Shown: in pieces, positions 1-64,000 of the stretch
Layout of the letters: each line of letters starts with the position of its first letter
Numbering within the stretch: the first letter of the stretch is position 1
Assembly (NCBI RefSeq): GCF_000315625.1
Contig: NW_005434622.1
Span: forward strand, 62,001-126,000
Direction: 5' to 3'
DNA length: 64,000 nt
From: Guillardia theta CCMP2712
Taxonomy: Eukaryota > Protista > Cryptophyta
Notes under the pieces: generated by a model
The model's database searches: none
What the model saw: only the letters and a program-made list of their open reading frames with translations
Told to the model about the DNA's origin: nothing
Position numbers and translations under genes: made by a program

Positions 1-476
1 GCTCATCGTCGCCCGAGACTGACACCCACTTATACAGAGAGGATAGGGCCAACAGACTGTGAGTTGGAATCACACGGGAGGAAGGCTAGCACGGCACACA
101 GTCTTGTTACCACAGCCCCACCGCAATGCACACTTTGAAGATCCACCTACCACCAGGCAGTGAGACGCTTCTCCACGCAAAGATTCGCAGAGGAGAACAT
201 GTCGGCATCAGTGTCATCATAAGTTAGGAGCTCTCACCATCGGTTCCCATATCTCCTCATCCCCAAAAGCTTCTCCATCTTTGCAGTCCGCTTTTTCCAT
301 TCCTGCGTGGAATGGACTGAGGAGGACGAGGAAGGAGACAAGGGGGTTTGAGACGGAAGAGGAGCACAGCAGAGAGCATGAGAAGGAAGATGATCGACAG
401 GAGAGGAGCCGGTGGGGTTGGAGGAAGAGCTCCTCATCCTCGCACGCGTTTCCACCTTCCCCAGCTCTCCTGCCAT
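1..476 (-). CDS. 5' part of an intron-containing gene; probable type II membrane protein, runs off the window
   Basis: Manual splicing gives MAGELGKVETRARMRSSSSNPTGSSP|EWKKRTAKMEKLLGMRRYGNRW|WIFKVCIAVGLC|LLALSSLYKWVSVSGDDE: a basic N-terminus, then one hydrophobic segment. Introns are GT..AG. Confidence 0.5.
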
Positions 477-529
477 GCGGCCCACGTCGCCCAGATCTGT
501 GGGCAAGCAATTCTGAGGCGGGCATGTAA

Positions 530-960
530 ACCGCCGGACCGGCACTTACGGTGCACTGAGGGCGGCCGGCGGCCGCGCCGCGCCGGGCCCGGCACGCCGT
601 CACCTGACAGACTCGAACTTTAAAGTTCCGAGTAATACATAAGTCGAGTCCTGGCAAGCGGCCTTGTTCCCATCATCCGGCGCCAGCACTAGCCGCCCTG
701 AGGCTGGGCGGCCGCGGCCCAGCCCCGGGCCTCCGAGCTATTGTGCGCAGTTAAGTGAAGGTCACCGGTATCAGGTAAGTCATGATGGGGGACAGCAATC
801 ATCGGCGCTGCAGGATGAGGGATCAAGTTGGTTTTCCACGCGGCCATGGTCTTCTTCGAACGGTTTTAACTTGACCGTTTGACCAAACCGTGCGTGGCAG
901 TGATCGCCGCTCTTCAGTGCCGCTGCCACCGGCGCGGGCTTGGGCGGAGTCTCGGAGTTC
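530..960. repeat. Dispersed modular repeat, copy A (GC-rich arm plus conserved AT-rich modules)
   Basis: GCGCAGTTAAGTGAAGG (745-761) and TGGGGGACAGCA (786-797) are reverse complements of motifs at 35250, 35707, 38721 and 57730. Confidence 0.65.
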
Positions 961-1860
961 CGAAGTTCACCTCGTCAATCGGACTGTCATAGACAATTTA
1001 TCCGTAAAATAGTAATAGGTGGATTGTACTACTACAGTACACGGTACTGGTACACTGATTGTAAAACACAGGCTCCGCTTACGTCATTGTTCCTGCAGTA
1101 CTACTATTTGTATTTCAGTTGTAAGTTCAGAGTTGGTCCTGTATGGCGTACTGTTACTGCCGCTACTCGTACTACTTTTAGTACTGTACCATATTGTCAC
1201 TACCAGGAATAGGGTGATGAGACTGCACCTTATAATTATGGGCTCAGAATCGGTACAGATTCATGCCCAAAATTGTTTTTACATGTAGTAATGGTTGTAC
1301 TTGGGTTATGTAAAATTGTTTTTGAAGAGATACAGTGTATTGTAGCGGTACTGGTACTAGCAGTACCTTAGAGGGGGCCGTAGGGTACCACCACTAGAAG
1401 TGGCGCCGCAAGAGCCTCCCGGGGGTGTGTAAAGAGAGCGGCAAGATCTCCAACGATGGTGCCGGTGCGACGCAGGCATGGCAGCAGGCGCGCAGGGTTC
1501 GCAGATCTTCATCATGTTCGGAGTGTGGAAGGAAGGAAGACAGAGTAGTAGTGGGGCTGAAGAGTAGGAGTCGATGCCAGTGTGCGGCAGGAAGGCAGAT
1601 CGTGATGGGGAGTTTCTCGGGCAAAGGAAAGAAGTAGCTTTTGTATCATGAGGTTTGCCAGTGCAGTTTCAGACACGGCCTGTTGAGAAAGGATCTGTGC
1701 ATGCCCTTTGTATGGAATGTGTCTGATGTTTTCAAAGAGATTATTCGGATTTCCCGCCTTTCATTAGAACTTCGCTGACCTTCACCTCCTTTTTCTAGTA
1801 ACCCGAAACTTCAAGCTCGATGGTCGCTCAACCAACCTTTGAGTATGAGCGAGAGTAAGC

Positions 1861-3950
1861 ATGGAGTCAGAGGGTGCTTTTGTAAATGTTGGGTCTTATG
1901 AGATAGGAAAGCTCATTGGCAGTGGCGCCTTTTCCAAAGTGCGACTGGCGACCCATGTGACGAAAAAGAAGCAATATGCTATGAAGATAGTCGACAAGGA
2001 TAAGATTCAGAACATTAAGGATCTTGAGAATGTGATGCGAGAAATGCACGTTCTGAAGAACATCTCACACCCCAACATCATCTCCATGCACGAGGCGATC
2101 GAGAAGGGAAACAAATTGTTCTTGGTTCTCGATTATGCTAAGCGGGGACAATTGCAAGAGTACATTGTGGCTACGGGGCCAATTCCAGAGAGTGAAGCTC
2201 GTCCCTTCTTCGTTCAGATCACATCCGGGTTAGATTACTGCCATCGTCAAGGAATTTCTCATCGGGACATCAAGCCCGAGAACATTCTTCTGGTTGAAAG
2301 AGACGACAAGTCGTTGGTCTGCAAGATTGCAGATTTTGGGCTGAGCAACGACTTCAGGCCTATGGAGATGCTCAAGACCATCTGTGGAACTCCTTGGTTG
2401 GTCTCCCCTTATTGTGCTTGCTGGAGGTCTCCTCTGACCCCACTGTCTAGTTTTGCCGCTCCCGAGATAACGCAGGGACAGAAATATGATGGGGTAGCAG
2501 TCGACGTATGGAGCCTGGGAGCAACTCTGTTTACCATGGTTGCTGGCAAAGAACCTTTCTCGTCGGAGAATCAAAATGAATTGTACTGATTTCCATGTTG
2601 CACTGCGTTCTAACGTCATTGAAAGATTTCGCCTGATTCAAGGGGCCCTTTATTCGATTCCTCCTTTCTGCTCTCCAGGTTTATTCATGAATTTACATAG
2701 AGGTTCTTCGCGTCCGAATGTGCTGATGCTTTGTGGTCAGATGTTGCCGACATCATCGGCAAATTCTTGGTGGTTGAGCCTGAGAAGAGGATGCACCTGT
2801 CGCAGGTACCGCCAGCGCCTTACAGGCTGCTGTTCATTCAGCTGCTGCGGCAGGTCTGGCAACACCGCTGGCTGGCGAAATCCCCTCTGTCCTTGGATAC
2901 TCTCCTCCTCGATGATCAGGCGCGTCCTTGCTGGTCCTCTTGTTCGTTTCTGAACCCTGCGAAGGATGCTGACGACAAGCCAACAAGCGAAGGGAAGGAA
3001 GAATCGCCGGGAAAGAAAGAGAATTCACCCAAGAGAGTCATCGCGAATCTCCGCTTTGAGCTCCTGAAAACTACTTACCTCGCTTCAGAAGAGCTTGCAA
3101 AAGGTATAGCGAGCTGATCGTCTTGCGCGGCCTCCAAAGTTGATCACCGTGCAGAGGCTATCAGTGAACACAATGTTGTGCTTGTACATCTCAAAGTGAG
3201 CACTCGCTGCTGTGAGACTTTCACCATCTCTGAAGCCGAAAACGAAATCCCGACGACGCTCGTCATCCCGCTGCCCAAGGCAAGAATCACTTCAGTTGAC
3301 ATGGGTGAAGCTCACGAGCGATCCTTTCAGACCAAAGCAACGCCGATGCGAGCACGGAGGTGAGGCCGACCAGTTGCCCGAGGGGCTGAGCGTCCAGCTC
3401 ATCAACTTTCCTCGCAGTCGGACGGTGACGCAGCCAAGAAGGCTTTCTGATGCCGACAGCAAGTTTTCCATGCCGACTGATCTTGCAACAATTATAATCA
3501 AGGTGACCGTCTATTCTGAGTTGCCAATTGTTTGAGTGTGCCTAGGATGTCAAGGCAGTCATGTCGGAGCTTACCAAACAGTTTCAAGATCACAAGGTCT
3601 GTGATCAAATTCGACAGTTCATGAGCTGAGAATTGTTAGATCACAACGAAAAGCTCGACAGCGCGATCAATTCGAGGCGAGCGGAATAGAATCAAATTCG
3701 AGATTTCAATCTACTGCATATCCCCCGGTATCTTTCTGCTCTCTGCCTCAACCTGCTCCTCTTCTGCTTGTCTATCGTTTCAGCCTTGTGCCTGCGTGTT
3801 TCATTTGTCCATCCTCCTGCTGCTCGACCCATCTGAAGCTCGCCTGCAGCAGGGGATGAGGCGTGCGGCGAGCACAAGCTGCTAGTGGCCTCTTCGAGAA
3901 TATCAGGCGACGAGGTTTCAATAGAGACGAGCACGAGAGCGGAATGACCA
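1861..3950 (+). CDS. CAMK-group Ser/Thr kinase, MARK/SNF1/AMPK-like, with probable C-terminal KA1 domain; multi-exon, 3' end approximate
   Basis: GSGAFSKV, YAMK, HRDIKPEN, DFG, TICGTP|FAAPE and DVWSLG motifs. Late exons give IKFEISIYCISP...VASSRISGD, which resembles KA1. Confidence 0.9.
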
Positions 3951-4043
3951 TGCGAGCAGGTGAACTATCGCGACATTTGCAGGCGAGTATTGTTACAACT
4001 ATGACAAGAAGACATCAAGTCCAGGGTCAGTCAAGAGAACTAG

Positions 4044-7000
4044 TTAGCAGACGAGGTGCAGCTTGCTATGGCTTCGAGCCCTCAGTCGCTGTCCTCTCTG
4101 CGTGTCTGGCTGCATTATGCTCGCATACCAAGATACGAGCTTAGATAAAACTTGAGTCTCATTACACTCCTCCTCCAGGAGCTCCTGGCATGCCTTGACC
4201 TGACCAGCACTCATCCACGCCGTCGATGCGGAGGAAGTTCACCTGGTTGCATGCCGATAGCCTGGAAAGCTTGACCAGCTCGAGCAGATGCCTTGATGAA
4301 CTTGGTCGTACACCTCGTGATGCACTGCACTAGTGGTGACCTCGACAGCTGCACTCGAAACATGGCTGAAAGAGTTTTACCTTCTCCTCTCTGTCGTCCA
4401 ACGTCTTGGACCGAAATGAGGTCACACAATTGTTGAAACATCTGCACCATCAGCCAGGCCAGTCACCAACTTCAAAATCGAATGCTGCAGTATGAGCTGA
4501 AGAGAATGTCCTACCTTTCCACAAGACTGTTGTACATGGTCACCTGTTCCTTGATTTGCATGTCTTCAAGCATCATCATCAGCCTCTGTCTCTCACTTTC
4601 CGAGACACCCGCGAGCATAGCATTCATATCCTATCAAGAATACTTGACATCATTGCATGCTTCAAATTGCTTGCTTCATACCATCTTGGCGGTAGATCAG
4701 GGGGTTCGATCGAATAAAAGTTCCAACTTTGCTGAGTCCTGCAGTTCAAAGATAAGACAGCCAGACATTCGTCCTCGTGCCTAGCAGCCTTGTTCTCTAT
4801 GTTTCTTGTATTTATCAATGTTACAACTCACTTTACAATCAGGATCTTGCAGCCACACGGAACATTCCAGTTGATAATTTCAAAGATCAATTCTACATTC
4901 CCTTGCTCTTTGCATCGATGGGCCCTTAGCACAGGGACAATTGATCTCTGACCAATCCTAGTGTCTCCCTCCTTTCCTCTCTTCTGCTCTGCTCTGCTCT
5001 GCTCTGCTCTGCTCTGCTCTGCTCTGCTCTGCTCTGCTCTGCTCCCTCCCTCCCTCCCTCCCTCCCTCCCTCCCTCCTTGTTTTCTCGTTTCCTATGTGC
5101 ATGCGCCGACGCGTGAGATCGGACTCAACTAGTGTTGAGCGGGGAGGAGGGGCCCGGGCTCGCCGGTGAGACAGCGGGCCGGGTGGCAAGCCTCCTCTAC
5201 TCAGGCTCCCATTGCCCTCGTACTGTTTTAACATTACTTAAAAATCTATCAAGAGTACCGGGCTCACTGATGAGTAAAAATCCATTAAGAGTACCGGGCT
5301 CACTGATGAGTAAAAATCCATTAAGAGTACCGGGCTCACTGATGAGATTTGCCGGGGAACTAGAAGAACATGAATGAATCATTTACATCACATACTACCA
5401 AGAAGGTTGCCAGTGCTAACTAGTAAGTTCTTCCTACGTGGAAGGGTCGTTGACTTTGAACTTTCTTTCCTTCCACGCGTTCAGAGCTCTGAAGAGAGTC
5501 TGCTGCGACCATCGCTTGAGTGCCTGCGAGGCGGGAAAGTAGTGAGCAGAAGCGGAAGGAGGAAGGAGGGTCAGGCTTTACCTGAGTCGTCGAGAGGAAG
5601 ATCTTCTCACGCTTGTTGAGCGGAACTTTCTCGGAGAAGTTCACCTTCCAGTCTCTGCTGGAGAGTCAGCTGGAGGGTCATGAAGCGCGACAAGAAGCCT
5701 CACATGCCAACGTCAGCAGCGAACGAGTTGATCTCAGCGAGCAGGGCCTCGAGCTGCAGCAGAACTTGATCGGGGAGGACAGGAGCGAAGATCATGCTCG
5801 CCCGGATGTCAATGTCCTCCGATATCACCTCCCCCTCCAGCTGCAGCTCCAGCTCGTCGAAGGGTCTGAACCACTCGCTGCCAGCGCTCAGCAGCTCCCG
5901 GAGCTTTGCGGCGACGACGTGGCAGGCGACGATGATGCTCTCCGCCTCCTCGAAAAGCCGCTGCTTGTCGGACTGCAGCTGCATCCCCTCCTTCCCGAAC
6001 CTCATCGGCCGCGCAGCTGGTCGAATCCCATCCGTGTTGACCGCCCCCCCCTCCCCCTCCTGTTTGTGCAGGCGCTCCATGCAGACCCTCCTCGCCTCCA
6101 CCGCCCAGCACTTGATGGCGTAGTGATGCTTCCGCCACCTGCTCACGCACGCGAGGGCAGCGAAGGCGACGATGTGGAGCAAATGGGGAGCGAGGGAGTG
6201 GCAGGGGCGGGAGAGGCCGTGGTCAGGCTGAAGAAGGCGCAAGTCAGGGACGTTGAAGATAGTCTTGATGACGAAGTTAACGACGTCGAAGGAGGCGGAG
6301 CTGCGATGATACTTGTCGAGCAGGTTTGCAATGGCGAAACCGTCGACGACGAAGCAGAGGGGATGCTTGAAGTCAGAGTCGCTGTTGACGAGGATCACTC
6401 GGCGAGTTGAGTCGTCGAAGTTGGAGAGGAAGGAGCTGTACAAGTCCTGAAACCTGTCGAGGAGGAGGTGGGACAGCGACGACATCAGCCAGCGAACGTC
6501 TCGCTGGACGCCTGACTTGACGCGTTTGAGCTCCTTCTCGACTGCCTTGCTGGCATACTGGTAGAGCTTCAGGTAGTACCTCTCTATTCTCGCGATCCCA
6601 CACGCAGCTGCCGCCATGGGATCCTCGACGAGACCCAGCAGAAGGCCGAGCCAGTCCTCGTCATCGACCTGTTGGGGTCGAAGCATGAGAGACAAGAAAG
6701 AGAGGAGAGGAGAGGAAGGGAGGGGAGGGGAGAGGAGGGGAGGGAGGAAGAGACAGGGAGGAGGAGAGGAGTACGGTAGTTTTCTTCTCGCCCTTTAGAG
6801 ACAAGGAGGCTTGATAGAGATACTGAGACTTGATGTTCAAGGGCGGCAACCATGGCAGCCTGTTTTGTATCATATCCATGCAGAGTAGGCCGAGGATGAT
6901 GACGCGGCGATGAGAGCGGCGGGAGGAGGACTCAAGGTACTTGACAAGGTCCTTGATGTATGTCAGCCGCTCTCGGTTGTCGTGAAAGAGCTCGTGCGCT

Positions 7001-10000
7001 GTCTTGCGGAAGGACTCCGTTCGGAAGTCGAGAACGCCACCGACCAGGAGCAGGATCTGAAGGAAGTGAGAGGTGGGGGTGGAGGGGGAGAGTGGAAGAG
7101 AGAGGATAGGGGGAGTTAGGAGAGAGAAAGGAGAGGGAGAGGGGGAGGGGGAGGGGGAGGGGGAGGGGGAAGGAGAGGGGAAGGAGAGGGGAAGGAGAGG
7201 GGATAGAGAGAGTGAAAGCAAGGAAGGGAAAGATAAGGGTGGGATAGAGTGTGATTGAGCGACATTGAACCACCTGCTTGTCCAGCAGCTCTCGACGCAT
7301 GCGCGAGAATCGTGTGAAATTCTGTTGTGAAATGAGACAGCGACCCATGATTGCACAGCAGAAATCACAAGAACACGTGTATGGTACTGGACGGACATCA
7401 AAGTAAACAGGTTCTGATTTTGTGAAGAAGAGAGAAAGGCATTTGAATTGGACGGCAAATCACGGGAATAGATTGGATGGCTGAGAGAAATTCACAACAT
7501 CCACATAGTTCACTGACCATCCCGCATTTCGTCTGCACGAGATAAACCAGCTCGTTGGTCGTCAGCCCCGTTCTTGCTACTGCAAGAAAGCGGAAAATCT
7601 ACACGAAAAGAAATCAAGAGAAGAAGGAAATTGAAGTGATGGAATGAAGGCAAATATCTAGCCAGTGCACGAGCAGAGCAGAGCAGAGCAGAGCAGAGGA
7701 CAGATGAGTAGAGTTGTGTGGAGGAGTGGATTGGAGTGGATTGGATATGATTCTAGAGGTAAGGACGAAGATGAGGATTGTATGTTTGTGTCAGAAGGGA
7801 GCGATTAAGGTTGTAGCATCATGAACTTACATCTCCAAATGCTCTGTGACGAGTGTCGTATGCTCTTAGAATGACCTCGCTGAGTTGCTCCATGTTTGTC
7901 GAGAACCTTCAATGTCAAGGAGGAGGCGAAGAGGAGAGGAGGAGATAAGAAGGAGGGAAGGAGAAGGGAAGGAGAAGGGAAGGAGGAGGGAAGGAGAAGG
8001 TCAAGTGGAGCGGAGGTGTGGAAAAAAAATGGAAAAGAGCGGAGAAGAGAGGAAGGAAGAAGTTATAACGCATACAAAGATCGTGAGGTCTGTCACAAGC
8101 ACTCACAGAGTTTTCCTCACGATCTTCAGCTCAACGCCAGTCTGGCAGGCCAACGTGATGTAGTCCAAGCTAAGTCGTAGGCGCCCTGGCGTGAGGCTGT
8201 CCAGCCCTTCTCCTTCTCCTCCTCCTCCTCCTCCTCCTCCCATCAGGTCTGGACATCAAATTCACAGATGGATAGTGAAAGAGCAGGAGGAGGGAGAAGA
8301 AGGAGGGACCTGGTTTTGACGACGTCCGTTCGAAGTTAGAGGACGTTCGTCGAAGGCGTTCAGAGAAACAATCGTGAAACATCTTATTAGCATCTGAGAC
8401 AGAAAGTTCCTCTGCCTTCCTCTCGAAGAAACTGCCATAAATACCTGTCACACTCCTCCGCCTCCTCCCCCCCCCGTCCCCCCACCCCCTCACCTCCCAC
8501 TCCACCTCCTCCTCCACCACCACCACCACCTCCTCCTCCTCTTCAATCCTCCTTGCCTGCGAGCAACTCCATGCTTGACGACCGACAGGCTCTTGACCTG
8601 GTCGAGTTCAACGACGTTGGTTGCCAGTCTGACAAGTCTAGCAGGAACATCGTTGCTGTCCGAGCTCGCGATCAAGTTCAGGTTGCTCCCCAGCTCCTCT
8701 ACAGTCCTTGAGCAGGAGACAAGTCACACTCCTGCTGCTGCATCCCCTCCTCTCCCTTGCTTTCTGCCTCCTCCTCTCCCTCCTCCTGCTCCTCTTCCTT
8801 CCTCTTCTCCCTCCTCCCTGATTCTCTGAAATTTTGGTTTCTTCTCATCTTCCTTGCAAGCTCACCTTTGCAACCATCCGTAGTCGCAGTTCGCCATCAG
8901 GTCGATCCGGTCAACGATGATCACAACCTTGAACCTCTTGCAGGCCTCTTCCAGCCACCCCCGCACCTGCGCCCTAGTCACTCACTCCTCCTCTTCTCAA
9001 GGACCCGTCCCTCCTCCCCTCCTCTTCTCAAGGACCCGTCCCCCCTCCCCTCCTCTTCTCAAGGACCCCTCCCTCCTCCTCTTCCCTTCCACATTCACCC
9101 TCCCTCCTCCTCCATCCTCCTCCTCCTCCTCTCATCTTCCTCCCTGCCATTCTTATCTGACGCTCCTCCTCCTCCTCCTCCTCCTCCTCCTCCTCTCATC
9201 TTCCTCCCTGCCATTCTTATATGACGTTCCTCCTCCTCCTCCTCCTCCTCCTCCTCCCAGCTTGTCTTGCAGTACCAGCAGCTTCAGGCTCTCAATCTCC
9301 GAGGGGATCGGAAAGTTGTAGCGCATGGCAGCTTCGAGCTCACGCGCGAGTTTGCTCAAGAGGTCGAAGAAGTCCAACGTGTGGAGGCTGGCGAAGTGAA
9401 CGAGACTGAGGGAGACGAAGCACTGTAGCTCAACGTCATCTGGCCTGACTTGCCTGCGTCTTGTATCAACGATCACTCCCTCCTCCCTCCTTTCCTCCAC
9501 CCCTTCCTCTTCCCCCCTTGATCCTCCTCCCTCCCTTCTCCTCACCTTCGCGCCATGCTATTCGGATCAAACACACAATGAGGATTCATCTTACTGAATC
9601 TCTTGGAGACCTCATTACAAATGCTGCAGCACCTGCTCCCTTCATGTCACCAAAACTCCTCCTGCTCCTCCTCCTCTCCCATCCACTCACAAGTGCGTCT
9701 TGCCGCTTGCCGGAGACCCGCGGATCAGGATGACTCGAGGGACGTCGTCTGCATCCTCGGACGCGGGGAAGGGGAAGAGGATGGAGAGGAGGCGCTGGGA
9801 GAGCTCGGGCCACCTGAAGTCTTCCGTGGTCGTGCAGGAGAGGAGCTCCGAGGTAGAGAGGTACTCGATGTCCTCCGCCTCCTTCATCCTCTTCCCAACC
9901 TCCTCGAAGATGTTCCTCCCAACGTCCCGGAAGATCTTGCGCTGCAGGTCTGACTCTGTCTGCCGGGCAGGAGTCAAGCGAGGAGGAGGGATGGAGAGAG

Positions 10001-13000
10001 TGAGAAGAGGATAGAGGATAGAGGATAGAGGATAGAGGAGAGAAAGAAGTAGGACAGAGAGAGGGGAGGGAGAACGAAGGGATTAGGAGTTGGAAGGAGG
10101 AGGAGGGACGAAGACGTACGTCATAGCTCCTGATCAGCTCCGGCACGTGACGGTAGCAGGTCTTCCTCAGACTCTGCACGGAGCGATCGGAGGAGACGCC
10201 GTAAGCCTCGTTGAGGTCGTAGAGCAGAGCCTTGGGTGCTCGGGAGGGGTCGAGGATGCATGCGTAGGAGAGGAGAAGCTCGAACAAGGAGCAACCGATG
10301 GAGCCGAAGGGGGGAGGAGGAGGGAGCTGAGGATCGTCGTCGTCCTATGTGAAGTCAGCAAGGTGAGTGGGAAGGAGAAGGAGGACGCGAGGGAGGGGAT
10401 AGAAGGAAGGGGCAGGGGGAGGGAGAGAGCGGAGCAGGGCTATGGTAGCGATGGAGACGGAGAAACAGATGGTAGGAGCAGTTGGGGGAGGACAAGGGAG
10501 TGAGCTCAGAGCAAAGAATGAGGGAAGGAAGCGGGACAGAGGGGAGATGTCATGCAAAAGAGGAGGAGAAGAGGAGAGGAGAGGAGGAGAGGAGAAGAGG
10601 AGAAGAGGAGAAGAGAGGAGAGGAGAGGAGAAGAGGAGAGGAGAGGAGAGGAGGGGACGGGACGGGACGGGACGGGAGAGGAGAGGAGAGGAGAGGAGAG
10701 GAGAGGAGAGGAGAGGAGAGGAGAGGATAGGAGAGGAGAGGAGGGCGACTAGAGAATCTATCTCACGGTTCTATACTCGAAGACCCAGGGATGTAGACTT
10801 GACATGTCATGCAAGAAGTTTCGATGCATCTTCTCCTCTTGCGCCCTCCATTTGCTCTCGTTGAGTTTCGATATCATCTCAGCCTGCCATCCCCCGTCAG
10901 CCTCTCGCGCCCCTCGCGCTCCCCCCCTCACATTCTTCGCGTGTCGTTTCGCCATGAACTGGGAGATGGAGATTGTCAGCACGAGGGGAGCAAGAGAAAA
11001 AGGCGACGAGGAAGAGGGGAGGAGGAGAGGAAGAGAGAAGGGGGAGAAGGTGCAGGGGAGGAGGAGAGAGTGTGTGAAGGGGAGGAAAAGGAATAGTGTG
11101 AAGCTGACATCGTCCAGGTGCTTGCGGAAGGAAGGACGATCTCGAATCATATTCATCACAACAGCTTTCGTTACTTCCAGCACGGAGCATGTGCTGCTCT
11201 TAACTCTCACTGTTGCTCCTGCTGGCTCTCCCGTGAGCAGACTCATCTCTCCTGCACCCCGAACCGTCATCTCCTCCTCTCCTCCTCTCCTCCTCCTCCT
11301 CCTCCTCCTCCTCCCACTCACCAACCATATCACCACTCTTGAGCACTGCAACTTCAACTTTCCCGTCTGCAATGAGGACTGAAAGATTCCCGTTGAGAAC
11401 CACATACCTGAGTTATGCATCACCTCACCTCCTCCTCCTCCTCCTCCTCCTCCTCCTCTTCCCCCCCGCACAACCCGCTTGTCTGCTTCGCTCTTACAAT
11501 CGTCATCTTCTTTTCTGTCTTTCTGTCTCTTCTTCTATTTCTTCTTCATCTTCAACATCTCTTCTCTTCTAGTCTCTCACGACTTCCCCTCCATCCTCGT
11601 ATCCCTCCATCATCTCAGGAACTTACATGGAGCCAGATATCTGCCCCACAGCGATTAGGGTGCTGCCCGGCTCGAGCTTGCGGAGGACGGAGGCATGAGC
11701 TAGCGTGCGAATGTCTTGCGAGTCCATGATGGAGAGGAGAGGAGACTTTCTCAGCGTGAGGATCTTTGTGACCTGCAGGAACTTCAGAAGGGGAAAGGGA
11801 AGACAAACTCAGGAGCGGAAGGAGATTGGAAAGGGAGGAAGGGGGGAGAGGTAGGGGAGGAGAGGTAAGAGGGAGAGGTAGGGGAGGCGAGGTAGGGGAG
11901 GAGAGGTAAGAGGGAGAGGTAGGGGAGGAGGAGTATATTCTTGCCTGCGTGATGTCACCATTATCAATAGCCTCGTCGTCAATAGGAGGAAGCATGAAAC
12001 TGGTATTAGGAGTAGGAGCAGCAGGAGCAGCAGGAGCAGCAGGAGCAGGAGCTGCTGGACCCGAAGGAGCAGCAGGAGAAGTTTGTGTAGCAGGAGGCGA
12101 AGTCTGTGTAGCAGGAGGAGGAGAGCTGGACTGGGCCGGAGCTTGATCGGGTTGAGCTTTGAGAGACTCGCTTCCTCCTTGCTCCTTCTTCATCTGTTCC
12201 CTCCCTCCGTCCTCCTTGAAGCTGGCAGATTTGTCCTTCAATTTCAACTTCTCCTGCTCCTTGCCCTGCTCCTTGCCCTGCTCCTTGCCCTGCTCCTTGC
12301 CCTGCTCCTTGCCCTGCTCCTCTGACGTCACCGGGAGTCGTTTCATGGAGCCATGCATGAGGATGGCGGCGAGAGACTTGGGTTTCTTGGACCCCTCGGC
12401 TGACTTGATCCGCTCCTTCTCCTCTATCGCCTCCTCCGTCGCCAGCGCTCGTTTGAAGATCTCAGCTACCGACTCCTTGAGAACTCCACTCTTGTCTCCT
12501 CCCAGCTCCTTCTTCTTCTTCCTCCTCCTCCCGATCGCCTCCAGCTCCTTCGATTCGTCCACCACACGATGCTCTGTAGTGTAGGAGGAGCTGGCAAGCG
12601 CTGGAACTTTACCTGATTTCCTGGGGAGATTCAGAGCGTGAGAGGAGAATGATTGCGAGGAAGCAGGAAGAGGTTTTTTGAGGAATAGAACATGAACGAG
12701 GGAGAAGGAAACGAGAAAGGAGGGAAGAAGTAAGGAAGGAGGGAGGAGGGGAGGGGAGGAGGGGAGGGGAGGAGGAAGGGAGGGAGGAGGGGAGGGAGGA
12801 GGGGAGGGGAGGAGGGGAGGGGAGGAGGGAGGGAGGGAGGAAGAGGGAGATAGGGAAGAGGAAAGAAATGGCTGTTTGAAAGCGAGGCATACTGGGGCAG
12901 CACGACGACCAAGTGCGGCAAACTTGCATCGACATCGGAGAGAGACTTCTGGATCAACCCGAGAGAGCAGTGCGGGTTGGCAATGTCTTCACGGAGACTC

Positions 13001-15538
13001 GTCTGAATGTTTGTGAGGAGGGACGCGGGCAGCGAGAGAAAAGGAGGCAAGGGAGGAGGAAGTTGACGGGAGGGGTACAGTAGGATAGGCAGTTCTGACC
13101 AGGGCAGGAGGAGTTGGAGGAGAACGAGAGCGCCAAAGAAGGGAACAAGGGGATAGGATGAAGAGCAGATGACGAGGAGAGGGGAACAGGAGGGGGAGGG
13201 AGGGAGGGAGGGAGGGAAGGAGGGAGGAGAGGGATGAAACAACGAGATACCAGCGTGAACGAGCTGTGAAAATATTGACAGATCCTTGAAAATCGATGAC
13301 CCACAGCCTCCAACAGCTCCGCATGCTCAGGCATCGAGTCCACGATGCAGAGCTTGAGCTACACATTGTCTTTAGCAAATCATTTTTCCCTCCCCTCCCC
13401 TCTGCCTTCTTCTCCTCTCCTCTCCTCTCCTCGCCTCTCCTTTCCTCTCCTCTCCTCTCCTCTCCTCTCCTCTCCTCTCCTCTCCTCTCCTCTCCTCTCC
13501 TCTCCTCTCCTCTCCTCTCCTCTCCTCTCCTCTCCTCTCCTCTCTTCTGCACCTCGATCGAGCGAGATATCTGAACTTCAGGCACTCGGAAGCTCGAGGA
13601 CAACTCCGTCCTCCCGATAATCTGAAAACCTCCATGACTACAAAGATGTAACGTGGGAGGAGACGAGGAGCAGGACAGCAAACAGAGAGTCAAGGAGGGC
13701 ACCAGAAAATAGGGGCAGGGGCAGGACAAGGCACGAGTATCTGGCAGAGGAGGAAGAGAGGAGGAAGAGAGGAGGAAGGGGGTGCTCAGGGAGCGGAAGG
13801 AGGAAGAACGTAGGGGCCGGGGGGAGGAGGTCAGGATTTCAAGGGCCTCACCTGCTCATTGCAGAGTTTCGACACGTAGGATATCGAGTGACTGCCGGGA
13901 AAGGAGGGCCAGTGCTGTACCCTCACTCGCTCGATCACCGTCCATGGCTTCAAGAACAGCTTGTGGTCGGGAGGAGGAGCCGATCGGGTGCTGGTGGATC
14001 GGAGGAGGAGGTAGTCGCCGTCCGTCACTGACTGCAGTCTCCTCTTGAACGGCTCGAAGGCGATGCAGACCTCGAAGTCGCCGGGGCAGAGGACGTGGGA
14101 TGGGCAGGACAAGGACACGGCAGGGATGATAGTCTCGAAGGAATCGCTCTGGGCTGAGGGCCACATGGCATTGTGCTCGTGGTAGTAGCGGAGGATGTAT
14201 CGACCCTTGCTGGTGAGGAAGCGACCGCTGAGAAAGATGTCCTCCGACTTGCTCGAGACAGTGATGCGGGTGATGGCGTCACTGGGAGACCTGCCGACGA
14301 AGTTCATGATGAAGGACGGCAAGGGAGAGAGGGAAGGAGGAGGGAGAGGGGCAGGGACAGGGCAGGAGCGAGGGAGGGCAGGCGGGAAAGGACGATGGCA
14401 GAAGGGAGGGGAGGGGGAGGTAAAAGGGAGGGAAAAAGGGAGAGGAAGATGGCGAGAGGGAGGGAGGGAGAGAGGGAGGGAGGGAGGGAGGGAGAAGGAA
14501 GATGCGGGAGCAGGAAGGGAGCGCGGGGGGCGGGTGGTGGTAGTGGGGAGGGTCACTTGAGCTCGTGGTCCACTAGCTCCTGCTTCATCTGGGATGGTCG
14601 CTGAGCGATCAGATCTTTGTAGGCTGAGTCTTGTCGATCATCGGCCTCAAACAGCGCGATGAATCCTCCCGGTTCCAAATCCCAGTCGTCCTGCGACACA
14701 ATCCTGTAGGAGATGGGCAGGTCGTCTCCGATGAGGACGCTTCTGGCTGTTGAGAGGTAGACCTGGAACGGGTACGAGAAGGCGGGAGGGTAACGTTGAG
14801 CCTTGCGCAGATGGTGCTGAAGAGCTGATTGAGAAAAGGCTCGTTCCCAAACTTGTCGAGGGCCTCGTTGCAGATCTCAGCAGCTTTCAGGTTGTTGCCA
14901 GAGGTTGCAAGCTCTCTAATTCTCTCTTCGTACTCCTGCACAGAACCTTCAATGTTGTCCTCCAACGCGATGTGCGACGTCTGCGACCCAGCAGTGGGCG
15001 GAGCTGACATGTCCTCCTCAAACACGATGTCAAGAAAGATCCCTTCAATGATTGACCGTGCAATGGCGTACGAGTATGCCTTAGCAACCTTGTTCTGCCT
15101 CGCCGTATCTGTTGGCCTCGTCTTCTGTGGTGCCTTGGTCATGGTTGTCGCTGTTTGCACAAGAGATCTTGGCCAGGACTCGTCCATGCTGCTGAACATC
15201 AAGGGTGTCTCGTTGTCCAGATGAGAGTCCGAGTACGACTCGAGAACGGCTTGACGATGAATGGTCGAACGTCTCTTCATCACCATGCTGTGCCTGCGGT
15301 CATTCGGCTTGCTCTTACTCGAGGTCAGGATCTGATCGATTTCATCGAGAGTTCCCAGCAGAGATTTGTACTGGTTGTTACTCGACAGCTCTCTATGAAG
15401 AGAGCTAGCGGAAGAGCTTCTTCGAGAGCTCGTTTCAAAGTCCACGTCTTCACTCTTCACCGATCCTGTCCCCATACTCTTCACTGTCTCTACGCTTGAT
15501 CGTCTTGGATTCATTGCTGACATGGCCGATTGCTTCAT
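4044..15538 (-). CDS. Large multi-exon protein: cNMP-binding domain + NACHT/STAND P-loop NTPase with winged helix + PATROL1/Munc13(MHD)-like helical region
   Basis: cNMP: LRKSPLLSIMDSQDIRTLA...M|YVVLNGNLSV...GEMSLLTGEPAGATVRV (~10900-11775). Walker A ILIRGSPASGKT (~9700). Walker B-like VVIIVDRID (~8910). WHD IFRFLAVARTGLTTNEL (~7520-7600) and GGVLDFRTESFRKTAHELF (~7000). Last exon ends KLHLVC* at 4044. That all exons form one gene is inferred. Confidence 0.65.
5100..5370. mobile_element. Intronic insertion of the dispersed repeat family (copy B) containing a 36-bp tandem repeat x3
   Basis: A GC-rich arm is followed by TACTGTTTTAAC and (TAAAAATCCATTAAGAGTACCGGGCTCACTGATGAG) x~3 at ~5239-5346. 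The reverse complement resembles GATCTTTACTCA..AAGTTAAGTTAAAAAACAGTA at 38649. Confidence 0.55.
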
Positions 15539-15867
15539 TCTATCGTTCCTTGACCATCAGTAGTGACATTGATAGCTGGCCTAGCGCAAGGGACCGGTAG
15601 AGTTGTCTCCTTTTCTCTCCGATGGCACCCCCTGCTTGGGGACTAGCATCACATCATCTGCACAAACAAGACAGAGGATCAGCGTCAGTTACAAAAGTGA
15701 AGATATTCATCAAAAGATTCAAGGGGGACGAAGTGAACTTCAGCAGGCAGACTTGTATACTCGGACCGTCCTACGGTCTGACTCCGGCGGGTGACGCAGC
15801 GAGTCAGCCCTATGAATGTGAGTGGGAGGCAACGGCGAGCAGGGCTGGTGAAGGATGGTAGATTGTG

Positions 15868-15960
15868 ACTGTGATGCAGCGGCGATCATATGGCAGCGGC
15901 ATTGAACCTGCGATCTTCCGCGAACTCGCCGGCGCGCCTATCGTACATGATGGGTGGGAT
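15868..15960 (-). repeat. Degenerate tRNA-like/SINE-like fragment
   Basis: The minus strand reads GGAAGATCGCAGGTTCAATGCCGCTGCCA (B-box/T-arm-like). TTCARTGCCGCTGCCA and TGATCGCCGCT also occur at ~900-930. Confidence 0.35.
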
Positions 15961-16634
15961 GAAAAAGTGAGAGTCCGTTGAAGACGGTTGGAAAGTCGTT
16001 ATAGGATCGTTTCAGACCGTTAGGTCTTCATGGTGATTGATCTGAAGCGAGCCCGATTAAAGTAGTCCTGTAGGGTAGGGTAGGGTAGCGCAAAGACAGG
16101 GCAAGGGTCATTTTTTTAGTCCATTTGTGAACATTTTCTAGTGTGTTGATGGTCGATTGTAGGGGTCCACAAAAAACTTTTAGGAACTGTTCACTTTTCG
16201 TTCTTGCATGTCAGAATTAGTAGGGGTAGGCAGTTCAAAGTAAGAGTAGATTATGACCACCCATCTGTCTTAGTAATGAAAGGTGGGGTAGCAGGAATCT
16301 TTACATGCAGGGGACAAGTCATGTTGGTGAAGAGGGGTGGGTTAAAGGTCAAGGGTGGGGTACTATATGTGGATGGAGTGGGGTGGTACACAGAGGAAGC
16401 GAAGGGGACGAGGGATAAGGGAGGGGGTGGGGGTGGATTCGTGGTTGTGCATGTGCGTCACTTGCCGCGATCAGATGGCCGGAAGGGGAGATGATGCGGG
16501 AGGAGGAAAAGAGAGATGGAGAGATGGAGATATGGAGAGAGGAGGGAGGAGGGAGGAGGGAGGCGAGAGGAGAGAGGAGAGATGATGGAGGATGGAGGAG
16601 ATGATGGAGGCGAGAGGAGAGATGCGAGCTCGAG

Positions 16635-16734
16635 NNNNNNNNNNNNNNNNNNNNNNNNNNNNNNNNNNNNNNNNNNNNNNNNNNNNNNNNNNNNNNNNNN
16701 NNNNNNNNNNNNNNNNNNNNNNNNNNNNNNNNNN
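16635..16734. other. Assembly gap (100 N) within a GA-rich microsatellite
   Basis: Run of N. Confidence 1.
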
Positions 16735-17485
16735 AGGAGAGAGGAGAGAGGAGAGAGGAGAGAGGAGATGGAGGAGAGAGGACAGAAGAGGTCGTTGTTC
16801 ATGCTGAGACGTGGAGCTGCAAAGGAGAAGCAAAGAGATGCGAAGGAGAAGGTTTTGAGTACTGAAGGAGTAGTTCAAGTGGGTATATTGAGCGACAGTG
16901 GAGAAGAGGGCAAGGGATGAAGGGAGGGAATAATGAGAAGAGGAGGCGAATATTAGAGAGAAGCAAGTTTGAGGAAAGATGATTTGGATCAATTTGGAAG
17001 AGGAAGAGTAAAGAGGGCGCCGATGACGTGAAAGTGGGCAAGGCAGTGGCGGGAGAAGAAATGAATGAAGAGAGGAGAACACAGGAGGAAGGAGAGAAGA
17101 AGTTGTTGAGTTGACGAGGAGAGGATAATCGGGCAAAGTGTGGCAAAACTGGGGAAGTGAGGTAAGGACGAAAGGAAGGGAATATGGGAACAAAGCGAGG
17201 GGTTGACAAGGAGGATTGGAGGATGATTAAGTCTCAGGAAAGAGAGGTGGAATGTTTGGAATGAACTCTGGAGAAGAGAAAATGGGTACCACAGCAACAC
17301 TTGCAATATTTGATTTTTCATGCTGCTGCCACATGTGTTTCTTCAATTTCAACGCTCGTCTTGAGCATGTTTGAATGTAGTCATGTACCCTCAGAAGTTG
17401 TACTGACCTCTACCATCACGTGAAGATTATTTGAGGCTCCTAACTTCTTGTTTTCAGTCACGTCTTTTGCAACGGGTGAGAAGAT

Positions 17486-19603
17486 ATGGCAAACCAGGTC
17501 TGATGGACATCACTTATCATAGTGAAGGCTTACCTTGTTGACCAGGACGACCTACCACCAGACTCCTGGGATGAGGCGGAAGAAGAAGCCTTGGTTTCTG
17601 TGAGAGTTTTCAGTTGTCAATGTTGCAATGCTCTAACGCTGATTTCAGCGAATGAAGACGGCTGAAATTGCCAACGACACGAATGCTTCCGAAGAAATGC
17701 TCAACAAGGTCGGCTCTTTGATTTACGCTCTGCCCGATATTTACGTATGGTTATCGAAGGCGTTGCAAAATCCCAAGGAACGCTCAACCCTGCTCAAGGT
17801 GATTCTGTATTTGGTCAAAGTTGTCGGCTGATCATCAACAGTTGGACGAGCAGTTCGAGCGGTTCTTGTCCAACCCTGAGTAAGAAACAATCACAGCTGG
17901 AACTATTCTACTGAGATCTGCTGACCTGGTTTTCTATCAGGCTGCAGCATATCCGTTTCAAAGGAGTGTCTGAAAAGCACATCTCCATGGTGAAATGCGT
18001 TGCGGACTTGTTCCTGCTGAAGACAAGCTCGTCTGGAGATGGCAGCATATGTGAGTCCGATTTGTTTTGATTGCTGAGATGATAGATTTTTGACGAACTT
18101 CCCGCAGGTATTTCTAAAACCGCTCGCTCAACTGTGCCAGAGAGTAGGTTTGGAGAGCCAAGACACGTTGCAGGTATTTTATTTACGTCGTCCAGGGGGT
18201 TACTGACTTCGCTACAGGCAGACAGATCAAGCCCATGGAGGCGAAACCTTCGGAGCAGGAAGTCAAGGTTGCGCTAAGCAGCCAGATTCTCCTCTTCTGA
18301 CTTGAAATCGCAGGTCATGCGCAGAGACGTAGCGCAGAGACAGGACGACAGGGCAGCGCGACTAGCAGGTGTCTATTTTCTTGTGATTTAAATGTTGTAA
18401 GTGAGTTGCAGCGAAACGTGGAGAGAAGAAGAAGTCAGCTGAAGAAAGGCAAGCTTTTGCACGCTGATGCAACTGAAGCTCACCTATTCAAATCAGGCAA
18501 CAGGAATATCTTCAAGCTCGAGCACGAATTTTCAACCAACAAGACACTGCGGATGAAGTACCAGACCTCGGCCAGTCATCCCGTCCCTCACCTTACTTGT
18601 TCTCAGCAGGTTGCAACACCGCCTGAAGCCAGCTCTTCTCCAACAGCTGCTTATGCGTCAAGCTCCTCCAATGGTCCGCTGGGACCGGTGCAAGGAGGCA
18701 TGGGTACAGCTTCGCCTTGACGCTCACCAGAGTAAGCAAGTGTTGACGCCTGTGTTGGCCTCAGGTTTCTCCGCCGGCAGGGGGAAGCGAGAAGGTCCCT
18801 TGCCCGACCAGGCTGAGTCGAAGGCGAACCCACAAGCCCCGAGAATGCCTAAGAAGGTGCGGGAGAAGCCGCAAGGAAGCTTCTCACCTGTTGGCTCAGG
18901 CCGTCATGACCAACAAGCTTGCTGACCTGCAAGACCCGGACTACGATCGTTCTCGTTACGGACCCAAGGTGGCTTAAGAACATCTCCTTGCCGCGTGCTC
19001 ATGGTGAATCTGCAGCCTCTCAAGTATCCGATGTCGCTCAGTGCGGGAGCCCAGGAGTTCTTGCCGGTACATGTACGCAGAGGGTGACACCAGGGTCCTC
19101 GTGACATCGCGACAGGAGCGAGAATGGGGGAACGAGAGCCCCCAGTTCGGCATGGGAGAGCTTCCTACTGGAATTCCGCCTCCTGTTCCTCACCCGTCCA
19201 TGGGCTGGCCTGGCCCCTTGAACGGCATGGGACCCTCGTACCCCATGTGGAACATGGGCGGGTGGGGGCTGCAGCCTTCCATCCCCTCCCACCTCAACTT
19301 CCCTGGAGACCTTCCTTTCAGTTCCAACGGCTTCCCTTCGGCTTTCCCCCCGCCCCAGCAGTTGGATGCCAAGATGCCCGCCATGGGCATGTACTACCAA
19401 GGCGGGGCGGAAAGCTTCTCTTCAGGCTCTTACAGCAATGGACTGCAGCCTATTGGCTCCAGTGATGGTTTCAGCGGATTGGACCCGACTTCATCCCAAG
19501 TAAGAGACTATGTAGCAAACGGGTGAGCAGCGAAATGGATCTTAAAGTTTCTCCTGTCTGACTTTGATGTCAAGGTCCACCAACATCGAGAACTCTCAAT
19601 CTG
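17486..19603 (+). CDS. R3H/SUZ-type RNA-binding protein (R3HDM/ARPP21/Encore-like), multi-exon
   Basis: Spliced ALQNPKERSTLLK|LDEQFERFLSNPE|LQHIRFKGVSEKHISMVKCVADLFLLK...ISKTARSTVP, then VMRRD and a P/G/M-rich tail. The end is approximate. Confidence 0.7.
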
Positions 19604-20525
19604 AGCCTTACCATGATTCCTCCTCTTATCAATCTGATTTTCCCGCTCTTGGCTGATTTTCGGTTGGTTCTGACTCGTTGATCATCCAGGCTGTTGGGCT
19701 GACGTTTTTTCGCAGACACTCTTTGATCTTCTTTCCTCCTCTTCTCTCCGCACATCCCGTTCTTCGACAGTCGTTCCTTTGCATTCTCCTTCCTTCGTGG
19801 CCTCTGGCTTATCAATCGTGCCAGCTCTCATCGTGCTCTACAAGACTTTTCTGTTTCAAATCTTGATCTTCAAGTTTCTTCGGATAGTCTGGATGTCTTG
19901 TTCCTCCAACAGCCCACTGGGCTCTGAGACAACAGGTTCAGATGCTTCAGAGACGTTTGCTCCGGGCGAGATGGACAATGTTAGCCTCCTTGCCGCTCTC
20001 GGATATCAGAGCGATGGTCCAAGGGTGCATGGTGCAACTTTGAGAAGCTATTCTTATGGCCAACTAGAACAAGAGGATGCTTCGAGCTTTTCTAGCTCGA
20101 TATGCGACCGTTCTCTTAAGGATATTTAAAGCCGGACAGGATCGTTATCGCGGATCCCTGCGAAACTTTTCAATGACCGTCTGGCAACTCTACGACTTGT
20201 AAATACGATTATTCATTCATCGACAAATCTATCTTCTTATTTCTTTTTCGTGGTTTTTCTTCTCGTTTCCCATGGAAATTCTTTTCACGCACTGACAACT
20301 GATCTCACTGGAAGTCAGTGGCACATCAATACGGCTCGAAGCCAGAAAGCACAGCTGATCTCAACTACAAGGTGAACGGCTGTGAGCGTGAACATCGCAA
20401 GATGACTTGTCGTTGCAGGCACGTCATGTGACATGTAACAAATCTGATTGAGTTCAAGATGAAGAGCTTGCGAGCATTTTTCGAATGTGAAGGCTAATAA
20501 ACAGACAGAAGGCAGCTGGTGGCTG

Positions 20526-22455
20526 TTACAAGAAATCCGGGTTGAAGGTCATGAGCCTCGGCCCCTTGAGCGTCAGATTCATGAGGCTCATCTGATGCAG
20601 GTTGCTGATCTCTTCGAAGGTCGAACCTTTGTGGACCTGAAGAGAAAGATGAGATGAGATGAGATGAGATGAGATGAGATAGATAGAAGAGAAGAGAAGA
20701 GAAGAGAAGAGAAGAGATGAAAAGGAGCAAAGAAATGATGATGCTGTGGCGAGGAGAAGTAGACGAGAATTGACAAGGAGGTGAAGAGATATTGAGAATA
20801 GGAGCAGCAGATGAAGCCAAGAGAGATAGGCAGGAGCGTTTGCCTGTCAAAGGTTTCTACCTTGAAAGTTTTCTTCCTCTTCAACGCAAAGTCGAAGGCA
20901 AGTGAAGGTTTCCCCGGCCCCTCCTCCTCGTCGGCTATCGCGAGTCAGGTGGGAGTGTCAGCCTCCTCCTCTCACCTGGAGGCAGCAGCGAATGCCGAAG
21001 ATCCTTGGGGCGCAGGAGCAGCTTCGTCCTCGTGCACGGCAGAGCCTGCACGTCCAGCACGGACTTGGGGACTCTGTGAGGAAGTCAGACGAGAGGAGGA
21101 GGAGGAGGAGGAGGAAGGAAGAGGAGAAGGGGACAGAAAAGTAGCTGGAGCAGGAGCAGGAGCAGGAGGAAACGATAGCGCACGTCTGCCGTCCTTTCCA
21201 GAGGGCCGGAGTGATCATCTTGTGTGGGAATCTCTCTTGCACTGGGTCCCATTCCGACAAGATGCTGTTTGCCCCTACGTTGAGCGTGTGGATGTTGCTG
21301 TTGCCCTTCAACCCCTTCGTCCGTCTCAGTCTCCCTCCTCCTTCTCCTCTCCCCCATCCTCTTCGTCCTCGTCCTCTCCCTCCGCCCCCCTCTGACCCCT
21401 TCCTCTCCCTCCATCTCCTGCTTCCTCCTCCCCTTCCACCTGAATCAGCGCCACGCAGCCTGAGGCGACTCGAGGGTCTCCCATGCCGCTGGGGCCTGAC
21501 AGGCAGTTAGAGGAGCGGGAGAGGAGGAGGTGACTGACCGGGATGGAGATCGTTGAGGGGCTGAATCTGCAGCGACGTTAGCGTCGTCGTCTTCCGTAGA
21601 GCGTTGGCGATCCTGGTAGTTGCCTGCAGACTGTCAGGAGAACCACTCTTGTCGTCCTTCCCTCCTCCCTCCTTCTTCTCCCTCCTCCCTCTTCCTCCTC
21701 CCCCCTCCCTCCTCTCTTGATCCCGTTCTTCATGCTCACCAGGTCTCCGATCTGATTGTCGCCGAGGTCTAGGGTACGGAGGGAGAGGTTGTGTCGGAGG
21801 GCGCGGGCGATGGCCTCGCCGCCGGAGGCCTGCAGGTGGTTCCCGTAGACGTTGAGCTGGTTCAGCACAGTGTTGACTTGCAGCATCGACGCCAGCGCCG
21901 TCGCTCCCTCAGGCCCTGCAGCAGCGTCACGAGAGGACGCGGACGAGACGCGTACCGATCCTGTTCCCTCTTAGGTCGCATGATGTTACGCTCGGATGAG
22001 CCTGAGCACCAGAGTGAAGGAGGAGAGGAGGGAAGGGAGACAAAGAAAGGATAGGGGAAGGGAGGAGAGAAGGAGGAGAGAGAAGAAAAGGAGAGGAGAG
22101 GACAGGAGAGGAGAACGAGAGTGGGGGAGGTGAGGGGAGGAGAGAAGGAGGGGAGGGGAGAGAAGGAGAGGAGAGGGGAAGGCAGGAGAACCTGGATAGC
22201 GTCTGAAAGAGCGACGGCAGCTTCAGCATCGAGGTCGTTGTCTCTCAAGCTTAGGGACTTGAGGCTGGAGGTCTTGCGGATGAACTGAGCGATCTCGATG
22301 GCGTGTGAGTACTTGAGCCCGAAGCCTCTCAGGTTGATCGCTCGGATCCTCATGCCCGGGGTGACCTCACACAACTGACAATCCATCAGCACTCCTCCTC
22401 CTCCCCCTCCTCCTCCTCCTCCATCACCAACACCACCTCCACCACCTCCTCCTCC

Positions 22456-22537
<82 letters not shown>

Positions 22538-23900
22538 AAGGCGCTCTTATTCCTCCTCTTCCTGCTCCTGCTCCTCTCTCACCTGCAGAGGCTTCTTGCT
22601 GTCGGGAGTGAAGTGCGCGGGTAGAATCTCCCCGTCGACTTCAGGGTGGACCCAGCAGGACATGCTGGGGATGTAGAGGATGCCTGGAGGGGCGGTAGCT
22701 GGGAGCGGTCAGGAGGAAGCTGCACATGATCTGGAGCTGGGCACCTTGCTGGTGTTGTTGGTGAGAGTAGCAGCCGTAAAGTTTGCCGATGGAGTTGATG
22801 AAGATGGCGGCACATCGCTGAAGGCCTTTGATAGCAAAGACAAGGAGAAGTGAGATAGATAAAGAAAAGAACAAGTCTTTAGCAATCAAGACAAGGGCGG
22901 TCAGTTACCGCTGTCTCGCTTCTTGACTCGCATCAGTACCTTGACAATCTTCTGAACCAGAATCGACACCGTGGGCCACCTTGCAGCAAGTAAACAAGGA
23001 GAGAGGAGAAAAATTGATGAGGAGGAAGGGAGGAGAGGAGGAGAGAACGAGAGGAGGAGGAGGAGGGTGAGGGTGAGGAGGCAGACCTCTGCTGGTGCAG
23101 CTTGCTGTAAGCTTCATGGATGATGGTATGAGTGCCCTTGGCTGTCTGTACGCTGGACAGGATGAAAACTTCGAAGGAACCGGTGCGAGGAAACTCGCCC
23201 TCCTCTAGCCATAACGATTACACGCATTAGCCTCCCCGTCACCACCACTCACTGTGACGATCTTGATCGAGGTTTTGAACACTCCAGACTTTCTTCCCGC
23301 CTTTGATGGCCTTCAGTTCCTTCTTGTCCTTCAACCACTCCAAGAGCTCTAGAGTTGCTTGATTCTGCAAGATGGTGACGTCAAGAGGCAGCGCCGCTCT
23401 TGACAGAGACTGTATGACTGAGACAAGTCAGCCGCTACTGCTGGTTGCAGCATCAAGGTTTACGGTCTTGATAGTGATCTTGATAATGCTTCGGGTTTGC
23501 GTTGGCGCCGACGTGGCTGGTGCTGCAGTTTGCACTCACTCGAGGAATGAAGAGAGAGTCAGTCGCATACCAGAGCTCTACCACGATCACAACCGGCGTG
23601 TTCATCCTCGCCCCACCTCTCCCTGTCTTCACATGTCAGGAGGTCTAGAGCATCTCGACATTTCTTCTCGAGGATTGACAGCACAGTGATCGCAACATGT
23701 CTACACTAGCATGCTTGAGCTCAGGCTTCTTTCGATCCTGCGGTTGCTCCTTCCCTTGAGTCGCATATCCTGCATTCTTTCTTTTCAAGTTCACTCAGGC
23801 ACCTCCTGCTCCCCTTCCCCTCTCGCTTCCGTCCTCGTCTCTCTGTCTCAGCTCCGCCTGTCTGCTTGAATCCTTTCTCCTCCTTCCCCTTCCTCGCCCC
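20526..23900 (-). CDS. Ribonuclease-inhibitor-type LRR protein with N-terminal Rdx/SelW-like thioredoxin-fold domain; start uncertain
   Basis: LRRs LKSLSLRDNDLDAEAAVALSDA, LNQLNVYGNHLQASGGEAIARAL and LRTLDLGDNQIGD. Rdx-like EFPRTGSFEVFI...YSKLHQQR|WPTVSILVQKI. Terminal exon ends TFNPDFL*. Confidence 0.75.
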
Positions 23901-24149
23901 TCCTGCTGTTCCTCCTCCCCATGCTTGTCGCTCTCGCTACATTTAACGGTCAACGGGCCTACGGTCACTAGTCTGGTATATGGTTGGGGTAGGAGCCTGC
24001 GCTGCCTTTTCTCTTGTCCTAGTTAAGCTCTGGGGGGGGTTCAGTCAAGGGGCGAGTAAAGGCGGCACCCAGTCCAGCTCTAGCGTAACCGAAACCTTGA
24101 GAGTAATAACGTAAACGCGAAACTATGGTCGTACGTTGAAGCGGCATGA

Positions 24150-24330
24150 CCAGAGGAGAGGAGAGAGGAGAGACGAGAGGAGAGACAAGAGGAGAGACGA
24201 GAGGAGAGACGAGAGGAGAGATGAGAGGAGAGACGAGAGGAGAGACGAGAGGAGAGGAGAGAGGAGAGACGAGAGGAGAGACGAGAGGAGAGGAGAGAGG
24301 AGAGACGAGAGGAGAGGAGAGAGAGAGAGA
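24150..24330 (+). repeat. GAGAGGAGAGAC-type purine-rich tandem repeat
   Basis: Directly visible 12/17-nt units. Confidence 0.9.
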
Positions 24331-24827
24331 AGCAGTTGAAGGCGTCTGAATGTACGCGATGAGCTCCTGAGGACCAGGGAGGGAACAGGAGGATGCAGAA
24401 AGCGAGCTGATAGTGAAGAGAGCGAGCGAGCGAGGAGAGAAATGCTAATATTAGTGAGAGAAACGATGCAAGGGAACGAGAGGACCAGCAAAAGGAGGAG
24501 TGCAAGGCAAGCATCAGAAACAGGGAGAGAGACTGAGGGAGGGAGGGAGAGGACGGGGGTTTCATGGGAGGATAAATGAGGATGTGAAAGGGAGATACAA
24601 GGGTCTGAAAGATTCTGATTGACAGAAGGCGAGCAAGCACCGGAGAATCCGAGCGAAGACAAGACAAGGACGGGTCTAGCCTGATGCTTGCGATTACATC
24701 CTTTCGTCAGGATCGTTGTCGACGATGATCAAGGCTGGAGATGATAGTTTGAAGGATCATGTTTCAGCTATCATGTGACGAGTGACAAGATATCCCTTGA
24801 GTTTCTTCGAGCTTAATCCAACCTACG

Positions 24828-27800
24828 ATGCCAGGAGGCATTCGTCCAAGCTCCGCGCTGCCTGCTCACAGGCAGAACGAGCTCGGACCAGCCCAGGATG
24901 TGCTGAAGGGGAGGAGACCTGTATCGGCAGGGTACAGGCAAAGCAATCATCTGTTCAACCTCACCCGACCAAAGTCAGCGGCTCCCAGCTTCTTCGGACA
25001 AGTTGTGTACGCTGAGGACGACGGCTTGAAGCCTCCTCGCTCCTCCAGCGGAGTCTTCGGCTCATGGCAGGGCAAGAAGTTTGTGTACGTCGAGCACCAA
25101 GGAGCAGAAAGGAGCTCGTTGGAAGGGATACAGAAGAACAGCTTGTTTGCTGTCAGTGAGGAAGGAAGTTTGAACGTGAAGGGGTTTCAACGGAGGACGA
25201 CGAGCCGTCTGAGCAAGACTGACCGGTCCTCTCTCCTCAAGAAGATCCGAGTGAACAACCTGGTAGGAGCAGAGCAGCAGCTCACGACAGGAAGCTCCAG
25301 CGCTTTCGTTCCTCGGCTGAGGCCGCGGTCAGCTGGAGGGAGCAACTTGCAGGGCATGGGAGAGGAGCGTGGGTACGATCCTCTCTCCTCCAGGTTGAAA
25401 TCCCCCCAGTCATCGCCGAGACGAGCGACCCCAAGGGATCGCCGAGCTCATCCTCGCAGCGGGCAGCTGCTGGCTGACCTGAACCTGGCGAGCATGGCGG
25501 AGTCGGACGTTGTGTACGAGCTGCTGATAGAGCCTGTCGGCACCTCCCTCAGCGTCGACGGAGAGTTTGTGCTTGCTCGGCTCGAGCAGGCGGGGAGGCG
25601 CCAAGTTTTGTGACGATTCCTTCCCTCCCACGGAAGTTTCTATCTTGGGGGAGGAGGGGAGCCAAGTGCAAGACGAGCAGGAGCAGGAGAGGAAGCAGCA
25701 GCTGGCGGATCAGATCCACGGGTGGTTTAGGCCAGAGGAGTTCGTTCCTGCTGACCAGAAGCCCATCCTCTTCGCAGCGAGCGGCGCCATGTCCAACGTG
25801 AAGCAGGGGATGCTCAAGAACTGTCACTTCCTCGGGGCTCTCTCAGTCATCGCCTGCCGGCCCGACATGGTGGAGCAGATCTTCGGGCCCCTGAAGCAGG
25901 TGGACCCCAACGTGTCCCACTCCTACCTGCTCGACCGAGGCATCATCACCGTCCAGCTGTACAAGGACTGCGCCTGGCACGACGTGACTGTAGACACTCG
26001 CATCCCTTGTGTCATCGACCCCAGCAGCGGAGGTTTCGTCCCTGCCTTCGGCCGCTGCGTGTCCCCTGCCCAGGTATGGGTCCAGCTGTTGGAGAAAGCC
26101 TACGCGAAGCTGCACGGCTCCTACGCGGCGATCGAGACGGGGAAGATAAGCGAGGCGCTGGCAGACCTGACGGGAGGAGTGACGGAGACCATCGACACCA
26201 AGGGGAGGGAGGGGCTGGAGCGAATCAAGACAGGAAGCCTGTGGCGGCAGCTGCAGGAGGCGAAGAGCGAGGGTAAGCAGCTGCTGTTGTCTCCCGCCTC
26301 CTCCTCCTCCACTGACAAGCTTGCAGGTCACCTCCTCGCGTGCTCCTTGTCCATTAGAAACGCTCAGCCTGAGGCCCAGGGCCCCTGCGGGCTGCTGGTG
26401 AACCACGGGTACGCCATCCTCGACGTGGAGACGATCCCGGACAACGGCTTCCGGCTCGTCAAGGTGCGAAACCCCTGGGGAACCAACAGCGGAGTATGGG
26501 ACGGAGACTGGGGAGAGGACAGCGCCCTGTGGTCCATCTACCCCGAAGTCTCGAAGCATCTCGGGAGGATGCAGGAGCCAGGAGTGTTCTGGATGTCGTA
26601 CGAAGACCTTGTCGATCGGTACGAGAAGACTGAAGCACGCTCGAGCTCCTCTGAACTTGTCCTGCAGGTTCAACAAGCTCTACATCTGCCGCGTCTTCCC
26701 CCTCAACTGGCACAACTTGTGCGTGAGAAGCGAGTGGACGCAGTCGACAGCAGGAGGAGGCGAATCGGACCCCACATGGTTTCTCAACCCTCAGTTCAGG
26801 TTGTGCGTCCCCAGCTCTTCTACCGTCGTCATCACAGTCGCTCAGTTCGACAGCAGAGTGCAAGGCAGAGAGCTAGAGCTGGTCCCTGCCGGCATCACGG
26901 TCCTCAAGGCGAAGAAGGGGTCGTTCCCGAGCCGGGTGTGGAGGGTGGAGGACGGGGTGGTGGTAGCGCAGCAGTACCCCGTGCGATCGAGAGACGTGTC
27001 ATTGACGGTGAAGTTGCATGCTGACACCTTATACTACGTCATCCCCTACACCAGCAGCACCACCAAGACCGCTCCCTTCACCCTCAGGCTCTACAGCAGC
27101 GGAGTCGTGGAGCTGCAGCGAGTACCCCCCCTTAGCAAGGTCAGTGTGCGAGGGCAGTGGACGGACAGGACGGGAGGAGGGCCCGTGGACTCTCCGACCT
27201 TCTTCAACAATCCGCAGTATGTGGTGAAGGTGGTGGAAGAGGAGAAACGACTTGAAGGAGCCTCGATGATTTCCTTTGCAAATCACGACGTCGAAGTGCT
27301 GTTGACAAAAGCCGAGGACAACCTTGAGGCGAGCTCCTCCTCCTCGTTGGACCTCGAAGACGAGGGGCGTCGCTCCCAGCAGCCTTGTACCGTTGGCTTG
27401 TCGGTGTTGCGAGGAGAGTCAAGAGTCATTGACTTTCCCGCCAAAGAGACCATGGTTCACTCGGGAATGGAGTATGGCAGAAAAGTTGCACGAGTGCAAA
27501 CAAAATGTCGGACAAGATCGTCTTTTATCGTTATACCATGGTGAATCTGCCCTCCTCCTCCTCCTCCTCCTCCTCCTCCTCCTCCTCCTCCTCCTCCTCC
27601 TCCTCCTCCTCCGCCTCAAGTTTCTTGTTCTCCTCTTCTGACTTTCTTGCTTTCCGCCCTACTGCTCCCCTCTCTCACCAAACTCACATGCTCATGGCAC
27701 GAACTTGAATGTTTTCGTCGCTTATCAGTCGACCCCCGCAGGACGACCACACCGAAAACCGACAGCTTCTTCACTCTCAACCTGTACAGGTTCTCTCTCT

Positions 27801-28728
27801 TGCTCCTCATTGAATCTTCGCTTTAAGCTCTCATCCTTCCCAACTGAAGCTGAGCTGACTATGTGCTCGCAGTGAAGGGCAGGTTCAGGTCGACAAGATC
27901 CCTGATGTTCGCCGCCTCTCCGTCATGGGCGAATGGCGAGGACAGTCGGCAGCTGGGTCACACCTGAACACGTCCTGGAGCAGCAACCCGCAATTCTTCC
28001 TCTTCGTGCCTCCCCCTGTCTCCACCAAGCCCAACGTGAAGGTGACTCTGAGGTGAGCTCCGCTCTTCCCTCGCCATCGTCACTGACTGCTTGCTTCAAG
28101 TTACCGCGGGAACTGGGAGGCGAAGAGAGCACGAGACCCCATCGGTTGCATGATCGGCATCTACGCTCTCCAGGTAGCTGCCGACGTCAATGACGAGTCA
28201 CCACTATCTTCTCTTCTCCCCCCCCCTCCTCCTCCTCCTCGCCTCCTCCACTCTCCTCCTCACCCTTCACTCCTCGTGTCTTTCAACTCACGGCTCTGTC
28301 AGTGCCCTCAGAGCTTCATCGACCGCGAGAGAGCCTTCCCCGGCCCAGGCATCAAGCGAGAGGCGCTCGACCGGCTGACCCTCGAGAGGTTTTGCTAGCC
28401 CACTTGTTGATCGCCCGACGCTGAATGATGGCAGACCTGATTACGAACGGCGACTAGTCGACACGGTCTTCGTCCCTAACGACTCGGTGGTCGTCAACTT
28501 GGACAAGATTCGGTGAGTTTCGCTCCAGCCTCCTGCTCTGCTGACACCGTTTGAACTCTCTAGACCATCGAACAGACCTTACCTCCTTCTTCCTACCACC
28601 TACTCCAACGGAAAGTCGGGCGGGTCAGTTTCAGCTGCTTGCTGCTGTTGTTGAATGACGCCGTCTACAGCTTCACTCTCGAAGTGATCGCAAACGTTGA
28701 GATCTTTCTGTTCGAAGCCAACCAATAA
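24828..28728 (+). CDS. Calpain-family cysteine protease (CysPc) followed by three domain-III (C2L/CBSW) repeats
   Basis: FCDDSFPP, QGMLKNCHFLGAL (Cys), LLEKAYAKLHGSY, DLTGG, NHGYAIL (His), VRNPWG (Asn). Three WxxxTAGG/NPQF-type repeats at ~26730, ~27150 and ~27925. Stop at 28728. Confidence 0.9.
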
Positions 28729-29313
28729 TTCTTGAACCTTTGGACAGCGCTGGTTTGACCGCATGACCTACTTTCATGATGGTGGTGCGAAAGCATGGAG
28801 AGTGCCCGGGCAGAGCGTTGGAGATCTTAAATGTAAATGTGCCATCGTAACTTACTTCTGTGACTTTAGTAAGAGTACAAATCCAAATCCTTCAACACGT
28901 CTTTGAGTTCGTGACCTTTTTTCATTTTGTACACGTGTTTATGAATCATTGAAGCGCTCTTGCCATTAACCAGACAACAACAATCCCCATTCCTCCATCG
29001 TCTTCCCATCCTCCCCTCTCTTGCACCTGACCATCCTTCTCTCCTCCCGCCATCGTCCCTCAAACATGCCTCAGCTCACCGCATGTTGGCAGGTGCAAGA
29101 GGTACGGATGTAGAGGGCGAGATCAGCGCTTACGTCTCTCAATAAAACAAAGTGTTTTAAATTGACCCAAGTCTTGTTTTGACCCTCTCCTACCTGTGCG
29201 ATTTCTTAATTCCATCTCTAATCAAAATCGACCAACACCTTTTGCCTCCCTCCTCATTACCCCCCACCCACCACCCTCTGCTCTTCGACTTCTTCGACTT
29301 GCGACCAGCGGAA

Positions 29314-29994
29314 ATGCAGGCTGACAGCATGACCGCGAGCATGGTGAAGCCGGAAGCAGGGGAGATGAAGCCGGAAGCAGGGGAGACGAGCACAGGGAGC
29401 GCGAGAGCCAGCGCAAGCATGGCGATGGTTTGCCCCAGGAAAAGAAAAGACTGCACAGAACGATGGGATGAACCCGTCCTCCTCACTCGCGAGCTCCTAG
29501 AGAGCTACTTCGACTGGCCCTTGGCCGCGGTGTCGAAAGATTTGGGCATCTGCCAGACATCGATCAAGAAGGCTTGTAGGAAGCTTGGAATAGCGAAGTG
29601 GCCCTTCAAGTCACCGAATCCAGGGCCGAAGAGGAAACATACTAGAGTGAGCTGCAATGCTCAAGCAACATGTTCGTTTCAACCTGTGAAGATTGAGGAT
29701 GAGGAGCATCTACAGTTTGTCGAGTCGAGTATTTTTACTCAGGATGAACATGAACAAGCAGGACATGATGAGTTCTATGCCTTGGACAAGTATTGTGCAA
29801 GACCGCTATTGCAGCAGACTGAGGCAGTTCCTCTCACACTCCTACTACCACAAGCCCCCGGTGAACTCACGCAGCACAGCTCAGGTGGGTGGATGAACGA
29901 CATGGAGCCTGAAAACTGCTGGAAACCCATCGATAATGAAACTGAAGCAATCGTTTCCTTGGGAGAGCTGTTGTTTGTTAGCTCCGGCTTTTGA
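29314..29994 (+). CDS. RWP-RK transcription factor (intronless)
   Basis: LTRELLESYFDWPLAAVSKDLGICQTSIKKACRKLGIAKWPFK. Confidence 0.92.
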   Translation: MQADSMTASMVKPEAGEMKPEAGETSTGSARASASMAMVCPRKRKDCTERWDEPVLLTRELLESYFDWPLAAVSKDLGICQTSIKKACRKLGIAKWPFKSPNPGPKRKHTRVSCNAQATCSFQPVKIEDEEHLQFVESSIFTQDEHEQAGHDEFYALDKYCARPLLQQTEAVPLTLLLPQAPGELTQHSSGGWMNDMEPENCWKPIDNETEAIVSLGELLFVSSGF

Positions 29995-30304
29995 CCATGT
30001 TACACTGATCACACCTAGCATTTTCTGTGATATCTGAAATGCAAACTTTGAGAAGTGGATTCTACAACCTTTGAAATACACGACAAGGAGCTGAAACAAT
30101 ATAACTGGTTTCGAATAAACAAAAAGCATCATGCCTTTCGCTCTGCGCAGTCCACCAAGTGACATGCACTCAAGTCAAATTTGTCAACTGCCAGGTTTAC
30201 TGAGAACACTTGAAAAGTGTATTGTTTGTACATTCAAGCAGCACGAGCTGCACATTGGATAGAAAGCAAATAACTATGTGATAAAGTATGATGAAACCTT
30301 TGAC

Positions 30305-30877
30305 CTACTTCAACTGTACATACGCCACTGGAGATGGTAGATGACAGTAGACTATCTCCCAAAATTTCAGCTCCTCCTGATCATCCTCCACTTCCGTAAT
30401 TAGCTCCACGTCAATCTTCTTCCATGAGTTCTTAGCGTCCACCGATGCAACCTTGTTGGTGCTTTTCTTCTGAACCACGACCTCTGCCTTAGTGACAGGC
30501 TCACGTACAGGCTTAGGAGATTCTGCTGAACGAGACGTGACGCTGTTCATTTTTGCGGTCAAAATGATCGGGTGCTTTCGCTTCGGCCCTGGATTCGGTG
30601 ACTTGAAGGGCCACTTCGCTATTCCAAGCTTCCTACAAGCCTTCTTGATCGACGTAGGGCAGATGCCCAACTCTTTCGACACAGAGGCCAGGGAACAATT
30701 GAAGTAGCTCTCAAGGAGCTCGCGAGTGAGGATGACGGGTTCCTCTCCGTCAGGATCTTCAACCCCTTCCATCTTTTTCCGTCGTGGGCAGACCAAGGCT
30801 GTCGGAGCCTGGTCGTCCGAGTTTGACGCTGTTGCCTCACAACTTGCTTGAACGGTGTACTCGAGTTGGTGTGCCAT
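30305..30877 (-). CDS. RWP-RK transcription factor (intronless), paralog of its neighbour
   Basis: LTRELLESYFNCSLASVSKELGICPTSIKKACRKLGIAKWPFK. Confidence 0.92.
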   Translation of the reverse strand: MAHQLEYTVQASCEATASNSDDQAPTALVCPRRKKMEGVEDPDGEEPVILTRELLESYFNCSLASVSKELGICPTSIKKACRKLGIAKWPFKSPNPGPKRKHPIILTAKMNSVTSRSAESPKPVREPVTKAEVVVQKKSTNKVASVDAKNSWKKIDVELITEVEDDQEELKFWEIVYCHLPSPVAYVQLK

Positions 30878-31910
30878 TATGAATGGAAGAGTGCTGAGCT
30901 CTGACGATGGCTGTGCTGAGCACCGAAGTCCAAGGAAACTCTAGTGGGCTATGAGAGGACGCCCCTGACCGTGCTGTTGCGAGGGTGGGAAGTGAGCGTA
31001 GATAACCAGTGTGATGCCTTGGTGGATGGATAAAGGCCTTCCCCGATCTCAAAAGTACCCACCCCCTCTACTTCCACACCCCAATGTTCATGTACCCCTT
31101 CATTGGCTTTTGTAATGGGGGGTCATAGTACAGATAGAGGCCTCTACCCCCATTTTAACCCTCTAGTTGACTCCGCACCGTAAAAATATTTAAAAAATGA
31201 AAGCCAATCTTTTACCGCCCGCTACTCGATGATCCGTTGAGTATGTGGCCTTTAATAATATATCTACAAACAGTCCGAAGCGAAACAAAGACTTTTCAAA
31301 ATTACACAGATCCCGGAGCGAAACGTTTTCATTTTTAGTAATTTCGGAGAGTATAAAACTGTCGGAGAGTATTAAAAAGCGAAACGTTGTTCTATTCGAG
31401 TCGCTTTCTGCTGTCGTTCCGAGACTCCGATCGATGAATCATTGCTGCTCCGATCCGTCGGAGTCTCGGAGGAGAAACCCTTCTAGTACCCGTCAAAAAT
31501 CATGTATGACGAACCAGTAGTGCGACCCGTATACAAGGAGTTTTTAAAGGGGACGAGGCCGTATCCTGCCGGGCGCTGACCTCGGACCCATGAGATATAG
31601 GAGCAGTTCCGGTAAAGAGGTAGGGTAGTGTTGGAAGACCGGAGGCTCCGTGGTTATTTCGGTTACTTATAATGCCCCTTGGTTCCTAGTCTTTCCCGTC
31701 ACTCGGAGTGGAAACCCGGCCCGAGGACCGGGGCCCGTGTGATTGAAAATGTGATTTCAAACCAAGGAAGGCGTGTAGAGGCAGGTGTTTCTTTGAACGA
31801 GTAGCGAGATACACAACAGGCAAGGATGTGAAGTGACCGAGCTCGATTACTGACAGCTGCTTGAGTAGGTTGGACAACCTCCTTCCACTCAAACTTCTCC
31901 CTGTCGCCTC

Positions 31911-32814
31911 ATGGCGTCAAGCTCTCTGCTTCTTTCACTCCTTGTCGCCCTCCCCCTCTTCCCTCCTCTCGTCCCTGTGGAGTGCTCGATGCAGGTCCTG
32001 CTGCGCCAGGGCATTGGTTGCTATCTGATGCTGTTACTATCGAGCTGCAGGTTTTCACAGCACTCTATCAGAATTTCTCCAACATCCCAACCAGAACATG
32101 GCCTATGGCACAGTTGAGCGTGAAAGACCTGGGGCACGTAGCGTCTGTTCAGGTTTGTACCTGCCTCGTCCACCTGCTGGTTACTGCCACATCAGGAGTG
32201 CGAGGCAGCTTTCCGAAACTACAGTGAATTCCATCCCATGTGGTAACCTTGTGACCTGTACAACCCGCTGTACGCTGAAGTCTCCTCCAGGTATTCAGAC
32301 GGAGGCATTCAGGCAAGCGAGCTTTCTTTCACCAGCCGCTGATGCGCTTACCCTGTCCCAGTGCCGATCCTTCACATTCTTTGCTGCTCAGTCGGCAGAT
32401 GTGAAAAGCTCTCGATGGGTACAGAGCATGTGACCTTACCATCCAATGATTCTCGTCGGTCAGGCTGGCAAGTGCTTCGCCAACACAGATGAGAAATGGG
32501 AGAGGAAGGAGGAGGTGCCTGTCAAAGATTTCCTCGAGATTCAACTGCTGACTATGATGGGGAAATGAAGGAGAATGCAGTCACCGGGAGAGTCTGCATG
32601 ATCGATGAAAGAGTCAGTGAAGGCCTGCATGCTGAATCCTCCTCCTCACCCTCCTCCTGCCCAGGTCTTACAAGATTGCTTGTTACCTGGATACACCGTT
32701 GATGGGTCCATGTCGTGTTCGGTCGACACTTCCCCATCTCAACATCCTGTTGTTCTGATACCTCTGAGCAGGCGCGTCTACCGCAGGTTTGAACCTTGCG
32801 AGGTTGATTGTTAA
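31911..32814 (+). CDS. Small secreted Cys-rich protein, PAN/apple-like
   Basis: Signal peptide MASSSLLLSLLVALPLF. Spliced ECEAAF...CRSFTFFAAQ|AGKCF...ENAVTGRVC...FEPCEVDC*. Many ~50-nt introns. Confidence 0.55.
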
Positions 32815-33336
32815 GGCACTGCCATCCATAATGGCGTTCTTTCAAATACAACACAAGAGAGAAAAATTGAACTTGAGGACAGGAGGACTGAGTTGTTCGA
32901 TAGGCTGGTCTGAATCTGTTGCAACAAACAGCAGGAGATCTCAGATTGTTGTGTTTCTGACTGAAAGTTAATCAGACATCCAAACAAAACTGCACGCACC
33001 AGCCCACGTGCAGGATAAGTATCTCATCCTTGACACACCAATGGAAATCACCCGAAATCGCTCGTCACACAGACGGGGAGTTTTTGGATACATGATGTAG
33101 CAAAGTGTATAGAGTAGAAGAGGAGACCCGTGCTAGCTCCCCAACCTGATGGTGGACATGTCAAGAAACGACGTCATGAAGGGCAATATGGCGTATGAAG
33201 AAGACAGTTAGAACGTACAGATGAAAGATAACGCAAGGCCAGGATGTACGGATGAAGGTGTTTTGGGTCAGTAGGGAGCACCAAGGTCCGGTAGGAAGCA
33301 AAAACGTTCTTAACAACAGTCTATTAAACTTTCGTG

Positions 33337-35056
<1,720 letters not shown>

Positions 35057-35149
35057 GAGGCTTACCCGGGGATCATGGTTGAGTCGCCCTTGCTCGTGCT
35101 CCCTTCTCCGCTGTCATCCCCTCCCATCATCGAGCCAACGGATCGCTCA

Positions 35150-35760
35150 GGGTAGGCCCAGTGGGTCACGCCGGGACGGCCGTGAGGCGCGGCCCGGGCC
35201 GGGTCCGAGTCCGATCTCGTCGGGCCCCCAAACTTAACTGATGACTAGGCCTTCACTTAACTGCGGCGCGCAGCCGCGGCCTCCCGGGCGAGAGACGACG
35301 GTCCTGGCACCGTCACGGCGGAGGCCCGGCCCGCCGGGCCCGCCGGGCCCCGGCGCGGCCGCGGTGCCTGAGGCGCGGCCGGGCGGCGGCGGCGCGAGCG
35401 GACTCCTCAGGGATCGGATCCCGGAGGCCCGGCCGGCGGCCCGGCGCGCGCCGCGCTTTCTAGTCACCATCTGAGAACTTTGCCACTGTCACAGTAAGTC
35501 CTGAACGGACAGATGCCCCGGCATGATCGCCGGGTCCGATCTTTTTACTCACTGAAAGTTAAGTTAAAAATCAGTACTAGGACAATCAGGAGAGTCGAGG
35601 AGGCTTGACCGTGCCTGACACGCAGTGTCGTGACAGGCCAAACGGCGAGAAGAGCCTAAGACAGCGAGAACCAAAATTGAAACTTTCAAACCTATTCCCT
35701 GTGGCAACTGCTGTCCCCCAAACTTAGTACTCGTAACTGATCCGTGATCATCGGATGCCA
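35150..35760. repeat. Dispersed modular repeat, copy C
   Basis: CCCCCAAACTTAACTGAT 35225, CCTTCACTTAACTGCG 35250, AAAGTTAAGTTAAAAATCAGTA 35555 and ACTGCTGTCCCCCAAACTTA 35707, with an extremely GC-rich CCGG arm. Confidence 0.75.
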
Positions 35761-35820
35761 TGATGTTCTCAGTCCTCAGCCCGGTCGCGACCGTCCGAGG
35801 CTGCGGCATGACCGGGCGAC

Positions 35821-36876
35821 TAGGGGTTTTATGGATGTCCTTCTGAATAGCGTAGCGTAGTGTGCCCACTTTAGTTAACCTGGAGAAAGGGGTTAAGATC
35901 TAGGTTAAATCCATAGGTGACCCCAGTTCAAGACTCCAGTTATCAATTTGTACCACAACCCACTCTTTTTTTGAACTGTTAGAAATTTGTTCCACCAATG
36001 CATTCAAGTTCATGAGGTAGACATGCAATGAGGACAGAATGAAGATCGGATGCGCATGCAAAGGTCATGCTGCACTTGTATGAGGTTCCAGCATCACGTA
36101 TATTGCATGATTCTCTCATGTGGTATGCCTGATGCAGTCATGCAGAACATCAACAACATGAAACGGTAGTCTTTTATTGCATGAACTTCGTCACTTCCAG
36201 CGAATGTTCTCGATGTCTGGGTCTTCCATTTAGGATTTGCGGTTCCAATGCACGCTTTCAAGGAGCAATTCACTGGAATCTGCATAGCTTGACACACTGA
36301 TTCTCAGAAAGTAGCGACGTTTGCCCGTTGCAATTTCCGCTTTACCTCTGCTTTTTCTTTAACCTATGTATGTTACTGTGAAAACGTTCTGTATGTGGCC
36401 ATATGTTCAAGTAAACGATGTCATTCAGAATATCAGAGCCATTGTCCTCATTGAGCACACAACAGGGAAGCAGTCATCATCAAAATATTGCTGTTTCATT
36501 GACGTTCAACGAGCGACGAGAACCGATTATAAAGAGTCAGGGTACGCTGCTTGCATACTTGCACGAGTCTATTCTGACAGGATGGGTGTTGACGTCATGT
36601 TGTCAGTCAGATGGGGAGGCCAAGGTACACGACAAGGAGGTCGGGCGAGCATGCTCACGCCATGTTAACGCGGTGTGGAACGCCCTGTCTGGGGGCGGGT
36701 CGTCGGCTTTTACCGAGATGTCGAAACGTTGCGATTTAGCTATTCAAACGCTATTCAGGCCCTGAATAGTGACATAGGAGACTATTCAAACCCTGAATAG
36801 TGTCTGAATTCAGAGCCAAGTTAAGTAAAACTTTAGTACCTACGCTACGCAATTCAGCGCTTCCATAAAACCCCTA
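35821..36876. mobile_element. Putative non-autonomous or decayed TIR DNA transposon, ~1.05 kb
   Basis: Left end TAGGGGGTTTATGGA..CTGAATAGCGTAGCGTAG and right end CTACGCTACGCAATTCAG..TCCATAAAACCCCTA form an imperfect ~40-bp inverted repeat. Subterminal CTATTCA/TGAATAG repeats lie at 36740-36812. Confidence 0.6.
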
Positions 36877-37090
36877 CTCATTCGGATGTCGGCGCTTACC
36901 GTACGTCACTACTACTACCTTAAGGCTGAGTACCGGCCCATAGCCAATGGTCTGGAAGGGTGCTCTGTGGGGTACTGTCATGATCACTGTAGTGATGGAG
37001 GGGTCCTTTGCCAGGTGACCAGCCTCAGTGGGTTCCCCTGTATGCAAGAGCACAATGAGACGATGAGCATGCGGTGTCGGCACCTCAGTG

Positions 37091-38348
37091 ATGCAGCATG
37101 CGAGCATAAGTGGGTAAGGAGTTGGAGAGGATCAAGGCTGATGTGTTCTCTCAATGATTTCACAACTTCATTGACTTTACATAGTTTTGATTTTCTGTCC
37201 ATTCTGAACAAGCTTGCCGCAGGGGAGCGTGTTCGTTGATTGTTTTTTCGATTGCCTTCGTCTTCCTCGCGGTTCAAGTGTTCTCGTCCGGGAATCCGTT
37301 AAGGTCGCTTCAGAGTGATGTCAGCATCTGGGAAAGAGAGTACTCTGGCTTCAACTTCAGCCAGGTTCTCTTACATGTTCGTAACAAGGCTTCGAGCTTT
37401 ATGTTCGTGCCTTTCGTCCCACCTGACAGTCAATCGCCTGTCAAGAATTCCTCTTGGATGCCGCTCAATCGGTCAAGAAACAATGTGAGTGAAATAGATG
37501 TAAACCATACACATCTCATCTTCAACCGATCCCTGGTTCAACCCCGCACCAATTCCTCGAAGGGCAACACCAGCATTGCATCCTTGAAAGAGATCAACAA
37601 AACCCGCACGGCCCTTCAAAACGTCTCTCAGAACATGACAGCCAGGTCAAATTATTTCAGAGGACCCTCGTTCAAGAGAGCTGCTGCAAACAACAAGGCA
37701 AATATCCAACGCGGAGAGAAGAAACCCTCCAAGTGCCCGTATGTGCTCGTGAACTCCCAAGGAGGGGTAGGCTCTAGCTCGTTCATGGAACTGCTTCAAA
37801 GATCGCACCTTCCCATGAACTCCCCTGGGGACGCTGATGGTTTCAAGCACAAGAACGCCTATCAGTTCAAGCACGACCGCCAAGGAATACAGCTGGGTGG
37901 GCTAGGATGTGCCAAGAAAGCCATGGTGATCCTGGGAGACCCGTTGCACTCCATAGAGAGTGTGCATCGACGATTCCAAGTGGCGCATATCAACAAGTGG
38001 CGCCAAAACTCCAAGAGACGCCCATATGGCGGACGCACAGGACTTGCTGACATCTGGAAAGAGATCAGCAACGCAAAGCAAGACACTACGGGACTAACAG
38101 ACTACGTCAATAGCTGGTTGGTAGCTGGAAATGAGAACAATTGGCCAGAGCTGCGCATTGTCAACACCAAGACGTTATACAAGAATGCGACGGAGCTCGC
38201 CAAGTATTTGGGAGTGAGGGAGCAAGACCTGAAATCCTTCAAGCAGCTCGATTACAAGCCACGTGCCTTCAAGAGCTCCGCTCCTCCTGCTGTGCAGTCC
38301 ATCTTCGAACCCATCAAGTCCAAGATAGATCACTTGAAAGCTCCCTAG
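37091..38348 (+). CDS. Type II membrane sulfotransferase-like (P-loop fold) protein
   Basis: Exon 1 MQHASISG splices (GTAAG..CAG) to GACSLIVFSIAFVFLAVQV (TM). An N-glycosylation-rich stem follows, then YVLVNSQGGVGSSSFMELL (5'-PSB-like) and MVILGDPLHSIES (3'-PB-like). Confidence 0.6.
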
Positions 38349-38519
38349 CCGCATGCCCCCGATCATGCCAACTCCCTAGGTCTTCAGTTATTCGGGGATG
38401 TCGCTAATGTGATTGATACGACGATCGGATTGATACCGCGCACAGCGGCAAGTTTGGCGATCACTGATCGGATCGGATTGCAAATCGGCCACTAGATCGG
38501 ACCAGCGCGTCACCAGCCT

Positions 38520-38750
38520 CTCGCTTGGCAGGACAGCTCAGTTGAACTGACTCAGCGGGCCGCGCACGGCCTGACACGGCCGCCGCCCGGGCCGGGCCCG
38601 GCGGGTGACTCGGACCGTCGCATCATCAAGTTATCCTGCCCGAATCTTGATCTTTACTCAAAGTTAAGTTAAAAAACAGTAGAAGAGAAAAGACAGTGAG
38701 AATCAACTCTTATACGGCCCACTGCTGTCCCCCAAACTTAACTGATACCG
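38520..38750. repeat. Dispersed modular repeat, copy D
   Basis: GC arm, then GATCTTTACTCAAAGTTAAGTTAAAAAACAGTA (38649) and ACTGCTGTCCCCCAAACTTAACTGATA (38721). Confidence 0.75.
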
Positions 38751-38793
38751 CCCGAATTCAGGGAGGTCCTAAAGCCGGACTCGATGGCAGAGC

Positions 38794-41481
38794 GATGAGC
38801 ATGTGGAGAGAGGAGAAGGGAGAAGCGAGAAGAGAAGCGAGCAGAGAAGCGAGGAGAGAAGCGAGCAGAGAAGCGAGCAGAGAAGTGAGCAGAGAAGCGA
38901 GAAGAGAAGCGAGCAGAGAAGCGAGAAGAGAAGCGAGGAGAAGACAGCATCCTTTACATCGGTCACTGAATCTTAGCGGCAAGATCCTATTGTTTGCCCT
39001 TGTCCTCTTCACCTGCGTTGAGTCCTCGACCTCCCTTTCCCATTTTCTCGAACTCGTCGCCCGCAAGTCACTAGCGTTTGGTCGTCCTCCTCCCTTACAG
39101 TCCTCCTTCACTGCTACCAACAAGAGGCTCGCGTGTTCTCATCGATGCACCAGAGGAGACATTAGAGGCACTAGCAGCAAGAGGGTGAAGCCAGCGACGA
39201 GATTGTGGAGGATGCAGCAGCAGAGGGAAAGCAGCACGGAGAGCGCTGAAACCGCATCTAGAGGAAGCAGCGAAACTTCTCAGGTTGCTTCCACCATGTC
39301 GTGGGTTGTTCTTTTCTTGCTCCTGGGCATCAACGTACACAATCAGTGGACGAGGGCTATGGTATACTACCTTGTGAGCTTCAAGATCCCCAAAACAGAG
39401 GACAACGCGAACAAGTATATGAACATCGACTTGAACTTCGAGGAAGAGCAGTACAGCATCCTTGCATCCTTCGGATTCACTGCTCTCTACACGTTCTGCA
39501 GTCTCATCGCTGGCCGAGCAAGCGACAAGGGCAACAGAGCCTTCATCGTCCTGGTGGCGGCAGCGGGTTGGTCCCTCGCAACGGCAGGGCAAGGGATCTC
39601 GAGGAGCTTCGAGCAGGTGCTCGCGTTCCGCTCGCTCATGGGAGTGTCGCAAGCGTTCACGAACCCTCCTGCCTACGGGCTCATCGCGTCCTCCTTCCCC
39701 GAGTCTCAGATCGCCACTGCCAACTCCGTCTTCGCCTCCGCCGTCTACATCGGCGGAGCTCTGGCGTCCTTGAGTATCCTCGCAGATCAGCAGGTGGGGT
39801 GGAGGATGACGTGCCTGGGCTCAGGAGCGCTGGGCTGCCTCCTCGCTGCAGGAGGAGCCTTCTTCCTCCGAGACCCGCGCATGAAGAGGGAGGATGGTGG
39901 GCAGCTGAACGAGCAGACGATGTTGCTGGGCAGCAGAGAGGAGCAGGAGGAGGTGGAGGAGGCAGCGAGTAGCTCTTTCAACTTTCAGAAGCAGATGAGG
40001 GAAGGGCTGGAGGCAATCAAAGGAGTTCTTTCCATCCCCTCCGTCCAGGTGCTGTTTGCAGCCTCTGCCGTCAGGTTCTGCGCAGGCTACGGCATTGGGG
40101 TTTGGAAAGCTCCGCTGTATCGGGAGCTTTTCCCTTCCTCTGAGAGCGAATTCTCCGTGGCCAATGCCTTTGTCATCTCCTGTGGAGGGGTCCTCTCCTC
40201 CCTTCTTGGAGGGGTCCTTGCTGATCGACTGGCTCCGCACGACTACGGAAAGAAGCTTCTGGTTCGTTTCGCTCCTCTGCCCCTTTCTCCTTCCCCCCTC
40301 CTTCCTCTCCTCCCCCCTTCTTCCGCCCCTTCCTCCTTCCCCTCTCCTTCCTCCTTGCCCTCACTTTTCTCCTCGCCTTCCATTCCCTTCCTCCCTACCA
40401 TCTTCTAAACTCCACCACTACCTCCTCCTCCCACAACTCCTCCAAAGGCAAACTGCCCCACTCTCCTCGCTTTCTCTGCCTTTCTCTCCTTGGCTTTTGC
40501 TCACCCTGAACTTTCCTCAGATCCCAGCTGTCGGCAGCATCCTTGCCGTCCCCTTCTGGATTGGAGCATGCAAGGCTGACAGGTTTGCTCGCCACCTCCT
40601 CCTCTTCCACCACCACCACCACCACCACCACCACCTCCTCCTCCTCCTCCTCCTCCTCCTCCTCCTCCTTCTGCCTCGCACTAAGAACATCCCCAGCTTC
40701 ACTCACAGCATCTCCCTCCTCTTCCTCGAGTACATCGTTGCTGAGTGCTGGTTCGGCCCCACCCTCGCCGCGCTCTTCAAGGTGAAGGAGGAGGAGGCAG
40801 AAAGGTTTTTCTCACACACTAGCAGAGTGTTCCGCGAGAAATTCAGGGGACAGCGCAGGTGAGGAGGGAAGGGAAGAAGAAGAGGGAAGTGGGAAGGAAG
40901 AGAAAGGAAAGAGAGGAGGCAGAGGGAGAGTCGGGGAGGGAGGAAAGGGAGGAGAAGGTAGAAGGACGGAAGAAGGAGGAAGGGAGCAGGGAGGAAGGGA
41001 GGAGGAGGGATGGGCTTACAAGGACCCATAGGGGCTGTTCTCTGTGCTGGGTGCAATCGGGAACATCATGCCAGTGGTGATAGGAAGGTGAGGAGGAGGA
41101 GGAGCGGGAGTTACTGTGGGGGAGGAGACGGGAAGGGCGTTGGGAATGTTGTGTGTGCATGAGGAGGAGAGTGGAATGGGAAATGGGAGGGAAGACGGGG
41201 AGGAGGAGGAGGAGGAGGAGGAGGAGGAGGAGGAGGAGGAGGAGGAGGAGGAGGAGGAGGAGGAGGAGGAGGAGGAGGTTGTCTTACTGGAGTCTTTAGC
41301 CTGCAAAAGGATCATCCTCTCCCCGACGTCCTCGCTGTACTTGCTGCTCCTGCTGCTCCTGCCTCGTCAATCTGACGCTCCTCAGGTTTCTGTCTCGGCC
41401 GCGTACCTCGTGAGCGGAATCTTGTTCTTCGTAGCGAGTCAGATGATTCAGCCGCCTACAAGAGGCCACAGGGAAGCATAA
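38794..41481 (+). CDS. MFS transporter, Spinster-like, with N-terminal extension
   Basis: QYSILASFGFTALY, AGRASDKGNR (motif A), FRSLMGVSQAFTNPPAYGLIASSFP, VGWR, GGVLADRL and AECWFGP. The 3' exons are split by microsatellite introns. Confidence 0.88.
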
Positions 41482-41549
41482 CTGACTTGGTGAAGTTTGT
41501 CGCTTGTGGAGACGACAAACAGAGCTCTTTCGTCCATGTTTGCACTTTC

Positions 41550-41607
<58 letters not shown>

Positions 41608-41896
41608 GTGGAAGTGAGAAGGAAGGATGGGGGAGAGAGAGAAAATGGGGAGGAAGAGGGAAGATGAAGAAAAGGACAGGTGATTGGATGAAATCAAACT
41701 CGAAAAGCAACTTGGGGATCAGGAAGGGACGAGGAGGGACAAGTCGGAGAGTCACTGTTGTATTAAAGAGATATCCACATGGCGGGCTGAAAAAGATCAA
41801 GAAAAGACAATCATCGCCATACAACATGGCAACCTTGCATCATCATCATCCTCATCCTCTTCATCATCATCATAATCGTCGTTGTCGTCGTCATCA

Positions 41897-42556
41897 TCAT
41901 TCAGCTGAAATAACTTCGTCGACAATTTTCTTAATCTTGTCCTTGTACTTATCAGTGTCGATCTCGTACTTCTCCTTCAGCTGCTCCCTCACCTGCCAAC
42001 CTCTCACTCGCCCTCTACCTCCTCCCCTGCTCCCCTCCCCTCCTCTCCCTCATCCTCTCGTCTGCTCTCCCTCCTTCTCTCCTCTCCTCTCGCTCACGTT
42101 GCGCAGCGTCAGCGTATCCATGTCGGCGCCGTCGCAGATCTCTTTGACATGCTTCTTGATCTTGCCGAGCATCTCTGCTTCCTCTCCCTTGATCAAGGGC
42201 TCGTCCTCCTCCTCCTCCTCCTTCAAGAATCAGCGGCTGCAGTGAACGGCGGGTGGGGGGCGGAGTAGGAGAGCAAGGAGGATCAAGAAGGAGGAGGTGG
42301 GATCACGTAAGGATGGGTAAAGGATGAAGGAGGGGGGGGGAACAGAAAAGAGGGAGAGAGAAGGAAAGGAGGGAAGGAGAGCAGGAGGGAAGGAGGAGAG
42401 GAGGAGGAGAGGAGCGCGGGTGACGGATGAGGAGAGAGGACCTCTTTGTTCTTCTTTCCTGCCTTCTTCGTCTCCTTCTTAGCTTTCTTCTTGGGTCGCT
42501 GCATCGGCTTTAGATTAAGATCAGGCTAATCCAAAACTGCACTGACCTTCTCTTCC

Positions 42557-42621
<65 letters not shown>

Positions 42622-44420
42622 CTGTAGAGAGTCAGCTTTGCGATGGACTTCCTCTGTCTACCTTCTTCTTCCCTTTTCCCTTGGCCTTGCTCGCTGGGGA
42701 CTGATCAGGGGTCAGAGGGCAGGAGCAGCAGTTGGAGACGAGGACCTTGGTCTTTGACTTCTTGGCAGACTTCTTGCTGCTGGTCTTGCTCTTGCTCTTC
42801 TTGGGTGCAGATTTTGACTTGGAGGAGACGGTCTTGCAGACAGTGGCTGAAGGTTTCTTGAGGAAAGTGAAGAGTCGATCGACAAGGTCTTTCTGCATAT
42901 CACCAGTCATCCAATCTCCTCTCCTCCCCTCCTCTCCTCTCCTCTCCTCTCCTCTCCTCTCCTCTCCTTCTGCTCGCCTCCCCTCCTCTTCTCTCCTTCT
43001 CTTCACTCCGCCCTTTCCCCTCTTCTCCACTTACATGAACTCCGCTCCTCTCCAGCGCGAGACATTCCATGATGCCCTTGAGATCCTTCATCTGCTTCTT
43101 CTGCAGGCGAGCAAAGAATGCTTCTTCAGCTTTCTGTTATGTTGGTCAGTCAGTCAGTCAGGCAGGAAGGCAGGCAGGAAGGCAGGCAGGATGGAAGGAT
43201 GGAGGGAGGGAAAGCAGCGGGAATTAGCGGGAGGCAGGAGGCAAGGCAGGNNNNNNNNNNNNNNNNNNNNNNNNNNNNNNNNNNNNNNNNNNNNNNNNNN
43301 NNNNNNNNNNNNNNNNNNNNNNNNNNNNNNNNNNNNNNNNNNNNNNNNNNGAGGGAGGGAGGGAGGACCCCAATCACCTTGTCCTCGAAGCTCATCCCTC
43401 TGAACTCCATCAGGTTCTGTTTCATCGCCTTGGGCTGCAGGGCAAGTCAGTCCAACCCGTCAAGACTTGTCGGCGAGTCAACCTGATCGACACGACGGAA
43501 CAGCATCTTGTGAAGGACTTTGATGGGATCGTTTATGTCGCTCTTCTTCACCGTGTGGTTGGTCAGGCTGTTGACGACTGGACAGCATCGTGACTTAACA
43601 TCCCCGTCTCATCCATCATCCCCGACCTGACTGGATGTCCCCCAGCCGCTTTCCGTCTCCCTATGGCTGCTCGTCAAACATCCCAAGGGCCTCAGCTGGT
43701 ATCACCTGGGGGATGACGATCTCTTCCTTGTCCTTGGAGCTCGTGTCAGGGTGAAAGTGCTCCGACGACTTGCGCTGCCTGCACAGGCGGTCAGGTCGAG
43801 ACAGGAAACAAACCTTGTCACCTCTTGGCTCCAGCTTCCACTTCCCAATAAGCTCCCGCCTTCTTGGATTCCTCCTCCTCCTCCTCCTCCTCCTCTTTCT
43901 TGGCCTGCTCGTCAGTTAGATGTGTCGCACACTTGTCGTCGTTGCCCAGCACATTCTTTGCAGTCCTTCCTCTTTTGGTGGGGGTCGCCTCTGGTTCCTC
44001 CTGCTCTGCTTCCTGAGGACAAGCTCGTGACCCTCATCTCGGCCATGTGCTTCAAGACCTTCTTTGGCTTCCTTCCGCGCTTGGAAGGAGTGTTAGGATT
44101 GGACGTCGATCCTTTGCCGGCATCCTTTGCCATCGTTTACAGCAGGCCCAGCCGTGGGATTCCCTTACCTTGTCCTCGTTGGAATGGTTCTCGGAATCCT
44201 CCTTTTCTCCTCTTTCTGTTTCAACACACGTCAAGAACAGCCGCAAGGAAGCAAGCTGCGATCACAGTCGGTTCTTCTTCCTTCTTCTCGATCTCCTGAC
44301 CATACGTCAGGATCGCACGTAGCACAATGTTAGGACCACCTTGGTCTCTTCTTTCTCTTCGACCTTGGAAGTGTCTTGAGCCTTGGGCTCTGACTCCGTC
44401 TTGTCTTCTGTCGCCGTCAT
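41897..44420 (-). CDS. DEK: DEK-family chromatin protein
   Basis: GDGKRLGDI, IKVLHKMLF, KQNLMEFRG, LKGIMECLALERSG..KDLVDRLFTFLKKP, an acidic tract, and DEK-C IKKHVKEICDGADMDTLTLRNV|REQLKEKY...KIVDEVISAE*. AT-hook-like KRGRKPK near the N-terminus. Confidence 0.88.
43251..43350. other. Assembly gap (100 N) in a DEK intron
   Basis: Run of N. Confidence 1.
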
Positions 44421-45559
44421 TTTTCAAGCTGCACCAATGGATCAGCCACAGAACTTACAACAAGATACTGCAAGCTTGAGCTGTTTGAAAGTTTCTCTTT
44501 GCCCCGCCTCTGAAACACTCTCAATCCTCTCGATCGTTCACTGCCTCTGCTATCCCTCCCCCCACCCACCCCCCCTTCACTTGGGCACGAGGATGAAAGG
44601 AAGATGCAACGATGTAGGGGTGCTGATCAACAGTCAATCCCTATTCTCTCCGCATCTTGATGTAGCATGAAAAGTAATGGTACAACACTCAGCATCGCAG
44701 AGTTGAGCTCATTTCCAACTGTTCTTGTTGGAAATCACCCAGCTCTGATAGTACAACATCCTCTTGAATGTATCGTCACAATTGAAACAGCTAAAATTCG
44801 GCCATTACCCAGACCTGCTCCTACTTTCTCCTGCATTCCCCTCTATCAATCTGATCCAATCTCTCGATCCTTTCGCTCTATCAGTCCATCTTCTCACTCA
44901 CTGCTCTATCGAACTCCTCACTCTCCTCTCTTTCAACTCCTCTCCTATCTCTCTCCCTCTCTCTCCCTCTCTCCCTTCTCTTCCTTCGCCGCTACTAATC
45001 TTCGCCTGTCCTCCAGCATGACGGGCTTCGCTTCTTCCCGCCAATCCCTACACCACCCCATAGAATTCACCCCCTTTACTGACACCCCCATTTTCCCCTT
45101 CTCTTATACCCCTAGTCAAGAGCCGTGCACCCGTTCACTTACCAATATAACTACCCCACCTGTATCTGGTACCCCACCCCATCAGATTCAAATTTTTCGC
45201 CAGATATTCTGTACAGCACCGGAAGGAACTAGCCAGAGGTGAGAAGTTTCAACGACTTTCAACTCGTGTGCTGTCACATGTTCATACATAAGATGTGACA
45301 ACCTGTGCGATGTGAAAAGAGGAGAGGAGAGGAGAGGAGGGGAGGGGAGGGGAGGAGAGGAGAGGAGAGGAGAGGTTCGCAGTATTCGTTGCTTCAGGAT
45401 TGATTCGCGTGCCACAGATGTAGTCTTAAATACAATCAGCGGCTTTTGATTTCACTTACAAAAAAGATACTTCAGATTCCTCGCTTGTCAAACCTGCAGC
45501 GCTAGGCACGTTTGCGGCCGCTTTGATCGTGCCGACAGCCTTTACCGGCACAAGTCCCA

Positions 45560-47240
45560 AACTACCCCAGGTCACCATCGGCTGGGGTGAAGATCACCTC
45601 AGCTGGACTTCTTGCTGGACTCGTCCAGACGTCTTCGCAGCTCGGCAATTACCAGGTCCTTACCTTCGATCTGCAGACAAGCAGAGAGACGAGTCAGGCT
45701 CTTTTAGTGTCAGCGACCACAGCCAGCACCTCCAGAGCTAGCTCCTTGACCTTCCGCTCGCTTTCCATCGCCGCTTCCTCCCAGATCTTTGCCTGCAGCG
45801 AGAGGACGTCAGAGGGAGCGATCGCTGAGAGCAGCGCATGGATACCTCAGTCATCGACGGCTGCTCCTGCTTCGTATCGTCCTGCGGTTGCGGCGTCAGC
45901 ATCTATGACCAGGAGGGATGTGAAAGCTGCTGCTGATCTCACTTGAGATTTCCGTGCCACTTCCTCGAGCTGAACGAGCAAGGCCTGACAGGAGAACAGG
46001 TCTCAGACGAGGAGAGGAGGAGGAGGAGGAGGAGGAGGACGAACGTTTCGCAGCGCTGCCACAGTGCTCTGCAACACTGCCACCTGCGGCATTCAAATGA
46101 TGAGATAATCAACATCGTTGAAACAGAAAAAGCCAACCTCCCGCTCTGACTTCACGGCTCTTTCTCTGAGAGACTGGACAAGCTCCGCATGTAGCTCTTC
46201 TTGCGTCGTACTCGTATCGTCTTCCTTCGCTTCATCGGCAGGTCGCTGAATGCAAGCGAGCGGAGTCAGAGAGGGTAAGGAGCGAGAACCAGGAGAAATA
46301 AGTCTGACCTGCCCTTCCCCCATAATGACCTTGTTGTACGTCCCTTGCATGTCTGACAACGATCATGAAACAGCTCAACATACGCTCATTGCTCCACCTT
46401 CAATCTGACTCTCGAGCTCGCGGATCCTGTTGTTAGCCTGCACACAAGCTTGTTCAGCACTGACCGCATTCCTCGGCCACCGCACGTTTTGTAGCGAGAC
46501 TTCCTTCTCCTGCAGCTCGTTCTGTGCGGCAGCGAGCTGTACACCATTGCGACAAGTCACAGACAGCTTTCGGCATGGTAGAGAGCAAGAGACTGACCTG
46601 GGCATTCAGAGTTTGAACATGGGCTACCTCCCTTCCTAGCTCCTTTCGAACCTGCGACGACTGTAAGAAACGAGACCCCGAAAAGGAGTGCCGCACCGTG
46701 AACAGAACATCTGTAATCTTGCTGATTTCCTGAGACAACAAGGGTCAGCATGTGAGCAGATGTTTGGTAACAATCTTTATCAGATCTCCTGCTTCGGTTA
46801 CCTCGTTCTTGGCCGTCAAGCTGGCTCGGAACAACTCCTCCTGCGAACAGCGCCATCATTCTCCATGTCAAGACATGCCATAGATTCGCTCTGTACCGAG
46901 TTCTCGAGCATCTTTGCGGCTGTGTTTCGATTTGCATTCGAGGCAAACGACTGGTATGACCGTCAGCCAGAGATTCTCGTAACTTTAGGTCAAACGTTGT
47001 TTTCTACGTTGGAAGCGCTGCTTTCAGACTGCCATTCAACGTCCTCAATCAGAGAGCGATTAGACGACATGGCAAAGACCTTCTTGCCGAACAAGGACAT
47101 GGGCATCCTCAATCCTGCTGCAGCCATTTTGCAGGCTAGTCGATTCGATAGAACCCCGGGATCAGAGCTGCAGGAAACGTCATTTTCTGTCAGGAACACA
47201 GACATCTTGTCAGTGTAGAGAGGCTCGTATTCCATCAAGC
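45560..47240 (-). CDS. Uncharacterised coiled-coil protein with many short exons; boundaries approximate
   Basis: Exons LAAAQNELQEKEVSLQN, ANNRIRELESQIE, IWEEAAMESERKVKELALE and IEGKDLVIAELRRRLDE. Confidence 0.55.
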
Positions 47241-48259
47241 ATCATGCCAACGAGTGGACAGGATTCTTTGTGGTTCAAAGAGGGTTGCGATAGTCAAGGG
47301 TGTTCGCCTCGACATCTATCACTTTCCCCCTCATGCAAAAGGCTCCCGCCACTCTCTCCAGTTTGTTGCATGAAATGGTCTTAGTCACTGATGATTGCAC
47401 ATGTTCAAACATGCTCGGCTCTGAGCATGGTTGCCTCTATCTCTTACTCCCTGCCATCGCCTCCATTCTTCTCCTTCACCTTCTTCTGCATCTTCCTCGT
47501 TCATACAATTACCCCACAACCATTTGCTCCCCCAGAAAGCCTTTCTACCCCCACCCCCCACTTCCTATCCATTTCCTAGTCATCCTACCCCCTCCTCTCC
47601 ACCACCCGTTCTACGCCCCCTTGCACCCACCCATATTCACCCCCCTCATCTCCCTCATCCCACTCTTACCCTCATCCCCTCACATACTATCAATTCGTTA
47701 CAATCCTCCAAAGCCGTTACAAGCTTTCGACAAAATTTGAAAAGTCTGCGATTCGGGGACAATTCAAATACGTGAAAGTGGCAAAACTTTAAAATTATTT
47801 GAAAATCTTGTCGAAAGGTTTGAAATATTCAGCATAGATTCTATGGTACGTTGGTTCATACCTTAAACAATTGTTTTAAAAAGACCACTAAAATTATTTT
47901 TTAAAGAGGCTCAGAACAAAATACATCTATATAAAAATAAATGTGTTTTACAAAAAAGATCTACCACCCCTACCTGTCCTTCGTTGGACCGATACGGGGG
48001 TATGTTTACCCCACCCCTCCTGGTAGCCGAAATGGTAGCACGAAGTAGAAGCAGGAGCAGAATGGCAAGAACAGAGACTTGCATGAACTCGTGCAAGTTA
48101 TCTGCTCACGTATCTGTGACATCTCTGACTGGTTGTGTCTGATTCTCCACATTGGTTGCTTGATCGTGTGGGGTTCGATCCAACACATCACAAACTGAAG
48201 CGTTTTTCGCTGTTGTCCGTCCGTACTTGTCCTCTCTCGTTCCAAGTTAGTGGAAGAGA

Positions 48260-51200
48260 AAATGTTGGTGACGAGTCTTGTTTTGGCCATTGAATATCAG
48301 AGATTGCACAGGATGTTCGCAACTGATATGATTCTTTGTGTAGGGATGATGGAAAACCAATCCTGTCAAGCGGGGCTTTCACTTCAGCCACAAGTCTGAG
48401 CAGATTCTTGAAGCATGAGCACGAGTTGTACCTTACGTCTGAGAAGCATTCTTTGTCCTTGCTGTGTGCAAGCTGGAGCTCGAACCTACCTTCGTCTAGT
48501 TGACAACCGATGCGCCACTACGCAGCAGCATCTCAAGGAGGTGGAAGCTTTCGTTGTGTTCGAATGCGTCAAGTTCCTCTATCTCGTCCAGGTGCGAGTC
48601 TCTGATGTGCCTGACGTTCTTGACTGACATGCTGCCACGTGTCTTAGAGCGAGGGAGAGGATGAAGACTGGATCCCGTCCCTCTGCGCTCGTTTGTTGAT
48701 CCTCTTCTACCATGACCCGTCCAGCGTAGAAGAGTACCTCCCGCAAATCTGCCACCTCCTAGTGGCGTTTCCGAGGCCCTGCATGGCGTTGGAAGTTGCG
48801 GTAGGAGGATGATCTCTCGTCTTGCTCCTCATTCTTCGCAGGTGCTTCACATGTGCACCAGATCCCTGCACTTTGCGCTCAACGTCCACTGGGCGCTTCT
48901 ATGTGCCATTGAGGACTGCAACAGCTACGTCGGCACCAACTCCATGGCTGTGGTTGGGCCTGTGGCAGCAGCGTCAGGGTGTGAGTCGAAGAAGGGAGAG
49001 CATGACAGTCGACCGGCGCGCCTGATTCTGTGCGTGTATGCTGCCATCAACGAGCGAACCAGGAGTAAGGGGCTTCCTGGCTTCGCTTCTCCCAACAAGT
49101 ACCTCTCCAGCATCCTCGAGCAGCACAGGGGAGACGCCTTGTCCTCCATCACCCAGGCTCTGTGCGGGTTCCAGGGCTCGAGCTCGAGCTCGCGCGCCTC
49201 CGCTTCCGATTCATCGCCTCCTCTCAACTCCATGAGCGACAGCGCAAACCTCGCAGGCTCCAAGGGATCGTCCCCTCCAGAGTTCACTTGCATAGTGCAG
49301 GTCAATGCAGACTCGCTGCAGGACAGCAAGAAGTTGTTGAAGAGTGTGCAAGATCATGACGATGTCGACGTGGGCAGCCGCAAGCTCGTCAACTGGATCA
49401 GGGGTGTGAACTCCAAGAACGGGACGTTCTTCTACTCTGAGCTGTTCTTCATCCAACAACTTACCGACATCGCTGAAGCTCTCCGGTTGGAGACGCTGCA
49501 CCTGAGGGCTGCCCGGCTCCACATCATGCTGGGCAGGATCAATGCCTTCTTGGAGAGCAGGGATGTGTACATTCCCCTCTGCTCCTCTTCTTCCTTCTTC
49601 TACAAGGTTGTGCGCATTCCCCCCGATCAAGCCAAAGTCTTTACAACCGCGACCAGATGTCCGTACATGATCATGGTGGAGACTATCAGAACTCTGAGGA
49701 AATGCTCAGCTCCCGATCTGGACCCTGTTCAGAGGCTGCGGAGGTACACGAACGAGGTAGGGTTCAAGGCTGCGGTTGTGCGGGATGGGTTCATGGACGA
49801 GATCAGGACCATCTCTTCGGGAGCTTGTCTTGGTGCCAACTTGGTGCCTCGGCCCCTAGCTTCTCCTTCCAATGTGTCGCCGCTACGGAAACCCCTCATG
49901 GATTCCCCGACCGCCAGGATGGAGGACGACGGTCTGTCCCCGAAGCTGCTCAGCTTCGACAGTCTGCAGGAGGCTGAGACTGCAACAAACTCGGACAAGC
50001 TGCTGGAAGAAGCTGAAGACGAAGACAGGATGCAGCCGCAGGTCTCTAGAGCTGCACACATCGCGCACGCGTCGGAGGGTGAAGGGGATGCCCTGGGCTC
50101 GAAGGAGGAGGAGCAGGAAGAGAGCAAGCAGCTGTCACGGGAGATAGCTAACACCCTCTCCAAGGACTCGCACGTTGGAGTGTCAGGAGGTGGATGGAGC
50201 ATGTCGATGACAGGGTCTGGCAGGTTTCAGGAGGTAGCGAAACTTTTTCCTGTGCTTCCTCTGGTACGCGCTGAAACGGTGATGGCAGGAGACGTGGGAG
50301 AACAAGAAAGAGAGGATTCGCCTGAGCTCGCCCTTCGGGAGCAGGAGAGGATATTCCATCCAGACTGTCATCGTTAAGAGCTTCGACGACGTCCGGCAGG
50401 AGGCGTTCGCCATGCAGCTCATTCAGCTGATACACAAGTGCGCTTCTCCCTCCCCACGTTGGCTCTCGTCTGACTCTGATCCTCTATCTCTGTCTCCCCA
50501 GCACGTGGCAGAAGGAGGAGCTCCCCGTCAAGATCTTTCCTTACAGGATCCTCGCCACCTCTGCCGGCACGGGGATCATCCAGGGGCTGACGGACGCAGT
50601 CAGCCTGGACTCGCTGAAGCAGCAGGCTGGCTTCACCTCCCTCTCCTCTCACTTCCAGCGAATCTACGGGAAGGAGAGCGAGGCCTTCCGCCGAGCCACC
50701 GCAAACTTCCTCCAGGTGGGAGAGAGCCCGGGTAGTCTTGTGCTGACCCTCCAGCAGAGTTTGGCAGGGTACTCGATCCTTTGCCATGTGCTGCAGGTCA
50801 AGGATCGACACAACGGGAACATCCTCATTGACAGCAAAGGTCACATGATCCACATCGACTTCGGCTACATCCTCGGTAAGGGAGCAGGAGAGGAAGCAGA
50901 AGGGGGGGCAGAAGGGGGGGCAAGAGTAAGAGCAGGAGAGGGGGCAGGATTGGGGGCAGGGGCTGGAGCAGGAGGAGGAGCAGGAGCAGGAGGAGTGCGG
51001 GAGTTGACATGGGGTTGGAGGTTTGAGCCCGGGAAACATGGGGTTTGAAACAGCTCCCTTCAAGCTAACGGACGAGTACGTGGAGCTGCTGGGGGGCGTC
51101 GGGTGCGTGCGAGGAGGAGGGAGGGGAGGGGAGGCTGTTGACGTCTGGACTTGTAGGTCGGAGAGCTGGAAGAGGTTTGTGTCTCACTGCAAGGCTGCCT

Positions 51201-51692
51201 TCCTGTCTCTGAGGCGGATTCACCATCGTCTCGCCGCTCTGATGGAGCTGATGATGTTCAACTCGAACCTGCCCTGCTCCAGGTCCCCCCGACCAAGTCG
51301 ATGCTGATGCTGATGCTCTGATCAGGGTAGGGAAGAACCGAATCGTCCAAAACTTCGTCGCCAGGTTGTTGGATACCTTGTTCTACTCCTACTCCTACTT
51401 CCACTCCTCACACCTTTCTCCTCCTCCTCCTCCTCCTCCTCCTCCTCCTCCAATCCCCTTTTCTTTCCTTCTTGCCCGCTTCGAGAGCTGACGTGGTTTC
51501 AGGTTGTACCTTGAGATGTCGAATGAAGAGTGCGAGAAGAAGGTAGGAGGAAGAAACTGCTCGCATGGCGGTGAGGAGGAGAAGTGAGTTGATGAGCTGC
51601 AGGTGGAAGAACTCATCAACCTGTCGGTGAACAACTGGCGGACATCGCAATATGACAACTACCAGAAGCTTGTGAACAAGATCATGCCGTGA
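48260..51692 (+). CDS. PI4KB: Phosphatidylinositol 4-kinase type III beta (Pik1-like); start approximate
   Basis: VEEYLPQICHLL, CTRSLHFALNVHW, IVKSFDDVRQEAFAMQLI, SLAGYSILCHVLQVKDRHNGNILID, IHIDFGYIL, FETAPFKLT and YDNYQKLVNKIMP*. Confidence 0.93.
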
Positions 51693-51952
51693 AGATGTGA
51701 CGATGATGAAAATGATGATGATGATGATGATGATGTTTGCTGGTGTTTGAGTTGGGAGATTATTCTTTTTTGAGTGTTGATAAGCATGTACATACACAGT
51801 AACTTTACAAACTGGTGGATGAAGGAGGAAGGGGGACAAGGAGGAGATGGAGAACAAGGGGAAAGCGGATTGGGGATGAGATACAGGACGAGAGTTTCTG
51901 AAAGAGGCGCGAAGAAGGGGGGAAAAGATGAAAGGGAGGGGGAGCGAAGACG

Positions 51953-51988
<36 letters not shown>

Positions 51989-51995
51989 GGTCAGT

Positions 51996-52115
51996 GAGAT
52001 CATACGAATCCGTTTCCACGAGCAGGAGATCATACGAATCCGTTTCCACGAGCAGGAGATCATACGAATCCGTTTCCACGAGCAGGAGATCATACGAATC
52101 CGTTTCCACGAGCAG
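51996..52115. repeat. Perfect 30-bp tandem repeat x4
   Basis: GAGATCATACGAATCCGTTTCCACGAGCAG starting at 51996, 52026, 52056 and 52086. Confidence 0.97.
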
Positions 52116-52377
52116 GAGGGAGAGGAGATGAGTTTCCCTCCTCTGTCGTCTCTATCTTGGTCACTCTTCCTCTCTGCGTGTAAATGGCCCCCGCGTACCC
52201 TCCTGCCTTGTTCGCCTCCAGACGACTCGCTGTCAGCGCGGCTTCTCCCTCCCCGACGAAGATGGCGCCTCCTAGCTGCCGCAACTCGTCAGCAGGAGGG
52301 CGAAGAGAGGAAGGGAAAGAAGTCGAGTGCTGAGTAGCAGCAGGGCCAGGGGTAGGAGCACGAGCACGAGCATGGGT

Positions 52378-52434
<57 letters not shown>

Positions 52435-52600
52435 GACGAGCCTTGTTGGCGATGTTGAAGCTGAAGTTTGTGCGCAGGATGAGAAGACTCCCTCCATTGA
52501 CGAAGAGCGCTCCTCCGTCAAACTCTGCCATGTTGCCTCTGAAGCGACCTGAAAGGTGATGAGGATAGGAGAGGAGGAAAGGAGCAGGAGCAGGAGCACA

Positions 52601-52676
<76 letters not shown>

Positions 52677-55600
52677 GGGGCAGGAGGGTAGGATGAGGCT
52701 CACAATCTTGAAAGGTAGCTGTTCCTTTTCTCAGCGCTGCTGCCCCTCCGTTGGCCGAGTAGCTATCGAGAAAGAGACAGTCGGCGAACAATGAGCTGCG
52801 GAATGATGAGAGGAGAGGAGAGGAGAGAGGAGAGGGGAAGAGAGAGGAGAGAGGAGAGAGGAGAGAGGAGAGAGGAGAGAGGAGAGAGGAGAGAGGAGAG
52901 AGGAGAGGAGGGGAGGGGAGGGGAGGGGAGGGGAGAGGAGAGGAGGGGAGGGGAGAGGAGGGGGAAGGGAGCGTTCACCTTCCGTTAGCGTCCAGCATGA
53001 CGGCTCCTCCCGCGTAGAGCGACCGACAGACTTGAAAGCAGCAGGAGGTGACGAGCACCGGCTGCTTGACCACCAGGGCTCCGCCGTACCTGCAGGCAGT
53101 TGAGGCGACACGAGGAGAACAGGAGGGGAGGACACTAAGGGACGAGGAGAGATGGTACGAGGAGGAAGAGGAGAGCAGCACCAGCAGCACCAGCACCAGC
53201 AGGAGCAAGAGGGTAAGAGGGTGAGGGGTGAAGGAATTGAGAGCGAGGAGGAGACGGCAGGTGCGAGAAGAGAGCTTACTCTGATGAGCAGTTGAGGAAC
53301 GTCAGTCCTCTCAGCTCGGAGACCGAAGGAGAGCATGAAGACGCTGAGGAGGAGGAGGTAGAGGAGGCAGACGGATCGAAAGTGTTCCATTTCTTCCGAT
53401 CCCCGAAACTCTCGTCGCACGAGTCCCGTATCCTGCTCTCAAGGTGCTTGCGGAGGAGGACTGCGGGTCCTCCGCCCTCGCAGTCGATGACAGGAGCCTT
53501 GGGGTCGCAGATCTCCGTGTGCGCGGAGGGGAGGAGCGATCGGACCAGCAGCTGTTTGTCGCGCAGGTCCAGCCGCGTGTTGTTGCGTCCTGAGTAGACG
53601 CCGGGGAGGACGAGGATAGTAGAGCCGCTGGTGCTGATGTCTATTGAATGCTGCAAGCTCTTGCAAGGGTCCTTCTGACTGCCGCAGCCAAGGTGATCCG
53701 CCCCTGAGGAGGAGGACACGAACACATCCTTGCTGGGGGTCTGAAGGGAGGAAGGGGAGGAGGAGGCGTTGGTGAGGAGGAAGAGGTCGAAGGCGATCGA
53801 GTCTGTTCCCGCAGGTGAGCTGCCGCTGTCGTCGGAGTATCCCGTGTTGCCAAGGTCAGAGACGGTGACGAGAAGTTTCGCCGTCCTCGTTCCCCTGCTG
53901 GCGGCTGGCGGCTGAAGCCAGAGGGAGGAGAGGGCGGAGGAGACTTGCGAGAAGAGGCCGAGGAGCGAGACGTAGGTGCTGTTGCTGGGAGAGCCCAGGA
54001 AGGGGAGGGAGGGAGGGAGGTTGACGATGCTGAAGGTGATTTGATCGTCATTGCTGCGACTTCTCATCAGGGTTGCGACTTTCGAGGGTGAAGGAAGTAC
54101 AAGAGAAGAGAAGAAAACGAGAGGAGGAGAAGGAGAAGGAGAAGGAGAAGGAGGATGTTGGACCTGTCTTGTAACAAGGAGATGTTCACTTGAATCGTCC
54201 CTTCGTTGGTCAACTTGTCCCATCTTGGCCAGTTGACATCAATATCCTCAATGGAGATGCCGGAGAGGTATCTTCCTCCTCCTCCTGCCAACCTTTCACT
54301 TACTGGCAACTCCTCTCCTCCTCTTCGCCATCTCCTCTCCTCCTCCTCCCATTCTCTGCTCTCTTCCTCCTTTCGTTCTCTTGCAGAACTCAACTTCCCT
54401 CCCCACCTCGTTCCTCTTCCTCCTCTCATCTCCTCTCCTCTCACCAGCGACCAGCTCCATCCACTTGGGGCCTGGGTAGAGCAGGCGAGGAGCAGAGTTG
54501 AACGGCCCAACTCGCAGGTCGAGCGACACTTTCTGCACGTACGTCCTGGCCCCGAGCTCCCCCGTGTACCCGAGGTCATCGACCGTGACAGCGATGCCGT
54601 CATGCTCTGAGCAGGAGGAGGCTCCGCAAGGCGTCGAGCTTGCGATGTTGACCTGGACGGCTCGCATTGCCTGCTGGACGAGCATGGAAGGGCCGTGGAG
54701 GACGAGAGGATTGTCCTGCTTGCCATCTCCCAGCGGCAGCACGAGAGCGTCTGGTCGGTCGAGGAGGGTGAAAGAACCTCGAGTGATATTGTAGGTGACC
54801 TGTGCTCACATGAGATGAACTGGACGGGAGGAAGCAGCGGGCAGAAGGAGGAGGCAGGAGGCAGGAGGCAGGAGGCAGGAGGCAGGAGGCAGGAGGCAGG
54901 AGGAAAGAAGGAGGAGGGTAGGAGGTAGTCAGGAGAGACCGTGACGTGGCTGGAACGGGAGGCGTTGGTTTCTTGAGTTTGGTTGAAGGCAAGGAAATCG
55001 TCGTCGAAGAACTCAACGCCAGTAAGGAGGAAGGAGGAGCCGACCTGGACCTGCCGCTGCGGGAGGGGGACGTAGAGGAAGGGCCTCGCATCGATCCTCC
55101 TGACAAGACGCAGGTCGACCATCTGCTGGGCAGCAGGAGGCGCTCCGCTGACGTAGCAGAGCGAGCTCGTGGGCTGCTTCCTGTATGCTACCGAGTTGGT
55201 CACGTAGGGACGGACAGGGTCGATGACGGGGGGAGCGGAGAAGAGAAAGATGGTTGGGAAGGGGAGAACGACGGGCTGCCGTCCTATGAGAGGAACGGTC
55301 TTCTGCAGCATGGCGACCGAAAGGGCGCTGGGCTCGAGCTGCTGGAAGCCGAAACAGTTGGGGTCCCTATGGCACCGATCCTTGGCCTCCTGCAGCGACC
55401 AGGAGCCGCTCTGGTACATGCTGTCGAACCTCCACATCTCATCCTCGGACCTCACGAACTCGTGCGCTAGAGGATACTCCTCGACCGTGATGCGGAGGAT
55501 GTTGCTGCCCAGCAGGTGGGGAGGAGCTTGGAGGGTCACCTAGCAAAAATAGTCATGACGAAGGGAGGAAGAGTAGGAGAAGGAGGAGAGGAGGAGAGGA

Positions 55601-57338
55601 GGAGTGACGAAGGGAGGAAGAGGAGGAGAGGAGGAGAGGAGGAGAGGAGGAGAGGAGGAGTGACGAAGGGAGGAAGAGGAGGAGAGGAGGAGAGGAGGAG
55701 AGGAGGAGAAGAGGAGAGGAGGACGAGGACGAGGACGAGAAGGAGGGAAGATGGAGGCATCACATTTGACAGGGCTACGTTGACATCCTCCCAGCTCCCA
55801 GTGAAGAGAATCCTATAGCTCTCCACGTCCGCCTCCTCCTTGTTGTGACTGTAGTCTGGCCAGAAGGTAAGAGACTGGACGGCCCCAACCCGGACCGTTG
55901 GGTTCAAGGCCTGACACTGCGCGGGAGCGTAGCGACATTCAAACCAGTCCGGGAAGAAAGCTTCTCCTCGGGCCTGGTGGAGAGTGAGAGAGCGCTGCGA
56001 GACAAGATGTGAAGGAGCAGTGAAGGGAAGAGAACAGGCTGGAGGACTAAAATCGAGAAGGAGAAAGAGGAGAGAGGAGAGGAGGAGGTGGTGGTGACAA
56101 GTGAATCAGAGGGAGTGATTGTGTGGGACAATAGGGTCGAATGAGCATAAGATGATCAGGACAGCAAGTCGAAGAAGAATAACGAGCGAGTCAGGAGCAC
56201 AAACAAGGTCTCCTACCGCAGGGAAGTTCATCCTGCTTGCGTTTGCGTTCTGAACGCTGACAGTGACCTTGAGTGTCTGCTGCTGCTCCGAGCATCTCGA
56301 CGTCTCCACCTGAAACCTGAAGCTCTTGGTAATTTTTCCTCCAACAGCTGCAGACGCGTCCGAGTACACCGCGGGAGCATCGGGCCTCACAAACAGAGCA
56401 CAGGGGGTCCAGGCCATCTCCGACTGCACTGAGTCGCAGGGGGGAGGGACCCACTCGAAGGGCAGTGAAACCTCCTCTCCGTTGTACAGGTGCGAGAACG
56501 AGCCCTGAGGGTAAGTCAGCCCGTGCTGAACAAGGCGGGCAAGTCACCTGCCACTGAAACTTGTCCGTGTCGTAAGTCGATCGCTCGTCCTTGATGAAGT
56601 GAGAGATCGTGGGCGGGTTGTCCGTTAGCGCGACCCTGCTCGAGACGGGGATGCTCTGCTCGCAGAGACCGCTGGCGACAGACACGTGGACAAGGAGCTC
56701 GTTAGGAGTGGAGGACCGGAAGGACCACTGCTGCTGCAGAAGCTGAGGAAGAACGAGATCAGTGTGAACCGAAAGCAGGAGAAGCATCTTGTTGGCTCCT
56801 ACCATATCGCTCAGAGCTTTGAGAGTCCCGACGATGCGGACTGCTGCTTGCCCGTTGTCTGAGCCACCTGAGAACCGAGGGGGCAGGGGCTGACTCTGTT
56901 CGAACCAGAAGAGAGGCTCGAAGTTGAGCATGACCTCGTCCGCTACTTGAACCTGCCAACCGCATCTCACAGCACGCCGACTTTCCCCCTCGAGCCAAGG
57001 GAACGCACCTGGTCGATGTGTTGCCGGATCGGAAGGATCCCTTGCTGCACCGTAGGCAAGAACAAGTTGATGGATGTGCTAGCGTTAGCACCAACAGAGA
57101 CGTTGAATGCGATCTCAATCTCCTCCTCCTCCTGCACTCCAACCGCCTGCAGCTGAATCGCCGGCATAGTTAAGTTCATGTCCTCCCCGATTGTGTAGGC
57201 AGTCTGGCCAGAGGGCAAGGGGTCGAGCAGGGTGATCAGACAGCTCCTGGAAGGCTCCACCGGCCAGGGACAAGCGAGGAGGATGAGGAGAAGGGGGAGG
57301 AGGATGGAACAGCTGAGCCTGCGGGATGAGACGAGCAT
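52090..57338 (-). CDS. Large secreted/surface protein with Ig/cadherin-like modules and a pectin-lyase-like beta-helix with GGA(I/L/V) repeats; 3' end uncertain
   Basis: Signal peptide MLVSSRRLSCSILLPLLLILLAC. Modules VTVDDLGYTG and VTVSDLGNTG. VFVSSSSGADHLGCGSQKDPCKSLQHSI..ILVLPGVYSG. Repeats YGGALVV, AGGAVML, NGGAAAL, DGGALFV and LGGAIFV. Confidence 0.75.
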
Positions 57339-57544
57339 CCGAGTCTGACGACTCGGAACCGGTCGCTACGGTCCTCGTGGTAGTACTACGGTAACCGGGG
57401 GACCCTCCTTGCTGTAGTCTCCGAGCAGCCTCCTCGCAGCCTCCTCGTGACACTCATCATCATACACGATCGACTCAGTCAATCTGTGAGTGAAAGGATT
57501 GACAGCCGTTGAGTTCATTTTGACAAACGAAGTCACAGCAGTTC

Positions 57545-57935
57545 TCTCTTTACTCAAAGTTTTAAGTTAAAATCAGTCCTGAGTTCTCTCAGGTTGATGG
57601 GCAAAGTAACTTGCTCAAGTGAAAAGTTTGGGGGACAGTAGTTGGCCGTATAGGGTTGGTTTTCACTGTCTTTTACCTTCTCGCAGTATGGCGTGCCCGC
57701 CTGCCAGTAGTGAGTGTCCATTTTTTCAACCTTCACTTAAAACTGTGCGCAGGACCATTCCTCCGGGCCGCGCCGCGCTGGCAGCAAAGGACAGGGAGGC
57801 CTCACTGTGATTGTCCTCGTCGGCTCTCAGGCGCCGGGCCCGGGCCGCGCCGGACCCGGTGACCGTCTGGCCGGGCCCGGCCGGGCGGCGGATCGGCGGA
57901 CTCGGGACGGTGGTAGGCTAGCGTACCCCGGTGAG
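57545..57935. repeat. Dispersed modular repeat, copy E
   Basis: CTTTACTCAAAGTTTTAAGTTAAAATCAGT at 57548. 57624-57675 is a near reverse complement of 38688-38739. CCTTCACTTAA at 57730 is followed by a GC arm. Confidence 0.75.
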
Positions 57936-58420
57936 TTCACTGCCGCAGTCTGACACATGAAGAGGGGTGGTCAGAGGTCTGGGTGGGTCCATTGAAAGCC
58001 AGGGTGATTGAACGGAGGGTGGGTAGTCGCATGACAATGACAAAAGTTTTATGGGGTGGCGAAATTTTGGGGGTAGTAGGCGAGATGTACGGGTACTGTA
58101 GTAGTAGGAGGGGTGCTAGAAACAAACTCGGGTAGGGGTCATTGCTTGGTAGGTGGGGTAGCAAGGGTCCTGAACGTGCGTGGGCCCACTGGAGAAAACT
58201 TTTGACTAAAACCTCAAATACCATCAAGGGTCAATATGCTTCTCACAATATTAACTCAACAAAAATAATCCTAAATATTTGTACTGTATTATTGGTATAA
58301 ACATATTTGCTACTAAGAAAATGGTTAATGGGTGGGTCTAATCACTAATTTAGAACTTTCACGGATTAACCCCTTTCGAAAAACTGGGCTGAAGGGCGAG
58401 GAAAAAACCGCGGTGGCGCC

Positions 58421-60865
58421 ATGGATTTGTCGAAAGTGGCGTCGTTGAAGGCAAGTGGGCTATGGAGATGGCAGGGCATAATGCACATGAATGTTGAGAT
58501 TGTGCTTAAACATGCTGTTCTGCCTTCAAAGTTCTTCCTTCCTTCTGTGTCATAAATCAGAATTTCGTTGCCTTCGCCAGTGCGATGGATATTTCTCTGT
58601 CACGTGTTGGAAACTATTTCTACTGTTTGTTTGCCAGGAGACATGTGTATTGTGCATTGAGATGTTCTCATTTGATGTTGTGATAGAGTGGGATTGTTTT
58701 TTTATGTTGAAGGTATTGCGACTTTCTCGGTTCACTTACCGTACTGGATCCACTTTTACATGAACGAAATAGTGTTGTGTAGGAGATCTCCCTGCTTGAT
58801 CCTCTATGCTGCCAACCAATCATTGGCAAGTAGATCATCATGGTGTTGTCTGCTGTGACTCTGAGCTTCTCTGATTGGATAAATCGGTCCTGACTCCCGG
58901 TGCCAGGTTGTAGAACTCAAGAAGGAGCTTGAGTCGAGGGGCCTTGATTCGAAAGGCTTGAAAGCGGACCTCGTTGCGAGGCTTTCAGAGGCCTTGAAGA
59001 ACGAGCAAGGTTGAGCAGCGTGCGATGCACCGCTAGAAAGCTGATGCTGGCTTGCAGGACCTGACTCGGAGGCTGGAACGAAGGAGCCGTCGGTAGTGGA
59101 AAGCAATTCTGAGGCGAAGGAGTCAAGTGCGAGCGATGCCAAGGATGTGAATGGCATAGATGCTGATAGCAAGCAGCCAAGTCAGCCTGCAGATGAGTCG
59201 CAAGCGGATGTGAAGCCTCCAGCGGAAGTGGCTGCTCCTGCCAAAGATGCCCCAGCAACCAAGAGTCGGCTGAGAAAGGCGATGATGCTTCTGGAAAGAG
59301 GACAAGGGAGGAAGATGATGATGAAGACGCCAGCAAGAGATCAAAGGCAGACGATTCACAAGCGCCTGCTGCCAATGAAGCGCAGGTGGGGTCCAGGTGG
59401 GAGGAGGAATTGTTGACTGACGTTGTTTACAGGCCCATGTCGGACCACCTTCCTATCCGCCTCCAGGTACTTCAACTTCACCGTCGTTTCATACTTGACA
59501 CCCTGACGATCCTGCCTCTTGTGCAGCGAGCTCTGCGCCTGGCGATGCACAGCCAACCCACGACGCCACGGCGACTGCTGCTGCGCTCCCTCCTCCAGCC
59601 TATCCCCCTCCTGGCCAAGCCCCTCCAGCGTATCCTCCACCTGCTGGAGCCCCTCCATACGCTCCTCCTTCTGAACAGCCTCCTTCATATGATAATGCAC
59701 AAGCTGCTGGCCAGGTAAACACACGACATTCTTCCTCCTTCGTATCTGAAAAAGATTCTAGCAGGCAGATTCCAATCAGCAGGTAACCCGCTGTTGGATT
59801 CATGTTGATGTTTACAAGCTGACGTTTGTGTTTCTCTCCTACCCGTCACTGCACAGGCATACTATGATCCGAACTATGCGTGAGTCAAGTCTTTCTCTGA
59901 CGAAATAAATTTGACATTTTTATCGAACGAAGGTATTATTGGCAACAATACAATTACGCGCAATATTATCAAGGTTACGGTGCATATCCTGGTTATGGTA
60001 AACATTGGCATCTTTTCTTGTCTTCATACTAAATTGTTGCTGTAGAGCAATACGGGGGAGCAGGGGTGACTCAAACGGTTGTGGTGGAGGTGCCTAACGA
60101 CAAAGTTGGCCTGGTGATCGGAAAGGGCGGTTGTACCATCAAGGAGCTGCAACAGCGCACTGGTTGTAAGATGCAAATCACGCCTGATGCAGCCTGGGCT
60201 GGCAAGTCAGATCCAAGACCGATACAGCTGCAAGGAACTGAGCAGCAGATTTATTGGGTGGAGCAGCTGATCGCCGAGAAGATCAACATTCCGATTGAAA
60301 ACATCCTTCAGACGCAACAGGTCAAGCCTGGCCTACCACCTCCAGCAGATATGGGGCTTGCCCAATACGGGATGCCTCCTCCTTATGGTTGAATCTTGAC
60401 TTGTTGTTCCTGCTTGTTTCTCACCCTCCTTCCCAGGGGCCCCGACAGCCGACCCACCTGTGGGCGCTTTCCAGACTTTCATCATCAAGGTCCCCAACGA
60501 CAAGGTTGGGCTGGTGATCGGAAAAGGTGGATGTACTATCAAGGAGATTCAACAGCGATCTGGAGTCAAGATGCAAATCACTCCCGATGCCGCTTGGGCT
60601 GGAAGGGCGGAACCCAGACCAGTCCAGGTCCAGGGAACCTCACAGCAGATCTACTGGGCGAAGTATTTGATCGCTGAGAAAGTCAATTTACCGATCGAAC
60701 AGCTTGAGACAGTCGAGGCACCACCAGGTCGAACAGTGACAGATCCTGTTTGTTTGAATTCATCCACCTTTCGATCTCCTTTCTTTCCTTGTTTCCTTGT
60801 TGTGAACGTTGCAATCTTTTGCTGCAAGCCGCTGAATATTTTTTTTTTGCTTTACAGGTAGTTAG
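58421..60865 (+). CDS. SAP-domain + two KH-domain RNA-binding protein (FUBP/KHSRP-like KH)
   Basis: MDLSKVASLK|VVELKKELESRGLDSKGLKADLVARLSEAL (SAP), a P/Y/G-rich linker, and two VPNDKVGLVIGKGGCTIKE KH domains. Confidence 0.88.
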
Positions 60866-61761
60866 GATTCTTTGAATATTGTAAAATGTGAAAGCGGGGA
60901 ACCCATCGAAGAGCAATGAATCGATTGCTTGATCAAGAAATAAATCTGGATGTTTGCGACCGCTTAGTCGCAAAACCCGAAAGAAGTGGCAGGTTTCTTT
61001 AGAATACAATTTCTTTTGATTCACTTGCATTGCTTCTTTTTCTTGATTTTCTCTCTCTTTCGCTTCAAGCACTTGACCTGTTGTTATTTTTTTCATTCAG
61101 CTTCATTCACGCGCTATTGTGAGACGGAACAGTATTACCTCTCCTCTTGTGCTTATCATTTGCTTTCAATGGCACCGCTTTGCACTCACATTATGCTATT
61201 GGCAAATCGACAGAGGGAGGACATATGACAGCGGAAGTTTTGAAAACAGTCACGTAAGACAATCATCAATTCTCGTGTTTCTCGCTTGCAAAGTCACTTT
61301 GGTGCTGTGTTGGAGATCTCTGCTTGTTGGTTTCTCACTGATTGGTTTCACCTGTGACTGCTGTGGACATGCTGTGATACTGAAATATCTTTGCAGCGAC
61401 GTAGCTCGGCATGCGATCGTGCCTGAGTCAGTTGGACCACCACAGGCAATTGAAAGATGTTGATTTGCAATCTTGTTTCCCAACCATGGCCAACGTCTCA
61501 GCAATGACGTTTTTTGTGTTTAGGCTCTTGACGATTAGAAGCAGACAGCCTCTGACTTCATCCGCCTGTCGCTAACACGAACCTTAACAGACAAGCTGAG
61601 ACTGTGATCAGCTTGATTGACATGTCGGGTGGTGAATGAGGGTGTGGAGATCGGGAGGGCTAGTTGAGGAGGGCAGTCAAGAACGAGTTTTCCTCTCTTG
61701 TCTCTTCGGCTTTCAGTCTCTGAGATTAAACACTCGATGCGCTTGCAGCCGTTAAATCTCG

Positions 61762-63570
61762 TCAGGCGAGGCGGAGGCGCAGGAATGTCATGTCGTTGTC
61801 CACGGTTTGAGGAGGTGCAGGTCCGAAGAGGAATCGGGTGAGAGTCTTGGCGTCGATCTTGTACACGTTGAAGGCATAGGATGGCTAGCAGGGTAAGAGG
61901 GGGAGGGGGAAAAAATCAGGAGCTACCTGGGCATGCGGCTTCATCTCTCGGAAGAAGGAGCACAACCTAGCGAGCCCTGGAAGCAGGTCAGGAGCTGCAG
62001 GAGCAGGAGCAGGAGATGACGAAATCCGTCGATCCAGGAGAGCATCTTAGGCATGTCGTGGAGGACCTGAACCTGCTCCTGCCGTCACCTCGGACTAGAC
62101 TTCCTCGTGCTTGCCTGCCCCGTCACGAGCTGCGTCCGAAGATGCTCCGAGACGGTGAGCAGCCGGATGAGAAACCTCGCCTGCCTCCTGCGACATGTTG
62201 GGTGGCGCCGACAGCGGCATGGTTGGACCTGTAGACGAGCTCGTAGTGCGCGTTCCAGTTGCCAGGCGCGTGACTGTTGTAGACGGGCTGGAGCATGCTG
62301 GCGCCAATGCAGAAGTAGCCGGGGAAGAGAAGGACATTGACCTCCTGCGAGAGGGAGGAGGAGGAGGAGGAAGAGGGGGAGGAGGAGGAGGAGGAGGGTC
62401 ACGCAGACAGGACCGCGGGAGGGCGAGGTGGCAGACAGCAGGTGGTGGAAGGGTGAGGAGGGGGGAGGAGGAGAAGTCAGGGAGTAAAGATAGAAGAGCG
62501 AGGACGATGCCTGTATGTGCCTTGGCCGTGACACCCCCGAGACCGAACTGCGAGGGAGGATGAGGAGGGAGAGGGGGAGGAAACGACTGCAAACCTATGC
62601 AAGTGATAGACAGAGAAGTTTGAGTTGCTGCTGATGCCATGGCTCGGGGGGTTTCCTAAGACTTTGTGAGAAATGCTGCGATTGACGAGGGCAGGAGCAG
62701 AGGGAGGAGGTGGAAAGGGAGATGGAGGAGACAAATCGAAGGAGAGCGAGGAGGAAGAGAGAAGAGTAGGAGAAGAGATACAGGAGGAGGTGGAGAGGTG
62801 AAACTGCAGAGCGAATAGGAGCAGGAGGAGTGAGCAGAGGCGGGAGGGAAAGGTGCATACCAAGACCGAAGTAGGAGACGTAGAAGACTGGTCTTTGTTC
62901 GCTTGTTGCGTTCGAGCGGATCCTTTCCGTCTCCTCCGTCATGAAAGTCTTGAGAGCTGGGAGACCCTGGAGGAGCAGGGGGTGAGCTGGAGTAGTCACG
63001 TGCTCTAGAGCTCTACCTGCCCCCAGTCAAGGGAGCTGTCGACGAGGTGGCCGAACCCCAGCTGGGGACCTCCAGCGAGGCGGTTGAAGAAGGGGATGAA
63101 GTAGGGGAAGGAGCTTAGGACCTCTGCTGATACCGCCATGGTCGCAGCTACGATGGAGAGGAGGAGGAGGAGGAGGAGCGAGCGAGGAGCCGAGGCGGAG
63201 TCCCATCCTCGAAGCAACTTACCGCAGAGGCCGCAAAGGATGTAGAGGGGAGGGTACACAGGGAGCATGTGCCTGTGCCCGATGTTGAGGTTCTGGTTGA
63301 CGGCGACGAGGGAGTAGATGAAGATCAGAACGAGAAGTGGGGTCATGCGCCGCAGGAACCGACGGAGGTCTCCTCCTGGCGACGACAGGATGAGCATGCA
63401 GACGGCGAGGGAGAGGAGGAGGAAGACTCCACTGGGAGTCTTGACGAGCATGGCGTACGGAAAGAAGAAGCGCCAGCCCGCTGTGCCATGCTCCCCTGCG
63501 AGGAAGCAAGCTCGAGCGTTGGTGCTGCAACAAATTGTGAGTAGAGATGTACGAGGGCGAGAGCGAGAAA

Positions 63571-63603
<33 letters not shown>

Positions 63604-64000
63604 ACGAGCGACGCTTGCCTGAGGAACGCGTAGCTCATGCCGTATAGCAGAGCTTCAGGAAGGAGCTTGTGCTTCTTCGCGAGCTGGACCAGCAGTTGCG
63701 GAATTCCTTCCAGCTTGCCGTGCTGACTGCCGAGACCTGCGTCCCAGTTGCTCTTCCACTGCCGACACTCGAGGTGATTGAAGGCGGAAAAGCGGAAGCC
63801 ATAGCAGCCCCAGACAGCAAGAAAGGAGCAGGCGACTGCGACGGCTACAGCGAGGAGGAGGAGGAGGAGGCGACTGAGGATCTTTCTGCTGCACAAGGCC
63901 GGGAGCTTGAGAAGGAGGAGGAGAAGGGCGATGGGAGCCATGATCACCCCGCTGTGCTTCGCGACAATGACAGACCCCACGCTGCATCCTGCGACGAGAG
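61762..64000 (-). CDS. 3' part of a polytopic GT-C glycosyltransferase (GT39/ArnT/PMT-like)
   Basis: AKHSG, WRFFFPYAMLVKTP, LNIGHRHMLPVYP, FIPFFNRLAGGPQLGFGHLVDSSLDWGQ|GLPALK, and multiple TM segments. Confidence 0.8.

Follow-up and report, generated by a model that had tools for sequence, protein, structure and literature searches.

A locus of Guillardia theta is one gene joining a CNB-type domain, a STAND-type ATPase and a helical tail, as evidenced by the transcript of its Hanusia phi orthologue and by the colinear arrangement of the G. theta exons. Its coding span occupies positions 5434..15538 on the minus strand of the window (the whole stretch of DNA analysed, 64,000 nucleotides), comprises 26 exons from the ATG at 15538-15536 to the TAG stop at 5436-5434, and specifies a product of approximately 1,927 amino acids once a base missing from the assembly is counted in. 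We read the gene as a lineage-restricted variant of the STAND NTPases. We favour, with somewhat better than even confidence, the reading that the locus encodes a single multidomain signalling NTPase, maintained as a single-copy STAND or ORC/Cdc6-like P-loop switch.

One gene, with one transcript in Hanusia phi

To obtain the exon model, the products of the Hanusia phi transcript were aligned to the window by tblastn, which gave colinear matches, and GT/GC-AG junctions were picked against the Hanusia protein. All of the G. theta exons are colinear with the Hanusia products and bounded by GT/GC-AG junctions, one acceptor is ambiguous (9444, or 9486/9489), and the translation contains a single stop, which is terminal. 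In-frame stops lie immediately upstream of the ATG at 15538 in both G. theta and Hanusia, identifying it as the true start and bearing out the 5' limit given in an initial annotation of this DNA; the coordinates given there also hold about 800 N-terminal residues, part of the gene, that the annotation left undescribed. The genome search found the gene once in G. theta. A repeat is present at 13443-13544, within the gene span.

Whether these domains share one transcript was answered in the orthologue. In Hanusia phi, the N-terminus, the CNB domain, the NTPase and the tail all lie on transcript contig L003 (6,205 nt), whose sole interruption is one retained intron at the position of the G. theta intron 11626-11408. 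This supports the proposal of a single protein in which a CNB fold is combined with a STAND-like P-loop NTPase and its winged helix. The G. theta protein and its orthologue are 80.6% identical in amino acid sequence, with an overall dN/dS of 0.12. Regional values are 0.03 for the CNB domain, 0.05 for the winged helix, 0.07 for the nucleotide-binding domain, 0.08 for the N-terminal beta-rich modules and 0.30 for the low-complexity exon, and by this sequence-based measure the CNB pocket is the most constrained stretch of the protein.

Relative to Hanusia, the assembly shifts the reading frame at ~14790, inside exon 1, and a G. theta pseudogene broken by this frameshift would account for it. The chances of such a pseudogene are close to nil: contigs from two DNA runs carry the frame-restoring base, purifying selection is seen on both flanks of the break, and the 5.8 kb CDS has no further stop or shift. 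Specifically, an extra G follows plus-strand position 14787 in contigs of runs X1 (depth 5.05) and X3 (depth 4.3), and with this G restored the frame reads ...NVT-P-PAFSYPFQ..., the same as in Hanusia. With the missing base present in two DNA read sets, the apparent frameshift at 14787..14788 (minus strand) is an assembly error of one nucleotide, one that the initial reading of the locus had overlooked. Runs X1-X3 are DNA, with introns and the upstream flank covered and no joints. A 32-nt “intron” at 14794-14763 was rejected as the cause of the frame change, because the corresponding stretch is coding in Hanusia and the reads reveal that a base is missing. One X1 contig has a 1-nt deletion at 15000, 23 nt short of the contig end; as the assembly is in frame with Hanusia at this point, the deletion was put down to a contig-end error.

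Domain order, NTPase core and helical tail

In the product, an N-terminal region of two beta-rich modules plus a low-complexity stretch is followed by the CNB domain, a helical linker, the P-loop NTPase, a predicted helical domain with winged helix, and an all-alpha tail. The beta-rich modules (12893..14786, minus strand; exons 14787-14557, 14290-13852, 13621-13553, 13358-13251 and 13002-12893) are 86% identical to their Hanusia counterparts and are kept in L004 and L007; they returned no Pfam match and no significant family match. Their language-model look-alike cluster, in which SKICH occurs in 18% of members (score 0.89), provides a lead that the modules are possibly SKICH-like. The Lys/Glu- and Pro/Ala/Ser-rich low-complexity exon (11945..12620, minus strand), with 61% identity to Hanusia and many indels, is probably a disordered spacer. 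No known death or effector domain was found with the Pfam, NCBIfam and PADLOC profiles, the latter two sets giving CRP/PycTIR-type matches on the CNB part and nothing further.

The P-loop nucleotide-binding domain extends over 8310..9800 on the minus strand, the 9800 boundary being approximate. It contains the Walker A motif GSPASGKT at 9719-9696 and the Walker B motif VVIIVDRID at 8927-8901, the latter forming an hhhhD-x-x-D pattern that extends to 8898, and the strand after Walker B (NLIASS) lies in exon 8706-8557. The STAND signature of a Walker A GxxxxGK[ST] and a Walker B hhhhD with a nearby second acidic residue is thus present. Within the family, G[SP]P[AC]SGKT and VVIIVDRID / VWIIDGAD are conserved, with IIIIDGLH in L009. 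The predicted helical domain and winged helix (6775..8248, minus strand) include RFLAVARTGLTTNEL at 7598-7554, overlapping FLAVARTGLTTNEL at 7595-7554, together with GGVLDFRTESFRK at 7041-7003 and the MHD-like His of TAHELF at 6996-6994; RFLA[VI]AR.GLT..E and AH[EDH]LF are invariant across lineages, and AF2 pLDDT is <50 in this region. The Walker A, Walker B-like and winged-helix motifs named in the initial annotation were all located in minus-strand frames at the places it had given.

Its NACHT/STAND label held in part: a STAND-like P-loop and the motifs of a winged helix are there, but the NACHT profile (PF05729) stayed at 18.2-18.8 bits, short of its cut-off of 26.7, and the typical NACHT sensor-1 Arg is not evident. 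In the Pfam search of the orthologues, AAA_22 was at or above its cut-off (29.2 vs 27), NPHP3_N was below (16-19.6 vs 24.8), AAA_16 was sub-threshold and NB-ARC gave no row. An alignment search of proteins with the NTPase returned only two matches. Confidence in the AF2 models was low to middling (mean pLDDT 49 and 58), and ORC/Cdc6 and plant NB-ARC tie as structural neighbours of the P-loop NTPase model, such that structure does not separate STAND from AAA+. Motifs and weak matches suggest a winged-helix fold and a TPR-like tail. Unlike the STAND NTPases Apaf-1, ZAR1, Sr35, NLRC4 and NPHP3, the protein falls below the NACHT and NB-ARC gathering scores, carries a CNB fold just N-terminal to the NOD, has no LRR, WD40 or (by sequence) recognisable TPR, and is single-copy, slowly evolving and devoid of known effector domains.

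The all-alpha C-terminal tail (5434..6668, minus strand; exons 6668-5704, 5654-5582 and 5523-5434) ends shortly past a conserved WK[EK][KR] motif, with the stop 10-25 codons beyond it in G. theta, Hanusia and L007. As had been proposed, it is all-helical, AF2 predicting helices only (core pLDDT 70-89), and Pfam gave no WD40 or LRR match. Structural matches to the tail are weak and TPR-like only: the best Foldseek hits (E ~0.1) are to generic repeats, and an Atlas structure search returned TPR families. The language-model Atlas search gave no usable match, and an exhaustive phmmer search with the tail gave four matches among 1.84 billion representative sequences.

This tail and the linker before the NTPase (9800..10344, minus strand; 9800 approximate) had led to the proposal of a MUN/PATROL1 vesicle-priming protein that is split by an inserted NACHT module, gated by cNMP, and active in regulated exocytosis such as ejectisome discharge. 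The proposal drew on a resemblance of motifs in the linker, where LPPPPPFGSIG lies at 10326-10294 and PELIRSYD at 10143-10120 (minus strand), and on the helical nature of the tail. The linker is homologous across lineages and has no Pfam match, and the motifs in question are not conserved: L004, L006 and L007 have G/S-V-L-P-A in place of PFG and F-[AG]-G-P-[VT]-I-H in place of VGKRMK. The MUN profile PF06292 had no match on the Hanusia orthologue at E<=5 and was also blank in a six-frame genome search at E<=1, a weak test in which the controls were blank too. No Munc13, CAPS or exocyst chain occurred among the top 50 Foldseek matches, in the exhaustive VIA search or among 10 Atlas rows, C2 domains are absent, and the fold searches with the tail gave no match to a CATCHR-type stacked helical bundle. 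With Munc13, CAPS and PATROL1, proteins defined by a MUN domain of CATCHR fold, it shares great length and an all-helical make-up and nothing more. The absence of a MUN signal in HMM and fold searches makes this proposal highly improbable, and nothing ties the gene to exocytosis or ejectisomes.

A CNB fold with an altered pocket

The CNB-fold (cNMP_binding) domain is encoded at 10767..11772 on the minus strand, by exons 11772-11627, 11407-11322 and 11251-11109, with its C-helix region on exons 10958-10932 and 10883-10767. Pfam PF00027 was matched above its gathering score by the L007 orthologue (48.5 bits, profile positions 2-88 of 89) and scored 35 bits in Hanusia, in the C-terminal two thirds of the protein. 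Separate G. theta exons, which are 96% identical to Hanusia, scored 18.7 and 16.9 bits. The domain also matches PDB entries of PKA, PKG, SthK and CAP (E 1e-10 to 1e-6). The initial description of a complete cNMP-binding fold ahead of the NTPase is therefore upheld by Pfam as regards the fold, but the role of cNMP sensor is doubtful, as the pocket has lost its key Arg, a feature that had gone unnoticed.

That loss lies in the phosphate-binding cassette (11211..11252, minus strand), which reads G-E-M-S-L-L-T-G-E-P-A-G-A-T. In HMMER alignments with PKA (...PRAAT...) and SthK (...PRTAT...), an Ala at 11222-11220 takes the place of the canonical phosphate-binding Arg. P-A-[GS]-A-T is found in all of the lineages seen (P-A-S-A-T in P0017), and the Gly-Glu and Ala-Thr positions are kept. 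The pattern Gly-Glu ... Arg-[ST/A]-Ala-[TS], which marks functional cAMP/cGMP binding, is consequently broken at the Arg. In PKA and CAP, loss of this Arg strongly lowers cNMP binding, and CNB-fold domains without it often have other ligands or none.

A genuine receptor for cAMP/cGMP (or cCMP/cUMP) would make the protein a classical second-messenger-gated STAND switch. This would fit the full-length match to the cNMP_binding profile, the retained Gly-Glu and Ala-Thr of the cassette, the strong conservation of the pocket, and the sequence similarity to PKA, PKG, SthK, CAP and the Pycsar effector PycTIR. It is nonetheless unlikely: all lineages seen have Ala at the position from which the Arg of canonical CNB domains touches the cyclic phosphate, so that a role in cAMP/cGMP sensing is not established and, judging from the cassette sequence, a ligand is probably bound otherwise than in the classical cAMP/cGMP way. 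Compared with the PKA regulatory subunit, PKG, Epac, Dictyostelium GbpC, CAP, SthK and PycTIR, the domain has the same fold by sequence and shares the Gly-Glu and Ala-Thr positions, and, as in Epac, GbpC and PycTIR, it is joined to an output or switch module. Unlike these signalling proteins, all family members have Ala for Arg, and the partner is a STAND-like NTPase. It is tempting, if still more speculative than a classical receptor, to suggest that the re-tooled pocket, nearly invariant apart from the change of Arg to Ala, senses a non-classical small ligand, e.g., a different nucleotide-derived messenger, within a conserved single-copy eukaryotic STAND switch. Such a protein would parallel, in eukaryotes, the effectors that second messengers activate in bacteria, and would represent a new sensor class for NOD-type ATPases, in which the ligand is read beside the NOD and not via C-terminal repeats.

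Distribution, mechanism and significance

At least five more environmental lineages share this domain order, L004/L005, L006-L008 and L009 among them, and parts of it are present in fragments P0002 and P0014-P0016. The architecture, which the initial annotation had suggested looking for in other protists, is found in several distant lineages. No record of a contig encoding P0001 was found. The whole Hanusia product had no match at E<=0.001 in the protein database, from which its own and near records were apparently left out, and no description of a CNB-STAND fusion was found in the literature searched, which is not proof of novelty.

As in other STAND proteins, the switch would rest as a closed monomer with ADP bound. 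Nucleotide exchange and oligomerisation may then follow from a signal that the CNB-fold pocket, the helical tail, or both would read, and the resulting clustering of the N-terminal modules would constitute the output. In animals, plants, fungi and bacteria alike, STAND/NOD ATPases act as the core switches of cell death and innate immunity. An NLR-like receptor for immunity or cell death, with the helical tail detecting a pathogen-derived molecule, would conform to the usual plan of NLRs and bacterial Avs proteins, with their STAND-like core and C-terminal helical repeat, and to the similarity in fold to plant NLR NB-ARC domains. The single genomic copy, the one-to-one orthologues of the same architecture in several lineages, the strong purifying selection along the full length and the lack of a known death or effector domain are unlike the expanded, fast-evolving families of immune receptors, and we regard such a role as improbable, more so than either of the ligand-sensing readings of the pocket.

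To our knowledge, STAND/NOD proteins nearly always sense macromolecules, by way of C-terminal repeats. In the present family, a sensor fold of small-molecule type stands immediately ahead of the NOD, in a gene kept slowly evolving and single-copy in several algal lineages, which suggests that a STAND machine is used for regulation and not in an arms race. As an isolated domain of 130 amino acids with an obvious pocket, the CNB part also offers a tractable case for the ligand of an Arg-less CNB fold.

The annotation of the region gains as well: the frameshift error is corrected, the link to Munc13/PATROL1 and exocytosis is removed, and a small Tim gene is set apart. The 3' limit of 4044 proposed initially was wrong, as the reading frame of the large gene ends at its stop and the DNA beyond holds a separate three-exon gene of the Tim9/Tim10 family (4211..4627, minus strand; 95 aa) with a twin CX3C motif. 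Two of its adjoining exons match successive halves of the Pfam profile zf-Tim10_DDP (22-42 at 18.7 bits and 42-64 at 21.4 bits), and its GT-AG model reads CFNNC-x15-CITRC.

Gene structure and the Hanusia phi orthologue

Within the window, part of an 87.1-Mb eukaryotic assembly of 669 contigs, minus-strand translation from 15,600 to 4,000 reveals short open segments strung between low-complexity stretches, giving the appearance of a multi-intron gene. All peptides quoted in the initial annotation were recovered in place on this strand by translation, namely LPPPPPFGSIG (10326-10294), PELIRSYD (10143-10120), GSPASGKT (9719-9696), VVIIVDRID (8927-8901), FLAVARTGLTTNEL (7595-7554), and GGVLDFRTESFRK (7041-7003). 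The largest exon (5703-6674), used as query in an exhaustive phmmer search of 1.84 billion representatives, matched only four proteins. The best of these is a fragment from Hanusia phi (EukProt; 79% identity), whose 90% cluster also contains P0005, a 1,060-aa protein encoded on the 6,205-nt JGI transcript-type contig L003. Two ORFs are found on this contig; the first (217-2673; 819 aa) breaks off midway through the CNB domain, and the second, encoding P0005, follows approximately 170 nt further on with the rest of that domain, the NTPase, and the tail. Because the break is located exactly at the position of the G. theta intron 11626-11408, L003:2674-2850, inside the CNB domain, is a retained intron, and gene callers therefore make two proteins (806 and 1,060 aa). 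Expression evidence for the gene comes from Hanusia only.

Alignment of both L003 products to the window by tblastn yielded 27 colinear blocks running from 15532 to 5464 with 48-100% identity. With GT/GC-AG sites picked against the Hanusia protein, the gene comprises 26 exons, from an ATG at 15538 to a TAG at 5436-5434, with one ambiguous acceptor (9444, or 9486/9489). Counting one base missing from the assembly, the CDS is 5,784 nt long and encodes 1,927 aa, its sole stop being terminal. This stop lies 10-25 codons past a conserved WK[EK][KR] in G. theta, Hanusia, and the distant environmental contig L007, where no coding sequence was found downstream of it. Since the three lineages agree, the lower limit of 4044 originally assigned to the gene is wrong. 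GC-AG is the best donor model in two of the 25 introns, at 11945/11944 (CAG|GCAAGA) and 8557/8556 (CAG|GCAAGG). Many of the introns are purine/pyrimidine-skewed microsatellites with CCTCT, AGAGG, CCT, and GGAGG-type units (e.g., 13389-13548, 10559-10743, 9103-9257, and 12738-12849), and several of their frames yield long pseudo-ORFs of Ser/Pro/Leu or Glu/Arg/Gly.

The G. theta frame shifts relative to Hanusia at approximately 14790, in a stretch that Hanusia reads continuously as ...ARLNVTPPAFSYPFQ..., and such a break could mark either a pseudogene or an assembly error. Reads of four sequencing runs (X1-X3 and X5) were compared with window positions 13545-16100. Runs X1-X3, which come from one sample, possibly the assembled one, behave as DNA, covering introns and the upstream flank at a depth of 2-7 with no joints. 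X5, the sole RNA run, gave no matching read in the 6% of it that was covered, a result that says nothing about expression. An extra G behind plus-strand position 14787, which restores the Hanusia frame, is present in contigs of X1 (depth 5.05) and X3 (4.3); the pseudogene reading is therefore rejected, and the break in exon 1 is an assembly error. The missing base belongs to a run of G at 14787-14790, read as C on the coding strand, and any annotation built on this assembly will mis-model exon 1 there. One X1 contig also shows a 1-nt deletion at 15000, 23 nt from the contig end; the assembly agrees in frame with Hanusia at this point, so the deletion probably reflects an artefact of the contig end. 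In all three DNA runs, contigs are interrupted between 14990 and 15023. Assembly gaps of 100 N are present at 16635-16734, 1.1 kb upstream of the start codon, and at 43251-43350.

The CNB pocket, the NTPase, and the flanking regions

The cNMP sensor originally described holds as a fold. Pfam cNMP_binding scores 48.5 bits in L007 (profile positions 2-88/89) and 35 bits in Hanusia, with weak matches on single G. theta exons, and PDB matches of the domain include PKA, PKG, SthK, CAP, Epac, HCN, and PycTIR. Classical cNMP binding, on the other hand, is not established, as the key Arg is Ala. HMMER alignments give the phosphate-binding cassette as G-E-M-S-[LM]-L-T-G-E-P-A-G-A-T, whereas PKA has ...P-R-A-A-T and SthK ...P-R-T-A-T. 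Ala occupies the position of the cyclic-phosphate-binding Arg in G. theta, Hanusia, the environmental contigs L004, L006, and L007, and the homologous proteins P0014 and P0015; the cassette of P0017 reads P-A-S-A-T. The cassette is nearly invariant among lineages that are otherwise approximately 30% identical, and the pocket looks functional. It is the most constrained element of the protein, yet non-canonical.

The NTPase has two motifs that are conserved across the family, a Walker A of the form G[SP]P[AC]SGKT and a Walker B that reads VVIIVDRID (VWIIDGAD in the distant members). AAA_22 scores 29.2 and 27.8 bits in Pfam, which reach or exceed its cut-off (27), and AAA_16 (~25), NPHP3_N (19.6 vs 24.8), and the nSTAND models remain sub-threshold. 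The same is true of NACHT, named in the initial annotation, at 18.8 bits against a cut-off of 26.7. Past the NBD lie two invariant motifs, RFLA[VI]AR.GLT..E and [FL]R..AH[ED]LF.D (AHHLF in the environmental contig L009), which we take to resemble the winged helix of STAND proteins with its MHD-type His. The structure model of this region is poor, and the winged-helix assignment rests on these sequence motifs. The protein was accordingly filed as STAND-like, without assignment to a clade; it does not qualify as NACHT proper.

The tail (P0005:640-1060) was modelled by AF2 as helices only, with a core pLDDT of 70-89, a mean of 58, and a pTM of 0.56. Foldseek found no PDB match better than E 0.098, and an Atlas shape search returned mostly TPR families at TM 0.22-0.34. 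All of these scores are in the range that helical models attain by chance, and the suggestion of a TPR-like solenoid is tentative for this reason. The initial annotation had instead placed the sensor and NTPase inside a PATROL1/Munc13-like protein, a kinship that is not supported here. The MUN profile gives no match on P0005 at E<=5 and none in the whole genome (a weak test), and the tail's 50 best structural matches include no Munc13, CAPS, or exocyst chain. In a CNB-linker alignment of four lineages, the cited PFG and VGKRMK are replaced by unrelated residues elsewhere, and the conserved linker motifs are HPW..YRN and FEL.[LI].Y. The resemblance to PATROL1 arose by chance in the sequence of a single species. 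None of the observations points to ejectisomes, the cellular role initially suggested.

At the N-terminus, where no Pfam family matched, are two conserved beta-rich modules (window 12893-14786; L003:988-1701). These may be SKICH-like, the sole support being a language-model Atlas feature match at 0.89. A pattern recurs in the modules, comprising [IV]GDD[IL]P[IV]SYRI ... GF[IL]A[LM]F and PG.[HY]SI.YVS.

Family, selection, and a proposed switch

Among JGI metagenome contigs, a degenerate-pattern scan based on a tail alignment picked out five genomic ones, representing two additional lineages (L004/L005 and L006-L008). P0011 and P0013-P0017 came from profile word searches; one of them lies on L009, a Logan contig of SRR14100065, and P0002 is a further tail fragment. 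By tblastn, L004 and L007 have beta modules, CNB, linker, P-loop, winged helix, and tail in this same order, and L006 and L009 extend from CNB through tail only; identity across the four is 25-48%. Judged from these alignments, the gene belongs to a family whose domain order recurs beyond G. theta and Hanusia, the latter being the only relative with a taxon name. G. theta and Hanusia share 80.6% identity over 1,880 codons with a dN/dS of 0.12, which rises from 0.03 in the CNB domain through 0.05 in the winged-helix region, 0.07 in the NBD, 0.08 in the beta modules, and 0.11 in the linker to 0.21 in the tail and 0.30 in the low-complexity exon. A six-frame genome search with two exons as queries found no second copy, the sole match being the locus itself.

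In one conserved protein with intact P-loop motifs, a STAND-like NOD is joined to a CNB fold and a helical tail. The switch proposed here is modelled on how STAND proteins are known to behave. The resting protein would be ADP-bound and closed; a signal would open it, allowing nucleotide exchange and oligomerisation, and the latter would cluster the N-terminal modules. The CNB fold is the likeliest input and a candidate ligand sensor, because it adjoins the NOD and is extremely conserved. The single copy, the one-to-one orthologues, and the low dN/dS favour a regulatory or housekeeping function over participation in an immune arms race. In prokaryotic conflict systems, cNMP-binding domains do occur in combination with NTPase systems (PMC7159879). 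No description of a CNB-STAND fusion was found in the paper library searched.

The neighbouring small Tim gene

Consecutive halves of the Pfam profile zf-Tim10_DDP match two adjacent minus-strand exons between 4449 and 4214 (18.7 and 21.4 bits). A clean, complete three-exon model at 4627-4211 (minus strand), which begins approximately 800 nt beyond the stop of the NTPase gene on its downstream side, encodes 95 aa with a twin CX3C signature, CFNNC-x15-CITRC, and is a separate gene for a small Tim of the Tim9/Tim10 family. Between the two genes lie a 36-nt unit repeated 3.0 times with 97% matches (5239-5346) and a perfect (TCTGC)x12 microsatellite (4983-5044).
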